NCBI GenBank assembly: GCA_963813535.1
Contig: CAWEZH010000002.1
Span: forward strand, 800,001 to 864,000
Source of the DNA: an uncultured Chloroflexia bacterium
GTDB taxonomy: Bacteria; Chloroflexota; Limnocylindria; Limnocylindrales; CSP1-4
Direction of reading: 5' to 3'
DNA length: 64,000 bases
This document shows, one piece after another, positions 1-64,000 of the stretch; the first letter of the stretch is position 1, and each line of letters opens with the position of its first letter. A model generated the notes under the pieces. It saw only the letters and a list, made by a program, of their open reading frames with translations. It was not told where the DNA came from and made no database searches. The position numbers were made by a program, and so were the translations under genes.

Positions 1-215
1 ATGACGTAGAACGGGATGTCGAGCTGGGCGGCCACGCGTCGGGCATCGTCGGCGGCATCAAGCGAGCAGCAGCTCTTCTTGAACTCGGAGTACGTGTCGG
101 CCACGTCGTGGAGGCGCATCCACACGCCCACGACCTCGTGACCCTGCTCGTGAAGGATGGCCGCCGCGACCGAGGAATCGACCCCGCCCGACATCGCGAC
201 CAGGATCCGGCTCAC
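1..215 (-). CDS. mnmA: tRNA 2-thiouridine(34) synthase, N-terminal part (runs off window)
   Basis: Manual translation from GTG 215: [35 protein letters not shown]...[24 protein letters not shown]. Has the SGGVDS PP-loop; GTGA overlap with the iscS stop. Confidence 0.95.
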
Positions 216-1396
216 GCTGTCACGCCCTGGCCGAGCGGGTCGCGGGCCACCGACGCCGTTCCGACCTGCATCGATGCGATGACCCGCGGAACGACGTCCG
301 CGGCAGTCGTCACGTCCTCGTCGGTGGTCGTCCGGCCGAGCGACAGGCGGAGCGCCCCGCGCGCCTCGTCCTCCGGGTAACCCATCGCCGAGAGGACATG
401 GCTGACCTCGGTCGAGCCGGTGGTACAGGCAGATCCGACCGACGTCGCGATCCCCTCGAGATCGAGCGACAGGCTGACGGCGGCGCCATCGGTGCCGCGC
501 GCGATGATCGACAGCAGCCCGGGCAGCCGGTCGGTCGGATGGCCGGTCAGCTCGGTCTCGGGGACCCTGAGGATGGCCCGCCCGATCCGGTCGCGCCCGG
601 CGCGCAGTCGCTTGGCGGTCGCAGGACGCTCGGCGGCACACAGCTCGTAGGCCACCGCGAGTCCGACTGCGCCGGCCACGTTCTCGGTCCCTGCCCGTCG
701 GTGCCGCTCCTGCTCGCCGCCGTGCTGCTGGGCGAGGATGTGCGTCCCGTGCCGGACGTACAGCGCCCCGATGCCCTTGGGTCCCTCGAACTTGTGGCCG
801 CTGATCGACACGAGATCGACCCCGAGGTCGTGCAGCTTCAGATCCACGTACGGCGCTGCCTGCACCGCATCGACATGGAGGAGGATGCCCTTGCGCGACG
901 CGACCCGCTTCGCGATCTCGGCCACCGGCTGGACGGTGCCGACCTCGTTGTTGGCGAGCATGATCGAGACCAGGATCGTCCGGTCGCTGAGCTCCGCCTC
1001 GAGCTGGTCAGGATCGACTCGACCGTAGCGGTCGACCGGCAGCTCGACGATCTCAAAGCCGAACTTCTCGAGGTAGCGCAGCGCGTGACCGACCGCGTGA
1101 TGCTCGATCGACGACGTGACGATGCGGTGGCCGCGCGCCTTGCCTGCCCAGGCGGCGCCCTTCAGCGCGAGGTTGTTCGCCTCGGTGCCGCCCGACGTGA
1201 ACACGACCTCGCGCGGCTCGACGCCGAGCGCCGCGGCGAGTCGATCGTGGGCGTCGTCGAGGGCGGCACGGGCGACCCGTCCGAAGGCATGCGCCGACGA
1301 CGGGTTCCCGAAGGATTCCGTGAGGAACGGCAGCATCGCGTCGAGGACCTCGCGCCGGACGGGCGTCGTCGCGGCGTGATCCATGTAGATCGGCAT
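212..1396 (-). CDS. iscS: Cysteine desulfurase (IscS/NifS class I)
   Basis: [31 protein letters not shown] lysine, GSAC catalytic Cys; coupled to mnmA. Confidence 0.93.
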
Positions 1397-1445
1397 CGCG
1401 GGCGATCGTACACCCGGTCGCTGATCGGCCAGAACGGAGCGATCG

Positions 1446-2624
1446 CTAGGTCGCGGTCACCTGGAGCAGCCGTCCGTCGATCGTGACCGCGAAGAGTTCG
1501 CCGTTCTCGGCCTCACCGAACGAGGTCACGTTCAGGCTCGTGTCCTTGCGCATCCACAGGCTCGACCCGGCGGCCGGCATCGAATAGAACCGGCCGTTGC
1601 AGAAGTCCGCGAAGATGTACTGCCCGGCGAGCCCGGGGTACGCCGCACCGCGGTACACGTAGCCGCCGGTGATCGAGCAGGCGCCCGACGAATGACTGTA
1701 TTCGGCGACGGGCAGGAACTTGCCGGACCTGTTGCAGCTGCTCGCGTTGTAGCAGTGCTTGCCCTCCATGACGTTCCAGCCGTAGTTGCGGCCGCCCTTG
1801 TAGCCGGCCGGCTCTCGGTCGATCTCCTCGTAGCGGCCCTGGCCGACGTCGGCGATGTACAGCGAGCCTGTTCCACGATCGAACGAGATCCGCCACGGGT
1901 TGCGCAGTCCGTACGCCCAGACCTCATCGAGCCCGGAGGTCGCGCCGCGGAACGGGTTGGTGGACGGGATGCTGTAGCGGTCATAGGGTCCGGATCCGCT
2001 GCCGCCGACGTTGAGGCGCAGGATCTTGCCAAGCAGGTTCTTGGTCTTGCTCTGGCCGTTGCGCAGCGGGTCGCCGGCACCACCACCGTCACCCGTTCCG
2101 ATGTACAGGTAGCCGTCGGGGCCGAACGTCATCGAGCCGCCGTTGTGATTGCTGTTCGCGCTGTGCTCGATGACGAGGATGTTCTGGAGTGTCGTCCTGG
2201 AGGCCGCGGTCCCCGACGTATTCGCCCGCAGACGCGCCACGACGATGTCGCCGCCCGATCGCGTGTAGTACACGTACGCCCGGCGGTTGCTCTCGAACAG
2301 CGGGTGGAAGGCGATCCCGAGCAACCCCTGCTCGCCGCCAGAATCCTGGACCACGGAGCGCATGTCCAGGAAGTAGCCGGACCTGAGCGCGCCGTTCTGG
2401 AAGACGCGGACCGTACCGCGGCGCTCGACCAGGAAGAGGCGGTTCGTCCCATCGGCGGCGTTCGTCACCTGGGTCAGCGACTGCAGCCCGGTGGCTCGTT
2501 GCCACAGGCCCAGGGTGGTGGCGCCGCGGACGACACTCGCAGGGATGACGGTCATCAGGAAGAGGGCAGCCAGGCCGGCAACGAGGACGGCGCGGCGCCC
2601 GTGGCGCGATCGGTGGTGCGTCAT
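1446..2624 (-). CDS. Secreted PQQ-dependent sugar dehydrogenase (glucose/sorbosone dehydrogenase family)
   Basis: GEQGLLGIAFHP, NHNGG, GTGDGG, GKILR, YGLRNPWR, SITGG motifs; signal peptide. Start set at ATG 2624, which has a TAGGGT -10 box 7 nt upstream. Confidence 0.88.
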   Translation of the reverse strand: MTHHRSRHGRRAVLVAGLAALFLMTVIPASVVRGATTLGLWQRATGLQSLTQVTNAADGTNRLFLVERRGTVRVFQNGALRSGYFLDMRSVVQDSGGEQGLLGIAFHPLFESNRRAYVYYTRSGGDIVVARLRANTSGTAASRTTLQNILVIEHSANSNHNGGSMTFGPDGYLYIGTGDGGGAGDPLRNGQSKTKNLLGKILRLNVGGSGSGPYDRYSIPSTNPFRGATSGLDEVWAYGLRNPWRISFDRGTGSLYIADVGQGRYEEIDREPAGYKGGRNYGWNVMEGKHCYNASSCNRSGKFLPVAEYSHSSGACSITGGYVYRGAAYPGLAGQYIFADFCNGRFYSMPAAGSSLWMRKDTSLNVTSFGEAENGELFAVTIDGRLLQVTAT

Positions 2625-2690
2625 GACCCCCACCCTACAACGCGATGCCAACCCGCGTCACCCCGACCATCCGGTCCGGCCCGGCCAGTC

Positions 2691-3950
2691 CTATGGGCTG
2701 AATGCCCGGCGGAGGACACGGGCGATCTCGCCCCTCACGACCGTCCTCGTGGGGCAGATCCGACCCGTCGCGCACGGGCTGATCAGGCCAGCGTCCGCGA
2801 CGGAGTTCAGGGCGGCCTCGGCACCGATGCCATCGTCGTCCGTGAAGTGATCGGTGCTACTGGGCGGCAGGTCCAGGGCTCTCGCCAGCGTCACCGCGAG
2901 GAATTGCCGGGTCACGGCGGAGGTGGCACAGAACTTGCGGGTGCCGCAGCCGGTCATGATCCCGGCGACTCCGACCCGGTTGTGATAGGCCTCGAAGCGC
3001 GAGCCCTCGTCGTCGTCGAACAGGTCCTGGCTGGTGGACGGCAGGTCCAGGAGGCGCGAGAGGAAGACCGCGAGCTCGTCGCGATGGGCCACGTTGTACG
3101 TGCAGAACAGGATCGGATCGCAGCCCGGAGACAGCCCGTTGGCGAGCCCCCATTTCGCGTCGTTGGCGTAGGCCGTCGTGCTGTAGTCGTTCACGCACGT
3201 CGAGCCGCCACCGAGCACGCGCACGGAATTCCCGCTGATCGACAGCCGGACATACGCGCAGTTGTTCGTATCGCTCTTCTCGGCGAAGTAGCCGAACAGG
3301 TCGACCGCGAATCGCAGCGTGTACGTGCCGGACGGCACGCCCGTGATGTCGATCCACTGGTAGGCGAAGTTCCATGGATACTTGTCGCCCCAGCCGACCG
3401 AGATACCGGTGCGGGTCGAGGTCGACCGGAAGGTGCCGCAGCCGGACTGCTCGTACCGCCTGGACTGTGGGGCGCGCGGCAATGACAGATAGCGCCCGTT
3501 CGTGTCGAAGAAGCAGAAGCCGATCTTGCTGTCCCGCAAGGTCCCGCGGTTGGACCACAGGTGGTAGCTCGCCATGCGCTTGATGTGATAGTGGTCGTGC
3601 CCATCACCGGCATAGCGCACCTGGGCGGCCGTCTCGATGCGCCGCGTGCCGCCGTTCGTGCGATAGATGACCTGATCGATGTCGAGCGGGACGTTCGTGC
3701 GCGGGCGGCTGCCGCGCACCTCGAACGGGCCGTCGCCGTAGTTGAGAAGGGTCGTCGTGAAGCGCAACAGCTTCCGCCCGCTCGATGATCGGGTGATGCG
3801 CAGGTCGGTGATCCGATCGGCCCGGAGGTCCGGCAACAGGTCGCTGACCGCGGCGACCGGCGCCGCCGGGATGATCACGTTGAGCGATGCAAGGAGCCCG
3901 AGGGTAACGCCGAAGCGTCGGAGCATTCGCCGGCGGCCGTGCCCACGCAT
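2691..3950 (-). CDS. Secreted lysyl-oxidase-family protein with C-terminal S-layer-homology-like repeats
   Basis: HDHYH copper motif, SKIGFCFFD, GISVGWGDKY...QWIDITGVPSGTY...EKSDTNN match the LOX catalytic domain. C-terminal FxDD...GI..GC...FC...TR..LA..L.R repeats look like SLH. Confidence 0.8.
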   Translation of the reverse strand: MRGHGRRRMLRRFGVTLGLLASLNVIIPAAPVAAVSDLLPDLRADRITDLRITRSSSGRKLLRFTTTLLNYGDGPFEVRGSRPRTNVPLDIDQVIYRTNGGTRRIETAAQVRYAGDGHDHYHIKRMASYHLWSNRGTLRDSKIGFCFFDTNGRYLSLPRAPQSRRYEQSGCGTFRSTSTRTGISVGWGDKYPWNFAYQWIDITGVPSGTYTLRFAVDLFGYFAEKSDTNNCAYVRLSISGNSVRVLGGGSTCVNDYSTTAYANDAKWGLANGLSPGCDPILFCTYNVAHRDELAVFLSRLLDLPSTSQDLFDDDEGSRFEAYHNRVGVAGIMTGCGTRKFCATSAVTRQFLAVTLARALDLPPSSTDHFTDDDGIGAEAALNSVADAGLISPCATGRICPTRTVVRGEIARVLRRAFSP

Positions 3951-3970
3951 CGCCCCGACCTTACACGGCG

Positions 3971-5872
<1,902 letters not shown>

Positions 5873-5957
5873 GGCGACGGAGTGTCGCACATCGCCCCGC
5901 GTCCGGCCGGAGCCGGCCAGACGACCACGCGCACCGGGCGCTGCTAGCATCGGCACG

Positions 5958-6680
5958 ATGACCGTCGCCGCCGTGATCCTGTCCGCGACGTCCGAAGGTG
6001 CACTGGCCGACACGCTGGGCCAGCCTCGCGTCCGCCGTATCGTCGACATCGCCTGGTCGGGTGGGGCGCTGCCCGTCGTGGTCGTCGCCCCCGACCCTGA
6101 CGGCGCCGTGGCTGCGGCCCTGATCGGCACCGAGGCCATCTACGGCTCACCTGCCCCGCCCGAGGCCGGGCCGGCCGGTCAGATGGTCCGTGGCGCGGAG
6201 ATCGCCCGTGATGAGGTCCGCGACATCAGCGCGGTCCTGCTCTGGCCGGCACGGATGGCCTGGGTCGGCCCGGAATCGATCACCTCACTGATCGAGGCGC
6301 ATGGCGTCCAGCCGGGGTCACTCCTCCGACCCGGCTGGCAGGGCGAAGCAGGCTGGCCGGTGTTGCTCCCGCTGTCGGCGCTCGACGAGCTGCGCGCGGT
6401 CGGACCCGATCGCATGCCGCCCGAGGTCATCGACATGGTGTCGGGCTCCGTCGCGACCCGGGTGATCGACGTCGGCGACCCCGGTGTCCAGTACGACGTC
6501 GACACGCCGTTCCGCGAGCTCCCGCCATACGAGGGACCGCCCGATCCGCCGGGCGGACACACCCACGAATGGGACGATGCCGTGGTCGACCGTGGGGTTG
6601 ACGAGGACGTGCCCGGCGAGGGCCGCGGACTGGCCCCGTTCCCCCAGGCAGCCGACGACACGGCGACCGACCTCGACTGA
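5958..6680 (+). CDS. MobA/MocA-like NTP-transferase-fold protein (degenerate motifs)
   Basis: MTVAAVIL...GQPRVRRIV, GWPVLLP, DVDTP resemble NTP_transf_3. TAGCAT -10 box 7 nt upstream. Confidence 0.6.
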   Translation: MTVAAVILSATSEGALADTLGQPRVRRIVDIAWSGGALPVVVVAPDPDGAVAAALIGTEAIYGSPAPPEAGPAGQMVRGAEIARDEVRDISAVLLWPARMAWVGPESITSLIEAHGVQPGSLLRPGWQGEAGWPVLLPLSALDELRAVGPDRMPPEVIDMVSGSVATRVIDVGDPGVQYDVDTPFRELPPYEGPPDPPGGHTHEWDDAVVDRGVDEDVPGEGRGLAPFPQAADDTATDLD

Positions 6681-6698
6681 GGCCGGGTGGCTCAGGCG

Positions 6699-7211
6699 CT
6701 ACCCGGCGATCAACGGGGTCACGAGCGGGACGACGTAGGTCACGCCGAGCACGGCCGTGACGAGCGTCACCCGCCGGCGGTCGGTCGCGGTCGCCTCGGG
6801 TAGCAGGTCCGGACCGTGCGGACGGCTGAGGACGAGCAACGCCGCCATCGTCTCGAGCGGGACGAGCACCTCGTTGCGGGTCAGGGCGGTCAGCGTCCGG
6901 AGCAGGCCGAACACGATCAGGATGACGCATACCGGGTTCACCGCATGGACCGCCCAGGCGGCTGAGCCACTGAGGCCGCGGATCAGGCTGAGGAACACGA
7001 CGAGCGTTGCGACGACGTTCGTCGTGAGCAAGACGACCAACGGTAACGACGCGGCGACGCGATCAGGATCGATGCCCGTACCGAACACGACGAGGATGAC
7101 GCCGAGGGCGGCCAGGCTGGCCAGGACGATGAAGAGGAAGCGGGCCCAGCGCTTGTAGGGCTCCAGCGCTTTCGGGTCAGCACGCTTGGCCTGGGCCTCG
7201 GGGACGTCCAT
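6699..7211 (-). CDS. Hypothetical integral membrane protein
   Basis: Four to five hydrophobic helices; fills the gap; TAGCAT -10 box 7 nt before ATG. Confidence 0.65.
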   Translation of the reverse strand: MDVPEAQAKRADPKALEPYKRWARFLFIVLASLAALGVILVVFGTGIDPDRVAASLPLVVLLTTNVVATLVVFLSLIRGLSGSAAWAVHAVNPVCVILIVFGLLRTLTALTRNEVLVPLETMAALLVLSRPHGPDLLPEATATDRRRVTLVTAVLGVTYVVPLVTPLIAG

Positions 7212-7221
7212 GCGTTCGATG

Positions 7222-8207
7222 CTAGTCGACGGCCGCTGCCGCCTGATCGCGCGAGGGGCGCATGGCGTCGCGAAGGCGAGCGAGCGGGACGGTCGCGACC
7301 GCGATGCCGCCGATCACCAGGGCGACACCGCCGAGCTGTGCGATCGACGGTCGCTCGCCCAACAGCACCATGCTCAGCCCGACCGTGACGACCGGCTGCA
7401 CGAGCAGGATCAGCGACGTCACCATCGCCGGCAGGCGTGGCAGCGAGATGGAGATGAACAGGTAGCCCAGCGACTGCGACGTGAGACCGAGCACCGCGAG
7501 CCAGGCGAGGCTCTCCAGCCCCGGCGTGAGATCGAGGTCGCCCACGATCATCCCGGCGACGGCCGCCACGACGGCGGTGGCCATCGTGGCCACGGCGACC
7601 GGTCCAGCCGGGCGTCGTGCGTCGCGGCCGCTCAGTCGGATGATCAGCAGGTATCCCGAGTAGCAGAGCGCGGTCGCGATGCCCAGGATCACGCCCAGGG
7701 CCGGGTCGGTACCGTACGCGTCGGCCCCGATCACGCCGCTGATCAGCACGACTCCCGCGAGGACGATCGGGACGGCGATCAGCGTCGACCGCGACGGCCG
7801 CTCGGCGAATACCACCCACGCGACGACGCCGACGATGAGGACCTGGAGATTGCCGAGGACCGTCGCCAGACCCGCCCCGACGTATTCGATGGCGTGGTGC
7901 CAGAACGTCAGGTCGCCCGCGAAGAAGACACCGGCGATCAGGGCCAGCTGCACGGAGCGCCGGGGCAGCGGACCGAAGCGGCGTCGTTCCGCCCAGGCGA
8001 CCGCGACCAGCAGGGGCAGGCCGAAGAGCGCGCGGAACACCGTCCCGGTCGACGGGGTCACGTCCGCCCACAGGTAGAAGATCCCGGAGAACGCGATGCA
8101 CAGGGCACCGGCCAGGGCCGCCAGGCGCGGCCGTCGAGCGATCGCGTCGAGCGGCCGGATGCCGAGTGCGGTCTCGGAGCTCAGGGCCCGGGCTCCGGGC
8201 CGGTCAT
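7222..8207 (-). CDS. EamA/DMT family transporter (5' end frameshifted, or CTG start at 8184)
   Basis: Two EamA repeats. The frame extends upstream of GTG 8061 through TM1 (PRLAALAGALCIAFSGIFYLWA) without ATG/GTG/TTG. ATG 8207 overlaps the aspS stop but is one base out of frame. Confidence 0.8.
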
Positions 8208-10063
8208 GCAGACGGCGGCTTCGGCGGGCCGCCGACGAACCGCAGGCCGAGCTCCTCGAGCTGCTCGGGCTCCGGTGGCGAGGGTGCCTCGAGCATCGGG
8301 TCGCTCCCCGACTGCGTCTTCGGGAACGCCATCACCTCGCGGATGTTCGTCTGGTTGGCGAGGAGCGCCGCCCAGCGGTCGATGCCGAGCGCGATGCCGC
8401 CGTGCGGTGGAGCGCCGTACTCGAACGCGTCGAGGACGGCGCCGAACTTGTCGCGCATGCCCTCGAGCGTCTGCCCCTGGAGCAGGAAGCTGCGCTCGAG
8501 CAGGTCGCGCCGATGGATCCGCACCGATCCACCGCCGAGCTCCCAGCCGTTCAGGACGAGGTCGTACTGGAGCGCACGGGCGCGACCGGCGGGGTCCTCG
8601 GGCGACGGTCGCGCCGGGTCACCCGACGCCGTCACCAGCAGCGCCTCGTCCTCGGGCACGACGCCGCTGAACGGGTTGTGGGTGGCATCCCAGCGCAGGT
8701 TCTCCTCGTCCCACTGATACATCGGGAAGCGGTTGACCCACGCGTAGGCCAGCACGTCAGCGTCGGCCAGCGAGAGCCGCTCGCCGAGCTCGGCCCGGAG
8801 ACGGCCGAGGACGTCGGCCACGGTCGGCGCGGCGTCCGCGACGACCAGGACCAGGTCGCCGTCCGACGCGCCGGTCGCATCGATCACGGCCCGTTGCAGG
8901 TCGTCGGACAGGAACTTGGCGACCGGTCCGCTGAGGCCCTCGGGCGTCACCGACAGGTGGACGAGGCCCTTGGCCCCGAACCGCTTGGCGTGCTCGGTCA
9001 GCTCGTCGATCTCGCGCCGGGTCGCGCCGCCCAGGCCGGGCGCCACGATCGCCTTGACCCGGCCGCCGGAGGCGAGCGCGTCGTCGAAGACCCGGAACCC
9101 TGAGCCGTCACGCAGGACGAGAGCCAGGTCGACGAGCTCCATGCCGAACCGGACGTCGGGCTTGTCGGACCCGAAGCGCTCCATGACCTCGTCGTACGTG
9201 AAGCGCGGGAACGGCGCCTGGACGATCGGCCGATCCGGGGTCGTGGCACGGGACACGTCGATCACCATCGACTCGATGAACGCCATCACCGTGTCCTCGT
9301 CGATGAAGCTCATCTCGAGGTCGAGCTGGGTGAACTCGGGCTGGCGATCGCCACGCAGGTCCTCATCGCGGTAGCAGCGCGCGATCTGGAAATAGCGGTC
9401 GACCCCGGCCACCATGAGCAGCTGCTTGAGCTGCTGTGGGCTCTGCGGCAAGGCATAGACGCTGCCTGGCTGGAGACGCGACGGGACGATGAAGTCGCGG
9501 GCGCCCTCGGGCGTCGACTTGATCAGCGTCGGCGTCTCGACCTCGACGAACCCCGCGGCGTGGTGAACCTCGCGGATCGCCTGCACCATGCGGCTCCGGA
9601 GGAGGAGCCGATCGGCCATCGGCTGGCGACGGATGTCGAGATAGCGGTACTTGAGTCGCAGGCCCTCGTCGACCGGCTTGTCGGGCTCGTTGATGTAGAA
9701 CGGCGGCGTCTTCGCCTCGGACAGGATGTCGATCTCACTCGCGCGAAGCTCGATCTCGCCCGTGGGCATGCGCGGGTTCTCGGTCCCCGGCAGGCGCGGC
9801 GCGACCTCGCCCGCCACGCTGACGACGAACTCGCTCCGGACGCGGCTGCCGATCTCGTGGGCCACCGGCGACTCGGTCTTGTCGATGACGACCTGGGTGA
9901 TGCCATGACGGTCACGGATGTCCAGGAAGATCAGCTGGCCGTGGTCGCGGCGTCGGTGGACCCAGCCGGCCAGGCGCGCCTGGATCCCCGCATCGGACGC
10001 GCGCAGCTGACCGGCAGTGTGCGTGCGGTAGGGCGTGGCGAGACCGGGGGAAGCGTCCGTCAT
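8204..10063 (-). CDS. aspS: Aspartate--tRNA ligase
   Basis: YRTH, GWVHRRRDHG, RLKYRYLD, TPEGARDF, LPQSPQ, RDEDLRGDRQPEFTQLD, GAPPHGGIALG. Confidence 0.97.
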   Translation of the reverse strand: MTDASPGLATPYRTHTAGQLRASDAGIQARLAGWVHRRRDHGQLIFLDIRDRHGITQVVIDKTESPVAHEIGSRVRSEFVVSVAGEVAPRLPGTENPRMPTGEIELRASEIDILSEAKTPPFYINEPDKPVDEGLRLKYRYLDIRRQPMADRLLLRSRMVQAIREVHHAAGFVEVETPTLIKSTPEGARDFIVPSRLQPGSVYALPQSPQQLKQLLMVAGVDRYFQIARCYRDEDLRGDRQPEFTQLDLEMSFIDEDTVMAFIESMVIDVSRATTPDRPIVQAPFPRFTYDEVMERFGSDKPDVRFGMELVDLALVLRDGSGFRVFDDALASGGRVKAIVAPGLGGATRREIDELTEHAKRFGAKGLVHLSVTPEGLSGPVAKFLSDDLQRAVIDATGASDGDLVLVVADAAPTVADVLGRLRAELGERLSLADADVLAYAWVNRFPMYQWDEENLRWDATHNPFSGVVPEDEALLVTASGDPARPSPEDPAGRARALQYDLVLNGWELGGGSVRIHRRDLLERSFLLQGQTLEGMRDKFGAVLDAFEYGAPPHGGIALGIDRWAALLANQTNIREVMAFPKTQSGSDPMLEAPSPPEPEQLEELGLRFVGGPPKPPSA

Positions 10064-10142
10064 GGCCGGCAAATGGTACGGGACAGGGCGACGGTCGCCC
10101 CGGTCACGCCCGCGGACGAGCGATGTCGGGACCAGTCGCTCG

Positions 10143-10421
10143 TCAGGCGGCCGCTCGCGGTCCGTGGCGGAAGACCCAGGCGACGCCCATCGTGGCGGCG
10201 CCGACGATCGCGGCGACCGAGTTCGGGACGGCGATCACCGGGTTCCCGAGCGAGATGCCGTATCCGATCCAGAGCACGAATCCGAACTCGAGGACCGCCA
10301 GGTACGCGATCGACACGTCGGCGGACGAGCGCCGCTCGACCATGCGCCGGATCTGGAGCAGGGGTGAGATCGCCATCAGCACGCCCCATGCAGCGGCGGC
10401 GATGCCGAGCGTATCGGCCAC
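10143..10421 (-). CDS. SemiSWEET/PQ-loop family small transporter
   Basis: Three TM helices; SPLLQI..RSSADVS, LWIGYG, PN motif. Start codon uncertain (10421 or up to 10448). Confidence 0.75.
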   Translation of the reverse strand: MADTLGIAAAAWGVLMAISPLLQIRRMVERRSSADVSIAYLAVLEFGFVLWIGYGISLGNPVIAVPNSVAAIVGAATMGVAWVFRHGPRAAA

Positions 10422-10558
10422 GGTGACGGTTCCCTCGGGGTGGTGCACGCTCGGACTGGTGGCCGCGTTCGCTGGTTGGGCCAGGAGGAGCGCAAGCGCG
10501 GCTGCGAGACCGTACCACGCGATCCGCCGGTCGAGGACACCCTCAGGCCAGGCGCCGC

Positions 10559-11857
10559 TCAGCCCCCATGGCGATGGGCCTGGTGGGCGCGCGCCACCTC
10601 CCTCGCAAGGTCTTCGACGCTCACGACCTTCTGCGTCCCGGCCGGCAGGTCCTTCAGCTGGACCTCGCCGTTCGCCAGCTCGTCGCCCACGATGATCGCG
10701 AAGTGGGCCTGGTCGCGGGCGGCGGCCTCCAGCTGCTTGCCAAGCTTGCGGTGGCCGAGCTCCGCACGCGCCGCGATCCCCTCGCCACGGAGCGACGTGG
10801 CGATGCGCAATCGCTCCACGGTCGCCTCGGGGTCGGCGCCCACCACGACGGCGGTCGGGGCGTCGGCCGTCGCCTGCCGACCGTCTCCGCCGTCCTGGGC
10901 ATCAAGCGCGAGCAGCAGCCGATCGAGCCCGATGCCGAACCCGATGCCCGGCGTCGGCCGGCCACCGAGCAGCTCGACCAGCCCGTCGTAGCGCCCGCCG
11001 CCACCGATCGCCTGCTGCTGTCCCTCGCGGCCCTCGACATAGAACTCGAACGCGGTCCTGGTGTAGTAGTCGAGACCGCGGACCAGCCCGGGCTCGAGCC
11101 GGTATGCGACGCCGACCGCATCGAGATGCGCACGGACCGCCGCGAAATGCGCCGCACACGCATCGCACAGGTGGTCGGTGATACGCGGCGCACCGGCGTT
11201 GAGCGTCGCCATCGCCGGATCCCTCGAGTCGAGGAGGCGAAGGACGTTCCGGTCGAGGCGCCCGCGTTCGGTCGGCGGGAGCGCGTAAGCGTGCGTCTGG
11301 TAATAGGCGGTCAGCTCCTCGATGTACGCCGGGCGGCAGACCGCATCGCCGATGGAATTGAGCAGCACGCGGACACCATCGACCCCGGCGTCGGTGTAGA
11401 AGCGCATGCCGAGTTCGATGATCTCCGCATCGACAGCCGGGCCCGGGTCGCCGATGGCCTCGATGTCGAATTGCCAGAACTGCCGGTAGCGACCGGCCTG
11501 CGGCCGGTCGTAGCGGAACATCGGCCCGATCTCATAGACCTTGACCGGCTGCGGCCAGGTCTGCATGCCGTGCTGGACGTAGGCCCGCACGATCCCGGCG
11601 GTCGGTTCGGGGCGAAGGGCCCACGATTCGGACTCCTCGGTCCGCGGCACGATCCGGTACAGCTCCTTCTCGACGATGTCCGTGACCTCGCCGACACCGC
11701 GCTCGAACACGGCCGTCTGCTCGAACATCGGCGTCTCGATGCGGCGGTAGCCGTAGCGACCGGCGAGATCGGCGGCCAGTCGTTCGAGTCTCGTCCAGCG
11801 GGGGGTCTCGTCTGGCAGCAGGTCGCGCGTGCCGCGGGCGGCGCGGAAGTCGGGCAT
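10559..11857 (-). CDS. hisS: Histidine--tRNA ligase
   Basis: RGTRD, LRPEPTAG, FRYDRPQAGRYRQF, LVRGLDYY, GGGRYDGL. Confidence 0.97.
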   Translation of the reverse strand: MPDFRAARGTRDLLPDETPRWTRLERLAADLAGRYGYRRIETPMFEQTAVFERGVGEVTDIVEKELYRIVPRTEESESWALRPEPTAGIVRAYVQHGMQTWPQPVKVYEIGPMFRYDRPQAGRYRQFWQFDIEAIGDPGPAVDAEIIELGMRFYTDAGVDGVRVLLNSIGDAVCRPAYIEELTAYYQTHAYALPPTERGRLDRNVLRLLDSRDPAMATLNAGAPRITDHLCDACAAHFAAVRAHLDAVGVAYRLEPGLVRGLDYYTRTAFEFYVEGREGQQQAIGGGGRYDGLVELLGGRPTPGIGFGIGLDRLLLALDAQDGGDGRQATADAPTAVVVGADPEATVERLRIATSLRGEGIAARAELGHRKLGKQLEAAARDQAHFAIIVGDELANGEVQLKDLPAGTQKVVSVEDLAREVARAHQAHRHGG

Positions 11858-11911
11858 CGGCCGAAGTCTAGCCGCGGGCGCCGGTCGCCCGTCGCTCTCC
11901 TGTCGCCCGGC

Positions 11912-14293
11912 CTACCCGAGGTCGCGTTGGACGTTGATCACGTCCTTGAGGTTCTCGATCCGGCTCATGACGCGAGCGAGCTGCGAGACCGAGGCCACCT
12001 GGAGCGTCGCCGTGACGACCGCGGTGTGGTCCTGGCTCACACCGACGTTGGCGGCGACGATGTTGACCTTGTTCTCGGCCACGACCTGGGTGATGTCGTT
12101 GAGCAGCCCGGTCCGGTCATAGGCCTCGACCCGGATGGCGATCGGGTAGGTCTGGGCGGGCTCGGCCTCCCACTCGACCTCGATCAGCCGGCTGACCTCG
12201 CGCTCATTGGACACGGTGGTGCACGACCGGAGATGGACGGTCACGCCCTTGCCGCGGGTGATGAACCCTACGATCGGGTCGCCCGGGATCGGGTGACAGC
12301 ACTTGGCGAAGCGCACCAGCAGGTCGCCCACACCCTTCACGCGGACACCGCCGGCCCGCGCCAGCTGCTGGGAGGCGGGCGCAACGGTCGGGAGCTGGCT
12401 CTGCCCGTCATCGACCACGCCAAGGCGCATGACCACGGCCTGGGGGCCGATGGCGCCGTAGCCGATCGCCGCGTAGAAGTCGTCGACCGAGTCGTGGTTC
12501 AGCTGCTTGGCGACCTCGGCGATCTTGTCCGTCCCGACCGCCGAGATGCTCGTCCGGGCGAGCCGGCGGAGCTCACGCTCGAGCGCCTCGCGACCGTGGA
12601 CGATGTTCTCGTCACGGTCCTTGCGCTTGAACCATTGCCGGATCTTCTCCCGTGCGTGGGACGTCCGGACGACGTTCAGCCAGTCACGCGACGGGCCGTG
12701 TTCACCCTTCGTCGTGACGATCTCGACGATGTCGCCGTTCTTGAGGCGATAGTCGAGCGGGACCAGCCGGTTGTTGACCTTGGCGCCGATCGTGCGGTGC
12801 CCGACGTCGGTGTGGATGCGGTAGGCGAAGTCGAGTGGCGTGGCGCCGGCGGGCAGGTCCTTGATGTCGCCCTTCGGGGTGAAGACAAAGACCTGGTCCT
12901 GGAAGATGTCGAGCTTGATGCCCTCGACGAACTCGGTGGCGTCGGATTCCGACACGTCGCGCTGCCAGTCCATGAGCTGGCGCAGCCACGCGAGCTTGGC
13001 GTCGTACTCGCGGTCGGATTTCGTCCCTTCCTTGTAGCGCCAGTGGGCCGCGATCCCGACCTCGGACACCTGGTGCATCTGGTGGGTCCGGATCTGGATC
13101 TCGAGCGGCTTGCCGTCGAGCGCGATGACCGCGGTATGGAGCGACTGATAGAGGTTGTTCTTGGGGACGGCGATGTAATCGTCGAACTGGCCGGGGATGG
13201 GCCGCCACAGGCTGTGCACGATGCCCAGGGCCGCGTAGCAGTCGCGCACTTCGTCGACGAGGACCCGGATGGCGTAGACGTCGTAGATCTCGCCGAACTC
13301 CGCGCCCTTGCGCTGCATCTTCTTCCAGATGCTGAAGATGTGCTTCGGTCGGCCCTGGAGGTCGGGCTCGATGCCGGCCGCCTCGAGCCGCGGGCGGAGC
13401 TCGGCGATGGCCCGATCGATGTAGGTCTCGCGGCCCTTGCGCCGCGTATCGAGCAGCTTCGCCAGCTCGCGGAAGCGCTCGGGCTCGAGCACCTTGAACG
13501 CGAGGTCCTCGAGCTCCCACTTGATCTGCCAGATCCCGAGGCGCTCCGCCAGCGGCGCGTAGATCTCCATCGTCTGGCGGGCGATGCGCTGCTGCTTCTC
13601 GGAGGGCAAGCCGTACAGCGTGCGCATGTTGTGGAGGCGGTCGGCCAGCTTGATGAGGACGACGCGGATGTCCTCCGCCATCGCGAGCAGCATCTTGCGG
13701 ATGTTCTCGGCCTGTTGCTGCTCGTGGCTATGGGTGGAGAAGCGCGACAGCTTGGTGACGCCGTCGACGAGTTGGGCCACCTCGGCACCGAAGCGCTCCT
13801 CGATGTCCGGCAGGCTGTACTCGGTGTCCTCCGGGACGTCGTGGAGCAGCGCGGCCTCGACGGCGATCGGGTCGATCCCGAGCTCGGCCACGATCTGCGC
13901 CGAGGCGATGGGATGGGTCACGTACGGCTCGCCGGTCGCGCGAACCTCGCCCTCGTGCGCCGCAACGGCCAGGTCGAAGGCGCGCTCGACGCCGCTCAGG
14001 TCGGCGGTCGGATGGTGGTCGGTGACCGAGGTCTTCAGGGCCGACCGGAGCGCCTCGAGATCGGTGCCCGGCGTGCTTCCGGGGCGGACCGGTGGCGCCC
14101 GGCGCGGACCTCGCCGGGCCGGGGTCTTCGGCGCCTTCTGCGAGGCAGCCGGAGTCGGGGCGGCCGGCGGGGCATGACGCGCGGTCGGCGAGTTCGACGC
14201 CGCGGCGTTCCGTGCAGGCGCAGACGCGCGTTCCGCGCTCGTCGTCGACGCCGCGGACGCGGTCGATGCGGTCTTCGCTCGGCTGGCGGCCAT
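11912..14293 (-). CDS. rel: Bifunctional (p)ppGpp synthetase/hydrolase (long RSH)
   Basis: HDVPED hydrolase, KLADRLHNMRT, GRPKHIFSI, YQSLHT, EIQIRT, TGS (LDFAY.IHT), CC.P and ACT domains; low-complexity N-terminal tail. Confidence 0.95.
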   Translation of the reverse strand: MAASRAKTASTASAASTTSAERASAPARNAAASNSPTARHAPPAAPTPAASQKAPKTPARRGPRRAPPVRPGSTPGTDLEALRSALKTSVTDHHPTADLSGVERAFDLAVAAHEGEVRATGEPYVTHPIASAQIVAELGIDPIAVEAALLHDVPEDTEYSLPDIEERFGAEVAQLVDGVTKLSRFSTHSHEQQQAENIRKMLLAMAEDIRVVLIKLADRLHNMRTLYGLPSEKQQRIARQTMEIYAPLAERLGIWQIKWELEDLAFKVLEPERFRELAKLLDTRRKGRETYIDRAIAELRPRLEAAGIEPDLQGRPKHIFSIWKKMQRKGAEFGEIYDVYAIRVLVDEVRDCYAALGIVHSLWRPIPGQFDDYIAVPKNNLYQSLHTAVIALDGKPLEIQIRTHQMHQVSEVGIAAHWRYKEGTKSDREYDAKLAWLRQLMDWQRDVSESDATEFVEGIKLDIFQDQVFVFTPKGDIKDLPAGATPLDFAYRIHTDVGHRTIGAKVNNRLVPLDYRLKNGDIVEIVTTKGEHGPSRDWLNVVRTSHAREKIRQWFKRKDRDENIVHGREALERELRRLARTSISAVGTDKIAEVAKQLNHDSVDDFYAAIGYGAIGPQAVVMRLGVVDDGQSQLPTVAPASQQLARAGGVRVKGVGDLLVRFAKCCHPIPGDPIVGFITRGKGVTVHLRSCTTVSNEREVSRLIEVEWEAEPAQTYPIAIRVEAYDRTGLLNDITQVVAENKVNIVAANVGVSQDHTAVVTATLQVASVSQLARVMSRIENLKDVINVQRDLG

Positions 14294-14325
14294 GGGGCGC
14301 AAGGATAGCAGCGGCCCCCGTTCGA

Positions 14326-15933
14326 TCAGGGCGGCGCACGCTCCGTCGGAGCGTGGCCGAGCTCGCGGAGCAGCTCCTCCGCGACCGAGCGCTCATCCCA
14401 CGGCCGCTCGCCGTCCGGTCCGATGATCGACCGTTCGTGGCCCTTGCCGGCGAGCAGGACGATGTCGCCGGGTCGCGCCGCCTCGAAGGCCGCGGCGATG
14501 GCGTCACGCCGATCGCCGATCAGCAGCAGGTCGTGTCCGCGCCGACGGCCGGCAGCCTCCGCGCCCCGCGCGATGTCGTCCAGGATCGCCGCACGATCCT
14601 CGCCGCGTGGGTCCTCGTCGGTCAGCACGACGAGCCGTGCCCGCTCTCCGGCGATGCGGCCCATCTGTGGCCGCTTGGCCGTGTCCCGCTCGCCGGCCGA
14701 GCCGAACACGGCGACCAACCCACCGCCGCGTGCGGCGGCTGCCGGTGCGAGCAGGTCGAGCACGGTCGTCAGCGACGCCGGGCTGTGGGCGAAGTCGACG
14801 ATCACGCCGAAGGGCTGGCCGAGCTCGATGCGTTCCATCCGGCCGGGCACCACCCCGAGACCGGCCAGTCCCGTGCGCACTCGCTCGGCATCCAGGCCGA
14901 GCGCCTCGCCGAGCGCGATCACGGCGAGCGCGTTGTGGACGTTGAACCGGCCGGCGAGCTGGAGGTCGATACGCGCCTCGCCGGACGGCGTCGCGATGTC
15001 GGCGTGGACGCCGCGGGCGTCCTCGGCGACGCGGGTGGCACGCACGTCCGCGGCTGGTTCCGTGCCGTAGGTGAGGACTCGGGCGCCGGCATCGCGAGCG
15101 GTCCCGATGAACAGCCCCGCGGACGGGTCGTCGAGGTTGACGATCGCGCTGGTCGGTACCGCCGCCGCCTTGTGCGCGGCGCGGCCCTGCCGCAACCGGT
15201 CGAACAGGGAGAGCTTCGCGTCGCGGTACGCCTCCCACGATCCGTGGAGCTCGAGGTGCTCGTGGGTGACGTTGGTGAGGATCGCGACGTCGTAGGCCAC
15301 GCTCGCGACGCGGTCGAGGGCAAGGCCATGGGAGGTGGTCTCGATGACCGCGGCCCGGTCGCCGGCGTCGGCCATCGCGCGGAGGGCGGCCTGGAGGTCC
15401 GGCGCCTCGGGTGTCGTGGCGTGTTCGGCATGGTCGTCGGTGCGGCCACCGATGCGCGTCGCGATCGTGCCGATCATCCCGGTTCGCACGCCGGCGGCCT
15501 CGAGCGCCGCGACGGCCAGGTAGGCGGTCGTCGTCTTGCCGTCCGTGCCGGTGATGCCGATGACCGTCAACGCGTGCGACGGATCGCCATACCACCACGC
15601 GGCGGCACTGGCCAGTGATGGACGCGCGGCATCCACCACGACCTGCACGGCGGCGACCCCGGCGAGCGGTTCCTCGACGATCACACCCGCCGCCCCCGCC
15701 TCGATCGCCGCCGGGACGAAGTCGTACCCGTCGACCCGCAGGCCCGGCACGGCCACGAACAGCATCCCAGGCCGAACCGCACGCGAGTCGTGGGTGACCC
15801 CGGTCACCTCGACCGTCGCGACCTCCGCGTACGGCACGGGCCGGCCGGCCATGCGAGTCCCGCGCAGCCTCCCCTCCGCCGCGAGCCGGTCGACGAGGCC
15901 CCCGAGTGGTCGGGTGGCCGGCACCGCGCTCAT
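14326..15933 (-). CDS. murE: UDP-MurNAc-tripeptide synthetase
   Basis: HDSR, GITGTDGKTTT, TTPEA, TN..HEHL, VPGRME, VDFAHSP, GSAGERD..KR..MG, TDEDPR, AGKGHE. Confidence 0.93.
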   Translation of the reverse strand: MSAVPATRPLGGLVDRLAAEGRLRGTRMAGRPVPYAEVATVEVTGVTHDSRAVRPGMLFVAVPGLRVDGYDFVPAAIEAGAAGVIVEEPLAGVAAVQVVVDAARPSLASAAAWWYGDPSHALTVIGITGTDGKTTTAYLAVAALEAAGVRTGMIGTIATRIGGRTDDHAEHATTPEAPDLQAALRAMADAGDRAAVIETTSHGLALDRVASVAYDVAILTNVTHEHLELHGSWEAYRDAKLSLFDRLRQGRAAHKAAAVPTSAIVNLDDPSAGLFIGTARDAGARVLTYGTEPAADVRATRVAEDARGVHADIATPSGEARIDLQLAGRFNVHNALAVIALGEALGLDAERVRTGLAGLGVVPGRMERIELGQPFGVIVDFAHSPASLTTVLDLLAPAAAARGGGLVAVFGSAGERDTAKRPQMGRIAGERARLVVLTDEDPRGEDRAAILDDIARGAEAAGRRRGHDLLLIGDRRDAIAAAFEAARPGDIVLLAGKGHERSIIGPDGERPWDERSVAEELLRELGHAPTERAPP

Positions 15934-17054
15934 CGACCCACGACCCGCTCCACTCGAGCCGCGACCCGGCCGATCGCGTAGCGCGACGGGCGCATCACGC
16001 GCTCGTGGGCGCCGGTCATCGCCAGCCAGCTCGCACCGAACGACCGCTTGTGCTCGTACAGGCCGGCCATCGGGTCGCCCTTGCCGGGCTCTCGGTGGCG
16101 CGGACCCGTATCGACGCCGCCCAGGTCCATCTCGTCGGCGCCCTCACGGATGGCCAGCTGGATCGCACGCCAGCGGAGCAGGTGCATGACCCCCGGATGG
16201 GACTTCCGTGTGCCGGGAGCGTCCGCCGAGTGGACGGTCGAGAGGCGGTTGCCATGGCGATACAGGATCAGACCGCCCAGTGAATGGCCCCGCTCGGCCG
16301 CGTCACGCGCATCGAGGTAGACGAGCATGCCCGCGTCGAGGGCTGCCGCCCACCAGTCGAGGAAGACCTGGCGGGGACCGAACCGGAAACCGCGGCGCTC
16401 ACCCGTCCCCTCGAGGAGCGTCGCGAAGGCTCCGACGGCCTCCTCCGGCGGACTCGAGGGCGGATCGAAGAGTCCCTCGACGTCCTCCCAGCCGGCCCGA
16501 TCATGCCGCTCGACGATGACGCCGTCGCGTTCTGCGCCGGCGACGCGCTGCCGGGTGCTCTTGGTGAACGCCGCCCGCACCGCCGCATCGTCGGTGTCCC
16601 GCGCGAGGGCAAGGCTGACCCGGTGCCGCGAGGGTTGGATCTCGGGGATGGGGTCGAAGCCGGCCTGGCGCAGGGCCGCTCCGTAGGCCGTATCGGTGGC
16701 GGGCACCTCCGCGTCGGTCGCCACGACCACCACGCCCCGCTCGACCAGCCAGTTCGCGAGCGCCGCCATCCGCCGGGCGGCCGCCCCCCCGCCGTCCCCG
16801 GCGCGGGTCGGATCGACGACCGGTCCGCGCGGGACATAGGCGCTCTCGCCGCCGACGATCGGGAACGGGCGCAGCAGGACGAGCGCGGGATGGTCGTCGT
16901 CGAGGAGCACGAACAGCGGCCGCCACCCAAGGCGCGAGCGTTGCTCGGCCCAGACGGTCGACTGGTAGACATGCCCGCCGGCGGACCGCACGGCACGGCC
17001 ATCCCAGCCGACGAGCTCCTCGGTGGTCGCCTCTCGCGGCAAGCCAGCGGTCAA
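15930..17054 (-). CDS. FemABX-family peptidoglycan peptidyltransferase
   Basis: HVYQS..W, AYVPRGP, KSTRQ.V, HLLRWRAI, DLGG, GLYEHKRSFGA; TTGA overlap with the upstream stop. Confidence 0.85.
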   Translation of the reverse strand: MTAGLPREATTEELVGWDGRAVRSAGGHVYQSTVWAEQRSRLGWRPLFVLLDDDHPALVLLRPFPIVGGESAYVPRGPVVDPTRAGDGGGAAARRMAALANWLVERGVVVVATDAEVPATDTAYGAALRQAGFDPIPEIQPSRHRVSLALARDTDDAAVRAAFTKSTRQRVAGAERDGVIVERHDRAGWEDVEGLFDPPSSPPEEAVGAFATLLEGTGERRGFRFGPRQVFLDWWAAALDAGMLVYLDARDAAERGHSLGGLILYRHGNRLSTVHSADAPGTRKSHPGVMHLLRWRAIQLAIREGADEMDLGGVDTGPRHREPGKGDPMAGLYEHKRSFGASWLAMTGAHERVMRPSRYAIGRVAARVERVVGR

Positions 17055-18109
17055 TCCGCCCCCTCCCCCGTGAAGGCCGCGGCGCTCGTGCGGCCCTGCA
17101 AGCCGTGGCGCCGGCGCGCCCACCACGTCCGTGCCGTAACGGCCGTGTCGTAGACGCGCTTGCCCATCGCGTCGAGGACGAGGTCCCATGCGCCGATGTA
17201 GCGCACCTCCCGGCCACCGAACCCGGTCTTGAAATGGGCGATCCCGCCGGTCGCCAGACCCCACAGGTCGTACGTCTCGGCGCCGGCCTCACGCGACGAG
17301 CGGATGGCTTCCCACTTCAGGAGGTAGTTGGCCCGGCTGTCGGCGCCGGCCTGGGTCATGCCGCCGTACGGCTCGACGACTCGACGACCGGAGCGCACGA
17401 GGAAGAGCGTCGCGAGGGGTTCGCCGCTGGTCGACTGGGCGAACAGGAGACGTGCTCGACCGGACGGCCGGAAGGCGTCCCAGACGTCGCGATACGCCGC
17501 CTCGGTGCGGATGAGGAAGCCCGCGCGCTGGGCCGTGTCCTGGTAGATCCGGTAGAACTCGCCCAGCCGGTCCCCATCGGCATCGACCACGACTACGCCG
17601 GCGGAGCGCGCCTTGTTGACGTACTGGCGCCACTTCTTGCGGAGGTCGCCCCACAACGTCTCCTCGTCGGCGCGCAGGTCGATGATGCGGGTGGACGATG
17701 GCTGGATCGGCGGGGCCGGGCGCCAGCCGTTCGCGCTGAGCGCGCGGCGTGTCGCACCGTCCGGGTCGTGCGGCCCGTCGGCCTCGACCTCGGGGTCGAT
17801 GCGCAGGTGCGACACCCGTCCGGCCACGGCCCCGAGCCCATCGCGCGCGCCGGCGGTGAGTGCGCCCAGGTCATCCGCCGTCCAGTCGCCGCCGAGCGGT
17901 CCACGGGGCGCGTAGGCGAAGCCCCACGGCAACGGCCGGGGACGGCGGACGAGGATCTGTGCACCGACCCGGTCCGCGGCAAGCAAACGGTGTGCCGACC
18001 AGCCGTTCACGGCCTTGACGCGCGCCCACCCGCTCAGCTGGAGGTAGGACCCCGGGTCACTGGCGTCGACGAGGGCGTCCCAGGCGTCCGCGTCGATCGG
18101 GGCGGTCAC
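17051..18109 (-). CDS. FemABX-family peptidyltransferase (FemX-like)
   Basis: YLQ..W..VK, AYAPRGP, KKWRQYVNKA, YLLKWEAI, YDLWG, FKTGFGG; GTGA overlap with murJ. Confidence 0.88.
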   Translation of the reverse strand: MTAPIDADAWDALVDASDPGSYLQLSGWARVKAVNGWSAHRLLAADRVGAQILVRRPRPLPWGFAYAPRGPLGGDWTADDLGALTAGARDGLGAVAGRVSHLRIDPEVEADGPHDPDGATRRALSANGWRPAPPIQPSSTRIIDLRADEETLWGDLRKKWRQYVNKARSAGVVVVDADGDRLGEFYRIYQDTAQRAGFLIRTEAAYRDVWDAFRPSGRARLLFAQSTSGEPLATLFLVRSGRRVVEPYGGMTQAGADSRANYLLKWEAIRSSREAGAETYDLWGLATGGIAHFKTGFGGREVRYIGAWDLVLDAMGKRVYDTAVTARTWWARRRHGLQGRTSAAAFTGEGAD

Positions 18110-19689
18110 GCCGGGCTGGGTCGGCGGATGGCGTCGACCATGATCCCGACGATAGAGCGCAGTTCCCCGATCCGCAAGGCGAGGGCGGAGGCGACGAACA
18201 TCGCGCCGAAGGCGATCGACACGAGGACGATGACCGCGACCATCCCCGGGATCTCGGTACGACCCAGGGCCGCCGGATCCGGCGCGAGCGCGGGTCCGAC
18301 GAGCAGGTGGGTCACACCGCCGACCAGAGCCGCCAGCGCCGTGGCCACGAGCGTGCGTGTCGCCACGGACGCGACCGCCCCAAGCCCGAGCGAGCCCTCG
18401 CGTCGTCGGAGCAGCACGGTCAAGGCGCCTGCCTCGAGCCAGGCCGCGATGGCGATGGCCAGCGCGATGCCCGGCAGCCCGAGCGAGCCGACGAGGATCG
18501 TCGCGAACGTCGTGTTCACGATCACGGCACCGATCGCCACCACCACCGGCGTGACCGTGTCCTGCCGGGCATAGAACGCGCGGGCCAGGACGGCGATCAG
18601 GGCATGCGCCGGGGCACCGAGGAGGAACACGAGGAACGTATCGGCGATGAGGTGGATGGCGTCCGGCGTGAAGCTTCCGAACAGCAGCGCCACGACTTCC
18701 ACCCGAAGGATGGCGGCAAGCGCGGCGACCGGGATCATCACGACGGCAAGGAAGCGCATCGCCCGGTTGAGCAATCCGATGAACTCCTCCTCGTCGCCGA
18801 TCGCCGCGCCGCGTGACAACGAGGGGAAGAGCACGACACCGAGTGGCACGCCGATGACGCCGATCGGGATCTGGAGGAGCGTGAAGGCGATGGTGAATGC
18901 GGTCACGGCGCCGAGACCCAGGTTCGTCGCGAGTGCGGTGACGACCACGAACGTGATCTGGCTCGCGCCGAGACCGATGGCGCGAGGCGCCATCAGGGTG
19001 AGTGCCTTGCGCGCGGCCGGGTCCCCCAATTCGATACGCGGCGTGTAACGGAAGCCGAGCCGCTGCAGCGGACGGATCTGGACCAGCACGTGTCCGAGCG
19101 AGCCGGCGACGACGCCGATCGCCAGCCCGACCGCCCCCATCGATGGTGTCAGCAGCAGCGCCGCACCGATGATCGCCAGGTTGTAGACGATGGGCGCCAC
19201 GGCTGCCGCGGCGAAGCGACCCTGGGTGTTGAGCACGCTCGTGGCCACCGCTCCGAGCGCGAGGAAGATCGGGCTGAGGACCATGATCCGCGTGAGCTCG
19301 ATGGTCCGGGCCATGGTGACCGGGTCGAAACCCGACGTGTACAACGGCACGAGCCGGTCGGCGAAGATGAAGACGAACCCGGCCAGGATCAACAGCGCGA
19401 TGAGCATGAGGTTGGTGACCGTCGACACGACGCGCCACGCGCGTTCCGTGCCGTCCGAGGTGATCACGCTCGCGAGGACGGGGATCAGCGCCGAGGAGAG
19501 GGCCCCCGCCGCGACCAGCTGGAAGAGCAGATCGGGGATGCGGAACGCGGCGAAGAAGGCGTCGAGCTCACTCGGGTCGGGCAGGGCATTCGCGATGACG
19601 ACGAGCCGCAACCAGCCCAGCAGCCGGGATACCAGGAACGCCCCAGAGACGATCAGGCCGGCCCTCGCCAGCGTGGTGGCCGCGGTCAC
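18106..19689 (-). CDS. murJ: Lipid II flippase MurJ (MviN)
   Basis: [36 protein letters not shown]; about 14 TM helices. Confidence 0.93.
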
Positions 19690-20669
19690 GCGGAGCCGGT
19701 CCGCCGTGCGCGCGGGTGGGCGTCTCGATACGCGGCCGCCAGGCGGCCCGGCGACACGTGCGTGTACACCTGGGTCGTGGCGAGGTTCTCGTGACCGAGC
19801 AACTCCTGCACGACGCGCAGGTCAGCGCCACCATCGAGGAGATGCGTGGCGAACGAGTGGCGCAGGGTGTGCGGAGACACGCCTTCCGGCAGCCCTGCCG
19901 CCCGACACAGCCGGTCGAGCCGGTAGCGCAGACCACGGACACCAAGTGCCCCGCCCGCATGGTTCAGGAAGACGACCGTCGGTGCCGGCCCGGCGGTCGT
20001 CCGCCGCTCCGCGAGCAGCGGGCGGCCGTGGTCCAGGTACACGCCCAGCGCCGCGATGGCTGGCCGCCCAAGGAGCCCGATCCGTTCCTTGCGGCCCTTG
20101 CCGATCACGCGGATCTCGCCGCGTCGCAGATCGACCGAGCCAAGCTCGGCACTTGCCAGCTCGCTGATCCGTAGCCCGGCGGCGTACGCGACCTCGACGA
20201 GGGCGCGGTCGCGGAGCGCAAGGGCCGTCGCGAGGGTGGTCCGATCCGGCCGGACCGCATCGGCGGCGTCGAGCTCGCCCTCGATCACGGCCAGGAGCCG
20301 GCCGACCTCGTCCACCTCGAGGACGCGCGGCAGCCGGCGGGGCAGGCGCGGTGTCGCGATGGCGCCCCATGGGTCGCCCGTCGCGATGCCCTCACGGGCG
20401 GCCCAGCGGTGGAACGAGCGGATCGCCGCAAGGCGCTGCGCCACGGTCGAGCGCGACGTCTCCGCCCCGAGCCGGGCAAGGTAGCCGCGGAGCTGATGGC
20501 GGGCGGGTCGGGTCCAATCGACACCCTGGTCGGCCAGCCAGTGGAGGTAGGCACCGACCGCCGTCCGATAGGCGCGGATCGTGTGCGGTGAGGCGTCACG
20601 TGCCTCGAGCGAGCGCAGGAAGCGCTGCAGGGTCGGATCGGTCGGGATGTGGTCCGCGACCGCGCTCAC
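19686..20669 (-). CDS. xerC: Chromosomal tyrosine recombinase XerC/XerD
   Basis: [32 protein letters not shown] catalytic set; lies downstream of topA as in the conserved dprA-topA-xerC context. Confidence 0.85.
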
Positions 20670-23077
20670 GCCTCGGGGGCCGGCTCGGTCGATCGCTTCG
20701 TGCCGTTGGAGCGCGGCGAACCACGTCGCCGCCCAGCTGCGCCGCCGCGCGCGCCGCCGCGGGCAGGGCGAGCAAGAGCCTCTGGGTCGGGCGGCCCGCC
20801 CGGATAGCGCTGACCGGGGACGACGGCGTCGGGTGTCACGTCGCTGGTCGAGCCACACACCAGGCAGATGGCCGCCTCGCCCTTGCGCGCCAGGGGTCCG
20901 TCGTCGGTCTCGTGGAGCCCGCCGAGGGGCTCGTTGTTCGTCGTGAAATCGCACTTCGGATAGTTCGAGCACCCCCAGAAGACGTTTCCGGTCCGTCGTG
21001 CGCGACGCGGGACCAGGTGGCCGTCCTTGTTCTTCGGGCAGGTGACCTCGAAGGGCAGCGGGTCGGGCGGTGGCGGACCCTCACGCTTGATGTAGTCGCA
21101 GTCCGGGTAGCGCGAGCAGCCGAGGAACGGGCCGAAGCGACCCTGCCGTCCGACGAGGGTCCCCTCCCCGCACTTCGGGCAGACCTCGCCGGCGCCCTCC
21201 TGGGGCGGTGGCTCATCCCCGGGCAGCGGCCGCGTCTCCTTGTGCTCCGGGTACATCGAGCACGCCAGGAACCGACCGTTGCGCCCGAGGCGGATGACCA
21301 TCGGATGGCCTTCCGAGCACACCTCGTCGGTCGCCTCGGTGGTGAAGTCGCTCCGGCGCAGCTCGCGGCGCTTCTCGGCGACGCGATCGCGCAGTGGCGC
21401 ATAGAACGCCTCGAGGAGGGGGATCCACGCTCGCTCGCCACGCGCGATCTCGTCGAGCTCCTCCTCCATCCGTGCGGTGAACGCGAGATCGACGTAGTCG
21501 CCGAAGTGCTCGACGAGCAGGTCCGTGACGATCCCGGCGACCGGCTCGGGGTGCAGCCGGCGCTCCTCCACGCGGACATAGCCGCGATCGATGATGGTCG
21601 AGATCGTCGCGGCGTAGGTCGAGGGACGGCCGATGCCGTGCTCTTCGAGTGCCTTGATCAGCGTCGCCTCGGTGAAGCGCGGCGGCGGCTCCGTGAAGTG
21701 CTGGGTCGGTGTCACGTCGCGGACGTCGGTGCGCTCGCCCTCGGCGAGGGTCGGGAGACGTCGTGCGTTCTCCTCTTCCTCGGCGGCCTCGTCGTCGCGG
21801 CCCTCCGTGTAGACCCGGGCGAAGCCCTCGAACAGCGTCCGCGTGGATGTCGCGCGAAGCTCGTACGGGCCATCGAACAGCTCGACGGTGGTGGTCTCGA
21901 GCTCCTTGGGCGCCATCTGCGACGCCAGCGCCCGCTGCCAGATCAGGCGATACAGCCGGAGCTCCTCGGGCTTGAGCATGTCCTCGAGCGAATCCGGATC
22001 GCGCCGGAAGCTGGTCGGTCGGATCGACTCGTGGGCCTCCTGGGCGCCCTTCGATGTCGTCTTGTAGACCCGGCCCTTGGGCATCGTGAATGGCTCGCCG
22101 TAGCGCTCGCCGATGACCTCGAGCGCCTCGGTCATCGCCACGCCGGCCATCGACGTCGAGTCGGTCCGCATGTAGGTGATCAGTCCGACGTGGCCGTCCG
22201 GCGTGTCGACGCCCTCGTACAGGCGCTGGGCGATCGACATCGTCCGTTTCGGGCTGAACGACAGCTTCCGGCTCGCCTCCTGCTGGAGGGTCGACGTCGT
22301 GAACGGCGGCGCCGGCGAGCGCTTCTGCGTCCGGACGCCGATCTTGCGGACGACCGGGTGCGCCTCGCGGAGGGCGTTGACATGACGTTCCGTCGTGGCC
22401 TCGTCGGGCAGGTCGAGCGCTTCACCATCGATACGTACGAGCTCCGCCGCGAACGTGTCGCCGGCCTGCGTCGCGAGGATCGCCTCGATCGTCCAGTACT
22501 CGCGAGCCGTGAAGGCATCGATCTCGCGTTCTCGTTCGACCACCAGGCGAACGGCCACCGACTGGACGCGGCCGGCCGACAGGCCACCGCGGACCTTGCG
22601 CGACAGCAGCGGGCTGAGGGTGTAGCCGACGAGCCGGTCGACGATGCGGCGGGTCTGTTGCGCATCGACGAGATTGCGGTCGATGTCGCGCGGGTTGGCG
22701 AACGCCTCGCGGATCGCCGGTTCGGTGATCTCGCTGAACGTGACCCGGCGCGTCTTCTCCGACGGCACGTGGGCCGCCTCGGCGACGTGCCAGGCGATGG
22801 CTTCGCCCTCGCGGTCGAGGTCGGTCGCCAGATAGACGAGATCGGACCCCTTGGCCGCCTTGGCGATGTCGCTGACCTGCTTGCGGCGGTCCTCGTTGAT
22901 CACGTATTCGGGGGTGAATCCGTTGTCGACGTCGACGCCGAACTTGCCCTTCCCGGGGTTCTCGGGCAGGTCCCGGACGTGGCCGTAGGAGGCGAGGACC
23001 CGATAGTCGTCGCCCAAATATCGCTCGATCGTCCGCGCCTTGGCAGGCGACTCGACGATCACGAGGTTCTTTGACAC
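20666..23077 (-). CDS. topA: DNA topoisomerase I
   Basis: [50 protein letters not shown]; C-terminal Zn ribbons. Confidence 0.97.
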
Positions 23078-23165
23078 GGCCGGGAGTGTAGCACCGGGTC
23101 CTTCGCTCACCATTCGTGCGTCGAGCGATGGACCGATGTCGCTGGATCGGCTCCGTACGGAGCCG

Positions 23166-23507
23166 TCAGACCTCGCGGATGCGACGCAGGAAGTCCTCGT
23201 CGATCTCGAGGTCGGCCTCGACCGGCTCGGTGTCGGCCTGCAGGGCCACGCCCGCCGCCACCGTCTCCGGCGCGTCATCGCCCAGGAGGGCGCTCAACGC
23301 CGCCTGCGGCGGGATCTCGACGAATGACACCCGGTGGTACGGGAACACGAAGATCGACTTCATGTCGTCGGCGAAGAGCGGCCGTTTGCCGTCGAGCGAG
23401 CGCAGGTTGGTCAAACGGATCGTGGTGTCGGTCGGGCTCGGCAGCTCGAAGATATCAGCGACGAGCGGCTGCTCGTTGTGCAGGTGCAGCACGGCGTTGC
23501 GGAGCAT
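23166..23507 (-). CDS. Small hypothetical protein
   Basis: 113 aa, globular beta-rich N-terminal part and acidic tail; GC-biased codon use; fills the gap. Confidence 0.7.
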   Translation of the reverse strand: MLRNAVLHLHNEQPLVADIFELPSPTDTTIRLTNLRSLDGKRPLFADDMKSIFVFPYHRVSFVEIPPQAALSALLGDDAPETVAAGVALQADTEPVEADLEIDEDFLRRIREV

Positions 23508-23558
23508 GGACCCATCGTGCCCCTCAGTGGTCCCGTCCGGACTGGCCCGATGGTCCCC

Positions 23559-25196
23559 CTAGGGGTGGTAGAAGTCGACGACCAGCCGCACGCGACCGCC
23601 CGACACCCACACGCCGATGCCGACGCGGTCGTAGGCGGAGTTCATGAGGTTCACGTAGTGGCCGCCGTCGGGGCTCCAGGCACGCTCGCTCTGGAAGAAG
23701 CGATGGCTGCCGAGCACCGCGCTGAACGGGTTGCCGGAGCGGCAGCCGAGGTTCTCCGCCCAGCGATAGCTGCTGTACCCCGCGCGGCGAAGCCGATCGC
23801 CGGGGTTGCCGCCGCTGAAGTGGGTGCACATGTTGTTGACGGCCAGCTTCCTGGCATACGGGCGAGAGACCTTGCTGCTGATCCCGGCGTCGAACCGGAG
23901 TGGTGCGACGCTGCGACCGCCGGGGCTGGTGCAATCGCCGCCCGTGTCCACCCAGCCGCCCGTTCGGGTGCAGTTCATGAGCCGCAGGTAGTACCGCTCG
24001 ACCGATGCCCAGCTCCCGCCTCCGACGGCGCCACCACCGCCACCGCCGCGGTTCGTCGTCGTCCTGGTCTGCGTGGCCTGCGTCGCGGGCGCCGGCTTCT
24101 TGGCCACCCGGAACGTCGCCTTGGTCGGGACGCCGAGCGGGACATCGTCCTTGCTCATCGCCGTCCCGGCGATCGTCGTGACGACCGACGCCCGATACGT
24201 CAGGTTCGACGACGGATCGAAGATCAGGACGGTGTCGTCCTCGGCGAAGCGGATCTTGCCCGGGACGCGCTTGCCGTCGGCGGTGATGCTGAACGCCGCC
24301 TTGGTGGACGCCCGGTCCATCGACTTGGTGAAGCGGACAGAGAACGTCGTGTCGCGGGCGACGTCGGTCGTCGCGGCGCGCGGTCGGAATCGGACGACGG
24401 ATGGCGCCGCAACGGTGCGCAACGCCATCGTGATCGGCTCGATCTCGACGCCCGCGACGTCACGCGCGCCCGAGACGGTGAGTCGGTACTTGGTGTCGGG
24501 CGTCAACGGCTGCGCCGGGATGAACGTGTAGGTCGAGGCACCGGTCGCCGCGGTCGTCCGCGTCAGGGCACCCGTCAGCGGCGGATCGACCTGGATCGAC
24601 TCGCCGACCGATGCGAGTTCGACGGCTTGGTCGAACGCGATCGTGAATGACGAATCGATCGTGGCGCGCTTCTCGATACGGCCGGTGAACCCGAGCTGGG
24701 CTGAGGCTGCGTCACGTGTCAGGAATGACGACCGTGCGGGGCGGGTCATCGGCCGGCCGGTCGTCGCGAGGGCCCCCGCGCCGACCGTGACGGTGTAGTA
24801 GGTGGACGGTGTCCAGTGCCCGGTCGGGACGATCGACACGCTCGTGTCGTCGGCGCTCCAATCGAGCTGGAACGGGATCGCCGGCTGGATCGCGATGGCC
24901 GACTCGACCAATTCGCGCTGCATCGGCGTGGTGAACAGGATGCTCGCCGGGGCGCGGAGGTCGATGTTCGTGGAGATGGGGATGCGGAACGCGGCCTGGG
25001 TCAGCGGGACGATGTCATTGACGGGTGATGCGTTGGTGAGCGTGGGCCGGGCGAGCGAGATCGCACCGACCGCCACGATCGCCCCCAGACCGATCGCGAC
25101 CCCACCGCGCACGAGCCTGGATCGACCGAGAGCCACCGACGCGTACACGCCGAGCAGCACGGGGACGGCCAGGATCGCGATGAACAGCTTCCGCAA
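23559..25196 (-). CDS. Membrane-anchored protein with tandem bacterial Ig-like (Big_5) domains and C-terminal CAP/SCP domain
   Basis: Two N-terminal TM helices; three FxxxM/V...P...L...T.Y Ig repeats; LMN..R, H, RL..AGY, AEN.G, H..NL, GIG CAP motifs. Confidence 0.8.
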   Translation of the reverse strand: MRKLFIAILAVPVLLGVYASVALGRSRLVRGGVAIGLGAIVAVGAISLARPTLTNASPVNDIVPLTQAAFRIPISTNIDLRAPASILFTTPMQRELVESAIAIQPAIPFQLDWSADDTSVSIVPTGHWTPSTYYTVTVGAGALATTGRPMTRPARSSFLTRDAASAQLGFTGRIEKRATIDSSFTIAFDQAVELASVGESIQVDPPLTGALTRTTAATGASTYTFIPAQPLTPDTKYRLTVSGARDVAGVEIEPITMALRTVAAPSVVRFRPRAATTDVARDTTFSVRFTKSMDRASTKAAFSITADGKRVPGKIRFAEDDTVLIFDPSSNLTYRASVVTTIAGTAMSKDDVPLGVPTKATFRVAKKPAPATQATQTRTTTNRGGGGGGAVGGGSWASVERYYLRLMNCTRTGGWVDTGGDCTSPGGRSVAPLRFDAGISSKVSRPYARKLAVNNMCTHFSGGNPGDRLRRAGYSSYRWAENLGCRSGNPFSAVLGSHRFFQSERAWSPDGGHYVNLMNSAYDRVGIGVWVSGGRVRLVVDFYHP

Positions 25197-25284
25197 TACA
25201 GGACCTGGCTAGCTGGATCGAGGGGGCGACGGGGGTGGGGGCCTCCGCATGGTCGCCCGCATCACGCTGGGGCGTGTGCGCCGG

Positions 25285-26577
25285 TCAGGGTAGCATCGGG
25301 TGTCCAGCCCGGGCAACCGAACGGGACCCGCGCTCGCTCGCACCGGCCCAGAACGACGTCTGTTCGCCGACCAGTGTGCCGGCTGGTCGGTAGCGGCCGT
25401 GGGCTCCGCTCGCAAGGCCTCGTCGCTGCAGCAGCGTGAGCGCGGCGAGCACTGTCGCGACGGGGAGATCCGTCATCGCCACGAGCTCATCGACCGTCGC
25501 GTGGCCCGCCAGCAACTCGCGAGCGATGGCTCGCTCCGTGCGGCCGAGCTCGCGCGTGGACGCTGCGGACAAGGCGTCACGGCCAGGCTGCCGCTCCCCG
25601 CTGAAGCCGAGGTCCGCGATGAGCTGCGGGATGCCCGCGACCAGATGGGTCACCTCGGCGAACTCGCGCAGGAATGAGAGGCTGCCGGCCGACGCCCGGC
25701 TGTCGATGGGCCCCGGGACGAGGAAGCAGCCCCTGCCCTGCTCGAGCGCCCACGACGCCGTGATCAGCGCACCGGAGCTCGCCGGCGCCTCGACGACGAC
25801 CGTCGCGTCCGTCAGCCCGCTGATGATCCGGTTGCGCCGAGGGAAGGTCCCGCGTGACGCGGCGACGTCCGGTGCAAGCTCCGAGACCACTGCGCCGCCA
25901 CCCTCGATGATGGCCTCACCCAGGCGGCGGTGCGCCGGCGGACCGACCGTCGCGTGCCCGCCGCCGATGACCGCCACCGTGGTGCCACCCGCCCGAAGGG
26001 TCGCCTCGTGCGCGGCACCGTCGATGCCGAAGGCCAGGCCCGACACGACGGCCGCGTCGGCGGCGACCAACGCCGTGGCGATCCGCGCCGCCGTCGCGCG
26101 ACCAGCGGCCGTCGCTCGGCGCGTGCCGACGACGGCGACCGCTCGGTCCCTCGCGAGCGCGCCGTGCGGACCGCGCAGGTACAGCACGTGCGGTGGCATG
26201 GCGATCGCCGCGAGGCGCATCGGGTAGCTCGGCTCCTCGACGGTCAGGATGCGAACGTCGAGCGCACGGATCCGGGCGGTGATCCGCCCGGCATCCTGGG
26301 ACGCGTCCGCGATGGCGATGGCGACACGCTCGCTGATCGGCCGCTCACGGATCCCGATCTCCGACGCCGGGGTCGCCGCGAGCCGCTCGACTGCGCCGGG
26401 TCCGGCCGCGCTTGCCAGCACGTCCAGCGCGGTGCCATAGGTCGTCAGGAGAGCGGAGAAGCCGATCGGCCCGAGGCCATGGACCGAGGCCAGCACGGCC
26501 CAGGCATCGCGCTCCGGCGCGTATGGGTCGGGTCCGGTCGGTGGGACGTCGTCCGCTCGCGTCCCGATGCCGATCAC
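25285..26577 (-). CDS. dprA: DNA-processing protein DprA (Smf)
   Basis: YP..L, PP.VLY.RG, AVVGTRRAT, VVSGLAFGIDG.AH, FPRRNRIISGL, VVEA..SGALITA. Confidence 0.93.
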   Translation of the reverse strand: MIGIGTRADDVPPTGPDPYAPERDAWAVLASVHGLGPIGFSALLTTYGTALDVLASAAGPGAVERLAATPASEIGIRERPISERVAIAIADASQDAGRITARIRALDVRILTVEEPSYPMRLAAIAMPPHVLYLRGPHGALARDRAVAVVGTRRATAAGRATAARIATALVAADAAVVSGLAFGIDGAAHEATLRAGGTTVAVIGGGHATVGPPAHRRLGEAIIEGGGAVVSELAPDVAASRGTFPRRNRIISGLTDATVVVEAPASSGALITASWALEQGRGCFLVPGPIDSRASAGSLSFLREFAEVTHLVAGIPQLIADLGFSGERQPGRDALSAASTRELGRTERAIARELLAGHATVDELVAMTDLPVATVLAALTLLQRRGLASGAHGRYRPAGTLVGEQTSFWAGASERGSRSVARAGHPMLP

Positions 26578-26579
26578 GG

Positions 26580-28151
26580 TCAGGATGCCAGGGCGCCGAC
26601 GCGCGTCTCGATGGGCGACCGGTACCAGGCAGCCTCCTCGAGATGCGCGGCCTCGACCGCGGTCGCACCCTCGAGATCCGCGATCGTGCGGGCGACGCGC
26701 AGTAGGCGCTCCGTGCCGCGACCGCTCGCGAACTCCGCCTCGGCGAGCTCCGTGACCCGGCGCGCCGCGACCTCCGATAGCCGGCAGGCTCGTCGAAGCT
26801 GCCGCCCGCGGAGCTGCCCGTTCGCCCGACCACGGTCGAGCGTGGCTTGGGCGCGTGCCGCAGCAATCCGTGGCGCGACGGTCGCCGAGTCCTCCGGCTC
26901 CGTACCGACGACGAGTGTGGCGGCCGGCACCCGTGGAAGCGCGACCCACAGGTCGATCCGATCGCGCAGCGGTCCGGATACCCGCCTGCCGTAGTGATCG
27001 ATCTCTCCGATCGTGCACCTGCAGCGATCCTCGGGATACGACCCGGCGAACCCGCACGGACACGGGTTCATCGCCGCGATCAGCTGGAAGCGCGCCGGAA
27101 AGGTCATCACGCGGCCGGCGCGCGCGATCAGGATCCGTCCCTCCTCGAGCGGCTGACGGAGCGCCTCAAGGACGTCGCGGTCGAACTCGGCCAGCTCATC
27201 AAGGAACAGGACCCCATGGTGGGCCTTGGTGATCTCGCCCGGGGTGAGCGTCGGGCCGCCGCCGACCATCGCGGCGTACGACAGCGTGTGGTGCGGCGTC
27301 CGGAAGGGCGGCCGGCGACGCAGGGCGGAGAGCGGGCCCTCCCCGGCCGCCGAGGCGACGATCGAGACGCCGAGCGCCGCCGCGTCGTCGAGTGGCGGCA
27401 GCAGGCCTGGGATCGTCCGCGCCAGCATGGTCTTGCCCACGCCAGGGGGACCGGTCATCAGGAGCCCGTGCCCGCCGGCGAGCGCGATCTCGAGGGCCCG
27501 CCGCGCCTGGGCCTGCCCACGGACATCGGCGAGGTCCGGCGTGGCTTCGGCCCGGGATGTCGCAGGAGAAGGCGGGTCGGTGTCGTGCCCCGTCGGACCG
27601 GCGATCGTGACCCGCGGCATCGCGATCGGGGCCCGCCGCGGTCGCTTCCCGCGGACCATCTCGGCCGCCTCGGCCAGCGTCGCTGCACCGACGACCTCCA
27701 TCCCATCCACCAGCCGCCCCTCGTCCACCGCGGCCGGCGCGACCACGACCCGGCCGATCCGCCGCGCGGCCACGGCGACGACCATGGGCAGGATCCCGGG
27801 GACGGGCCGCACCTCCCCATCGAGCCCGAGCTCGCCGAGGAGCGCCACGGCGTCCGGTCCGGCGCGCACCTGCTCGGACCCGAGCAGGATGCCGATGGCG
27901 ATCGCCAGATCGAGCGATGCGCCGGTCTTGCGCAGCTCCGCGGGTGCGAGATTGACCGTCAATCGCCGCGGCGGGAAGACGAAGCCGGCATTCCTGATCG
28001 CGCCGCGGACGCGTTCGCGTGCCTCCTGGATCGCCGTGTCACCCAGACCCACGAGCGTGAAGCCGGGCAGCCCGGGCGCGACGTCGACCTCGACGCGGAT
28101 CGACCGACCGTCGAGACCGTACAGCGTGGCGGATGGGACGACGGCCAGCAC
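26580..28151 (-). CDS. comM: Competence helicase ComM / YifB Mg-chelatase-like AAA ATPase
   Basis: VEVD..PGLP, RERVR.AI, VNLAPA, GPPGVGKTM, PFR.PHH, LFLDE..EF, LRQPLEEG, AMNPCPCG, SGPL.DRID. Confidence 0.93.
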   Translation of the reverse strand: MLAVVPSATLYGLDGRSIRVEVDVAPGLPGFTLVGLGDTAIQEARERVRGAIRNAGFVFPPRRLTVNLAPAELRKTGASLDLAIAIGILLGSEQVRAGPDAVALLGELGLDGEVRPVPGILPMVVAVAARRIGRVVVAPAAVDEGRLVDGMEVVGAATLAEAAEMVRGKRPRRAPIAMPRVTIAGPTGHDTDPPSPATSRAEATPDLADVRGQAQARRALEIALAGGHGLLMTGPPGVGKTMLARTIPGLLPPLDDAAALGVSIVASAAGEGPLSALRRRPPFRTPHHTLSYAAMVGGGPTLTPGEITKAHHGVLFLDELAEFDRDVLEALRQPLEEGRILIARAGRVMTFPARFQLIAAMNPCPCGFAGSYPEDRCRCTIGEIDHYGRRVSGPLRDRIDLWVALPRVPAATLVVGTEPEDSATVAPRIAAARAQATLDRGRANGQLRGRQLRRACRLSEVAARRVTELAEAEFASGRGTERLLRVARTIADLEGATAVEAAHLEEAAWYRSPIETRVGALAS

Positions 28152-28246
28152 GCCGCCACCCTAATGACGGCCACTCATCGCGGACGTATCAGGTGATCAC
28201 CCGGGACGAAACCACCCGCTGCGCGGGCGATCAGGGGCGGAACGCC

Positions 28247-29416
28247 CTAGCGCGCCGCCACCGGCTGCGCCTGCGCGGCGACCGCGACCTTGTCGACGGC
28301 GCGCACGAACGCCAGCACCGACGCACCCAATGGCGAGTCGGCCTTGGTGAACATGAACGGGGCGCCCGAGTTGAGGGCACTGATCGCGCCGCGGTACTCG
28401 TTCACGACCTGATGGTCGATCGTCCGGCGCAGTGCACCCTCGGCGTTCTTGACGTTGATGCCGGTGAACGCATTCGAGCGGTTGAGGACGAGCTGGACCT
28501 TGTCCTTCTCGTACCCGAGGTGGTTCATGGTCTCGAGGATCAGCCGCACGTTCTTGAGGCACGACAGGTCCGCTGTCATGACCACGAAGACCGACTCTGC
28601 GGCCTCGAAGACCCCGAGGTTGATGTCGTCGAGCCGCTTGTCGACGTCGACGAGGATGTAGTCGTACATCGAGGTCAGCTGGTCGGTGATGAACGGCAAG
28701 TGCTCCGGCCGGACCAGTTCGGCGGTCTCGGGCGACGGCGGCGCGAGCAGCAGGTCGACCCCGGAGTCGTGCTTCACGATGACGTTCCGGATCAGGTCCG
28801 CATCGATCGACGGTGCCGTGACGATGTCGACGATGCTCTTGCGGTCGAGCCCGAGGTCGAGGAAGACACGGTGATCGCCGAACTGGAGGTTGCCGTCGAC
28901 CAGGCAGACCTTGCGGCCCAGCTCGCGGTGGAGGGCGATGGCCGCATTGATAGCGATGGTCGTCGTACCGACGCCGCCCTTCGCGCCGTAGAACGCGAGG
29001 ATGCGCCCCATCGGTGGCCGGGCAAGGAGCGCGTCACGCGGCGCGAACCGGGCAAGCAGGCTCTTGATGCGAGCAAGCAGCTCGGCCGGGTGAAACGGCT
29101 TGATGAGGTAGTCGTCGGCCCCGGCCCGCAGGCCGCGAACCTTCTGCTCCACCTCGCGCTCGGCCGTGAGCATGATGATCGGCACGTGCGACGTGCCCGA
29201 TTCCTCGCCGCGGATCTTCGTCGCGACCTGGTACCCGTCGAGCTTGGGCAGCATGACGTCGAGCAGGACGAGATCGGGCGCTTCTGCACCCCACAAACGA
29301 AACCCTTCGGCGCCGTCCCCTGCGATGACGACGTCATAGCCTTCCTGCTTGAGCGTGTACTGCAGGAGTCGCTGGACGTTCGGATCGTCATCGACGACGA
29401 GGATCTTTGCTGCCAT
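28247..29416 (-). CDS. Response-regulator receiver fused to CpaE/MinD-like ATPase
   Basis: REC domain (VVDDD, LLDVMLP, MLTA, KPF) plus GAKGGVGTTTIA.N, D.NLQFGD, LVLNR. Confidence 0.85.
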   Translation of the reverse strand: MAAKILVVDDDPNVQRLLQYTLKQEGYDVVIAGDGAEGFRLWGAEAPDLVLLDVMLPKLDGYQVATKIRGEESGTSHVPIIMLTAEREVEQKVRGLRAGADDYLIKPFHPAELLARIKSLLARFAPRDALLARPPMGRILAFYGAKGGVGTTTIAINAAIALHRELGRKVCLVDGNLQFGDHRVFLDLGLDRKSIVDIVTAPSIDADLIRNVIVKHDSGVDLLLAPPSPETAELVRPEHLPFITDQLTSMYDYILVDVDKRLDDINLGVFEAAESVFVVMTADLSCLKNVRLILETMNHLGYEKDKVQLVLNRSNAFTGINVKNAEGALRRTIDHQVVNEYRGAISALNSGAPFMFTKADSPLGASVLAFVRAVDKVAVAAQAQPVAAR

Positions 29417-29477
29417 CTGGCCTCCCAGAGCATGAACGCGGGACTACCGGGTCGCCGACAGCCCCCCGGCGCGGCGA

Positions 29478-30494
29478 TTATAGGTCGCGTCCCCCGCCGC
29501 GCAGATCGTCGTCTCGTGACGCACGGATCGCCATGCGCAGGAAGTCCATGACGCGGCGCTCATAGTCCTGCCCCACCGTAGCGTGTGCCTGGCTGTGATC
29601 GGCGCCCGGAACGACCCACTGCTGCGCTGCTGGGCCCGCCGCCGCGGCGAGCCTGCGACCGTCCTCCAGGGGCACCGTGGTGTCCGCCTCGCCGTGGATG
29701 AGGAGGAGTGGGACCGGCTCCACGAGCCCGATGACGCGGGCGGGCTCGGTCTCACGCGGGTCCGCGCCGAGCTTTCGGGCAGCGGCATCGAAGATGCGCC
29801 GCGTGACGACACGGCGGAATGGGATCGACAGACGGTTGGCGACGGGGATCTCGACCTCCGGCGCCGCCGAATCGGCGACGATCGCCACGATCAGCGGCCG
29901 AGGTGGATCGATCTCGGCGCGGGTGGTGTCCGGCTGCGAGTCGGCCGCCGACAGCGTCCCGTCCCCGAGGACGGCGACCGAGGTGATCGCGGCCATCCCG
30001 CCCATCGAGGTCCCGAAGAGCGCGACGCGACGGATCCCGCGTTCTCCGAGCCAGGCGAGGGCACCGGCGACGTCCTCGACCTCGAGCATCCCGAACGTGG
30101 ATGGTCCCGGGTCCGAATCGCCATGCCCACGGAAATCGATCCCGAGGACGTTCGCCGTGCGCCGCAGGAACGGTCCGTATTCGACGAGGTCCGGCGCGAC
30201 CGAACCGGTGTAGCCGTGGAGCAGGAGGATCGCCTCGTGCGGATCGGTCGTCCAGTCGCCCTCGCCGTCGCCGCTCTCGGCGGGTAGCCAGCGGCCGGCG
30301 ATGCGCAGCCCGTCGCGCGACCGGAACCGGACGACCTCACCGCCGAGTGCATCGAGCTGGTCGCCGAGCGCGGCCTCGTCGGGTCCTACTCGGGGCGCAT
30401 CAAGGAGGCGATCCGCGGCACGGCCGCCGATCGCCCGCAGACCCACGACCGAGACCGTCATTGCTCCAAGCCCCGTTGCGATCCGCCCGATCAC
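29478..30494 (-). CDS. Alpha/beta hydrolase
   Basis: LLLHG, DFRGHGDS, GTSMGG nucleophile, LLIHGEADTTVP, GADH. Confidence 0.85.
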   Translation of the reverse strand: MIGRIATGLGAMTVSVVGLRAIGGRAADRLLDAPRVGPDEAALGDQLDALGGEVVRFRSRDGLRIAGRWLPAESGDGEGDWTTDPHEAILLLHGYTGSVAPDLVEYGPFLRRTANVLGIDFRGHGDSDPGPSTFGMLEVEDVAGALAWLGERGIRRVALFGTSMGGMAAITSVAVLGDGTLSAADSQPDTTRAEIDPPRPLIVAIVADSAAPEVEIPVANRLSIPFRRVVTRRIFDAAARKLGADPRETEPARVIGLVEPVPLLLIHGEADTTVPLEDGRRLAAAAGPAAQQWVVPGADHSQAHATVGQDYERRVMDFLRMAIRASRDDDLRGGGRDL

Positions 30495-31108
30495 CCGGCC
30501 GCCCCGGCCCGCCCGGCCGCGCGGGGCGCCGCCTCGAGCGCCTCGAACACGATCCGGCTCCACGTCTCCAGATGGTCGGAGCCGGCCGCGACCTCGGTGG
30601 GACTGGCAAATGCCCCCGACAGCTTGTCGGTCTCCCGGACCAGCACGGACCGTCCTTCGGCCTCGGCAAGCACCACGACGCCGAGGTGGACGGCTCCGAC
30701 ATCGGTGGTGTCGTCGTTGAGCAGCGCATACGGGGTGAACACGGGCTCGAAGTCCGCCACGAGCTCCTCGTGCCATTCCCGGCGCAGCCCGCCGGCCAGC
30801 CCCTCGTCGCCGGGGTCGACGTGGCCGCCGACCCCGATCGACCATCGATCGTGCAGTCGCGGGTCGGCCCCGGCCCTGGTGCGACGCATCAGGAAGTAGT
30901 CCTCCCCGTCGCGCAGCACGAGGTACGGGATGATCTGCTTGAACGACGGATCGCGTTCCATCTCGGCGCGTGGCTCGTACCGGCCGTGCTCGGCGACGAC
31001 GTCCAGGAACGCGTCCAGGTCGGCCGTGCGAAGGCCGTACCACGATGCGTCGTCGGGCACGAGACGACGTGGGACGACGAGGACACGCTCGTTGTCGGGG
31101 ACGCTCAT
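30491..31108 (-). CDS. NUDIX-like phosphoesterase
   Basis: E.DP.FKQIIPY, RLH..SIGVGGHVD, GLRRE..EE, VG.VHLG. Confidence 0.8.
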   Translation of the reverse strand: MSVPDNERVLVVPRRLVPDDASWYGLRTADLDAFLDVVAEHGRYEPRAEMERDPSFKQIIPYLVLRDGEDYFLMRRTRAGADPRLHDRWSIGVGGHVDPGDEGLAGGLRREWHEELVADFEPVFTPYALLNDDTTDVGAVHLGVVVLAEAEGRSVLVRETDKLSGAFASPTEVAAGSDHLETWSRIVFEALEAAPRAAGRAGAAG

Positions 31109-31983
31109 CGTCCCGTGGAGTCCAGCCGCTCGCGGGCCTGCTGGAGCCGCTCCGCGACCGCAGCGCGACTCGGCTCGCCGTCGAGTTCGAGGTCGGCCAG
31201 CCATCCTTCGAGGACCTCGACGAGGGCGCGGATGCGGGCAGCGACCGGGCCACTGTTCGTCGTCACCATCCCTGTCCCCATCTCGATATCGCCTCGCGCC
31301 AGGCGGGTCATGTCGCGCCAGCCCGAGGCGGACAGCTGCGCCGCTGTCGTCCAGCCGTCGCGCGTCGCGCCCATCGGTCCGGCGACTGACTCGACCAGCG
31401 CTGCTGCAACGACCAGCGGCAGGTGGGAGATCCCGGCGACGGCCTCGTCATGCTCCTCTGCGCCGAGGCGGAGCGGTCGCGCCCCGACGGCCCGGGCAAG
31501 GTCCTCGACACGCTGGACCGCCGCCTCGTCGGCGGTCGGCACCACGACCCACGGTCGTCCGTCGAACAGGTCGGGCCGTGCGGCGTCGTAGCCGCTCGTC
31601 TCGCGACCCGCCATCGGGTGGCCGCCGACGAACCGCAGCCCCAGCTCGGCAGCCCGGGCGACGATCGCCACTTTCGAGCTCGCCACGTCGGTGATCACGG
31701 CGTCCTGGCTGATCGCCGACCGCCACGGACCGGCCAGCTGGTCGAGCTGCGCCAGACAGACCGGGGCAGGTCCCGCCAGGACGATGAGGTCGGCGCCGTC
31801 GATGGCGACCTCGGGGGAGGCTGCCGCCTCGTGGATCATCCCGTCCCGCGCAGCCGTCGCGGGACCATGACCCCTCGGCGACCACGCCGCGATCCTGGCG
31901 TCGGCGTTCGCCGTGCCTCGCTCGCGGAGCGCGCGGACGATCGACCCGCCGATCAGACCCAACCCCAGCAGAGCGATACGCAT
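31105..31983 (-). CDS. tyrA: Prephenate/arogenate dehydrogenase
   Basis: GLGLIGGS, TDVASSK, FVGGHPMAG.E, HD..VA.ISHLP, DMTRLA. Confidence 0.88.
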   Translation of the reverse strand: MRIALLGLGLIGGSIVRALRERGTANADARIAAWSPRGHGPATAARDGMIHEAAASPEVAIDGADLIVLAGPAPVCLAQLDQLAGPWRSAISQDAVITDVASSKVAIVARAAELGLRFVGGHPMAGRETSGYDAARPDLFDGRPWVVVPTADEAAVQRVEDLARAVGARPLRLGAEEHDEAVAGISHLPLVVAAALVESVAGPMGATRDGWTTAAQLSASGWRDMTRLARGDIEMGTGMVTTNSGPVAARIRALVEVLEGWLADLELDGEPSRAAVAERLQQARERLDSTGR

Positions 31984-32020
31984 CGGCGCGAGTATCGCAG
32001 CCGACGGACCGGCCGGCGCC

Positions 32021-32266
32021 TCAGGGGCTGGCGCGCCTCCGCCGGATGCGTCGATCGGCGATCCGCCGCTCGGCGCCCTCCTCGGGCGGGCCCGGCTCGT
32101 CGGGTGGGTTCACCCGGCGTGGCCGCTCGCGACGCTCGGTCGCTCGACGCTCGCGGTCCAGGACGGCACCACAGCGCGGGCAGCGGCGCTCCTCCGCGAA
32201 CAGCGAATCGACCGGCGAGACCGTGTAGATCTGGCGACCACACGACCAGCAGGCAAGGTGCGGCAC
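32021..32266 (-). CDS. Small Zn-ribbon protein with Arg-rich ERR/DRR tail
   Basis: CWSC...CPRC; purine-rich SD-like tract upstream of GTG 32266. Confidence 0.65.
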   Translation of the reverse strand: MPHLACWSCGRQIYTVSPVDSLFAEERRCPRCGAVLDRERRATERRERPRRVNPPDEPGPPEEGAERRIADRRIRRRRASP

Positions 32267-32288
32267 GGTGGTAGTCCCCCCTTCCCCG

Positions 32289-33668
32289 TCAGCCGATCGA
32301 CGGCAGCGCGGCGAGCGCGGCCTCGACCTTTTCGCTGGGGTACTCGTAGTCCTCGAGCGAGCCGTCGAGATAGCGCTCGTAGGCGGCCAGATCGAAGTGG
32401 CCGTGGCCGCACAGGTTGAACAGGATGACGCGCGCCTCACCGGCTTCCTTGGCCGCGATGGCCTCGTCGATGGCGACCCGGATCGCATGGGTCGGTTCGG
32501 GAGCGGGCAGGATGCCCTCCGCTCGGGCGAAGAGCACACCAGCCTCGAAGCTCGCGCGCTGGTGCACGCTGCGCGCCTCGATGTCCCCGTGCTCCTTCAA
32601 AAGGCTGACCAATGGCGACATGCCGTGATATCGCAGGCCGCCGGCATGGATCGGCTCAGGGATGAAGTCGTGGCCGAGCGTGTGCATCTTGGCCACCGGC
32701 GCCATCTTGGCCGTGTCGCCGAAGTCGTACGCGTAGACACCCCGGGTGAGGCTGGGGGCCGCTTCGGGCTCGACCGCGATGATCCGATGGGAGGCGCCCT
32801 CCCGAAGGTTCCGGCCGAGGAACGGGAACGTCAGGCCGGCGAAGTTCGACCCACCACCTGTGCAGCCGATGATGATGTCGGGCGACTCTCCGGCCATGCC
32901 CATCTGCTCGATCGCCTCCTGACCGATCACGGTCTGGTGCAGGAGCACGTGGTTGAGCACGGAACCCAGCGAGTACTTGGTGTCGTCGCGGGTGGCCGCA
33001 TCCTCGACCGCCTCGCTGATCGCCATCCCGAGGGAGCCCGGGCTGTCCGGATGCTCTGCGAGGACCGACCGACCGTAGTTCGTCGTCGGGGACGGGCTGG
33101 CAACCACCTCGGCGCCGTACGTCTCCATGAGGATCCGCCGATACGGCTTCTGGTCGTAGCTGGCGCGGACCATGTAGACCTTGACGTCGAGACCGAAGAG
33201 CGCCCCGGCGAAGGCCATCGCGCTCCCCCACTGGCCGGCGCCGGTCTCGGTCGCGATCCGCGTGACGCCCTGTTCCTTGTTGTAGAACGCCTGAGCGATG
33301 GCGGTGTTGGGCTTGTGGCTACCGGCTGGGCTGACACCCTCGTACTTGTAGTAGATGTGCGCGGGTGTATCGAGGGCGCGCTCGAGTCGATGCGCGCGGT
33401 ACAGGGGGCTCGGCCGGTACAGGCGATACGCATCGCGGACGGGCTCCGGGATCTCGACCTCGCGGTCCTGCGATACCTCCTGGCCGATGAGCGCCATCGG
33501 GAAGAGGGGCGCGAGGTCGTCCGGGCCGATCGGCTCGAGCGTTGCCGGATGGAGATAGGGCGACGGTGGAACCGGCAGGTCCGCCGCGATGTTGTACCAG
33601 GACCGCGGGATGCGGCTCTCGTCGAGGACGAACTTGGTCTGACGTGGATCAGCAGCGACGGCTGACAT
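32289..33668 (-). CDS. trpB2: TrpB-like PLP enzyme (TrpB2)
   Basis: [53 protein letters not shown]; GGAGG SD. Confidence 0.93.
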
Positions 33669-33724
33669 CCGTGGCCCTCCCGGAGGTCCCGCCGCGGTGA
33701 CGTCGAGCGGTCGGGGGCGCGAGC

Positions 33725-34570
33725 CTATCGCGCGCGGCGGCGCGGGCGCAACCGTTCGATGCGGAGCGACCGTCCGCCGGCCGCCAGGAGCAGCGGCATG
33801 ACGATCACGATGCCCTCGTCCCGGTCATCGTCGTCGTCGTCGTCATCGCCGTCGCGGTCCTTGTCCTTGTCCTTGTCCTTATCCCGGTCGTGGTCCTTGT
33901 CCTTGTCGCGGTCGTGGTCGCGGTCCTTGTCCTTGTCGCGGTCCTTGTCCTTGTCCCGGTCGTGGTGGTCGTTGTCGTCGTCGTCCTTGTCCCGGTCGTG
34001 GTGGTCCTTGTCGTCGTCGTCCTTGCCGTCATGGTCATCATCGCCGGGACGCGCCGTCGGCCACGGGGTCGGCTGAGGCGCAGCCGTCGGCTTGGCCGTT
34101 GGCGCCGGGGTCGCGATGGCGGTCGGCGCAGGGGTCGGCTTGGCGGTCGGTGCGGCGGTGGGTCGGGCGGTCGGAGCGGCGGTCCGGGTCGGTCGTGGGG
34201 CGGCCGGTGGGTTCACCACCGGGTTCACCGCCGGTCGCGTCGTCGAAGCCGGCCGGACCGGGCGCGGTGTCGGTGTGGGCTGGAGTCGCGTCGGGGCGCT
34301 CGGTGCCGGGGACGGAGTCGGTGCGACGACCGACGTCGTGGGCGTCGGTGTGGCAAGGCCAGATGTGGGCGTGGAGATCGCCGGGGCACGTCCTGTCGGG
34401 GTCGCCGTCGGGGCCGGGGTCGGCGGCTCGACGACGGCGACCAGCGGCGGGGAGGACGCTGCGGACCGCTGCTGGAGTCCGACGCCGCCGATGCCGAGTG
34501 CGATCGTCGCGAGGGCAAGATTCAGGACGCCAAGGCTCAGGACGAGTCTGGCGCGCTGAGCGTCGGTCAC
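33725..34570 (-). CDS. Membrane-anchored low-complexity protein (Pro/Thr/Ala stalk plus Asp/Lys/His/Arg repeat)
   Basis: N-terminal TM helix, PTAAPT repeats, [10 protein letters not shown] tract, hydrophobic segment and Arg-rich C-terminal tail. Confidence 0.65.
33815..34042. repeat. Coding tandem microsatellite-like repeat (gtcctt/gtcgcg/gtcgtg units)
   Basis: Visible hexamer tandem repeats encoding DK/DR/DH dipeptides on the minus strand. Confidence 0.85.
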
Positions 34571-34648
34571 GGCGATATGGGAACTCCGTCGATCCGGGGG
34601 GGCGGGTCTGGGAGACCCAATGGTACCAAGGCTGGTGCTCGGTCCGCC

Positions 34649-35278
34649 CTAGGCGAGATTCCGTATTGCGACGGGCAGGTATCGTGCGGGACCGCCTCCG
34701 GTGACGCTCTCGAACAGTCCGATGCGGTCCACGCGGACCGGGATCCGACGCTCGGCGACGGCCGCGCCGAGGCGTTCCGCGATGAGCCGTCCGGCCGCGA
34801 CGCCGTCCGAACGGGCGAGCGTGAGGTGGGCCCGGAATGGTCGATCCGTGCGCGCCCACCCCCGGCGAGCAAGCTCCGAATCGGTCGTGGCCGCGAGTCG
34901 TTCGAGGTGTTCGGTCGCGGTCTCGACACCGATCCACAGAGCCCGCGGCCGGCCTCCGGCCGGGAACGTGCCAGAACCGGCGAGCTCGAGCTCGATCGGA
35001 CCCTCCGTCGATGCTGCCGCGGCTTCGACGGCTTCGATCGCTGCCGGGATACGTGCCTCGTCCGTCGGTCCGAGGAAGCGCATCGTCAGGTGCAGACCGT
35101 CGAGGCGCACCCAGCGCACATCGCGCGCCCCCGCGGGGAGAGGTTCGGCGCGGACCGAGCCGACGATCGCACCGACTTCATCGACCGCCGCTTCGGGGAG
35201 GGGCACGGCGATGAACAGACGGGGCTCGGAAGGCGCCCCGCGCGCGTCGGCGGCGAGCGGGTCCCGGCCGTCCCTCAC
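34649..35278 (-). CDS. thpR: RNA 2',3'-cyclic phosphodiesterase (2H family)
   Basis: RLFIAV, HLTMRFLG and HLTLAR 2H motifs; GTGA overlap with ppa. Confidence 0.9.
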   Translation of the reverse strand: MRDGRDPLAADARGAPSEPRLFIAVPLPEAAVDEVGAIVGSVRAEPLPAGARDVRWVRLDGLHLTMRFLGPTDEARIPAAIEAVEAAAASTEGPIELELAGSGTFPAGGRPRALWIGVETATEHLERLAATTDSELARRGWARTDRPFRAHLTLARSDGVAAGRLIAERLGAAVAERRIPVRVDRIGLFESVTGGGPARYLPVAIRNLA

Positions 35279-35802
35279 CCGGGCTGGGCGACGGCGTCGC
35301 GCTCCCGCAGCCACGCCGCCCGGTCGTCCCGCAGCACCTGGAGGGCCGCGTCGTGGTCACGCCACCCGACGACGTCGACGGCCTTGTCCTCGAGCATCTT
35401 GTACGTCTGGAAGAAGTGCTCGATCTCGACGAGGCGATGAGGCCGGACCTGGTCGAGGCGCTCGATGTGCTGCTGATGGGAGTCACCGAGGGCGACGCAC
35501 AGGACCTTGAAATCGAACCCCTTCTCGTCGCGCATCTCGAGGCCGCCGATCGGGCGCGCCCAGACGTGACAGCCGGTGAACGTCGGCTCATCGATGACGA
35601 GCAGCGCATCGGTGTGGTCGCCATCACCGGCGCGCGTCCCCTCGATGAAGCCGTAGTCGAAGTTGTAGAACACCGCACTGCTGAGAACGCGATCGAGGCG
35701 GAAGACGCCGGCTTCCTCGTCGAACTCGTACTTGTTGCGTGAGCCACGCGGGATCTCGACGACGATCTCGATCACATCGGGGTATTCGCCGGGGCTGCGC
35801 AT
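35275..35802 (-). CDS. ppa: Inorganic pyrophosphatase family I
   Basis: EIP.GSRNKYE, LDRVL, YGFI, DGDHTD, D.KVLCV, HFF.TYK.LE. Confidence 0.92.
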   Translation of the reverse strand: MRSPGEYPDVIEIVVEIPRGSRNKYEFDEEAGVFRLDRVLSSAVFYNFDYGFIEGTRAGDGDHTDALLVIDEPTFTGCHVWARPIGGLEMRDEKGFDFKVLCVALGDSHQQHIERLDQVRPHRLVEIEHFFQTYKMLEDKAVDVVGWRDHDAALQVLRDDRAAWLRERDAVAQPG

Positions 35803-35905
35803 ATGGCGAGTGTAGGCGCGGCGGGTCGCGTCGGCGGATCAGTCGTCGTAGAGAGGCGAGTCCTCCGACCCGATGCGCTCCGCAGAGCGCGCACGGACCT
35901 CGTTC

Positions 35906-36025
35906 GTCGGCGGATCAGGCGGTGTCAGCGCAAGGCGGAGCCGAGTACCGGAGCGAGCGCACCCACGGTGCGTGAGCGACGGGCGCAGGCGACAACGCGG
36001 CGATGGCGCCGCATCATCCGCCGAC
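35906..36025. mobile_element. MITE/REP-like 120-bp palindromic intergenic element
   Basis: 26-bp imperfect terminal inverted repeats (35906-35931 and 36000-36025, 21/26 identical) with an internal hairpin CGCACC-CAC-GGTGCG. Confidence 0.55.
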
Positions 36026-37159
36026 TCAGTCGTTGTAGAGACGTTCCTCGATCAACTTCTCCTGCACGGTCCGACCGTTCGGGTCGAAGCAGGAGAACTC
36101 GAAGTGCTTCTCGAACTCGAGGTCCACGTTGTCCTGGCCACCACGGTTCTTCTCGACCGACACCACGACCCAGTCCCGGAAGCGCTGCGCCTGGTACGGA
36201 TTGAACTCGATGTTGACCTTGGCGACGATGTGGTACTTCTCGTTCAGGATCAGGATGATGTCGGCCTCGTAGTTGATCGCCGACGAGCCGCGCAAGTGGA
36301 AGTTGCGCAGGCGCGAGGCCTTGAGGCCCTCCTTGTCGGCCGCCACGATCGACACCATCGGGACGTCCTCGGACAGCGCGATGTCCTTGAGGCCGTTGAC
36401 GATGAAGGTGACCTTCTCCGACTCGTTCTCCGGCTCGGGGACCTGGGGCACCTTCTGCATGTAGTCGACGAAGACGACGAGTCGCCGGTCGCCCGAGAGC
36501 GCGCGATGCTGCTGGACGAGCTTGCGGACGTTGTCGATGGTGCTGGCGGTCTGCGAGCCGCGGAGCAGGAACAGGTTCTGCCCGTAGCGCGCGATGCGAT
36601 CGAGCGACGGCCGGAGACGCGGGTTGTTGGCGAGCTGCGGGCTCGCGGCACCCTCGGCCATCCACGTGCCGAGGATCTCCTTGCGCACGTCCTGGATCTT
36701 GATCGCGCCGGTCTTGTGGGGCAGGTGCGCCAAGGCCGACTCCATCGCGATGAGGCGATTCATCAGGTACGCCTCGTCGTGCTCGAAGCACAGGTAGAGG
36801 ACGTTGGCCTGCCCGCCCGACGCGATGTTGCGCGCCATCTGGAGCGCCATCGTCGTCTTGCCGGTGCCCTGGGCGCCACCGATGAGCAGCAGCTCGCCGG
36901 CTCGCAGCCCGGTGCCGATCGTCTTGTCGAGGGGGGTGAAGCCCAGTGGAACGGGCTGGTACTCGGCTAGGTTGCCGGTCGTCACGCGCTCGTTGAGGTC
37001 GACGAGCACGTCGAGCGCAGACCTCGGCGCCATGCTCCCGTTGTCGGTATCGAGCCGCCACCCACGCGCGGCGGGCGCAGGCGCGACGTTGGCTTCAGTT
37101 TCGAGATCGGTGCTCACGCGGTCGGATCCTCCCCGGAGGGCGGCGCTCTTGGCGCTCAT
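36026..37159 (-). CDS. Stand-alone DnaB-like (SF4/RecA-fold) ATPase, C-terminal domain only
   Basis: GF..LD, GELLLIGGAQGTGKT, VDYMQ, LRGSSAI.YEAD, VEKNRGG; no DnaB N-terminal domain. Confidence 0.8.
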   Translation of the reverse strand: MSAKSAALRGGSDRVSTDLETEANVAPAPAARGWRLDTDNGSMAPRSALDVLVDLNERVTTGNLAEYQPVPLGFTPLDKTIGTGLRAGELLLIGGAQGTGKTTMALQMARNIASGGQANVLYLCFEHDEAYLMNRLIAMESALAHLPHKTGAIKIQDVRKEILGTWMAEGAASPQLANNPRLRPSLDRIARYGQNLFLLRGSQTASTIDNVRKLVQQHRALSGDRRLVVFVDYMQKVPQVPEPENESEKVTFIVNGLKDIALSEDVPMVSIVAADKEGLKASRLRNFHLRGSSAINYEADIILILNEKYHIVAKVNIEFNPYQAQRFRDWVVVSVEKNRGGQDNVDLEFEKHFEFSCFDPNGRTVQEKLIEERLYND

Positions 37160-37195
37160 GGACGAAATCTAGGGCAGTGGCGGGTCTAGACCGTA

Positions 37196-38620
37196 TCACC
37201 CATCCGTACTGCGCCGGTCCGGACCTGTCTCATCGAGAGCGGCGATCTCATCGAACGTGCCGACGATCGTCCGGATGGCGCCCTCGTAGTTCCGGAGGTC
37301 GAACCACTCGTTCGGCGCGTGGGCGAGGTCGTTCGGCTGGGTGAAGCCTTCGAGCACGACCGGCAGGCCCAGGATCGCCTGGAAGCTGGCGGCGATCGGG
37401 ATCGAGCCACCGGAATTGATGAGGACGGGTGCGCGACCGAATACCGCCTCCAGGGCCCGCGCCGCCGCACCGACGAACGGGTGATCGATGGGTGTCCTGG
37501 TGGCACGACCCATCCCCAGCGGGGTGACGGTGACGTCGACACCGGGCGGGGCGATCTCCTCGACGAAGGCCTTGAACTTCTCGAACACGTCATTCGGTTC
37601 CTGGTCGGCGACGAGTCGCGTACTGATCTTCGCGTGGGCGGTCGCCGGGATGATCGTCTTCGAGCCTTCGCCCTGGAAGCCACCCCAGATGCCGTTGACG
37701 TCGAGCGTCGGCCGAACCGACTTCCGCTCCAGGGTCGAGTAACCCGACTCACCGACCAGAGCAGGTACGCCGGTCTCGACTCGGAACGCCTCTTCATCGA
37801 ACGGCAGCGCAGCGATGGCCTCCCGCTCGGAATCGGTCGACGCGACGACGTCGTCGTAGAAGCCCGGGATGCGGATCCGACCGTCCGCTCCCTTCAGCGC
37901 AGCGATGATCTGGGCGAGGGCGACCACCGGATTGGCGACGGCGCCTCCGTAGCTCCCCGAATGGAGGTCGATCGCGCCGAGGCGGACGTCGATCTGCGCA
38001 TACATCAGGCCGCGCAGCGAGACCGTGATCGCCGGGACGTTGCCCTCGAAGAAGCCCGTGTCGCTGATGATCGCGGCGTCGGCACCCAGGCGTTCACGGT
38101 TGGCCGTCAGCCATGGATCGAGGTGGACGCTCGAGCTCTCCTCCTCGCCCTCGAAGACGTACCGGACGTTGACGGGCAGGCTGCCGCGGGTCGCGAGCAG
38201 GGTCGCCGCCGCGACGACGTGGGCGTGGATCTGGCCCTTGTCATCGGCCGAACCCCGACCGATGAGCCGCTCGCCATCGACCACGGGCTCGAACGGCTCC
38301 GTGCGCCACTCGTCGAGGGGGTCGACGGGCTGGACGTCGTAGTGACCGTAGACGATCACCGTGGGCGCGCCCTCGGCGTGGAGCCAGTCGCCGTAGACGA
38401 TCGGGTGGCCGCCGGTCTCGCTGACATCGACGTTCTCGATACCGGCGGAACGGAGCTCGTCGGCGAGCCACTCGGCCGCGCGACGGACGTCGGGAGCGTG
38501 CTCGGGCAGGGCCGAGATGCTCGGGATGCGGAGGAACGCCTTGAGTCGCTCCAGGCGCTCGTCGCGGTGCGCGTCGAGGTACGACTCGAGCTCGGCAGGG
38601 TCAGCGATACGGTCGGACAT
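37196..38620 (-). CDS. M20 family dipeptidase
   Basis: YGHYDVQP, GRGSADDKG, EGEEE, DLHSG, HAPNE. Confidence 0.92.
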   Translation of the reverse strand: MSDRIADPAELESYLDAHRDERLERLKAFLRIPSISALPEHAPDVRRAAEWLADELRSAGIENVDVSETGGHPIVYGDWLHAEGAPTVIVYGHYDVQPVDPLDEWRTEPFEPVVDGERLIGRGSADDKGQIHAHVVAAATLLATRGSLPVNVRYVFEGEEESSSVHLDPWLTANRERLGADAAIISDTGFFEGNVPAITVSLRGLMYAQIDVRLGAIDLHSGSYGGAVANPVVALAQIIAALKGADGRIRIPGFYDDVVASTDSEREAIAALPFDEEAFRVETGVPALVGESGYSTLERKSVRPTLDVNGIWGGFQGEGSKTIIPATAHAKISTRLVADQEPNDVFEKFKAFVEEIAPPGVDVTVTPLGMGRATRTPIDHPFVGAAARALEAVFGRAPVLINSGGSIPIAASFQAILGLPVVLEGFTQPNDLAHAPNEWFDLRNYEGAIRTIVGTFDEIAALDETGPDRRSTDG

Positions 38621-38684
38621 GGGCCGGAAGTCTATCGGCGGGCGCCGCGGGGCGTTGAGTCAGTGGTAAGCGTTCGCCTCCACG

Positions 38685-39392
38685 ATGTCGTCCGTGGCCG
38701 AGTCACGGATCTCCCGCGCGGATCGGCGGGCGAGGACCATCGGCGAACGCGTCGGCTTGGAGTTGCGCCAAGCGCGACTCATCGCTGGACTCACCCTCAC
38801 GCGGGTGGCAGGTGCCGTTCGCCTGTCGGCGAGCGAGGTCAGCCGGATCGAGCGCGGTCGTGCCGCCTGGGTGGATGTGCCCACGCTCGCCCGACTTGCG
38901 GCGGTCGTCGGGCTCGACCTTTGGGTGCGCCTCTACCCCGGCGGGGAGCCCCTGCGCGACATGGCGCACCTCGCTCTCACCGATGCCTTTCGCGCGATGG
39001 TCGGGCCGGGGCTGATCGTCCGGGCCGAGGTCCCGATCGGGGATCCACGTGACCTGCGCGCGTGGGATCTCACTCTCACGGATCGACGATCCGGGTGCTG
39101 CGGGGTCGAGCTCGAGACCCGGCTGGTCGATGCTCAGGATCAGGCACGTCGAGTAGCGCGCAAGGCCGGCGATTCCGGATCCGAGCGGGTCCTCCTGGTC
39201 GTCGCTGACAGCCGAGCCAACCGGGCTGCCGTCCAGGCCGCGGCGCCCCTGCTCTCAGCGACCTTCGCGATCGACGATCCGGCGGCCTACGACGCCCTGG
39301 CTCGGGGTGACGTGCCACCGCGGGACGCGCTCATCCTTGTGAAGGTGCCGCGGCCGCGCCGGAGGCACCCATTGCCGTCGCACGGCAGCTGA
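38685..39392 (+). CDS. XRE-family HTH protein fused to a PD-(D/E)xK-like nuclease-fold domain
   Basis: LRQAR..AGLT..VA..VRLS.SEVSRIERG HTH, then EV...RAWDL...VELETRL. Only plus-strand gene in a long minus-strand tract. Confidence 0.7.
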   Translation: MSSVAESRISRADRRARTIGERVGLELRQARLIAGLTLTRVAGAVRLSASEVSRIERGRAAWVDVPTLARLAAVVGLDLWVRLYPGGEPLRDMAHLALTDAFRAMVGPGLIVRAEVPIGDPRDLRAWDLTLTDRRSGCCGVELETRLVDAQDQARRVARKAGDSGSERVLLVVADSRANRAAVQAAAPLLSATFAIDDPAAYDALARGDVPPRDALILVKVPRPRRRHPLPSHGS

Positions 39393-39629
39393 CGACGCGT
39401 TCGGCCTCGTTAGCGTCGTCCTTTGCCGCACCACGGTAGAAACACGCTCCGGTTGCCGCTCCACGGCATGCTAGCGGGCATAGCGAGCCACCGGCGTCGC
39501 CAGCTGCCGCCCCACGGCAACGACGGCCAGTCTCACGGACACAGCGGTCGATCGTTGCCGCCCCACGGCCGGTCAGGCGGCACTCCACGGCAATGCAGGC
39601 GGCGCGGCCGCCGGCCGGCGCCACGGCGC
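39372..39629. repeat. Array of 17-bp palindromic repeats TTGCCG-CNCCA-CGGCA(A) with unique spacers
   Basis: Copies start at 39372, 39423, 39453, 39504 and 39555, with degenerate copies at 39577 and 39613. Spacers between the first five copies are 34, 13, 34 and 34 nt. Confidence 0.8.
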
Positions 39630-39663
39630 GACGCAGGCGGCACGGCCACAGCCCCGGAATCGA

Positions 39664-39692
39664 ACGAGCGGGCCGGAGTTCGGCCCGCTCGT
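39664..39692 (-). terminator. Hairpin, probable ftsH terminator (possibly bidirectional)
   Basis: Perfect 12-bp stem ACGAGCGGGCCG-gagtt-CGGCCCGCTCGT about 60 bp after the ftsH stop; weak U-tract. Confidence 0.65.
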
Positions 39693-39751
39693 CGCGGCGT
39701 ACGTGTTCTGGAGGCCCTTCGACGCCGTGGTGGCGCCGGATCAGCAGCCGG

Positions 39752-41659
39752 TCAGGCCGGCTGCGGGTTGGGCTCGGGGATCGGCTGTCCTGGTCCGATG
39801 ACCGATGGCACGCCGCTGTCGGTGGACTTCGGTGGCAGGTCCGTGAAGAGCGTCTCGAACCCTTCGGCGTCGACGGTCTCCTCGGCCACGAGCTTCTCGG
39901 CAAGGGCCACGAGGCGGTCGCGGTGGGTCGTCAGGACCTCCGTCGCTCGCTCGTACGCCTTGTCGATGATGGCGCGGACTTCCTCGTCGATCTGCTTCGC
40001 GATCTCGTCGCTGTAGTTGCGCTGCTCGCCGATCTCGCGGCCGAGGAAGACCAGCTCGTCGCGCTTCCCGAAGGACAGCGGGCCGAGCTTGTCGCTCATG
40101 CCGAACTCGGTGACCATGCGCCGCGCGAGGTCGGTCGCCTTCTCGATGTCATTGCTGGCACCGGTCGTGGTGTCTCCGAAGATGAGTCGTTCGGCGACAT
40201 TGCCGCCGAGCAGGCCCGCGATCTTGTCCTCGAACTCGGTCTTGGACTGCAGATAGCGGTCCTCCTGGGGCAACGCCATCGTATAGCCGAGGGCCATGCC
40301 GCGGCTGATGATCGTCACCTTGCTGACCGGGTCGCACTTCGGCAGGATCCGCTGGACCACGGCGTGACCACCCTCGTGGTAGGCGATGATCGCCTTCTCG
40401 GCATCCGAGATGACGCGTGACTTGCGCTCCGGTCCGGCCACGATCCGCTCCAGGGCCTCCTGGAACTCGGACATGCCGATGACCTTCTTGTTGCGACGGG
40501 CCGAGAGGATCGCCGCCTCATTCACGAGGTTGGCGAGGTCGGCGCCCGAGAAACCCGGCGACTGTCGCGCGACGCCGGCGACGTCGACGCCCTTGTCGAG
40601 CGGCTTGCCCTTGGTGTGCACGTTCAGGATCTCGACACGACCCTTCATGTCCGGGCGGTCGAGGATGACCTGGCGGTCGAAGCGGCCGGGCCGCAGGAGC
40701 GCCGGATCGAGCACGTCGGGCCGGTTCGTGGCTGCGACGACGATGACGTTCGTGTTCGTATCGAAGCCATCCATCTCGACGAGGATCTGGTTGAGGGTCT
40801 GCTCGCGCTCGTCATGGCTGCCGCCCAGGCCGGCGCCGCGCTGGCGTCCGACCGCGTCGATCTCGTCGACGAAGACGATGCACGGCGAATTGCGCTTGGC
40901 CTGGTCGAACAGGTCGCGGACGCGGCTGGCGCCGACGCCGACGAACATCTCGACGAACTCCGAGCCCGAGATGCTGAAGAACGGCACGCCCGCCTCACCG
41001 GCGACCGCGCGAGCCATCAGCGTCTTGCCGGTGCCCGGAGGGCCGACGAGCAGCACGCCACGCGGGATGCGCGCGCCGAGCGAGTTGAACTTCTCGGGGA
41101 ACTTCAGGAACTCGACGACCTCCTGGAGCTCGGTCTTGGCCTCGTCGACGCCGGCCACATCGGCGAACGTCACCACGGTCTTGTTGCCGAGGAACATCCG
41201 CGCGCGGCTCTTGCCGAACGAGAGGGCCTGGTTATTCGTGCCCTGCGCCTGGCGCATCATGAAGAAGATGAAGCCGCCGATGATCAGCAGTGGCAATACG
41301 GCGGTGAGCAGCAGGCCCAGCCACGACGTGTCGGGCGCGGGGGTCGCCTGGAAGATGTTGTCCGGCAACGGCTTGCCGCCCTTGTCGGCGGCCGCCAGCA
41401 TGTCGGGGAACACCTGGGTCAGGACCGTGGGGACGATGACCGTATAGGTGGTGGGCGGTTGGTCGTTCCGTTCGACCGTCAGCGTCGTGCCCTGCTGGGT
41501 GACCTTGGCGATCTTGCCCTGGCTAACCTCGGCCAGGAACTGGGAATAGCCGGTGTTGGTCGGCTGGCCTGTGGTCGTGATCCATGTGAACAGCAGTGCT
41601 GCCGTGCCGACCACAAGCACGAGCATCACGATGCCGTTCCGGAAGAACTTGGGGTTCAA
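39752..41659 (-). CDS. ftsH: ATP-dependent zinc metalloprotease FtsH
   Basis: Two TM helices, [26 protein letters not shown]; TTG start with GGAGG SD. Confidence 0.97.
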
Positions 41660-41884
41660 CGAGAAGCCTCCGGGTGAAGTGAGCGACCACGAAGCGCCGC
41701 CACGTGTCGCGAGTATACCGTCGAGGGCCCGCCAGACCCCCTGACCGAGGTCATGCCCTCGATCATCCCTACGGACGATCGCAGCCGACGGATGGCGACG
41801 GCAGCGAACGTCAAGAAATCGAAACGAGTCCGCGATCGATCGTCGGGCCGGGGAGACGCCGACGCGTCGCGGTGTGACGAGGCG

Positions 41885-41959
41885 TGGTAGCGGAGGGCGG
41901 ATTCGAACCACCGGCCAAGGGCTTATGAGTCCCCTGCTCTACCACTGAGCTACTCCGCC
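41885..41959 (-). tRNA. tRNA with CAU anticodon (elongator Met favoured; Ile2 not excluded)
   Basis: GGCGGAG TAGCTCAGTGGTAGAGC A GGGGA CTCATAA GCCCT TGGCC GGTGG TTCGAAT CCGCC CTCCGCT ACCA. G1-U72 is paired, so not initiator; CCA is encoded. Confidence 0.93.
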
Positions 41960-42018
41960 GTGGGCCGGGATTCTAGCTTCGATATCGGCGGACCGCACGG
42001 GATCGGTCGATGCGTGCC

Positions 42019-43821
42019 TCAGCGACCGACGAGCGTGATGCCCACCATCCGGTGGTAGTGCGAGACGAACGTGTCGCGGTGCACGACGCGCCCGGAGCCG
42101 TCGCGCACGGTCCGCGTCACCGACACGTCCTTGCCGTCGACCGGGTATTCGATCCGCTTGCGCTCGCCGGGTCGCAGCGATGATGTGTACTGGACGGTGT
42201 CGTAGCCGCCCACCACGTTCGACACCGACGGCCGCGACCAGGTCGTCGTCCGCCCGTTGGGGACGCTCCAGATCTCGAAGCGGACGACGCCCGGCGAGGC
42301 CACCGACTTGATCATCACCGGATGCTTCGTGTCGTTCCTGAAACGCATCGTCTGCGAGTCGGAGACCGTGGCGTCGAGGCCGAGCGGGTAGCGGGTGATG
42401 TAGTACCAGTGCGGTTGCCGGGCGACGACCTGGAGGCCGCCTCGCGCCGCGGCGTTGAACAGCGTCGTCGACGCCGCGCAGATCCCACCGGCCAGCGCGC
42501 GGCCCTCGACCGAATGGCCGCCGACGATCGCCCCGCCCAGCCGGTAGCCGGTGCGGAAACTGACCTCGCCGAGGGCTCGCCAGAAGTCGAACGTCTCACC
42601 GGGCCGGACGACGACACCGTCGAGCCGACGCGCCGGGATCGTGATGTTCGCCGCGAAGCCGTTGTGGGCACTGACCTGGTAGTACGTCGTCCATGACCCG
42701 ACGCGCTCGACGAGCGGCGCCTTCCTGGTCGCCTCGCCGGTCGTCAGGTCGGGTCCGACCGCCTTGGTCGCCACGCTCACCTTGGCGGGCGTCGAGGCGC
42801 CCGTCGCACGCCCGTCGAGGATGCTGACGATGCTGTCGACCGTGGCCTCGACGTCGAGCGCGCGACCCGCGGATGAAGGACTGACCCCGAAGATCCGCCC
42901 GCCACGGTCGCGCAGGAAGGTGGCGTTGGTCGGCTTGATCGCGACGTGCTTCTTGATGTTCCTGAGGATCGACGGGACCTTGCCCGTGTCGAGGACCGGC
43001 GCGAAATCAGCGCCGCTCCCCTCGAAATGCATCCAGCGCGTGATGACATTCGTGCCGATCGTCCAGCTCCGGGACTTCGTCTTGAGGTGGATCGGTGCGG
43101 ACAGGCGCTCGGCAAGGCCGACCGCCCGCACGACATCCGTGTCGGAGGTGGCGGGCAGGATCGCGACCGAGTCGGCCTCGTAGCGGATGACCGACGGGGT
43201 GGCCGGGTCGCGCAATGCCGTGTCGATCAGGGAAAACACCCGGGTGGTGTCGACGCCGACGCCCTCGTGCGCGGGCATCGTGACCAGCTGTCCGTGGCTA
43301 ACCCGGACCGTGGCATCCGTCGCGGGCCGGCGCCCGAGCATCTCGAACTCCGCGAGCTTCGCCGCGAGCGCCGGGCGCGAGAAGCCGATCCGGATCGGCA
43401 GCGACGCGGGGCGGAGCAGACCCTGGATGCCGGTGAGGGCGACGTCGAACGTCGTCCCGTCGCGACCGTGTGTGAGCGCGTCGGTCAACATGCCGTCCGC
43501 ATCGATGACCCGGCGCACCTCGGCGTAGCGGATGACATCCGTCGTCTTGCTCGACACGAGCTCGATCTGGCCGTCCTCGAGCGCGCCGAGCGAGGTCTCG
43601 ATCGCCGATCGTGCCTCGGCCTCGGTCATGCCGCCGACCGCCACGCCCCCGACGACCACGCCGGGCAGCACCCGACCGCTGTACGACTGTGTGAAGGCGA
43701 CCAGCCCGCCCAACGCGAGTGCGACCGCGAACAGCGCGACGAGCGTGACGCGGCGGATGACACGTCCAGGGCTGCGCTCCAGGACGCGTGGTGTCGTCGC
43801 GACGGGCTGTGTGGCGGCCAT
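42019..43821 (-). CDS. VanW/YoaR-family protein with peptidoglycan-binding domains
   Basis: TM helix, PGV.VGGV.VGGMT..EA, NI...RLDG.VV.PGETF.F, GGIC..STTLFNA, HWYYI.RYPLGLDATV. Confidence 0.88.
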   Translation of the reverse strand: MAATQPVATTPRVLERSPGRVIRRVTLVALFAVALALGGLVAFTQSYSGRVLPGVVVGGVAVGGMTEAEARSAIETSLGALEDGQIELVSSKTTDVIRYAEVRRVIDADGMLTDALTHGRDGTTFDVALTGIQGLLRPASLPIRIGFSRPALAAKLAEFEMLGRRPATDATVRVSHGQLVTMPAHEGVGVDTTRVFSLIDTALRDPATPSVIRYEADSVAILPATSDTDVVRAVGLAERLSAPIHLKTKSRSWTIGTNVITRWMHFEGSGADFAPVLDTGKVPSILRNIKKHVAIKPTNATFLRDRGGRIFGVSPSSAGRALDVEATVDSIVSILDGRATGASTPAKVSVATKAVGPDLTTGEATRKAPLVERVGSWTTYYQVSAHNGFAANITIPARRLDGVVVRPGETFDFWRALGEVSFRTGYRLGGAIVGGHSVEGRALAGGICAASTTLFNAAARGGLQVVARQPHWYYITRYPLGLDATVSDSQTMRFRNDTKHPVMIKSVASPGVVRFEIWSVPNGRTTTWSRPSVSNVVGGYDTVQYTSSLRPGERKRIEYPVDGKDVSVTRTVRDGSGRVVHRDTFVSHYHRMVGITLVGR

Positions 43822-43948
43822 TCCGTTGATCACCCCGAGCGGACGTCGGGCTGACCCCGTCGTCGAGGCAGGGAGACTACGACACCACCGTCACGGTGGG
43901 AAGGGGGTCGTCTGGGCTAGTCGGGTCCGGTCCCTCGAGCTCCGCTGC

Positions 43949-44848
43949 CTACTGCGCGAAGGTGTCGCAGTCGTCCGAATTGCCACTCCGGTAGCCCGTG
44001 GTGAACCAGGTGACCCGCTGCTCGGCCGAGCCGTGGGTCCAGCTCTCCGGGTTGATCCGGCCGCTCGTCGACTGCTGGATGCGATCGTCGCCGACGGCCG
44101 ACGCCGCGCTGAGGGCCTCGTCGATGTCGCCTGGCTGGAGGTCGCTCGACGCCGAGTTCGCCCACACGCCCGCCAGGCAGTCGGCCTGCAGCTCCTGGCG
44201 CACCGACAGCGAGTTCCGCTGGCCCGGGTCCTGCGCCGACACCTGCTGGACCTGCTCCGAGATGCCGAGGACCGTCTGGATGTGGTGACCGAACTCGTGG
44301 GCCACGACATAGGCCATCGCGAAGTCGCCGCCCTGGGCGCCGAAGCGGGACTGCAGCTCGTCGAAGAAGCCGAGATCGAGGTAGACCTTCTTGTCGGCGG
44401 GGCAGTAGAACGGGCCGGTCGCGGCGGATGCCGGTCCGCAGGCGGACTGCGTGGCGCCGTCGAACAGGACGAGCTTGGTCTCCGGATAGTCCCGACCGGC
44501 CGCGCTGAACGTCGACGCCCAGAACGTCTGGATGCTGTCGACGGTGTAGGACAGCTGCTCATCGGTCTCGCTCTGGGGGTTCAGCGTGCCGCCCGGCTCG
44601 ACGGCGCCACCACCGGTGGTCAGGCCGCCCAGACCCGGGATCGAGCCACTCCCGCCGAGCACACCGCTGAACAGCAGGAACAGGACGACCAGCACGATGA
44701 TCCCGCCGAGCCCACCGCCGGCCTTGCCGCCGGGGATCGGGATGGGGATGCCCATGCCGCCGCCCCCACCGGGCAGACCGACGCCCCCGCCGCCCTGCCC
44801 GCGGCGGTCCTCGATCTGGTCGAACCCGGTGTTGCGCTTCCATTTCAT
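43949..44848 (-). CDS. YpfJ-like neutral zinc metallopeptidase
   Basis: IEDRRG, GPFYCP.D, AHEFGHHIQ, ELQADC.AG, GDD.IQ, PESWTHGS. Confidence 0.9.
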   Translation of the reverse strand: MKWKRNTGFDQIEDRRGQGGGGVGLPGGGGGMGIPIPIPGGKAGGGLGGIIVLVVLFLLFSGVLGGSGSIPGLGGLTTGGGAVEPGGTLNPQSETDEQLSYTVDSIQTFWASTFSAAGRDYPETKLVLFDGATQSACGPASAATGPFYCPADKKVYLDLGFFDELQSRFGAQGGDFAMAYVVAHEFGHHIQTVLGISEQVQQVSAQDPGQRNSLSVRQELQADCLAGVWANSASSDLQPGDIDEALSAASAVGDDRIQQSTSGRINPESWTHGSAEQRVTWFTTGYRSGNSDDCDTFAQ

Positions 44849-44955
44849 GGTGAGGATCGCCTCGCTTCGTGTGCGCGGCAGCATACGGCGAGACGTAGGA
44901 GCCAGACGTCGCGGCGAGGGTCAGACGCCTTGCAGACGCATCGTCGGACGAAGCG

Positions 44956-45471
44956 TCAGACGACCTCGTCCAGACGCCCGGTCGACACATCGAACACGAG
45001 ACCGTGGATCGGCACGCGCCGCAGATAGGGGTGCTCGCGGAGGATCGCGACCTGGCGGCGGACGTTCGCCTCGAGGTCGGCGAAGCCACCGAACGCCACG
45101 CCGACCTCCTGCGCCGGCAGACCGCTGTGCGACGCGACCCGGGAGCGGAGCTCCTCCTCGTCGACGCCATGCAGGCCGCAGTGCGTGTGCTCGATCAGCA
45201 CGATCTCCTCGGTGCCGAGCAGATCCATGCTCACGACCAAGGAGCGGATGACGTCGTCGGTCACGAGGCCGCCGGCGTTCCGGATGATGTGTGCGTCGCC
45301 GGTGTGCAGGCCGAGCGTCTCCTCGACGTCGAGGCGAGCGTCCATGCAGGCGATCACCGCCAGCTTCGAGAGCGGCATCGCGGTCAGCGCCGACCGGTCG
45401 AACGACTCCGTGTAGCGGCGGTTCTCGGCGAGCAGGCGCGCGTATTCGGCACTGCGATCCGCGTCGGTCAT
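44956..45471 (-). CDS. Beta-class carbonic anhydrase
   Basis: CMDAR, IRNAGG, H..CG zinc ligands. Confidence 0.92.
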   Translation of the reverse strand: MTDADRSAEYARLLAENRRYTESFDRSALTAMPLSKLAVIACMDARLDVEETLGLHTGDAHIIRNAGGLVTDDVIRSLVVSMDLLGTEEIVLIEHTHCGLHGVDEEELRSRVASHSGLPAQEVGVAFGGFADLEANVRRQVAILREHPYLRRVPIHGLVFDVSTGRLDEVV

Positions 45472-45484
45472 CGCACGCGTTCTG

Positions 45485-47498
45485 CTAGGTCGTCCGATCC
45501 TGACCGTACATCTCGAGGAGCTCGCCGATCGTCAGCTGACCGTACTGGGCGTCGAGACCGTCGCGCGCGATGCGCCACATCGTCCGCAGCGGTCGTGGCC
45601 CCGACCGGTCCAGCTCCGCCAGACGGACGGCCCCGAAGCGCTCGATGCCCGGGACCGCCCGCAGGTCCGTGGCCAGCCGCCGCGCGGCGTCGTCGACGGT
45701 CGTCTCGCGAGTGATCCCGGCCGAAGCGGGAACCGCCGGCGAGGTCGTCCTGGCCGGTCGGGCCGGGCCCGCCGCCGTGTCGGTCCGTGGAGGCGAAGCC
45801 GTCGCCGAGGCGGCACGGATCGCCTCGTCCGCCTGTTCCAGCGCCTCATCGATCTGTTCGCGGCTCTCGAACCGGGGCGCGGCGCCCGGCGTCGTCAGGT
45901 CGACGGTCGCTGGGGGCGTGCCGCGCGACGTGGCGCCGGCGGGCCGGCGCTGCACGGGCGGCGTCGGCTCGGCGGCGGACGCGGTCGTTCCCGTGGTTGC
46001 GCTCGCCTGTGCGGAGCTCGGTGCGGGCCCGGTCTGACGGCCACCGCCCCGAGAGCCGGTCGGACGCGTGCGTCCACCCGACCCGCCCGAACCCGAGTCG
46101 GAGGCTCCGCCACCTCCCGTGGCGCCACCCATCGCCTGGCTGAGCATGGCCGGGATGTCGATCCCGGTCAGGCCCTTCACGGTCGTTCCGGCCTCGGTCA
46201 CCGTCCGGGTCACGTTGCGGACGACGTCGGATGCGCCCTCGTTCGACAGGACGGTCAGGTTGTCGATGTTGCCCATGGGCTCGGCTGCGGCACGGACGAT
46301 CTCCGGCAGCTGCGACAGCACGGTCTGGATGATCGCCGCCTCGTTGAACTGGCGGTAGGCGTCGGCCCGGAGCGCAAGCGCCTTCGCCTCCGCTTCGCCC
46401 TTCGACAGGACGATACCCGCCTCCGCATTGCCCTCGAGCGTGGTCTGCTTGGCCGTCGCCTCGGCGGTGACCTCGACCACGCGGGCCTGCGCCTCGCCGG
46501 CAAGCTTTACTCGCTCGGCGTCGGCCTGGGCGGCCGCGATCCGAGCCTGCTTGTCACCCTCGGCGCGCCGGATCTGCGCCTCGGCCTCGGCCTCGGCCGG
46601 ACGGACCGTGCTGGTGAGCAGCTCCTTCTGCGTGCGCGCCGCCTCGAGCTCGGCGAGCTCGGTCTGCTTGCGGGTCACTTCCTGGGTCGCCTCGGCCTCG
46701 GCGAGCGGGCCGGCCTGCGCGGCACGGGCGTTGGCGGCCGCGGTCTGCGTCTCGGTCTCGGCTCGGCGGAGGGATACGTCCCGCGCGGCGTTGATCTTGA
46801 TCTGCTCGGCCTCGGCCTCGCGGACGGCGGCCTCCTGATCGGCGGCGGCCTTGGCCATGCGCGCGTCGCGCTCGCGGCGGGCGGTCTCCTGCTGGCCGAT
46901 CAGCTCCATGTAGCCGGACTCGTCACGGATGGCCTGGATCGTGAACGAATTCGATCTGGAGGCCCGACGTCGCGAGGTCGCCCTTGGCGGCGTCCTGCAC
47001 GGCCTGCTGGAACTTCTGCCGGTCGAGGTTGAGCTCCTCCACGGTCAGCGTGCCGACGATCGATCGCAGCGAGCCCTCGAGCACGTTCTTGACGATCGAG
47101 TCGACTTGCTCCTCCTGCGCGTCGAGGAAGCGCTCGGCGGCGTTGCGGATCGATTCGTCGTCGGCGCCGATCTTGAAGGTCGCGACGCCCTGGACCGCCA
47201 CCTTGATGCCTTGCCGGCTGACGGCATCGGCGAGGTTCACGTTGATCTGGCGGGCGGTCAGCTTGAGCTTGCCCACCTTGTGGATGAGGGGCAGCACGAT
47301 GACACCGCCGCCGCGCACGACCTTCAGGTTGCGTCGCCCGTCGGGACCGCGGTCGCGCTGCCCCGACACGATGAGTGCCTCGTTGGCGCCGGCGACCTTA
47401 TATCGACTGCCGATGTACGAGACGATCAGGACCGCGACGATGATGATCAGGAAGATCGGGATCACGCCGGTCCCGATGAAGCTAATGATCTGATCCAT
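45485..47498 (-). pseudogene. Flotillin/SPFH protein (FloT-like) split by a one-base insertion near 46950 (real or sequencing error)
   Basis: N-terminal ORF has EALIVSG, VLEGSLRSIVG (SPFH). Removing one base at GAATTC 46947-46952 restores LQI(D/E)SFTIQAIRDESGYMELIG and fuses it to the AEA-rich flotillin coiled coil. Confidence 0.85.
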
Positions 47499-47504
47499 CG
47501 CCGC

Positions 47505-48044
47505 TCACTCCTTGCTTGCCGTCACGCCCGCGGGCGACATTGGTTCGACGATGAGCCCGGAGCCGGCGACACCACTCACCCGAGCGACCGTGCCGACGCC
47601 GATGTCCACCGATGCTGTCGCGCTGAACTCGTGGGTCTGGCCCTCCGCCTTGACCAGCACGCTGCCGTAGCGGCCGGCCGGGATCGACACCTGGACGTAC
47701 GCGTCCCGACCGACGAGGTCGGCGGTCGAGAAGGGCGCTTCTGCCTCGGCTCGCCGCAGCGTGCTGAAGATCAGGTAGGCGATCGCGAGACCCGCCAGGC
47801 CGAAGCCGAGACCCCAGATCGCCGCCTGGCCGCCATGCACGTCGAGGACCTGCGTCGCGAACAGGCCGCCAACGCCGAACATCGAGACGAACGACAGTAG
47901 CAACGGCATGAGCGAGACGCCGCCGACATCGAAGTCGAAGGCGGCGCCGAGGATGTCGTCGACGAGGACCGTGATCAGCAGCAGCCCGCCGCCGATCAGC
48001 GCGCAGACGACGAAGATGAAGTCCTCGACCGGGATGCCGATCAT
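47505..48044 (-). CDS. NfeD-like membrane protein
   Basis: TM helices plus DLVG..A.V...IP...G.V OB fold; directly upstream of flotillin. Confidence 0.85.
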   Translation of the reverse strand: MIGIPVEDFIFVVCALIGGGLLLITVLVDDILGAAFDFDVGGVSLMPLLLSFVSMFGVGGLFATQVLDVHGGQAAIWGLGFGLAGLAIAYLIFSTLRRAEAEAPFSTADLVGRDAYVQVSIPAGRYGSVLVKAEGQTHEFSATASVDIGVGTVARVSGVAGSGLIVEPMSPAGVTASKE

Positions 48045-48156
48045 CTGGGCTCGGGGGCCTCCCCTCCTCCGCCGCGAACGCGTCGGGAGGACAGGATAGC
48101 GACTGGCGCGCCGGTGGCGAGGGGGTTCCGGCCGCGGCGGGACTCCGGTTCGGGCC

Positions 48157-48654
48157 CTAGCCGGACGGCCCGAACAGGACCGTCAGCCAGCGTTCCAGCG
48201 GCGCGACGTTCTCGCTCTCGGCGCCCAGGCGGACGGCGGCCGAACCTGGGGCGTCGACGGCGAGTGGCGGTGCGTCGGGCGCGAGCGTGAACGAGATCTC
48301 GTCCGCGCCACCGACACCGTGGCCCCGGGCCTGCTGTTCGACGAACCGCTGCCGGCCGATCGCTTCGAGCTCGCGCTCCATGGCGGCGACCTCGAGACGG
48401 AGCGTGGCGTTGCCCGTCGCGATGTCCCCTGCTCTGGTCGACGCGTCGGACGCCTCGGCCACCTGGCGGGCGAAGGCGATGACGATCCACGCGGCAAGCA
48501 TCGCGCTGGCGATCATCGCCATGCGACGACGGGTCAGCCCGACGATCGGCAGGGCGGTGAGGTCGACCGCGGGTCGCCCGGTGCCCGCGGCGACGGCGGG
48601 GTCGAGGTCGTCGGCGGCGTCGTCGAGCGGCTCGTGGTCGATCGGGCGCGACAT
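48157..48654 (-). CDS. Septum formation initiator (FtsB/DivIC-like)
   Basis: Single TM helix, coiled coil N..L..EV..LE, FVEQQAR..G...EI.F. Confidence 0.65.
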   Translation of the reverse strand: MSRPIDHEPLDDAADDLDPAVAAGTGRPAVDLTALPIVGLTRRRMAMIASAMLAAWIVIAFARQVAEASDASTRAGDIATGNATLRLEVAAMERELEAIGRQRFVEQQARGHGVGGADEISFTLAPDAPPLAVDAPGSAAVRLGAESENVAPLERWLTVLFGPSG

Positions 48655-48661
48655 CGGCGGG

Positions 48662-48690
48662 AGCGTAGCTACGCCTAGCTGCGGTGTCAA
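48662..48690 (-). promoter_or_regulatory. Sigma70-type promoter, leaderless
   Basis: TTGACA (48690-48685), 17 nt, TACGCT (48667-48662), 7 nt, ATG 48654. Confidence 0.8.
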
Positions 48691-48715
48691 CCGGGATGGG
48701 CGTGACAGACAACCT

Positions 48716-48733
48716 GTCAACCGTGCGGTTGAC
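48716..48733. promoter_or_regulatory. Palindromic operator candidate
   Basis: GTCAACCG-TG-CGGTTGAC perfect inverted repeat; an extra half-site TGTCAACCG lies 30 bp upstream over the -35 box. Confidence 0.5.
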
Positions 48734-48757
48734 GCTCCGTCTAGACTGCCTCCATTC

Positions 48758-48771
48758 CGAACAGGTGTTCT
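48758..48771. promoter_or_regulatory. LexA (SOS) box, Gram-positive/Chloroflexi type
   Basis: CGAAC-AGGT-GTTCT, 20 bp upstream of the mrfA ATG. Confidence 0.75.
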
Positions 48772-48791
48772 GAAAGCGGAGTTGCTCGCCG

Positions 48792-51095
48792 ATGCGAACG
48801 TATGCCCCCGCCGACCCCTCGACCGTCCTCGACCGCCTCCTCGAGGAGCCGTCACTCGTGCGTGGCGTCGTCCACCATGAGGTCATCCCGGCGCGCGAGG
48901 CGACCTTCGCCGACATGCCCGGATGGTTGGACCCGCGCATCGTCGCCGGACTCGCCAGCCGCGGGATCGAGCGGCTGTACACCCATCAGGCCGAAGCCAT
49001 CGAATCCATCCACGCCGGTCAGGATGTCGTCGTCGTCACGCCGACGGCCTCGGGCAAGACGCTGTGCTATGCCCTCCCCGCGCTGCAGGCGATCGCCGAC
49101 GACCCGGCTGCTCGCGCCTTGTTCCTCTTCCCCACCAAGGCGCTCGGCCAGGACCAGGTGACGGAGTTCGGCGAGCTCGCCGCATCGGCCGACCTGTCGA
49201 TCATCACCTCGACGTATGACGGGGACACGCCCGCGCCGATCCGCTCGACCGTCCGGGCAGCCGGACAGGTGGTCGTGACCAACCCGGACATGCTCCACTC
49301 GGCGATCCTGCCCCACCACACGAAGTGGTTCCAGCTGTTCGAGCAGCTCCAGCTCATCGTCGTCGACGAGCTGCACACCTATCGCGGCGTGTTCGGTAGT
49401 CACGTCGCCAACGTGCTGCGGCGGCTTATGCGCATCTGCGCGCACTACGGCTCCAAGCCGGTGATCGTGTGCTGCTCGGCGACGATCGGCAACCCAGCCG
49501 AGCTGGCGGCGATGCTGACCGGCCGTCCGGCACGTCTCGTCGACCGGAACGGCGCCCCGGCCGGCCAGCGACACGTCCTGCTGGTCGACCCACCGGTGAT
49601 GGAACCGGCCAGCGGCGCGCGAAGCTCGGCGGCCACCCTGGCCCAGCGCTGGGCGCTGCCGTTCCTGCGCGCCGGGCGCCAGACCATCGTCTTCGGGCGG
49701 TCCCGCGTCGCGGTCGAGATCCTGCTGACCGGGCTGCGCGAGGCGCTCCGCGAGAGCTACGGGCCACGCAGTCGCGTCCGCGGCTACCGCGGCGGCTACC
49801 TGCCGACGGAACGCCGCTCGATCGAACGCGGGCTGCGCGACGGCGAGATCCTCGGCGTCGTCTCGACCAACGCCCTCGAGCTCGGCGTCGACATCGGTCG
49901 CCTCGACGTGGCGATCCTCGCGGGCTACCCGGGCTCGGTCGCCGCGACCTGGCAGCAGTTCGGTCGCGCCGGCCGGCGGCAAGGCACCAGCGTCGCGATC
50001 CTTGTCGCCTCGGGCGCGCCCGTCGACCAGTACGTCATCCATCACCCCGAGTTCCTCCTGGACAACACGCCGGAGGAGGCGCGTCTCGATCCGGACAACC
50101 TCCACGTCCTGCTCGCCCACCTGCGCGCTGCGACGTTCGAGCTGCCGTTCGAGCCGGGCGAGGTCTTCGGTCCCTCGCCGGCCGACGATCTCCTCGCGTT
50201 CCTCGGCGAGGAGCGCCAGGTCCGCCAGGCCGCCGACGGCCGCTGGTACTGGTCGAGCGAGAACTTCCCCGCCTCGGAGATCTCGTTGCGGACTGCGGCG
50301 CCCGAGAACGTCGTGATCATCGATACGACCCCGGACCGCCCGCGCGTCCTGGGCGAGGTCGACCTGTTCAGCGCCCAGGTGCTCGTCCACGAGCGGGCCA
50401 TCTATATCCACGAGTCAGTCCAGTACTACGTTGACCGCCTCGAATGGCACGAGCGCAAGGCCTACGTCCACAAGATCGACGCCGACCACTACACGTACGC
50501 CAATCGCGCCGTGACGCTGAAGCCGCTCGAGGTGTTCGCGGAGGAGCCGGCCACCGGCGGCCACCGCAAGCACGGCGAAGTGATGGTCGCGAGCCTCGTG
50601 ACCCTCTTCAAGAAGCTCAAGTTCGTGACCGACGAGAACGTCGGCTGGGGGCCGATCGACCTGCCCGAGCTCGAGCTCCAGACGACGGCCTACTGGCTGA
50701 CCGCGGACCGGGCGCGGGATCACTGGCGGCGTGACGACCTCGATATCGCGCTGCTCGGCGCGGGCCGTGCGATCCAGACGATCGCATCGGTGCTGCTGAT
50801 GGTCGACCCGCGGGACCTCGGCCTCGTCACGCAGGTCCGCTCGCCACATGCCGAGGAACCGACGATCTACCTCTATGAGGCGGTCCCCGGCGGGATCGGT
50901 CTGTCGGAGCGGCTGTGGCAGCGCCACGACGAGCTGCTGGCCGGAGCGGCCGACCTCATCGCCGCGTGCGACTGCGACGGCGGCTGCCCGTCGTGTACGG
51001 GGCCGCGGCTCGAGCCGAACGTCGATGCGCGCCGCCTCGCCTTGCGACTCCTGTCGGAGCTCGGGGCGGGCGCCCGGCTCGCGGCAGCGGGATGA
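48792..51095 (+). CDS. mrfA: DEAD/DEAH helicase with DUF1998 Zn domain (MrfA/YprA/Hrq1-like)
   Basis: LY.HQ, TPTASGKT, DELH, SAT, TNALELGVDIG, GRAGR, C.C..GCPSC. Confidence 0.9.
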   Translation: MRTYAPADPSTVLDRLLEEPSLVRGVVHHEVIPAREATFADMPGWLDPRIVAGLASRGIERLYTHQAEAIESIHAGQDVVVVTPTASGKTLCYALPALQAIADDPAARALFLFPTKALGQDQVTEFGELAASADLSIITSTYDGDTPAPIRSTVRAAGQVVVTNPDMLHSAILPHHTKWFQLFEQLQLIVVDELHTYRGVFGSHVANVLRRLMRICAHYGSKPVIVCCSATIGNPAELAAMLTGRPARLVDRNGAPAGQRHVLLVDPPVMEPASGARSSAATLAQRWALPFLRAGRQTIVFGRSRVAVEILLTGLREALRESYGPRSRVRGYRGGYLPTERRSIERGLRDGEILGVVSTNALELGVDIGRLDVAILAGYPGSVAATWQQFGRAGRRQGTSVAILVASGAPVDQYVIHHPEFLLDNTPEEARLDPDNLHVLLAHLRAATFELPFEPGEVFGPSPADDLLAFLGEERQVRQAADGRWYWSSENFPASEISLRTAAPENVVIIDTTPDRPRVLGEVDLFSAQVLVHERAIYIHESVQYYVDRLEWHERKAYVHKIDADHYTYANRAVTLKPLEVFAEEPATGGHRKHGEVMVASLVTLFKKLKFVTDENVGWGPIDLPELELQTTAYWLTADRARDHWRRDDLDIALLGAGRAIQTIASVLLMVDPRDLGLVTQVRSPHAEEPTIYLYEAVPGGIGLSERLWQRHDELLAGAADLIAACDCDGGCPSCTGPRLEPNVDARRLALRLLSELGAGARLAAAG

Positions 51096-52507
51096 CCACG
51101 GCGTCTGCTGCCCCATCGAGCGATCGACTCGCCCGCCGGCTTGCCCGCTTTCGTGCCGCCAACGCTGGACCCGGCACGGTCGGCGACCCGCTGCCGTATC
51201 GGCCCAGCGCGAGTCGCGACCTCGCCACCCGGCTGGCGGCAGCGGTGGGCGGCGAGGTGATCGACGGGCCGGCCGGCGTCCATGTCCGGGTCGAGGGCGA
51301 TGCGGTCGACCTGCCGGTCGACCGCCGTCGACTCGCGGCGCTCCCCGGGCAGCCGCCCCCCGACCGACCGCTCGTCTGCCTCGACACCGAGACGACGGGT
51401 CTGGCGACGGCCGCGGGGACCGTGGCCTTCCTGATCGGCCTTGGCTGGTGGACGGGTGACACGTTCCGTCAGGTCCAGCTGCTGCTGCCGGACCACGGCG
51501 AGGAGGGCGGGCTGCTCGAGGAAGTCGGCCGGCACCTTCCTCGTGATGCCTGGCTCGTGACCTACAACGGCCGCGGGTTCGACTGGCCGCTCCTCGTGAC
51601 CCGCTACCGGATGGCTCGTCGCGCCGCTCCCGAGGTCGCCGGTCACCTCGACCTGCTGCCACTCGTCCGGCGGCTCTTCCGACACCGAATGGACGATGCG
51701 CGGCTCGGGACGGTCGAGCGGATGCTGCTCGGGGTGCAGCGCCACGACGACGTCGACGGGTGGGAGATCCCGGGCCGGTACCTCGGGTTCCTGCGCGGCG
51801 GCCCTGCGCAACCGCTGGCGGCGGTCGTCCGCCACAACGACGAGGACGTTCGCTCGCTCGCGCGGCTGCTTGCCCATGTGGAGCAGCGGTTGGGGGATCC
51901 CGCCACACGGACGACCGCCCCCCGCGGCGACCTCGCCGGGCTGGCCCGGGCGTTCCGGCGCGAGCGTCGGTTCGAGGAGGCGGTCGACTGCCTCGACGCG
52001 GCGCTTGCCGCCGACCCGTCTCCGCCGACCCCGCCGTCTCCGCCATCCACGGCACGCGACGGGACCGGGGTGGCGCAGTCCTACCCTCAGGAGGAACCGT
52101 GGTGGTCGCCACGTCGACGCGCCGACTTCGGCGGCCGGCCGGAGACGCGACGATCGTCCGGTGGCTGGGATCGACGGGAGGCCTTCGCCCGTCCCTGGGA
52201 CGAGGCCCGTATCGCCGCCGACCGCGCGCACTTGCTGCGGCGACTCGGACGGATCCACGAGGCCCTCGAGGCATGGGATGCGATCGCCTGCGGCCCGGGG
52301 CGGACCGCGGTCGTCGCCACGATCGAGGCGGCCAAGCTGCGCGAACATCGCGTGGGTGACGTGATGGCCGCGATGGCCACCGTCGAGCGCGGTCTGGCCC
52401 TCGCCGACCGCCGCCGCGCGCGTGGCCTGCCCGAGCCCGCCCTCGAAGCCGACCTGCGGCACCGGTGGCGACGTCTCCGGGCGCGCCGGTCGAGGGTCGC
52501 CGCCTGA
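51092..52507 (+). CDS. mrfB: RNase H-like (DnaQ-type) exonuclease with TPR-like C terminus (MrfB/YprB)
   Basis: LDTETTGL, TYNG..FD.P, HLDLL, HN.EDV; ATGA coupling with mrfA. Confidence 0.85.
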   Translation: MTTASAAPSSDRLARRLARFRAANAGPGTVGDPLPYRPSASRDLATRLAAAVGGEVIDGPAGVHVRVEGDAVDLPVDRRRLAALPGQPPPDRPLVCLDTETTGLATAAGTVAFLIGLGWWTGDTFRQVQLLLPDHGEEGGLLEEVGRHLPRDAWLVTYNGRGFDWPLLVTRYRMARRAAPEVAGHLDLLPLVRRLFRHRMDDARLGTVERMLLGVQRHDDVDGWEIPGRYLGFLRGGPAQPLAAVVRHNDEDVRSLARLLAHVEQRLGDPATRTTAPRGDLAGLARAFRRERRFEEAVDCLDAALAADPSPPTPPSPPSTARDGTGVAQSYPQEEPWWSPRRRADFGGRPETRRSSGGWDRREAFARPWDEARIAADRAHLLRRLGRIHEALEAWDAIACGPGRTAVVATIEAAKLREHRVGDVMAAMATVERGLALADRRRARGLPEPALEADLRHRWRRLRARRSRVAA

Positions 52508-52532
52508 GCCGTCCGGTCGGAGAGGCTCTCGG

Positions 52533-53516
52533 TCAGATGTCCGCGTCGAGCGCGGCGCGGACGGGACCGGCCAGCGCGTCGAGCGTCGCACGGTCGAAGG
52601 GCGCGGGCAGGTCGAACATGACGGCGCTCGCGCCGGCGTCGCGGTAGCGGCGCAACTCGGCTGCCACCGCCTTGGCGGTGCCCGCGAACGGCGAACCCCC
52701 TGCCGCTGAACGGGCCGCTGCGGCATCGGTGGCATGCCGCTCGAGGACCCCGGCCAGCGTCCCGACGGCGTCCTCGCGGGTCGCCCGGATGCACGGCGGC
52801 GGCAGGCCGACGGTGCGCTCGATCGATGCCGGGTCCCTGCCGACGCTCGCGCAATGCTCGTCGAGGATCGCGCTGCGACGTGCGAACGAATCGGGGGAAT
52901 CGCCGTCGGCGTTCCAGATGTCGGCCGTCTCGGCGACGATCCGCAGCGTCCGACGCTCCCCGCTGCCACCGATCACCAGCGGGAGGCGTTGCTGGACGGG
53001 CGGCGGGTCGTTGCGTGCCGCGACGGTCGTGAACCACTCGCCGTCGGACGTGACGGCCTTTCCGTCGAGCAGCCCGCGGCAGATCCTGGCAGCCTCCGCG
53101 AAGCGGTCGATGCGTCGTCCGAGGGGTGGGAACGCGAACCCGAAGGCTCGATGCTCAGGCTCGAACCAGCCCGCACCGAGCCCCAATGCCGCGCGACCGT
53201 TCGTCGCGTGGTCGAGCGTGGTGGCCATCTTCACGAGGAGCACCGGGTTCCGATAGCCGGCGCCCGAGACGAGACAGCCCATCCGGGCTCGGTCGGTGAT
53301 TCCGGCCCAGCCGAACAGCGTCGCCCACCCCTCGAAGACCGGCCCATCGATGTCACCGACGGCACCCTCGGCGCCGGGCGCGAGAGGCAGGAAGTGGTCG
53401 TTGCTCCACAGCTCGTCGAAGCCCAGCCGATCGATGTCCGCCCCGATGGCCATCAGGTCCGGCCACGACACGTGCTGGCCCCACACCTGGAAGCCGACTC
53501 GCAGACGACGCGCCAT
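52533..53516 (-). CDS. LLM-class (probably F420-dependent) oxidoreductase
   Basis: W.NDHF, YRNP.LLVK.ATTLD, LGLGAGW...E, IGG.GE.RTL. Confidence 0.85.
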   Translation of the reverse strand: MARRLRVGFQVWGQHVSWPDLMAIGADIDRLGFDELWSNDHFLPLAPGAEGAVGDIDGPVFEGWATLFGWAGITDRARMGCLVSGAGYRNPVLLVKMATTLDHATNGRAALGLGAGWFEPEHRAFGFAFPPLGRRIDRFAEAARICRGLLDGKAVTSDGEWFTTVAARNDPPPVQQRLPLVIGGSGERRTLRIVAETADIWNADGDSPDSFARRSAILDEHCASVGRDPASIERTVGLPPPCIRATREDAVGTLAGVLERHATDAAAARSAAGGSPFAGTAKAVAAELRRYRDAGASAVMFDLPAPFDRATLDALAGPVRAALDADI

Positions 53517-53518
53517 GC

Positions 53519-54577
53519 TCAGGATGCCCCGACCTGGACGACCGTGCCGGTCCGCGCCGAGCGCTCGGCCGCTTCGAGGACGCGCAGGCCGCGGAGGGAA
53601 TCGGTGGGATCGACCGGCGCCGCACCGTCCCCGCGGACGGCATCCCGAAAGAGCTCATAGAACCGGCTGTAGTCGCCACGCTCGCTCGGAACCGGCGTGG
53701 GTGGGCTGCCGGGGGCATAGAGCTGGCCCCAGTCCTCTCGTGCGTCGTCACCGAAGCCCGGGTCCCTTGGCCGTCGGCCGGCCAGGAGCCGCGCCTCCTG
53801 CTGGTCGCGCTCATCCTTGACGTATTCGGCGGCGAGTCCACGAACCCGGAACCTGGGCCGCCCCGACGATGCGATGAGTGAGGTCCACAGGAGCGACCGC
53901 ACGCGGCCGGCGTGCTCGATCGCCACGAAGACCGAGTCGTCGATCCCCGTTCCCGGCCGCCGGCGGTCCATCTGCGCATACACGCGATCCGCAGCGCCGA
54001 AGAGCAGCAGGGCCTGGTCGACCAGGTGTGCGCCGAGGTCCCGATGCGGGCCGCCACCCTGCTCGACGTCCTCGCGCCACGCCTCGGCTACGGGGACGCG
54101 GATCTCGAAGCGGGATTCCAGGCTGTCGATGGGACCGAGCGTGCCGGCATCGATCAGCCGGCGCACGGTCAGGAAGTCGCCGTCCCAGCGCCGGTTCTGG
54201 TACACGGACAGGATCCGGCCCGATCTGTCAGCGGCCTCGATCAGCCGTTCCGCCTCGGGGATGCTGGTGCCGATCGGCTTGTCGACGACGACGTGTCGCC
54301 CGGCCGCGATGGCTTGGATCCCGACCGGCACATGGCTCAGGTTCGGCGACGCCACGACGACCAGTTCGACATCGGAGACGGCGAGCAGCTCGTCGACCGT
54401 ACCGACGACCCGGGCATCCGGATGGTCGGTATGCGCCTCGGCCCGGCGGTCCGGGCGGGTCGTGGCGATCGCCGCGATCCGCAAGCCGTCGACGGCGTCG
54501 ATGAATGGCGCATGGAAGAAGCGGCCGGCGAGCCCGTACCCGACCAGGCCGACGCCGATCCCGCCCGACGAGCCCAT
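53519..54577 (-). CDS. Gfo/Idh/MocA oxidoreductase (IolW/YdgJ-like)
   Basis: GLVGYGLAG..FHAP, HVVVDKP, YQNRRWDGDF, DLG.HL.DQA; GGAGG SD. Confidence 0.85.
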   Translation of the reverse strand: MGSSGGIGVGLVGYGLAGRFFHAPFIDAVDGLRIAAIATTRPDRRAEAHTDHPDARVVGTVDELLAVSDVELVVVASPNLSHVPVGIQAIAAGRHVVVDKPIGTSIPEAERLIEAADRSGRILSVYQNRRWDGDFLTVRRLIDAGTLGPIDSLESRFEIRVPVAEAWREDVEQGGGPHRDLGAHLVDQALLLFGAADRVYAQMDRRRPGTGIDDSVFVAIEHAGRVRSLLWTSLIASSGRPRFRVRGLAAEYVKDERDQQEARLLAGRRPRDPGFGDDAREDWGQLYAPGSPPTPVPSERGDYSRFYELFRDAVRGDGAAPVDPTDSLRGLRVLEAAERSARTGTVVQVGAS

Positions 54578-54585
54578 CGGCCTCC

Positions 54586-55827
54586 TCAGCTCCCGAGGTG
54601 AGGGCCGGCGACCTCGCGGAAGCGTTCGGCGACGCGCTGGGCCGCCGCGGCGTCGTCGCGCATCCGGAGCCCGAATGGCGCCAGGTTCGTGTCGAATACG
54701 CCGATGCCGATGCTCATCGACCGGGCGAGCAGCGCGTCGGTCTGGGGCAGCATCCCGGCGCGATACGTCGGCGTTTCGCTGCCGTAGCAATCACAGTCGA
54801 ACGGACAGCCCTTGCCGCTGACGGTCCGCCGCTCGAGCAGATGCTCCATGTTCGCGTACACGTGCCAGCCAGAGGACGCGAGCGTGATGGAGCCGAGCTC
54901 CTCGGCGATGGCCGTGGCGATCTCGGGCGTCGGGAAGGTCACCACGAGGTGGGTGGCCAGGTCGCCTTCCGGATCCACGATCGTGCGAAAGCCCAGGCCG
55001 GGCAGGTCCGAGATAGCCGATTTCACGATGGTCTTGTTGGCTCGCAGGTGATCGCGGATCAGGTCGAGCTTCCTGACCTGGGCCAGGAGGACCGCGCCCG
55101 ACAACTCGGTCATCCGGAAGTTGAGTCCCAGGAAGGGACGATCCGCGTATTTCGAACCGCTCCGGTTCGGGGCGTGGCCCTGGTCGTGGATCGCGAAGAA
55201 CCGCCCGTACAGCTCCTCGTCGTCCGTCACGATCATCCCGCCGTCGCCACAGGTGATGGTCTTGTACTCGTTGAAGCTGTAGATGCCGGCCGTGCCGATC
55301 CCGCCGACACCCTGACCCTGGTAGGTCGCTCCGAACGCCTGTGCGCAGTCCTCGATCAGCGGGATGCCGTGGCGGTCGGCGACGTCCTTGAGCTCGTCGA
55401 GGCGGGCCGGCGCGCCGAGCATGTGGACGACGAGGATCGCCCGCGTCCGGGGCGTGATGCGCGCCTCGACGTCAGCCGGATCGAGGTTGAACGAGTCGTC
55501 GACCTCGGCCAAGACCGGGACGCCGCGGGCATACACGATCGCCGAGATCGAGGCCACGAACGTGAAGCCCGGCACGATCACCTCGTCGCCCGGCCCGATG
55601 CCGATGCCGAGAAGGGTCACGAACAATCCGGCTGAGCCACCACCGTGCAACCCGAGGCCGTAGCGCACGCCGGCGATCGAGGCGATCTCCTGCTCCACCT
55701 TGCGGACCTTGGCCCCGAAGCCCGGATCCTCGTCGCTTCCGTAGCGGCTGAGCGACCGGTTGGTGAGGACCTGCATCACCTCGGCGATCTCTTCCTCGCC
55801 GATCAGCTCTACGCCCGGTCCGGGCAT
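54586..55827 (-). CDS. DegT/DnrJ/EryC1/StrS aminotransferase (inosose/inosamine type by context)
   Basis: GDEVIVP.FTF.A, VHM.G, EDCAQA.G, SFN.YK.IT.GDGG, NFRM.EL. Confidence 0.88.
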   Translation of the reverse strand: MPGPGVELIGEEEIAEVMQVLTNRSLSRYGSDEDPGFGAKVRKVEQEIASIAGVRYGLGLHGGGSAGLFVTLLGIGIGPGDEVIVPGFTFVASISAIVYARGVPVLAEVDDSFNLDPADVEARITPRTRAILVVHMLGAPARLDELKDVADRHGIPLIEDCAQAFGATYQGQGVGGIGTAGIYSFNEYKTITCGDGGMIVTDDEELYGRFFAIHDQGHAPNRSGSKYADRPFLGLNFRMTELSGAVLLAQVRKLDLIRDHLRANKTIVKSAISDLPGLGFRTIVDPEGDLATHLVVTFPTPEIATAIAEELGSITLASSGWHVYANMEHLLERRTVSGKGCPFDCDCYGSETPTYRAGMLPQTDALLARSMSIGIGVFDTNLAPFGLRMRDDAAAAQRVAERFREVAGPHLGS

Positions 55828-55863
55828 GCCGGCCTCCCTCCATCCCTCCGCGCACCGCACCCA

Positions 55864-55879
55864 GTGCAACCGATTGCAC
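55864..55879. promoter_or_regulatory. LacI-family operator between divergent operons
   Basis: GTGCAACCGATTGCAC near-perfect palindrome with central CG; flanked by -10-like TAGCGT (minus, 55883-55888) and GATAAT (plus, 55896-55901). Confidence 0.7.
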
Positions 55880-55948
55880 GGAACGCTACCAGCACGATAA
55901 TCTGACCGTCAACACGTCGTCGCGGCATGAGTGGAGGGTCGGGAGCAC

Positions 55949-56842
55949 GTGAGCGATCTCCTGGAACGAATGGCGGGCGCGCCGATCACGTGGGGTGTCG
56001 ACGGGTCACCGGGCTGGGGCCACCTGATGGACCGAGACAGGGTCCTCAGGGAGATGGTCGAGAGCGGGCTGAGTGCGACCGAGCTCGGGCCGGACGGCTA
56101 CCTGCCCACCGATCCGGTCGAGCTGCAGGAGTTCCTCGCCCGATTCCGGATGAGCATCGTCGGCGGGTTCGTGCCTGCCCTCCTCTACCGGCCCGACCGC
56201 ATCGAGGAGGTCCTCGCCTACGTGGAGAGAGCCGCGCGGCAGCTCGCGTCGACCGGTTCGGCCGTCCTCGTCCTCGGCCCATCGACGCATCACCCCGGCT
56301 ACGACACGTCGGTCGACATGAGCGCCGATGAATGGACGACCTTCCTGGCCAATCTCGCCCGGCTCGAATCGCTCGTCACCGACGCCGGGCTGCAGACGGC
56401 CCTCCATCCGCATTGGGGCATGGCCATCGAGACCGGACGGCACATCGACCGACTGCTCGACGCGTCGTCCGTGGGTCTCTGCCTGGATACCGGTCACGTC
56501 TACCTCGCCGGGGCGGACCCGGTCGAGGTCGCGCGGGCGGCACGGGGCCGCGTGCTCCACGTCCACCTCAAGGACGTCGATCCGCAGAAGGCCGAACAGG
56601 TGCGCAGCGGCGAGGTGCCGTTCCGAGAATCGGTCATCGACGGGCTGTTCGTCCCGTTGGGCGAGGGTGCCGCCGATATCGCCGGCGTCATCCGTGTCCT
56701 CGAGGACGACGGCTATCGGGGCTGGTACGTGCTCGAGCAGGACGTCTCGCTCAAGGCGGAACCACCCGAGGGCACCGGCCCGAAGGCGGACGCGGTCGAC
56801 AGCGTCGCGTACCTGCGCGGCCTCGTCGGCGGTCGTGCGTGA
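55949..56842 (+). CDS. iolE: Inosose dehydratase-like (IolE/MocC) TIM-barrel protein
   Basis: GAPITWG, ELGP.GYLP, HPH.G..IE, LDTGH, HVHLKDV, F.PLG.G, GWYVLEQD. Confidence 0.75.
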   Translation: MSDLLERMAGAPITWGVDGSPGWGHLMDRDRVLREMVESGLSATELGPDGYLPTDPVELQEFLARFRMSIVGGFVPALLYRPDRIEEVLAYVERAARQLASTGSAVLVLGPSTHHPGYDTSVDMSADEWTTFLANLARLESLVTDAGLQTALHPHWGMAIETGRHIDRLLDASSVGLCLDTGHVYLAGADPVEVARAARGRVLHVHLKDVDPQKAEQVRSGEVPFRESVIDGLFVPLGEGAADIAGVIRVLEDDGYRGWYVLEQDVSLKAEPPEGTGPKADAVDSVAYLRGLVGGRA

Positions 56843-57759
56843 CGAACTCGACAGATGGACCGGCGGCCCGGTGCGTGCTTCCAGCTCGCGCGCAACTCGG
56901 GGAGTGCCCGCTCTGGAGCTCCGTCGAGGCGCGTCTCTACTGGGTCGACATCGACGGACGCGCGGTCCATCGCTTCGACCCGGCGACGGGGCTCGATGAA
57001 CAGGTCAACGCCCCCGGACGACCCGGCTCCCTGGCCCTGACAGGTGACGCCGGCCGGCTGCTCGTCGCCATCGAGGGCAGGTTGAGCGTCCTCGACTTTG
57101 GCATGGGGCGATGGACCGACTGGATCACCCTCGAGCCCGAGGGGCAGGGCAACCGCCTCAACGACGGCCAGTGCGATCCCGTCGGTCGGTTCTGGGTCGG
57201 CTCGATGTTCGCCGGGACCGGAGAGAAGCGGGCGACCGGCCTCCTCCACCGGATCGAGCCGGATGGGTCCGCTACGGTCGTCCGCACCGGCATCGGCGTG
57301 CCCAACGGGCTCGCCTTCTCCCCCGACGGACGGACCATGTATTTCGCCGATACGCATCGGGACCTGGTGTGGGCCTACGACTACGACCTCGACACCGGCG
57401 AGCCGGCGAATGAGCGGGTCTTCCTCGACTTCGCCGACCTGCCCGGGCGCCCGGATGGCGCCTGCGTCGACGAGGACGGGGGCTACTGGATCGCCTGCGT
57501 GTACGGCTCGGCGGTCCTCCGCGTTACGCCCGACGGGTCGGTCGACCGGCATATCAGCCTGCCGGTCGCGAAACCGACGATGCCGGCGTTCGGAGGACCG
57601 GACCTCGCGACCCTGTTCATCACGACGATCGGTGGCGGCGGATCCCACGCGGTCGACCCGTCACAACCGGACGCCGGCGGACTGTTCGCCGTCGAGACGG
57701 GCTTTCGCGGACGGCCGGAACCGCCGTTCGCGGGAGGCGCCGCCGTGTGGCCGGTGTGA
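56839..57759 (+). CDS. SMP-30/gluconolactonase family lactonase
   Basis: LGECP.W, LYWVDI, RLNDG.CD..GRFW.GSM, PNGLAFSPD, PDG.CVD. Confidence 0.9.
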   Translation: MTNSTDGPAARCVLPARAQLGECPLWSSVEARLYWVDIDGRAVHRFDPATGLDEQVNAPGRPGSLALTGDAGRLLVAIEGRLSVLDFGMGRWTDWITLEPEGQGNRLNDGQCDPVGRFWVGSMFAGTGEKRATGLLHRIEPDGSATVVRTGIGVPNGLAFSPDGRTMYFADTHRDLVWAYDYDLDTGEPANERVFLDFADLPGRPDGACVDEDGGYWIACVYGSAVLRVTPDGSVDRHISLPVAKPTMPAFGGPDLATLFITTIGGGGSHAVDPSQPDAGGLFAVETGFRGRPEPPFAGGAAVWPV

Positions 57760-58751
57760 CCCCGCTGCCATCCGTCTGGTTCGAGCGACCGGTGCTCCCT
57801 GGTCTGGCGTTGTCCGTCGAGGCATCGTGCATGGTGCTCGGTCCCGGCACCGACGAGGATCGCTACGCGGGTATCGAGGGCGCCGTCGGGGCGGTCGCAG
57901 GTGCGGCCCGCTACGACGGCGCCGTCATGGATCGCGCACCGGGCCTGCGAGTCATCGCACGCACGGGGATCGGCTACGACGCGGTGGATGTCGCCGCGGC
58001 CACCGCCCGCGGGATCGCGGTCTGCAACACCCCCGACGGGCCGACGATCTCGACAGCCGAGCATGCCATCACGCTGATGCTGATGGTCGCCAAGAACGTG
58101 AAGCCATCGGAAGCCGCGCTGATCGCTGGATCGTCGGGTCGCTACTACGCCCGCCACTCGGGGATCGAGCTGGCCGGCAAGGTCCTCGGGCTGGTGGGGT
58201 TCGGCCGGATCGCGCGGCGGGTCGCGACGATCGCCGAGAGCATCGGGATGCGCGTCGTCGTGTTCGATCCGTACCTCGATGCGGCCGCTGTGCCGCAGCA
58301 GATCGGCCGGGCCGATTCCCTCGACGAGCTACTGCGCGAGGCCGACGTGGTGTCGGTCCACGTCCCGCTGTCGGACGCCTCGCGGGGCATGTTCGACGCC
58401 GGGCGGTTCGGCGCGATGAAACGTGGCGCGGTCTTCGTGAACACGGCGCGCGGCGGGCTCGTCGACCACGACGCGCTGCTCGCCGCGCTCGACAGCGGAC
58501 AGCTGGTCGGTGCGGGTCTGGATGTGACGCATCCCGAGCCGCTGCCGGTCGGCCACCCGCTGCTGGGCCGCGACGACGTGGTGGTCACGCCCCATGTCGC
58601 GTCGGCGACGTCGGACGGCAAGCTGCGCATCCTCCGCGCGGCGTTCGACGAGGCGATGGCCGTCCTCGACGGTCGCCGGCCGGACCATCTGGTCAACCCC
58701 GAAGTGTGGGACCGCATCGCGAGCGCGACCGTTGCAGGAGTGGACACGTGA
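57747..58751 (+). CDS. D-isomer-specific 2-hydroxyacid dehydrogenase
   Basis: R.GIGYD.VD, AEH, GFGRIA, H.PL, NTARGGLVD, LDV..PEP, TPH.A. Confidence 0.9.
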   Translation: MAGVTPLPSVWFERPVLPGLALSVEASCMVLGPGTDEDRYAGIEGAVGAVAGAARYDGAVMDRAPGLRVIARTGIGYDAVDVAAATARGIAVCNTPDGPTISTAEHAITLMLMVAKNVKPSEAALIAGSSGRYYARHSGIELAGKVLGLVGFGRIARRVATIAESIGMRVVVFDPYLDAAAVPQQIGRADSLDELLREADVVSVHVPLSDASRGMFDAGRFGAMKRGAVFVNTARGGLVDHDALLAALDSGQLVGAGLDVTHPEPLPVGHPLLGRDDVVVTPHVASATSDGKLRILRAAFDEAMAVLDGRRPDHLVNPEVWDRIASATVAGVDT

Positions 58752-59920
58752 CGGAGATCGGCATCGGCGTCGTCGGCTTCGGCTGGATGGGCCAGGCGCA
58801 TTCGCGCTCCTACCGCGACATCCCGGTCTATTTCCCGGAGAGCGGGATCCGACCACGGCTCGCCGCCGTGGCCGACAACGTCCCCGACCGCCTCGAGCTG
58901 GCGCGCGAGAACTTCGGGTTCGCCACCACGACCCTCGACTGGCGGGAGCTGGTCGAGCGCGATGACGTCGACGTCGTCGATGTGACGGCGCCGAACGCCC
59001 TCCATCGCGAGGTCGTGGAGGCCGCGGCGGCTGCCGGGAAGCACGTCTTCTGCGAGAAGCCCGTGGGCATCGATCCCGAGGCGACCGCCGCGATCGAGCT
59101 CGCGGGACGACGTGCCGGCGTGGTCACGGGCTGCGGCTACAACTACCGCTGGGCGCCGCTCGTGCAGCACACCCATCAGCTGATCGCCGACGGCCGGCTC
59201 GGGGACCTGACGCACTATCGCGGCCGCTTCTTCTCGATGTACGGCCGCGACCGCCTCGGCCTGCTGTCGTGGCGGTTCCTCCAGGAGGAGGCCGGCTACG
59301 GCGTGCTCAGCGACCTCATGTCGCATGTCATCGACATGGCGCAATTCCTGTGCGGACCGGTCGCCCGTGTCGTGTCGACCAAGGAGATCTTCGTCCGGGA
59401 GCGGCCATTGCCGGTCCCGGGGCGCTCATCGCACTACGCCCGCGGCAACCCCGGCGACCCGACCGGGACCGTCACGAACGAGGACTACGTCGGAGCCCTC
59501 GTCGAGTTCGCCAACGGGACGCGCGGGACCCTGGAGGCGGATCGCTCGATCGTCGGACCGCAGAGCTCGATGGCCTATCAGGTCAACGGCTCGCGCGGGG
59601 CTGCCTCGTGGGATCACGAAAAGATCAACCAGCTGCAGCTCTACCTGCCTGACGAACAACCGAACGATGGCTTCATCGAGGTGCTCGCCGGCGACGCCTT
59701 CCCGCGTCAGGGCAATATCGTCCCGGGTGGCGGGAACTCGCTCGGCTACGAGGACATGAAGGTCATCGAGGCGCTCGAGTTCCTCGAGTCCGTCGCTGCC
59801 GGCCGGCCACATTCGCCGGGTTTCGAGGACGCGCTGGCCAATGCCTCGGTGGCGGCCGCGATGGCGCGATCCTGGACGAGCGGAGGCTGGGAGGATGTCA
59901 CCAGCCTCCGACGCGACTGA
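58748..59920 (+). CDS. Gfo/Idh/MocA inositol dehydrogenase-like
   Basis: GVVGFGWMG..H, PN..H, KHVFCEKP, YNYR, SWRF, DL.SH.ID. Confidence 0.85.
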   Translation: MTEIGIGVVGFGWMGQAHSRSYRDIPVYFPESGIRPRLAAVADNVPDRLELARENFGFATTTLDWRELVERDDVDVVDVTAPNALHREVVEAAAAAGKHVFCEKPVGIDPEATAAIELAGRRAGVVTGCGYNYRWAPLVQHTHQLIADGRLGDLTHYRGRFFSMYGRDRLGLLSWRFLQEEAGYGVLSDLMSHVIDMAQFLCGPVARVVSTKEIFVRERPLPVPGRSSHYARGNPGDPTGTVTNEDYVGALVEFANGTRGTLEADRSIVGPQSSMAYQVNGSRGAASWDHEKINQLQLYLPDEQPNDGFIEVLAGDAFPRQGNIVPGGGNSLGYEDMKVIEALEFLESVAAGRPHSPGFEDALANASVAAAMARSWTSGGWEDVTSLRRD

Positions 59921-59931
59921 GGGCGCAGAGC

Positions 59932-60693
59932 ATGCTGGAGAACCGCACCAAGGCGAAGCTGGCCGCCGGCGAGGCGGCCTTCGGGTGTTTCGTGCGCACG
60001 TCCGAACCGTCACTCATCGAATACGTCGGGATGCTCGGTTGGGACTTCCTGGTCTTCGACGCCGAGCACGGGACCCTTCAGCCGAGCGAGGTCGAGGACC
60101 TCTGCCGGGCCGTCGAGCCACGCGGCACGACCCCGATCGTCCGCGTCACGACGAACGACCCTTCGACGATCCTGCGCTACCTCGACACGGGCGCCCACGG
60201 CGCACACATCCCATGGGTCAACAGCGCGGCCGAGGCCGAACGAGCCGTGCAGGCGGTGAAGTACTCGCCGCGGGGCATCCGGGGCCTGGCCGGCAGCCGG
60301 GCCTCCGAGTGGGGCCTCCGCGAGCCGCTCAGCGCGTACGTCGAGCGCGCGAACCGCGAGACACTCGTCGTGATCCACATCGAGACGCAGGACGCCGTGG
60401 ACGCGATCGACGACTACCTGGCCATCGACGGGATCGACGTCCTGTTCCTCGGCCCGACGGACATGTCGCAGTCGCTCGGTCACCCGGGCGATACCCGCCA
60501 TCCCGACGTCCTGGCCGCCCTCGACCGGGTCGCGGCGGCCGTCGTCGGCTCGGACAAGGTGCTCGGGATCTACGCTGGCACCGTCGACATGACCAAGGAG
60601 TGGCTGGACCGTGGCGCGCGCTACTTCACCACGTCGCTCGAGCCATTCCTGCGCGAGGGGATGACGGCCCACCTTCGAGACGTGCGAGGCTGA
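59932..60693 (+). CDS. HpcH/HpaI class II pyruvate aldolase
   Basis: DAEHG, IVRV, LD.GA, Y.P.G.RG, IET, F.GP.D. Confidence 0.9.
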   Translation: MLENRTKAKLAAGEAAFGCFVRTSEPSLIEYVGMLGWDFLVFDAEHGTLQPSEVEDLCRAVEPRGTTPIVRVTTNDPSTILRYLDTGAHGAHIPWVNSAAEAERAVQAVKYSPRGIRGLAGSRASEWGLREPLSAYVERANRETLVVIHIETQDAVDAIDDYLAIDGIDVLFLGPTDMSQSLGHPGDTRHPDVLAALDRVAAAVVGSDKVLGIYAGTVDMTKEWLDRGARYFTTSLEPFLREGMTAHLRDVRG

Positions 60694-60700
60694 GATCACG

Positions 60701-62545
60701 ATGGACACGATCCGACTGACCACCGCACAGGCGATCGTGCGCTGGCTGCTGGCACAGCGGACGATGATCGACGGAAACGACGTCCCGGTGTTCGCCGGCG
60801 TGTTCGGCATCTTCGGGCACGGCAACGTGACGTCCCTGGCCGAGGCGCTCGAGCCCGTCCAGGACAAGCTGCCGACATGGCGCGGGCAGAACGAGCAGTC
60901 GATGGCGCTCGCGGCCGTGGCCTACGCCAAGGCGATGCGTGGCAAGCGGATCATGATCGCCACGTCCTCGGTCGGACCGGGCTCGACCAACATGGTGACG
61001 GCGGCGGCCGTCGCCCACGCCAACCGGCTGCCGGTCCTGCTGCTGTCCGGGGATACCTTCCAGCACCGCATCGTCGACCCGGTCCTGCAACAGGTCGAAC
61101 ACTTCGGCGATCCGACCATCACCGTGGCCGACACCTTCAAGCCGGTGAGCCGTTACTGGGACCGGATCACCAAGCCGGCACAGGTCGTTCGGTCCCTCCC
61201 CCAGGCCCTGGCTACGATGCTCGATCCGGCGACGCGTGGCCCCGCATTCCTCGCGCTCCCACAGGACGTCCAGGCCGAGGCCTACGACTTCCCGGTGCGG
61301 TTCTTCGAGCCACGCGTCCACTACATCCGCCGGCCGGGTCCTGACACCCGCGACGTGGAGCGGGCCGCGAGCGTCATCGCCGGCGCCAAACGGCCGATGC
61401 TGATCGCGGGTGGTGGCGTGCACTACTCCGACGCAGCCGACACGGTGCGCACGTTCGCCGAGCGACATGGCATCCCCGTCGTCGAGACGGTCGCCGGGAA
61501 GTCGACGCTCACCCACGATCATCCGAACTACGCCGGTCCGATCGGCGTGACCGGATCCCGTGCTGCCAACGCCGTCGCCGAGGAAGCCGACGTCGTCATC
61601 GCGGTCGGTACGCGACTGCAGGACTTCACGACCGGTTCGTGGTCGGTCTTCGGCGACCCCGACGTGCGGTTCGTGGCGGTCAACACGGCCTCGTGGGATG
61701 CCCACAAGCAGGGCGCCCTCGCGGTCGTCGGCGATGCCAAGGTCACGCTCGAGGCGATCGACCAGGGGCTGGGCGACTACGCGGCACCACCCGAGTGGCT
61801 GGCTATGGCCGATGAGCGGATCGCCGAGTGGCACGCCTATCTCGACTCGTGGTCAGGACGGCGGCACGACGGACCACCGGCCTATGCCGAGGTGATCCAG
61901 TCGATCAACGCCATCGCGGATCCACAGGACTACATCCTGTCGGCTGCGGGTGGCCTGCCCGGCGAACTGAGCATGGGCTGGCGCTCCAAGTCGGTCGGCT
62001 CGTTCAATTCGGAATACGGCTATTCGACGATGGGCTACGAGATCGCCGGGGCGTGGGGCGCTCGCCTTGCCCGTTCGACCGGTGACGTCATCGCCTGGGT
62101 CGGCGATGGCTCGTACCTGATGATGAATTCCGACATCTACTCGACGGTCATGACCGGCCAGAAGGTCATCTTCATGGTCTGCGACAACGGCGGGTACGCG
62201 GTGATCAACCGGCTGCAGGTCAACACGGGCGGGGCCGAATTCAACAACCTCCTGTCCACGACCCGCCACGAGCGCTACTTCCAGGTCGATTTCGTCAAGC
62301 ACGCCGAGGCGATGGGCGCGATCGCCGAGCGCGTCGAGAACATCGACCAGCTGCCCGACGCGTTCGCCCGTGCCAAGACGGCCGACCGGAGCTACGTCAT
62401 CGTCGTCCCCGTCGACCAGTACACATGGACCGAGGGTGGTGCGTGGTGGGAGGTCGGCATCCCGGAGGTGAGCGAGCGGCCGGGCGTCCGGTCCGCCCGC
62501 GACGCCTGGGAAGCCGACAAGCAGAAGCAGCGCGTCGGCGTCTGA
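60701..62545 (+). CDS. iolD: 3D-(3,5/4)-trihydroxycyclohexane-1,2-dione hydrolase
   Basis: RLTTAQA, IFGHGNV, NEQSMA, SVGPG.TN, DPVLQQ, GTRLQDFTTGS, EYGYS.MGYEI, GDGSYLM. Confidence 0.95.
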   Translation: MDTIRLTTAQAIVRWLLAQRTMIDGNDVPVFAGVFGIFGHGNVTSLAEALEPVQDKLPTWRGQNEQSMALAAVAYAKAMRGKRIMIATSSVGPGSTNMVTAAAVAHANRLPVLLLSGDTFQHRIVDPVLQQVEHFGDPTITVADTFKPVSRYWDRITKPAQVVRSLPQALATMLDPATRGPAFLALPQDVQAEAYDFPVRFFEPRVHYIRRPGPDTRDVERAASVIAGAKRPMLIAGGGVHYSDAADTVRTFAERHGIPVVETVAGKSTLTHDHPNYAGPIGVTGSRAANAVAEEADVVIAVGTRLQDFTTGSWSVFGDPDVRFVAVNTASWDAHKQGALAVVGDAKVTLEAIDQGLGDYAAPPEWLAMADERIAEWHAYLDSWSGRRHDGPPAYAEVIQSINAIADPQDYILSAAGGLPGELSMGWRSKSVGSFNSEYGYSTMGYEIAGAWGARLARSTGDVIAWVGDGSYLMMNSDIYSTVMTGQKVIFMVCDNGGYAVINRLQVNTGGAEFNNLLSTTRHERYFQVDFVKHAEAMGAIAERVENIDQLPDAFARAKTADRSYVIVVPVDQYTWTEGGAWWEVGIPEVSERPGVRSARDAWEADKQKQRVGV

Positions 62546-62547
62546 CG

Positions 62548-63333
62548 TTGGGCGACTTCGACGGCAAGGTCATCGTCGTCACCGGCGCGGCTTCCTTCGT
62601 CGGTGAGGCCATCGGCGCGGTGCTCATCGAGGGTGGCGCCCAGGTGGTCCTGGCGGACCGGGATGCCGATCACGGGCAGGCGGTCGCCGAGGGTCTGGGC
62701 GACGCTGCCCAATTCGTCACCGCGGATGTCGCCAGCGATGCCGACCTCGACCGCCTCGTGGCGAGTGCCGTCGAGGGCTTCGGACGGCTGGACGGGGTCG
62801 TCGGCGGGAGCGCGAATTTCGAGGACGAACGCCTGGCGAGCGACCGCGCGATGTGGCAGCGGGTCCTGGACGTGAATGTCGCCTCCGCCGCGATGCTGAC
62901 CACGAAGGCCGTGGCAGCCATGCCGCCGGGCGGCGCGATCGTCCACATCGCATCGGTCAGCGGACATGTCTCGCAGCCGGCCCGGGTCGTCTACAACGTG
63001 TCGAAGGCGGCGCTCCTGATGCTCGTGAAGAGCGCAGCGCACCACCTCGCTCCGCAGCGCATCCGCGTCAACGCGGTGTCCCCCGGCTGGATGTGGAGTC
63101 GCAACATCGAGCGCCGCTATGGGACCCGCGAGCGGGCGGACGCCCTGGCCGCCGAGTTCCAGCCGTTGGGTCGGATGGCCGAGCCACGCGAAGTGGCCGA
63201 GGCGGTCGCCTTCCTGCTCTCGGAACGCGCCTCGTTCGTGACCGGCGCGGAGCTCATGGTCGACGGCGGCTACGCGACCATCGGGCCGGAGGCACTGGGT
63301 CAGCCGTTCGACAAGGTCCGGACCATCGTCTGA
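62548..63333 (+). CDS. Short-chain dehydrogenase/reductase
   Basis: VTGA...G, S..YNVSK catalytic motif, RVNAVSPG, VTG..L.VDGGY. Confidence 0.88.
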   Translation: MGDFDGKVIVVTGAASFVGEAIGAVLIEGGAQVVLADRDADHGQAVAEGLGDAAQFVTADVASDADLDRLVASAVEGFGRLDGVVGGSANFEDERLASDRAMWQRVLDVNVASAAMLTTKAVAAMPPGGAIVHIASVSGHVSQPARVVYNVSKAALLMLVKSAAHHLAPQRIRVNAVSPGWMWSRNIERRYGTRERADALAAEFQPLGRMAEPREVAEAVAFLLSERASFVTGAELMVDGGYATIGPEALGQPFDKVRTIV

Positions 63334-63336
63334 ACG

Positions 63337-64000
63337 TCAGTCCGGCGAGCGCTCCCCGATCAACGCATCCAAGGTGGCGCGGGTCGACGTGAGGGACGAC
63401 GCCAGTCGCGCCCGCTCCGACGGCGAGTGCACCGCGGCCACGGACTCGACCCACGTGCGCGCCCCATCGATGATCGTGCCGATCACTGCCGCGTCCTCGA
63501 CAGAGAAGGGCCGCCGGCCGCCGACGTCGAGATAGACCGGGGAGCTGTGGGCGCCCATGCTCGTCGCGAAGGCCGAGCGGATGTGCTCGCGACTGGCGAC
63601 ACGGGCCGCAAGCCAGCCGCTGCCCGTGACCCTGATGCGCTCCGACAGGTCGACGCGGTCCGACCCGCCGCCATCCGCGACGGCGACGACACGCCCGTCG
63701 TGGATCACCTCGACCCGGTCGATGACGGATTGCGCGGCCCACGCGGTCGCGTGCACGTCGACCGTGCCGCCACGACGCCCCAGGCGGACGACATCGCCCG
63801 GCTCGTGCCCATCGACCCGGAGATCGATGAACGACCCCGACGAAACGAACGTCCGACCCGCTCGCACGGCATCGGCCCAGCCGTCGAACGACAGGGCCCG
63901 CTCCGGATCGAGCCGGGCGTACGTGCGGATCGCCCCGAGCGGGATCTCGGAGGACATCTTGTCCGTGCCACCCACGATCGGCAGGCGATAGCCGCAGGAC
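63337..64000 (-). CDS. CehA/McbA-type (PHP-like) metallohydrolase, C-terminal part (start outside window)
   Basis: CGYRLPIVGGTD, RTYA, AVRAGRTFVS.G, SGWLAAR, AHSSPVY. Confidence 0.7.
   Translation of the reverse strand, partial: SCGYRLPIVGGTDKMSSEIPLGAIRTYARLDPERALSFDGWADAVRAGRTFVSSGSFIDLRVDGHEPGDVVRLGRRGGTVDVHATAWAAQSVIDRVEVIHDGRVVAVADGGGSDRVDLSERIRVTGSGWLAARVASREHIRSAFATSMGAHSSPVYLDVGGRRPFSVEDAAVIGTIIDGARTWVESVAAVHSPSERARLASSLTSTRATLDALIGERSPD

Follow-up and report, generated by a model that had tools for sequence, protein, structure and literature searches.

In a 64,000-nucleotide stretch of DNA from an uncultured Chloroflexota bacterium (the window), a gene encoding an XRE helix-turn-helix (HTH) protein with a PD-(D/E)xK nuclease fold has immediately downstream an array of palindromes that are probably recognised by the protein. 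The explanation that we favour, with a probability of roughly 0.55, is a partnership of the REP/REPIN-RAYT kind, in which the partner of the repeats would be the HTH-PD-(D/E)xK protein and its target duplex DNA. This is likely to be a new kind of repeat-enzyme partnership because the enzyme is unrelated to RAYT. The argument draws on the class-specific linkage of genes and palindromes, their co-occurrence among genomes, the covariation of recognition helix and half-site, a lattice of site spacings, the fold and predicted dimer of the protein and the anatomy of the elements; that the protein binds and cleaves DNA and brings about mobility is what we infer.

The gene and its array are inserted between ftsH and the gene of an M20 peptidase

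The gene (38685..39392, plus strand; 235 amino acids) was assigned from its open reading frame, Pfam and an AF2 model with a pLDDT of 91.9. As described in the original prediction, made from the sequence of the window, it is a lone plus-strand gene between two on the minus strand, that of an M20 peptidase to the left (37196-38620) and ftsH to the right (39752-41911). Comparison with the empty sites of same-genus genomes and with a solo-site allele in genome G432 delimits an insert of approximately 1.0 kb (38645..39652), made up of putative promoter region, gene and palindrome array, the limits of which were set by eye from the shared flanks, AGTCTATCGGCGGG on the left and CCCCGGAATCGAACGAGC on the right, and are accurate to about 5 bp. 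The 64 bp upstream of the gene (38621..38684, plus strand), in common with the divergent M20 peptidase gene, contain GCGTTGAGTCAGTGGTAAG, which is also seen upstream of the orthologues (flanks of loci L047-L052), and would constitute the promoter region. No palindrome sites were found within these 64 bp. At the other end the array stops, as predicted, before the ftsH terminator, a perfect 12-bp hairpin (39664-39692, minus strand) that lies outside the insert and is kept in the empty alleles.

Consistent with the earlier description, a scan of 16 neighbouring proteins, lying within about 12 kb, gave no cas, transposase or RAYT domains. Matches to Y1_Tnp (PF01797) numbered zero in the host genome, which is 92.9% complete, in a search for which the control was positive in 6 of 14 known genomes. 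Near the window gene there was no methylase, restriction or immunity gene and no TnsB-like or recombinase partner, and an Rfam scan of 38000-40500 gave no match at E ≤ 1. Two contigs from separate metatranscriptome libraries align here, one of 151 nt at 39413-39561 (5 differences) and the other of 187 nt at 39007-39193 (7 differences); since DNA carry-over is possible and the strand is not clear from the contigs, neither was counted as transcription.

The array is built from a composite palindromic element

Allowing up to two mismatches, the 15-mer core TGCCGCNCCACGGCA is found at 39373, 39424, 39454, 39505 and 39556, confirming the site spacings of 51, 30, 51 and 51 bp reported originally. 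The core starts one base inside the 17-mers in which the repeat was first described. Site 1 (TGCCGTCGCACGGCA, 39373..39387) overlaps the last codons of the gene (P-S-H-G), with 2 nt between its end and the stop codon; 9 of the 29 homologues listed have a P[SPR]HG tail. Sites 2 (TGCCGCACCACGGTA, 39424..39438), 3 (TGCCGCTCCACGGCA, 39454..39468) and 4 (TGCCGCCCCACGGCA, 39505..39519) are core matches and site 5 (TGCCGCCCCACGGCC, 39556..39570) begins a partial further unit, all on the plus strand. Beyond it, in a degenerate tail (39577..39652, plus strand), are the half-sites CACGGCAA and CCACGGCG, and the degenerate copies proposed at 39577 and 39613 can be read from the sequence. The tail holds a 27-nt direct repeat (39590-39616 and 39628-39654, 78%), and at loci L047 and L050 the matching tail is made of short tandem repeats. 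Over the whole window there are 7 matches to TGCCGCNCCACGGCA against 2.23 expected, a number reached by 1 of 100 shuffles. The 11-mer core CCGCNCCACGG has 42 matches over both strands of the 3.28-Mb genome, 4 of which fall inside 135 bp of the array, a clustering for which the chance estimate is approximately 4e-8.

The first four sites belong to a composite element, P1, of approximately 147 bp (39372..39520, plus strand), with the layout site-36-site-15-site-36-site, which overall is an imperfect palindrome. A 27-nt stretch composed of site 1 and the flank to its right has an inverted copy, 85% complementary, in site 4 and the flank to its left, and the region 39368-39524 folds into one long hairpin with a ΔG of -44.8 kcal/mol and a z of -3.8, equalled by 0 of 200 shuffles. 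The same layout is seen in 15 dispersed copies in five related genomes. Judged from its sequence, the window array is one full and one partial copy of the element. Because sites 1-4 make up one composite palindrome the "spacers" are diverged halves of the element, and the original view that they are unrelated does not hold for spacers 1 and 3.

The same features bear on a CRISPR-like or RNA-guided array, one of the options raised in the original prediction, in which the repeats would give rise to guide units with spacers taken from invaders. While the repeat is short, palindromic and regularly spaced and the spacers within the window are non-identical, spacer 1 is an inverted copy of spacer 3, tandem duplication extends to entire units with their spacer (locus L048 and the P2 arrays described below), the same layout recurs at many loci and the repeat is only 15-17 nt in length. 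With, in addition, no cas domain among the 16 neighbouring proteins scanned and no Rfam match at E ≤ 1, this reading is already contradicted and its probability is negligible. If our interpretation is correct, the array provides a warning for annotation, in that evenly spaced palindromes with "unique spacers" beside a nuclease gene need not be RNA-guided. The idea of a replication terminator or fork barrier, which had rested on the shared orientation of the sites, was dropped.

The protein combines an XRE HTH with a PD-(D/E)xK fold

The N-terminal part of the protein contains an HTH_31/HTH_3 domain (residues 23-78; 38751..38918, plus strand), with the recognition helix S48-A-S-E-V-S-R-I-E56. 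In Pfam this region matched HTH_31 with an E-value of 1.6e-10 (41.6 bits against a cut-off of 27), as well as HTH_3, and its fold is matched by those of ClgR (3f51_A, Z 10.9) and C.BclI (2b5a_A, Z 10.3). Pfam gave no match to the C-terminal part of the 235-residue protein, the matches in NCBIfam, PADLOC and PHROGs were confined to the HTH part, and a profile search of PDB sequences returned HTH matches only. Foldseek with the full-length model was swamped by HTH proteins and the C-terminal domain (residues 88-223; 38946..39353, plus strand) was therefore folded alone. The best structural match to the resulting model was XisH (2okf_B, Z 10.0, rmsd 3.0 with 107 residues aligned), with further matches to NucS (2vld_B, Z 9.4), AF1548 (1y88_A, Z 9.2) and TnsA (1t0f_A, Z 5.8), and nearly all among the 50 structure matches listed are PD-(D/E)xK nucleases. 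In Foldseek the best E-value for this domain was only 9.9e-3. Its predicted secondary structure has an alpha-beta-beta-beta-alpha-beta core. A PD-(D/E)xK fold is thus supported for the modelled domain, and the HTH and nuclease-fold reading given originally has been borne out by these fold searches.

Glu115, Asp128, Asp149, Gln151, Arg155 and Lys160 are invariant in the family and Glu142 is nearly so, in members down to 34% identity, the pattern expected of a working active site. Asp128 and Glu142 are positioned at the strands expected for PD-(D/E)xK proteins. Position 144 is Glu, Asp or Val in the family and not Lys; as the canonical (D/E)xK lysine is replaced by Glu144 in the window protein, catalysis by the putative nuclease is unproven. 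An active site of this type may resemble the D...ExE arrangement of BamHI. Against the orthologues dN/dS is 0.13-0.36. Among 1.84 billion proteins the C-terminal domain family has 1369 cluster representatives (50% identity) with a threshold of E ≤ 0.001, and 891 with one of E ≤ 1e-10.

Prediction of a homodimer gave a score of 0.70 compared with 0.00 for the best of three controls, with contacts agreeing between runs to at least 69% and a partner pLDDT of at least 77. In calibration the mark was reached by 20 of 30 one-chain-pair structures and by 1 of 23 single-chain structures, and the pass of the window protein may be explicable by XRE dimers that have already been solved.

Each of three paralogues adjoins its own class of palindrome

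The host genome encodes three paralogues (100, 45 and 40% identity), each adjoining one array of its own palindrome class. Class P1 has a single array in this genome, that beside its own paralogue. Of the 7 arrays of class P2 (GGTCAC-N3-GTGACC; about 25 sites) and the 5 of class P3 (TGGAAC-N7-8-GTTCCA; about 15 sites), one in each class adjoins the cognate gene, the P3 gene having its array upstream of its own start. Five of ten orphan arrays begin 11-29 bp after a stop codon and two (P2_c and P2_g) lie in divergent intergenic regions; the surroundings of the orphan arrays were called by ORF/GC3 filtering, GC periodicity having misread the family gene itself. A candidate fourth class at C2:1129712 was rejected as a coding Pro/Asp/Thr repeat, and other high-scoring repeat gaps were also coding repeats. 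Paralogue 2 adjoins an FtsH-like gene.

In the wider family, 7 of 32 loci passed a strict test for a palindrome array, and a repeat excess (z ≥ 4) was present in a flank at 13 of the 32, as against 28 of 271 intergenic gaps of the host genome; simple k-mer repeat finders run on whole loci were too noisy in DNA of 70% GC. Adjacency thus does not extend to the whole family, many members being without an array next to the gene. No recurring partner gene, ParA/SopA-type ATPase or conserved regulated neighbour was found across the 32 loci. A putative sigma factor, read by eye, recurs as a neighbour at 6-7 of them. The palindromes of other family members are also dispersed, with 7 matches in G213 and 10 in G196, controls giving 0, and the copies in G196 have extended flanks in common and form inverted doublets about 115 bp apart. 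In five same-genus genomes, some of which have P2-like genes (nucleotide identity of about 66%), the P2 pattern has 0-6 matches, unclustered, a result that does not bear on linkage. GGTCAC arrays are absent where such P2-like genes are present, and this would fit with a changed specificity.

The recognition helix varies with the half-site, and sites lie on a helical-turn lattice

In four genes the recognition helix S-A-S-E is paired with the half-site TGCCG. The helix S-T-S-E is paired with a hybrid half-site, S-R-S-E with TCCCG and S-P-A-E with TCTCG, such that residue 49 of the helix tracks positions 2-3 of the half-site. For 32 centre-to-centre spacings from 17 arrays in 7 classes the period is 10.6 bp (R 0.87), a fit equalled by 0 of 2000 random sets. 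The lattice, seen in 7 classes, and the change of helix with half-site are both consistent with the phased, putative HTH binding sites that had been proposed.

The gene and P1 elements occur together in related genomes

The M20-ftsH gap leaves no room for the gene in 12 of 15 same-genus genomes, where it measures 81-180 bp; two of the remaining three have other genes in the gap and in the third it is split over contigs. In the sister family, too, the gap could not accommodate the gene in any of 10 genomes. Six orthologues, of 57-84% identity, are found at the same ftsH site. Five have arrays of the 51/30/51 layout, while beside the sixth a single site precedes a tandem repeat of 16-17 bp.

In the five other genomes with a P1 gene the P1 pattern TSYCGNNCCACGRSA gives 27-35 matches compared with 2-5 for a reversed control, forming 3-6 clusters away from the gene per genome. 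The 12 same-genus genomes without an orthologue of more than 50% identity have 4-23 matches, with clusters only in G432. P1 clusters are therefore a feature of all 6 genomes that have a P1-type gene, as against 1 of the 12 same-genus genomes that do not (Fisher p 4e-4), although these counts overstate independence because the genomes compared are related. In the host genome, where the P1 gene is present, the sole P1 cluster is the gene-linked one. The motif is thus unscattered here and its scattering in the relatives accompanies the gene, so that the gene-independent scattering which was to count against the original prediction is not what is observed. G432, the closest relative (ftsH 92% identical), has four P1 clusters and no P1-type gene, with a solo site at its M20-ftsH locus. 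P1 clusters can therefore occur in the absence of the gene, at least temporarily.

It could be argued that the arrays are generic REP-like repeats, arising from other machinery or from slippage, and that the HTH gene shares repeat-prone hot spots with them by coincidence. The M20-ftsH gap and the convergent site C2:1542837 are hot spots with unrelated inserts in different genomes, 10% of the host intergenic gaps have a repeat excess in any case and adjacency is seen at fewer than half of the family loci. This seems improbable, however, when three classes match three genes in one genome, clusters and gene co-occur as above, the recognition helix changes with the half-site and site 1 overlaps the last codons, in a tail shared by 9 of the 29 homologues listed.

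Much less probable again is a wholly speculative reading in which a selfish, site-specific nuclease is sequestered by the high-affinity array next to it, such that loss of the cassette would free the protein still present to cut at weaker sites and a single gene would suffice for addiction. The gene stands alone, with no partner gene, the nuclease fold has invariant acidic residues, the array abuts the gene, and the insert lies beside genes that are essential (ftsH, the FtsH-like gene for paralogue 2 and the putative sigma factor at 6-7 loci). G432, on the other hand, has lost the gene and survives with the sites, many members are without an adjacent array and there is no methylase or immunity gene nearby.

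Array dynamics and a possible mechanism

P2 arrays contain identical 72-bp units in tandem, and 50-bp units are duplicated at locus L048. At the position of one orphan array, three same-genus genomes have an empty site of 13-24 bp and two more have other repeats, and palindromes of different classes are seen at one intergenic site between close relatives. Two arrays of G425 are solo sites in the host genome with the joins exactly at the site edges, and because filled and solo alleles join in this way target duplication is indistinguishable from recombination between sites. No near-identical copies were found at different loci; recent transposition is therefore unsupported and growth looks local.

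In the REP/REPIN-RAYT-like partnership that we favour, the protein would be a homodimeric XRE-HTH binder fused to a PD-(D/E)xK nuclease-fold domain. The HTH dimer would read a 15-17-bp palindrome, T(G/C)(C/T)CG-N2-CCA-CG(A/G)(G/C)A, on double-stranded DNA, each paralogue being matched to a separate class of palindrome, a cluster of which lies beside its gene. That neighbouring sites are whole helical turns apart suggests that the dimers lie on one face of the DNA, in mutual contact. Clusters would expand through tandem duplication of site-plus-spacer units and contract to solo sites. The nuclease domain may cut or nick at or between synapsed sites, which would lead to duplication, deletion and the occasional seeding of new loci. 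More specifically, and to our minds with slightly less than even odds, these may represent an undescribed class of palindromic element in Chloroflexota (Limnocylindrales-like soil bacteria) with a single-copy, co-evolving XRE-HTH-PD-(D/E)xK nuclease partner acting on double-stranded DNA. Dimers would bind sites whole turns apart, synapse, and cut or rejoin to duplicate, delete or occasionally seed units, and the class would be a counterpart to REPIN-RAYT, of independent origin and from another enzyme superfamily, with a readable helix-to-half-site code.

Alternatively, the protein might be a transcription factor or nucleoid organiser, with the nuclease fold an inert dimerisation or sensor module, and the phased clusters might be platforms that serve the host, as roadblocks, terminators or insulators, and spread by ordinary duplication and selection. 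The XRE HTH is a classic repressor domain, cooperative binding to duplex DNA typically goes with a lattice of about 10.6 bp, the ExK lysine is missing, copy numbers are modest and G432 keeps clusters without the gene. Moreover, the P2_c and P2_g arrays are in divergent promoter regions and the P3 array is upstream of its own gene. We nevertheless consider a regulator unlikely: 5 of the 10 orphan arrays follow a stop codon closely rather than being at promoters, the presence of arrays varies among close relatives and differing classes occur at the same intergenic site, identical tandem units point to recent amplification, the invariant residues are retained in distant members, and none of the 32 loci has a conserved regulated neighbour.

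Comparison with known systems

With class-specific dispersed palindromes, gene and element jointly present or absent and no RAYT, a REP/RAYT-like element with a PD-(D/E)xK protein is the best fit of the options first put forward. As with the REP/REPIN-RAYT systems of Proteobacteria, short intergenic palindromes are dispersed, often as inverted doublets or clusters, and are capable of forming long hairpins. The partner gene is single-copy, inherited vertically at a fixed locus and flanked by its own type of repeat, though here on one side only. In PMC3337134, RAYTs are described as single-copy and REPIN-flanked, each with its own REPIN type, with three distinct RAYTs in P. fluorescens SBW25; here too there are several divergent partner genes, three in one genome, each with its own class. 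Unlike in those systems, the partner is an XRE-HTH-PD-(D/E)xK protein and not an HUH/Y1 transposase, PF01797 being absent from the genome, the sites, spaced by whole helical turns, look less like single-strand hairpins than like those of dimers on duplex DNA, and the host belongs to Chloroflexota. There are also tens of copies per class (approximately 25 for P2, 15 for P3 and 27-35 for P1 in the relatives) rather than hundreds, the REP copy number usually being above 100 per genome according to PMC2817692. The statement that the module fits no named class was overstated, in that it works like REP, BIME and REPIN elements, although it fails the enzyme test by which these are defined.

To our knowledge, the chief case to date of a bacterial repeat population in lasting partnership with a single enzyme, inherited vertically, is REP/REPIN-RAYT. 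How REP-type repeats spread is still debated. No paper linking PD-(D/E)xK proteins with REP-type repeats was found in the open-access literature. If the present interpretation is correct, this would be a second such system, with an unrelated enzyme and duplex sites, and the lifestyle would have evolved more than once. It would also provide a tractable specificity code, because residue 49 tracks half-site positions 2-3, and, since the C-terminal domain family has 1369 cluster representatives, the system would be widespread and unannotated and a function would be given to that family.

Other known systems have some of these features in common. Like BIMEs, as described in PMC2817692, the arrays are composite intergenic clusters of regularly spaced palindromes, partly of alternating orientation, but the unit sequences and host are different, each class goes with an HTH-nuclease gene next to it and the spacing is quantised at about 10.6 bp. 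The HTH fold, predicted dimer and putative 15-17-bp palindromic target are reminiscent of XRE repressors and the C proteins of restriction-modification systems, whereas the window sites are not at the promoter of their own gene, clusters are of 3-8 sites and dispersed, and the protein has a nuclease-fold domain with no methylase or restriction partner. The catalytic fold is held in common with TnsA of Tn7, the YhgA/Rpn-like "PD-(D/E)XK_2" putative transposases and XisH. The window protein differs from these in giving no sequence-level Pfam match, in the N-terminal position of the XRE HTH and in having no TnsB-like or recombinase partner. PMC4853749 notes that putative YhgA transposases contain hupL MITE homologues and that PD-(D/E)XK IS elements are poorly understood. 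In an IS element with MITE derivatives the transposase gene is bracketed by the terminal inverted repeats of the MITEs, with target-site duplications; here the sites are confined to one side of the gene, and the joins at the site edges would fit target duplication and recombination between sites alike.

On the F plasmid the sopC centromere is next to sopB and consists of palindrome-bearing units that are bound by SopB. The arrangement in the window, where an HTH-protein gene is directly followed by an array of palindrome units to which the protein would bind, is similar. It differs from sopB-sopC in that no ParA/ParM-type NTPase or SopA-type gene is adjacent, the protein has a nuclease fold, and the arrays are chromosomal, dispersed and polymorphic.

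The gene and its palindromes

The gene lies at 38685-39392 on the plus strand, as originally predicted alone between two minus-strand genes, those for an M20 peptidase (37196-38620) and for FtsH (39752-41911), and encodes a protein of 235 amino acids. Residues 23-78 match HTH_31 (E 1.6e-10) and HTH_3 in Pfam, and the remainder of the protein has no match there. The palindrome core, TGCCGCNCCACGGCA, starts at 39373, 39424, 39454, 39505 and 39556, the first site overlapping the final codons of the gene (P-S-H-G), and the array stops short of a hairpin at 39664-39692 whose 12-bp stem is perfect. The spacings of 51, 30, 51 and 51 bp and the degenerate copies at ~39577 and ~39613 that had been read by eye were all recovered. 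With up to two mismatches allowed, TGCCGCNCCACGGCA gives seven matches in the window where 2.23 are expected, a number reached by 1 of 100 shuffles. The 11-mer core has 42 matches on both strands of the 3.28-Mb genome, four of them inside the 135-bp stretch of the window array, for which the chance is ~4e-8.

A further motif, GCGTTGAGTCGGCGGT, is present once upstream of the gene (38657-38675) and in three tandem copies upstream of an 84% identical orthologue (L047:1860-2000); it could act as a promoter or as a second binding motif. The third-position GC of the gene (~0.78-0.81) is below that of its neighbours (0.85-0.93), which fits a fast-evolving or foreign gene, and the gene failed a GC3 filter that an antisense ORF on the opposite strand, 38706-39254, passes. 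Two genes upstream, 36026-37159 on the minus strand encodes a 377-residue DnaB_C/KaiC-like P-loop protein unrelated to the finding.

A composite element of about 147 bp

In other assemblies, six orthologues of the window gene (57-84% identity) occupy this same position beside ftsH. Arrays with the 51/30/51 layout are seen at five of these loci, while at the sixth, L047, a single site is followed by a 16-17-bp tandem repeat. In the five other genomes with a gene of this type, the pattern TSYCGNNCCACGRSA has 27-35 matches compared with 2-5 for the reversed control, and in each genome these make up three to six further clusters, spaced at 51, 30 and 81 bp. The 15 clusters of this palindrome class (P1) that were read out follow one common plan, [site]-36-[site]-15-[site]-36-[site], with conserved flanks (site + GCAGGCGAC ... 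GTCGCCTGC + site), so that the whole P1 element of ~147 bp is an imperfect palindrome. One copy spans 39372-39520, its outer 27-nt arms being 85% complementary, and as a single strand this stretch is predicted to form a single extended hairpin with a dG of -44.8 kcal/mol (z -3.8), a stability that none of 200 shuffles equalled. Site 5 together with the degenerate tail corresponds to a partial further unit.

The original prediction described the spacers as unrelated and unique. This does not hold, as the outer arms are inverted copies of one another, and at the orthologue locus L048 three to four 50-bp units are duplicated in tandem, spacers included. Given these duplicates and the shared cluster plan, the spacers are parts of the element and not acquired sequence.

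Co-occurrence of gene and element

Only two of the 30 other genomes of the genus have an orthologue of more than 50% identity; their match coordinates, being identical, show them to be G425 and G429. Twelve same-genus genomes lacking one have 4-23 TSYCGNNCCACGRSA matches each, with no pair within 200 bp in 11 of them. The exception, G432, is the closest relative (ftsH 92% identical) and has four P1 clusters without a P1-type gene, as well as a solo site and no gene in its M20-ftsH gap. P1 clusters are thus found in 6/6 genomes with the gene versus 1/12 without (Fisher p 4e-4, a value that overstates independence because the genomes are related). Gene and element travel together, with this one exception. 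The expectation that each homologue has its own array is borne out for five of the six orthologues but not for the wider family, where adjacent arrays are not universal: 7 of 32 loci pass a strict adjacent-array test, and an excess of flank repeats (z >= 4) is seen at 13/32 loci versus 28/271 intergenic gaps.

Paralogues with their own palindromes

The source genome encodes two further paralogues, 45% and 40% identical to the window protein. Downstream of paralogue 2 lie four GGTCAC-N3-GTGACC palindromes (class P2), and upstream of paralogue 3 lie three of the form TGGAAC-N7-8-GTTCCA. Genome-wide there are seven arrays of the former, five of the latter and one, the gene-linked array only, of the window palindrome; two arrays of this genome consist of 72-bp units that are identical. 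A fourth candidate class (G000:C2:1129650-1129960, source genome) was rejected, being a Pro/Asp/Thr-rich coding repeat (…CCCGATCCGACGCCGGATCC…) that imitates a palindrome array in simple scans, so three genes and three classes remain. All ten arrays without an adjoining family gene are intergenic, and five begin 11-29 bp past a stop codon. The linked palindrome is also dispersed in the genomes of two distant members, with seven matches in G213 and ten in G196 (controls 0), the copies in G196 having extended flanks and forming inverted doublets ~115 bp apart.

Convergent placement beside essential genes recurs in the family. Paralogue 2 and its array (G000:C1:186227-188287; L002/L057) face the 3' end of a gene for an FtsH-like M41 peptidase, and another orthologous group (6-7 loci) has a recurring convergent neighbour, a sigma factor as read by eye.

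Fold and distribution of the protein

The AlphaFold2 model, based on 58 homologues, averages a pLDDT of 91.9. The N-terminal part resembles XRE repressors (ClgR 3f51_A, Z 10.9, rmsd 1.9, 65 residues aligned). The C-terminal domain modelled alone (pLDDT 92.8, pTM 0.87) matches almost exclusively PD-(D/E)xK nucleases, in agreement with the nuclease-like domain first proposed: XisH 2okf_B (Z 10.0, rmsd 3.0, 107 aligned), NucS 2vld_B (Z 9.4), AF1548 1y88_A (Z 9.2), Can2/Card1 (Z 8.1) and Hjc (Z 7.2). Foldseek again lists nucleases of this fold, with weak E-values (best 9.9e-3). Glu115, Asp128, Asp149, Gln151, Arg155 and Lys160 are invariant in the family and Glu142 nearly so, but position 144, the expected site of the family lysine, is glutamate in the window protein; catalysis is therefore no more than plausible. 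The dN/dS against the six orthologues is 0.13-0.36.

The protein is predicted to form a homodimer (score 0.70; best of three controls 0.00). Of proteins with solved structures, 20 of 30 that are pairs of one chain and 1 of 23 that are single chains reach this value; the result may reflect likeness to XRE dimers, for which structures exist. Contact agreement between runs is at least 69%, partner pLDDT at least 77, and the predicted interface comprises residues 8-45 and 61-90.

No curated family in Pfam, NCBIfam, PADLOC or PHROGs covers the C-terminal domain. With a profile of this domain, matching cluster representatives number 1369 at E <= 0.001 and 891 at E <= 1e-10; the majority have ~217 residues, with the domain at 88-217, and the taxonomy in the protein atlas and sequence records points to Limnocylindrales of the Chloroflexota. 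Among 401 sampled genomes of the phylum, 37 including the source genome have a match, up to seven per genome, and all belong to two families of one class (f1, 21/23; f3, 15/16). No conserved partner gene was found across 32 family loci or within ~12 kb of the window gene.

Signs of duplex DNA recognition

Among the orthologues the half-sites change symmetrically on both arms (TGCCG/CGGCA, TCCCG/CGGGA and TCTCG/CGAGA), and the start of the recognition helix varies with them in the same order (S-A-S-E, S-R-S-E and S-P-A-E), S-T-S-E accompanying a hybrid site. At L048 the palindrome is perfect over 13 bp and has just one base at its centre, an arrangement better suited to a dimeric protein than to the loop of a hairpin. 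A set of 32 centre-to-centre spacings from 17 arrays of seven classes (30, 41, 50-52.5, 61-63, 70-73.5, 83-84.5 and 93 bp) fits a 10.6-bp period (R 0.87; null 95% point 0.49; 0/2000 random sets reach the observed value). This period equals one turn of the DNA helix, so neighbouring sites lie on one side of it. The paired changes of helix and half-site, together with the spacing, are signs of recognition of duplex DNA by a putative binding protein. In two distant members, L006 (genome G285) and L049, the S-P-A-E helix start is found with TCTCG/CGAGA pentamers, the half-site order being reversed (CGAGA-A-TCTCG versus TCTCG-N5-CGAGA).

Relation to known repeat systems

The logic of a gene with its repeats matches that of REPIN-RAYT systems and of BIMEs, as outlined in extracts of PMC3337134 and PMC2817692, respectively. 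It differs from REPIN-RAYT in that the defining enzyme is absent, no RAYT gene being found in the source genome, and the form of the DNA appears different. Searches of the open-access literature gave no described link of PD-(D/E)xK proteins with REP-type repeats; PD-(D/E)XK IS elements are remarked on as poorly understood in an extract of PMC4853749. The gene and palindromes are read as a variant of the REP-and-partner kind, with putative binding, cleavage and mobilisation. Possible transcription is indicated by no more than two read-length contigs from RNA libraries, which DNA carry-over may explain.

Turnover of arrays and the M20-ftsH site

Individual sites are contested by several classes of repeat. 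At a convergent site with a P2 array in the source genome (G000:C2:1542837-1543126), three same-genus genomes have an empty gap of 13-24 bp, G409 (L065) has a different palindrome class of the CCAAT…ATTGG type, G405 (L066) has 88-bp tandem units and G411 has a gene. In G425, two P1 arrays stand where the source genome has solo sites, the junctions falling exactly on the edges of the sites, and the place of a third is empty. No near-identical copies of the element were found at separate loci, so recent movement remains putative.

The M20-ftsH intergenic gap (window 38621-38700; L045, L046) is a hot spot for inserts. The two flanking matches are 81-180 bp apart in 12 of 15 same-genus genomes; two have other genes in the gap and in one the locus is split over contigs. 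G411 has genes for an ECF-type sigma factor and a second ORF there, and G403 one for a 737-residue membrane protein; other genomes have an empty gap. None of 10 genomes of the sister family has a gap long enough for the window gene. The gene and its array are thus an insert, whose limits flank comparison places at ~38645-39652. G432 (L103) and G407 (L037) have an extra ~130 bp between the ftsH stop and the terminator, absent from the window and containing a long inverted repeat of its own (…CAGCGCAAGG…GAGCGCACCCC-AGGTGCGTGAGCG…), which looks like another small inserted element.
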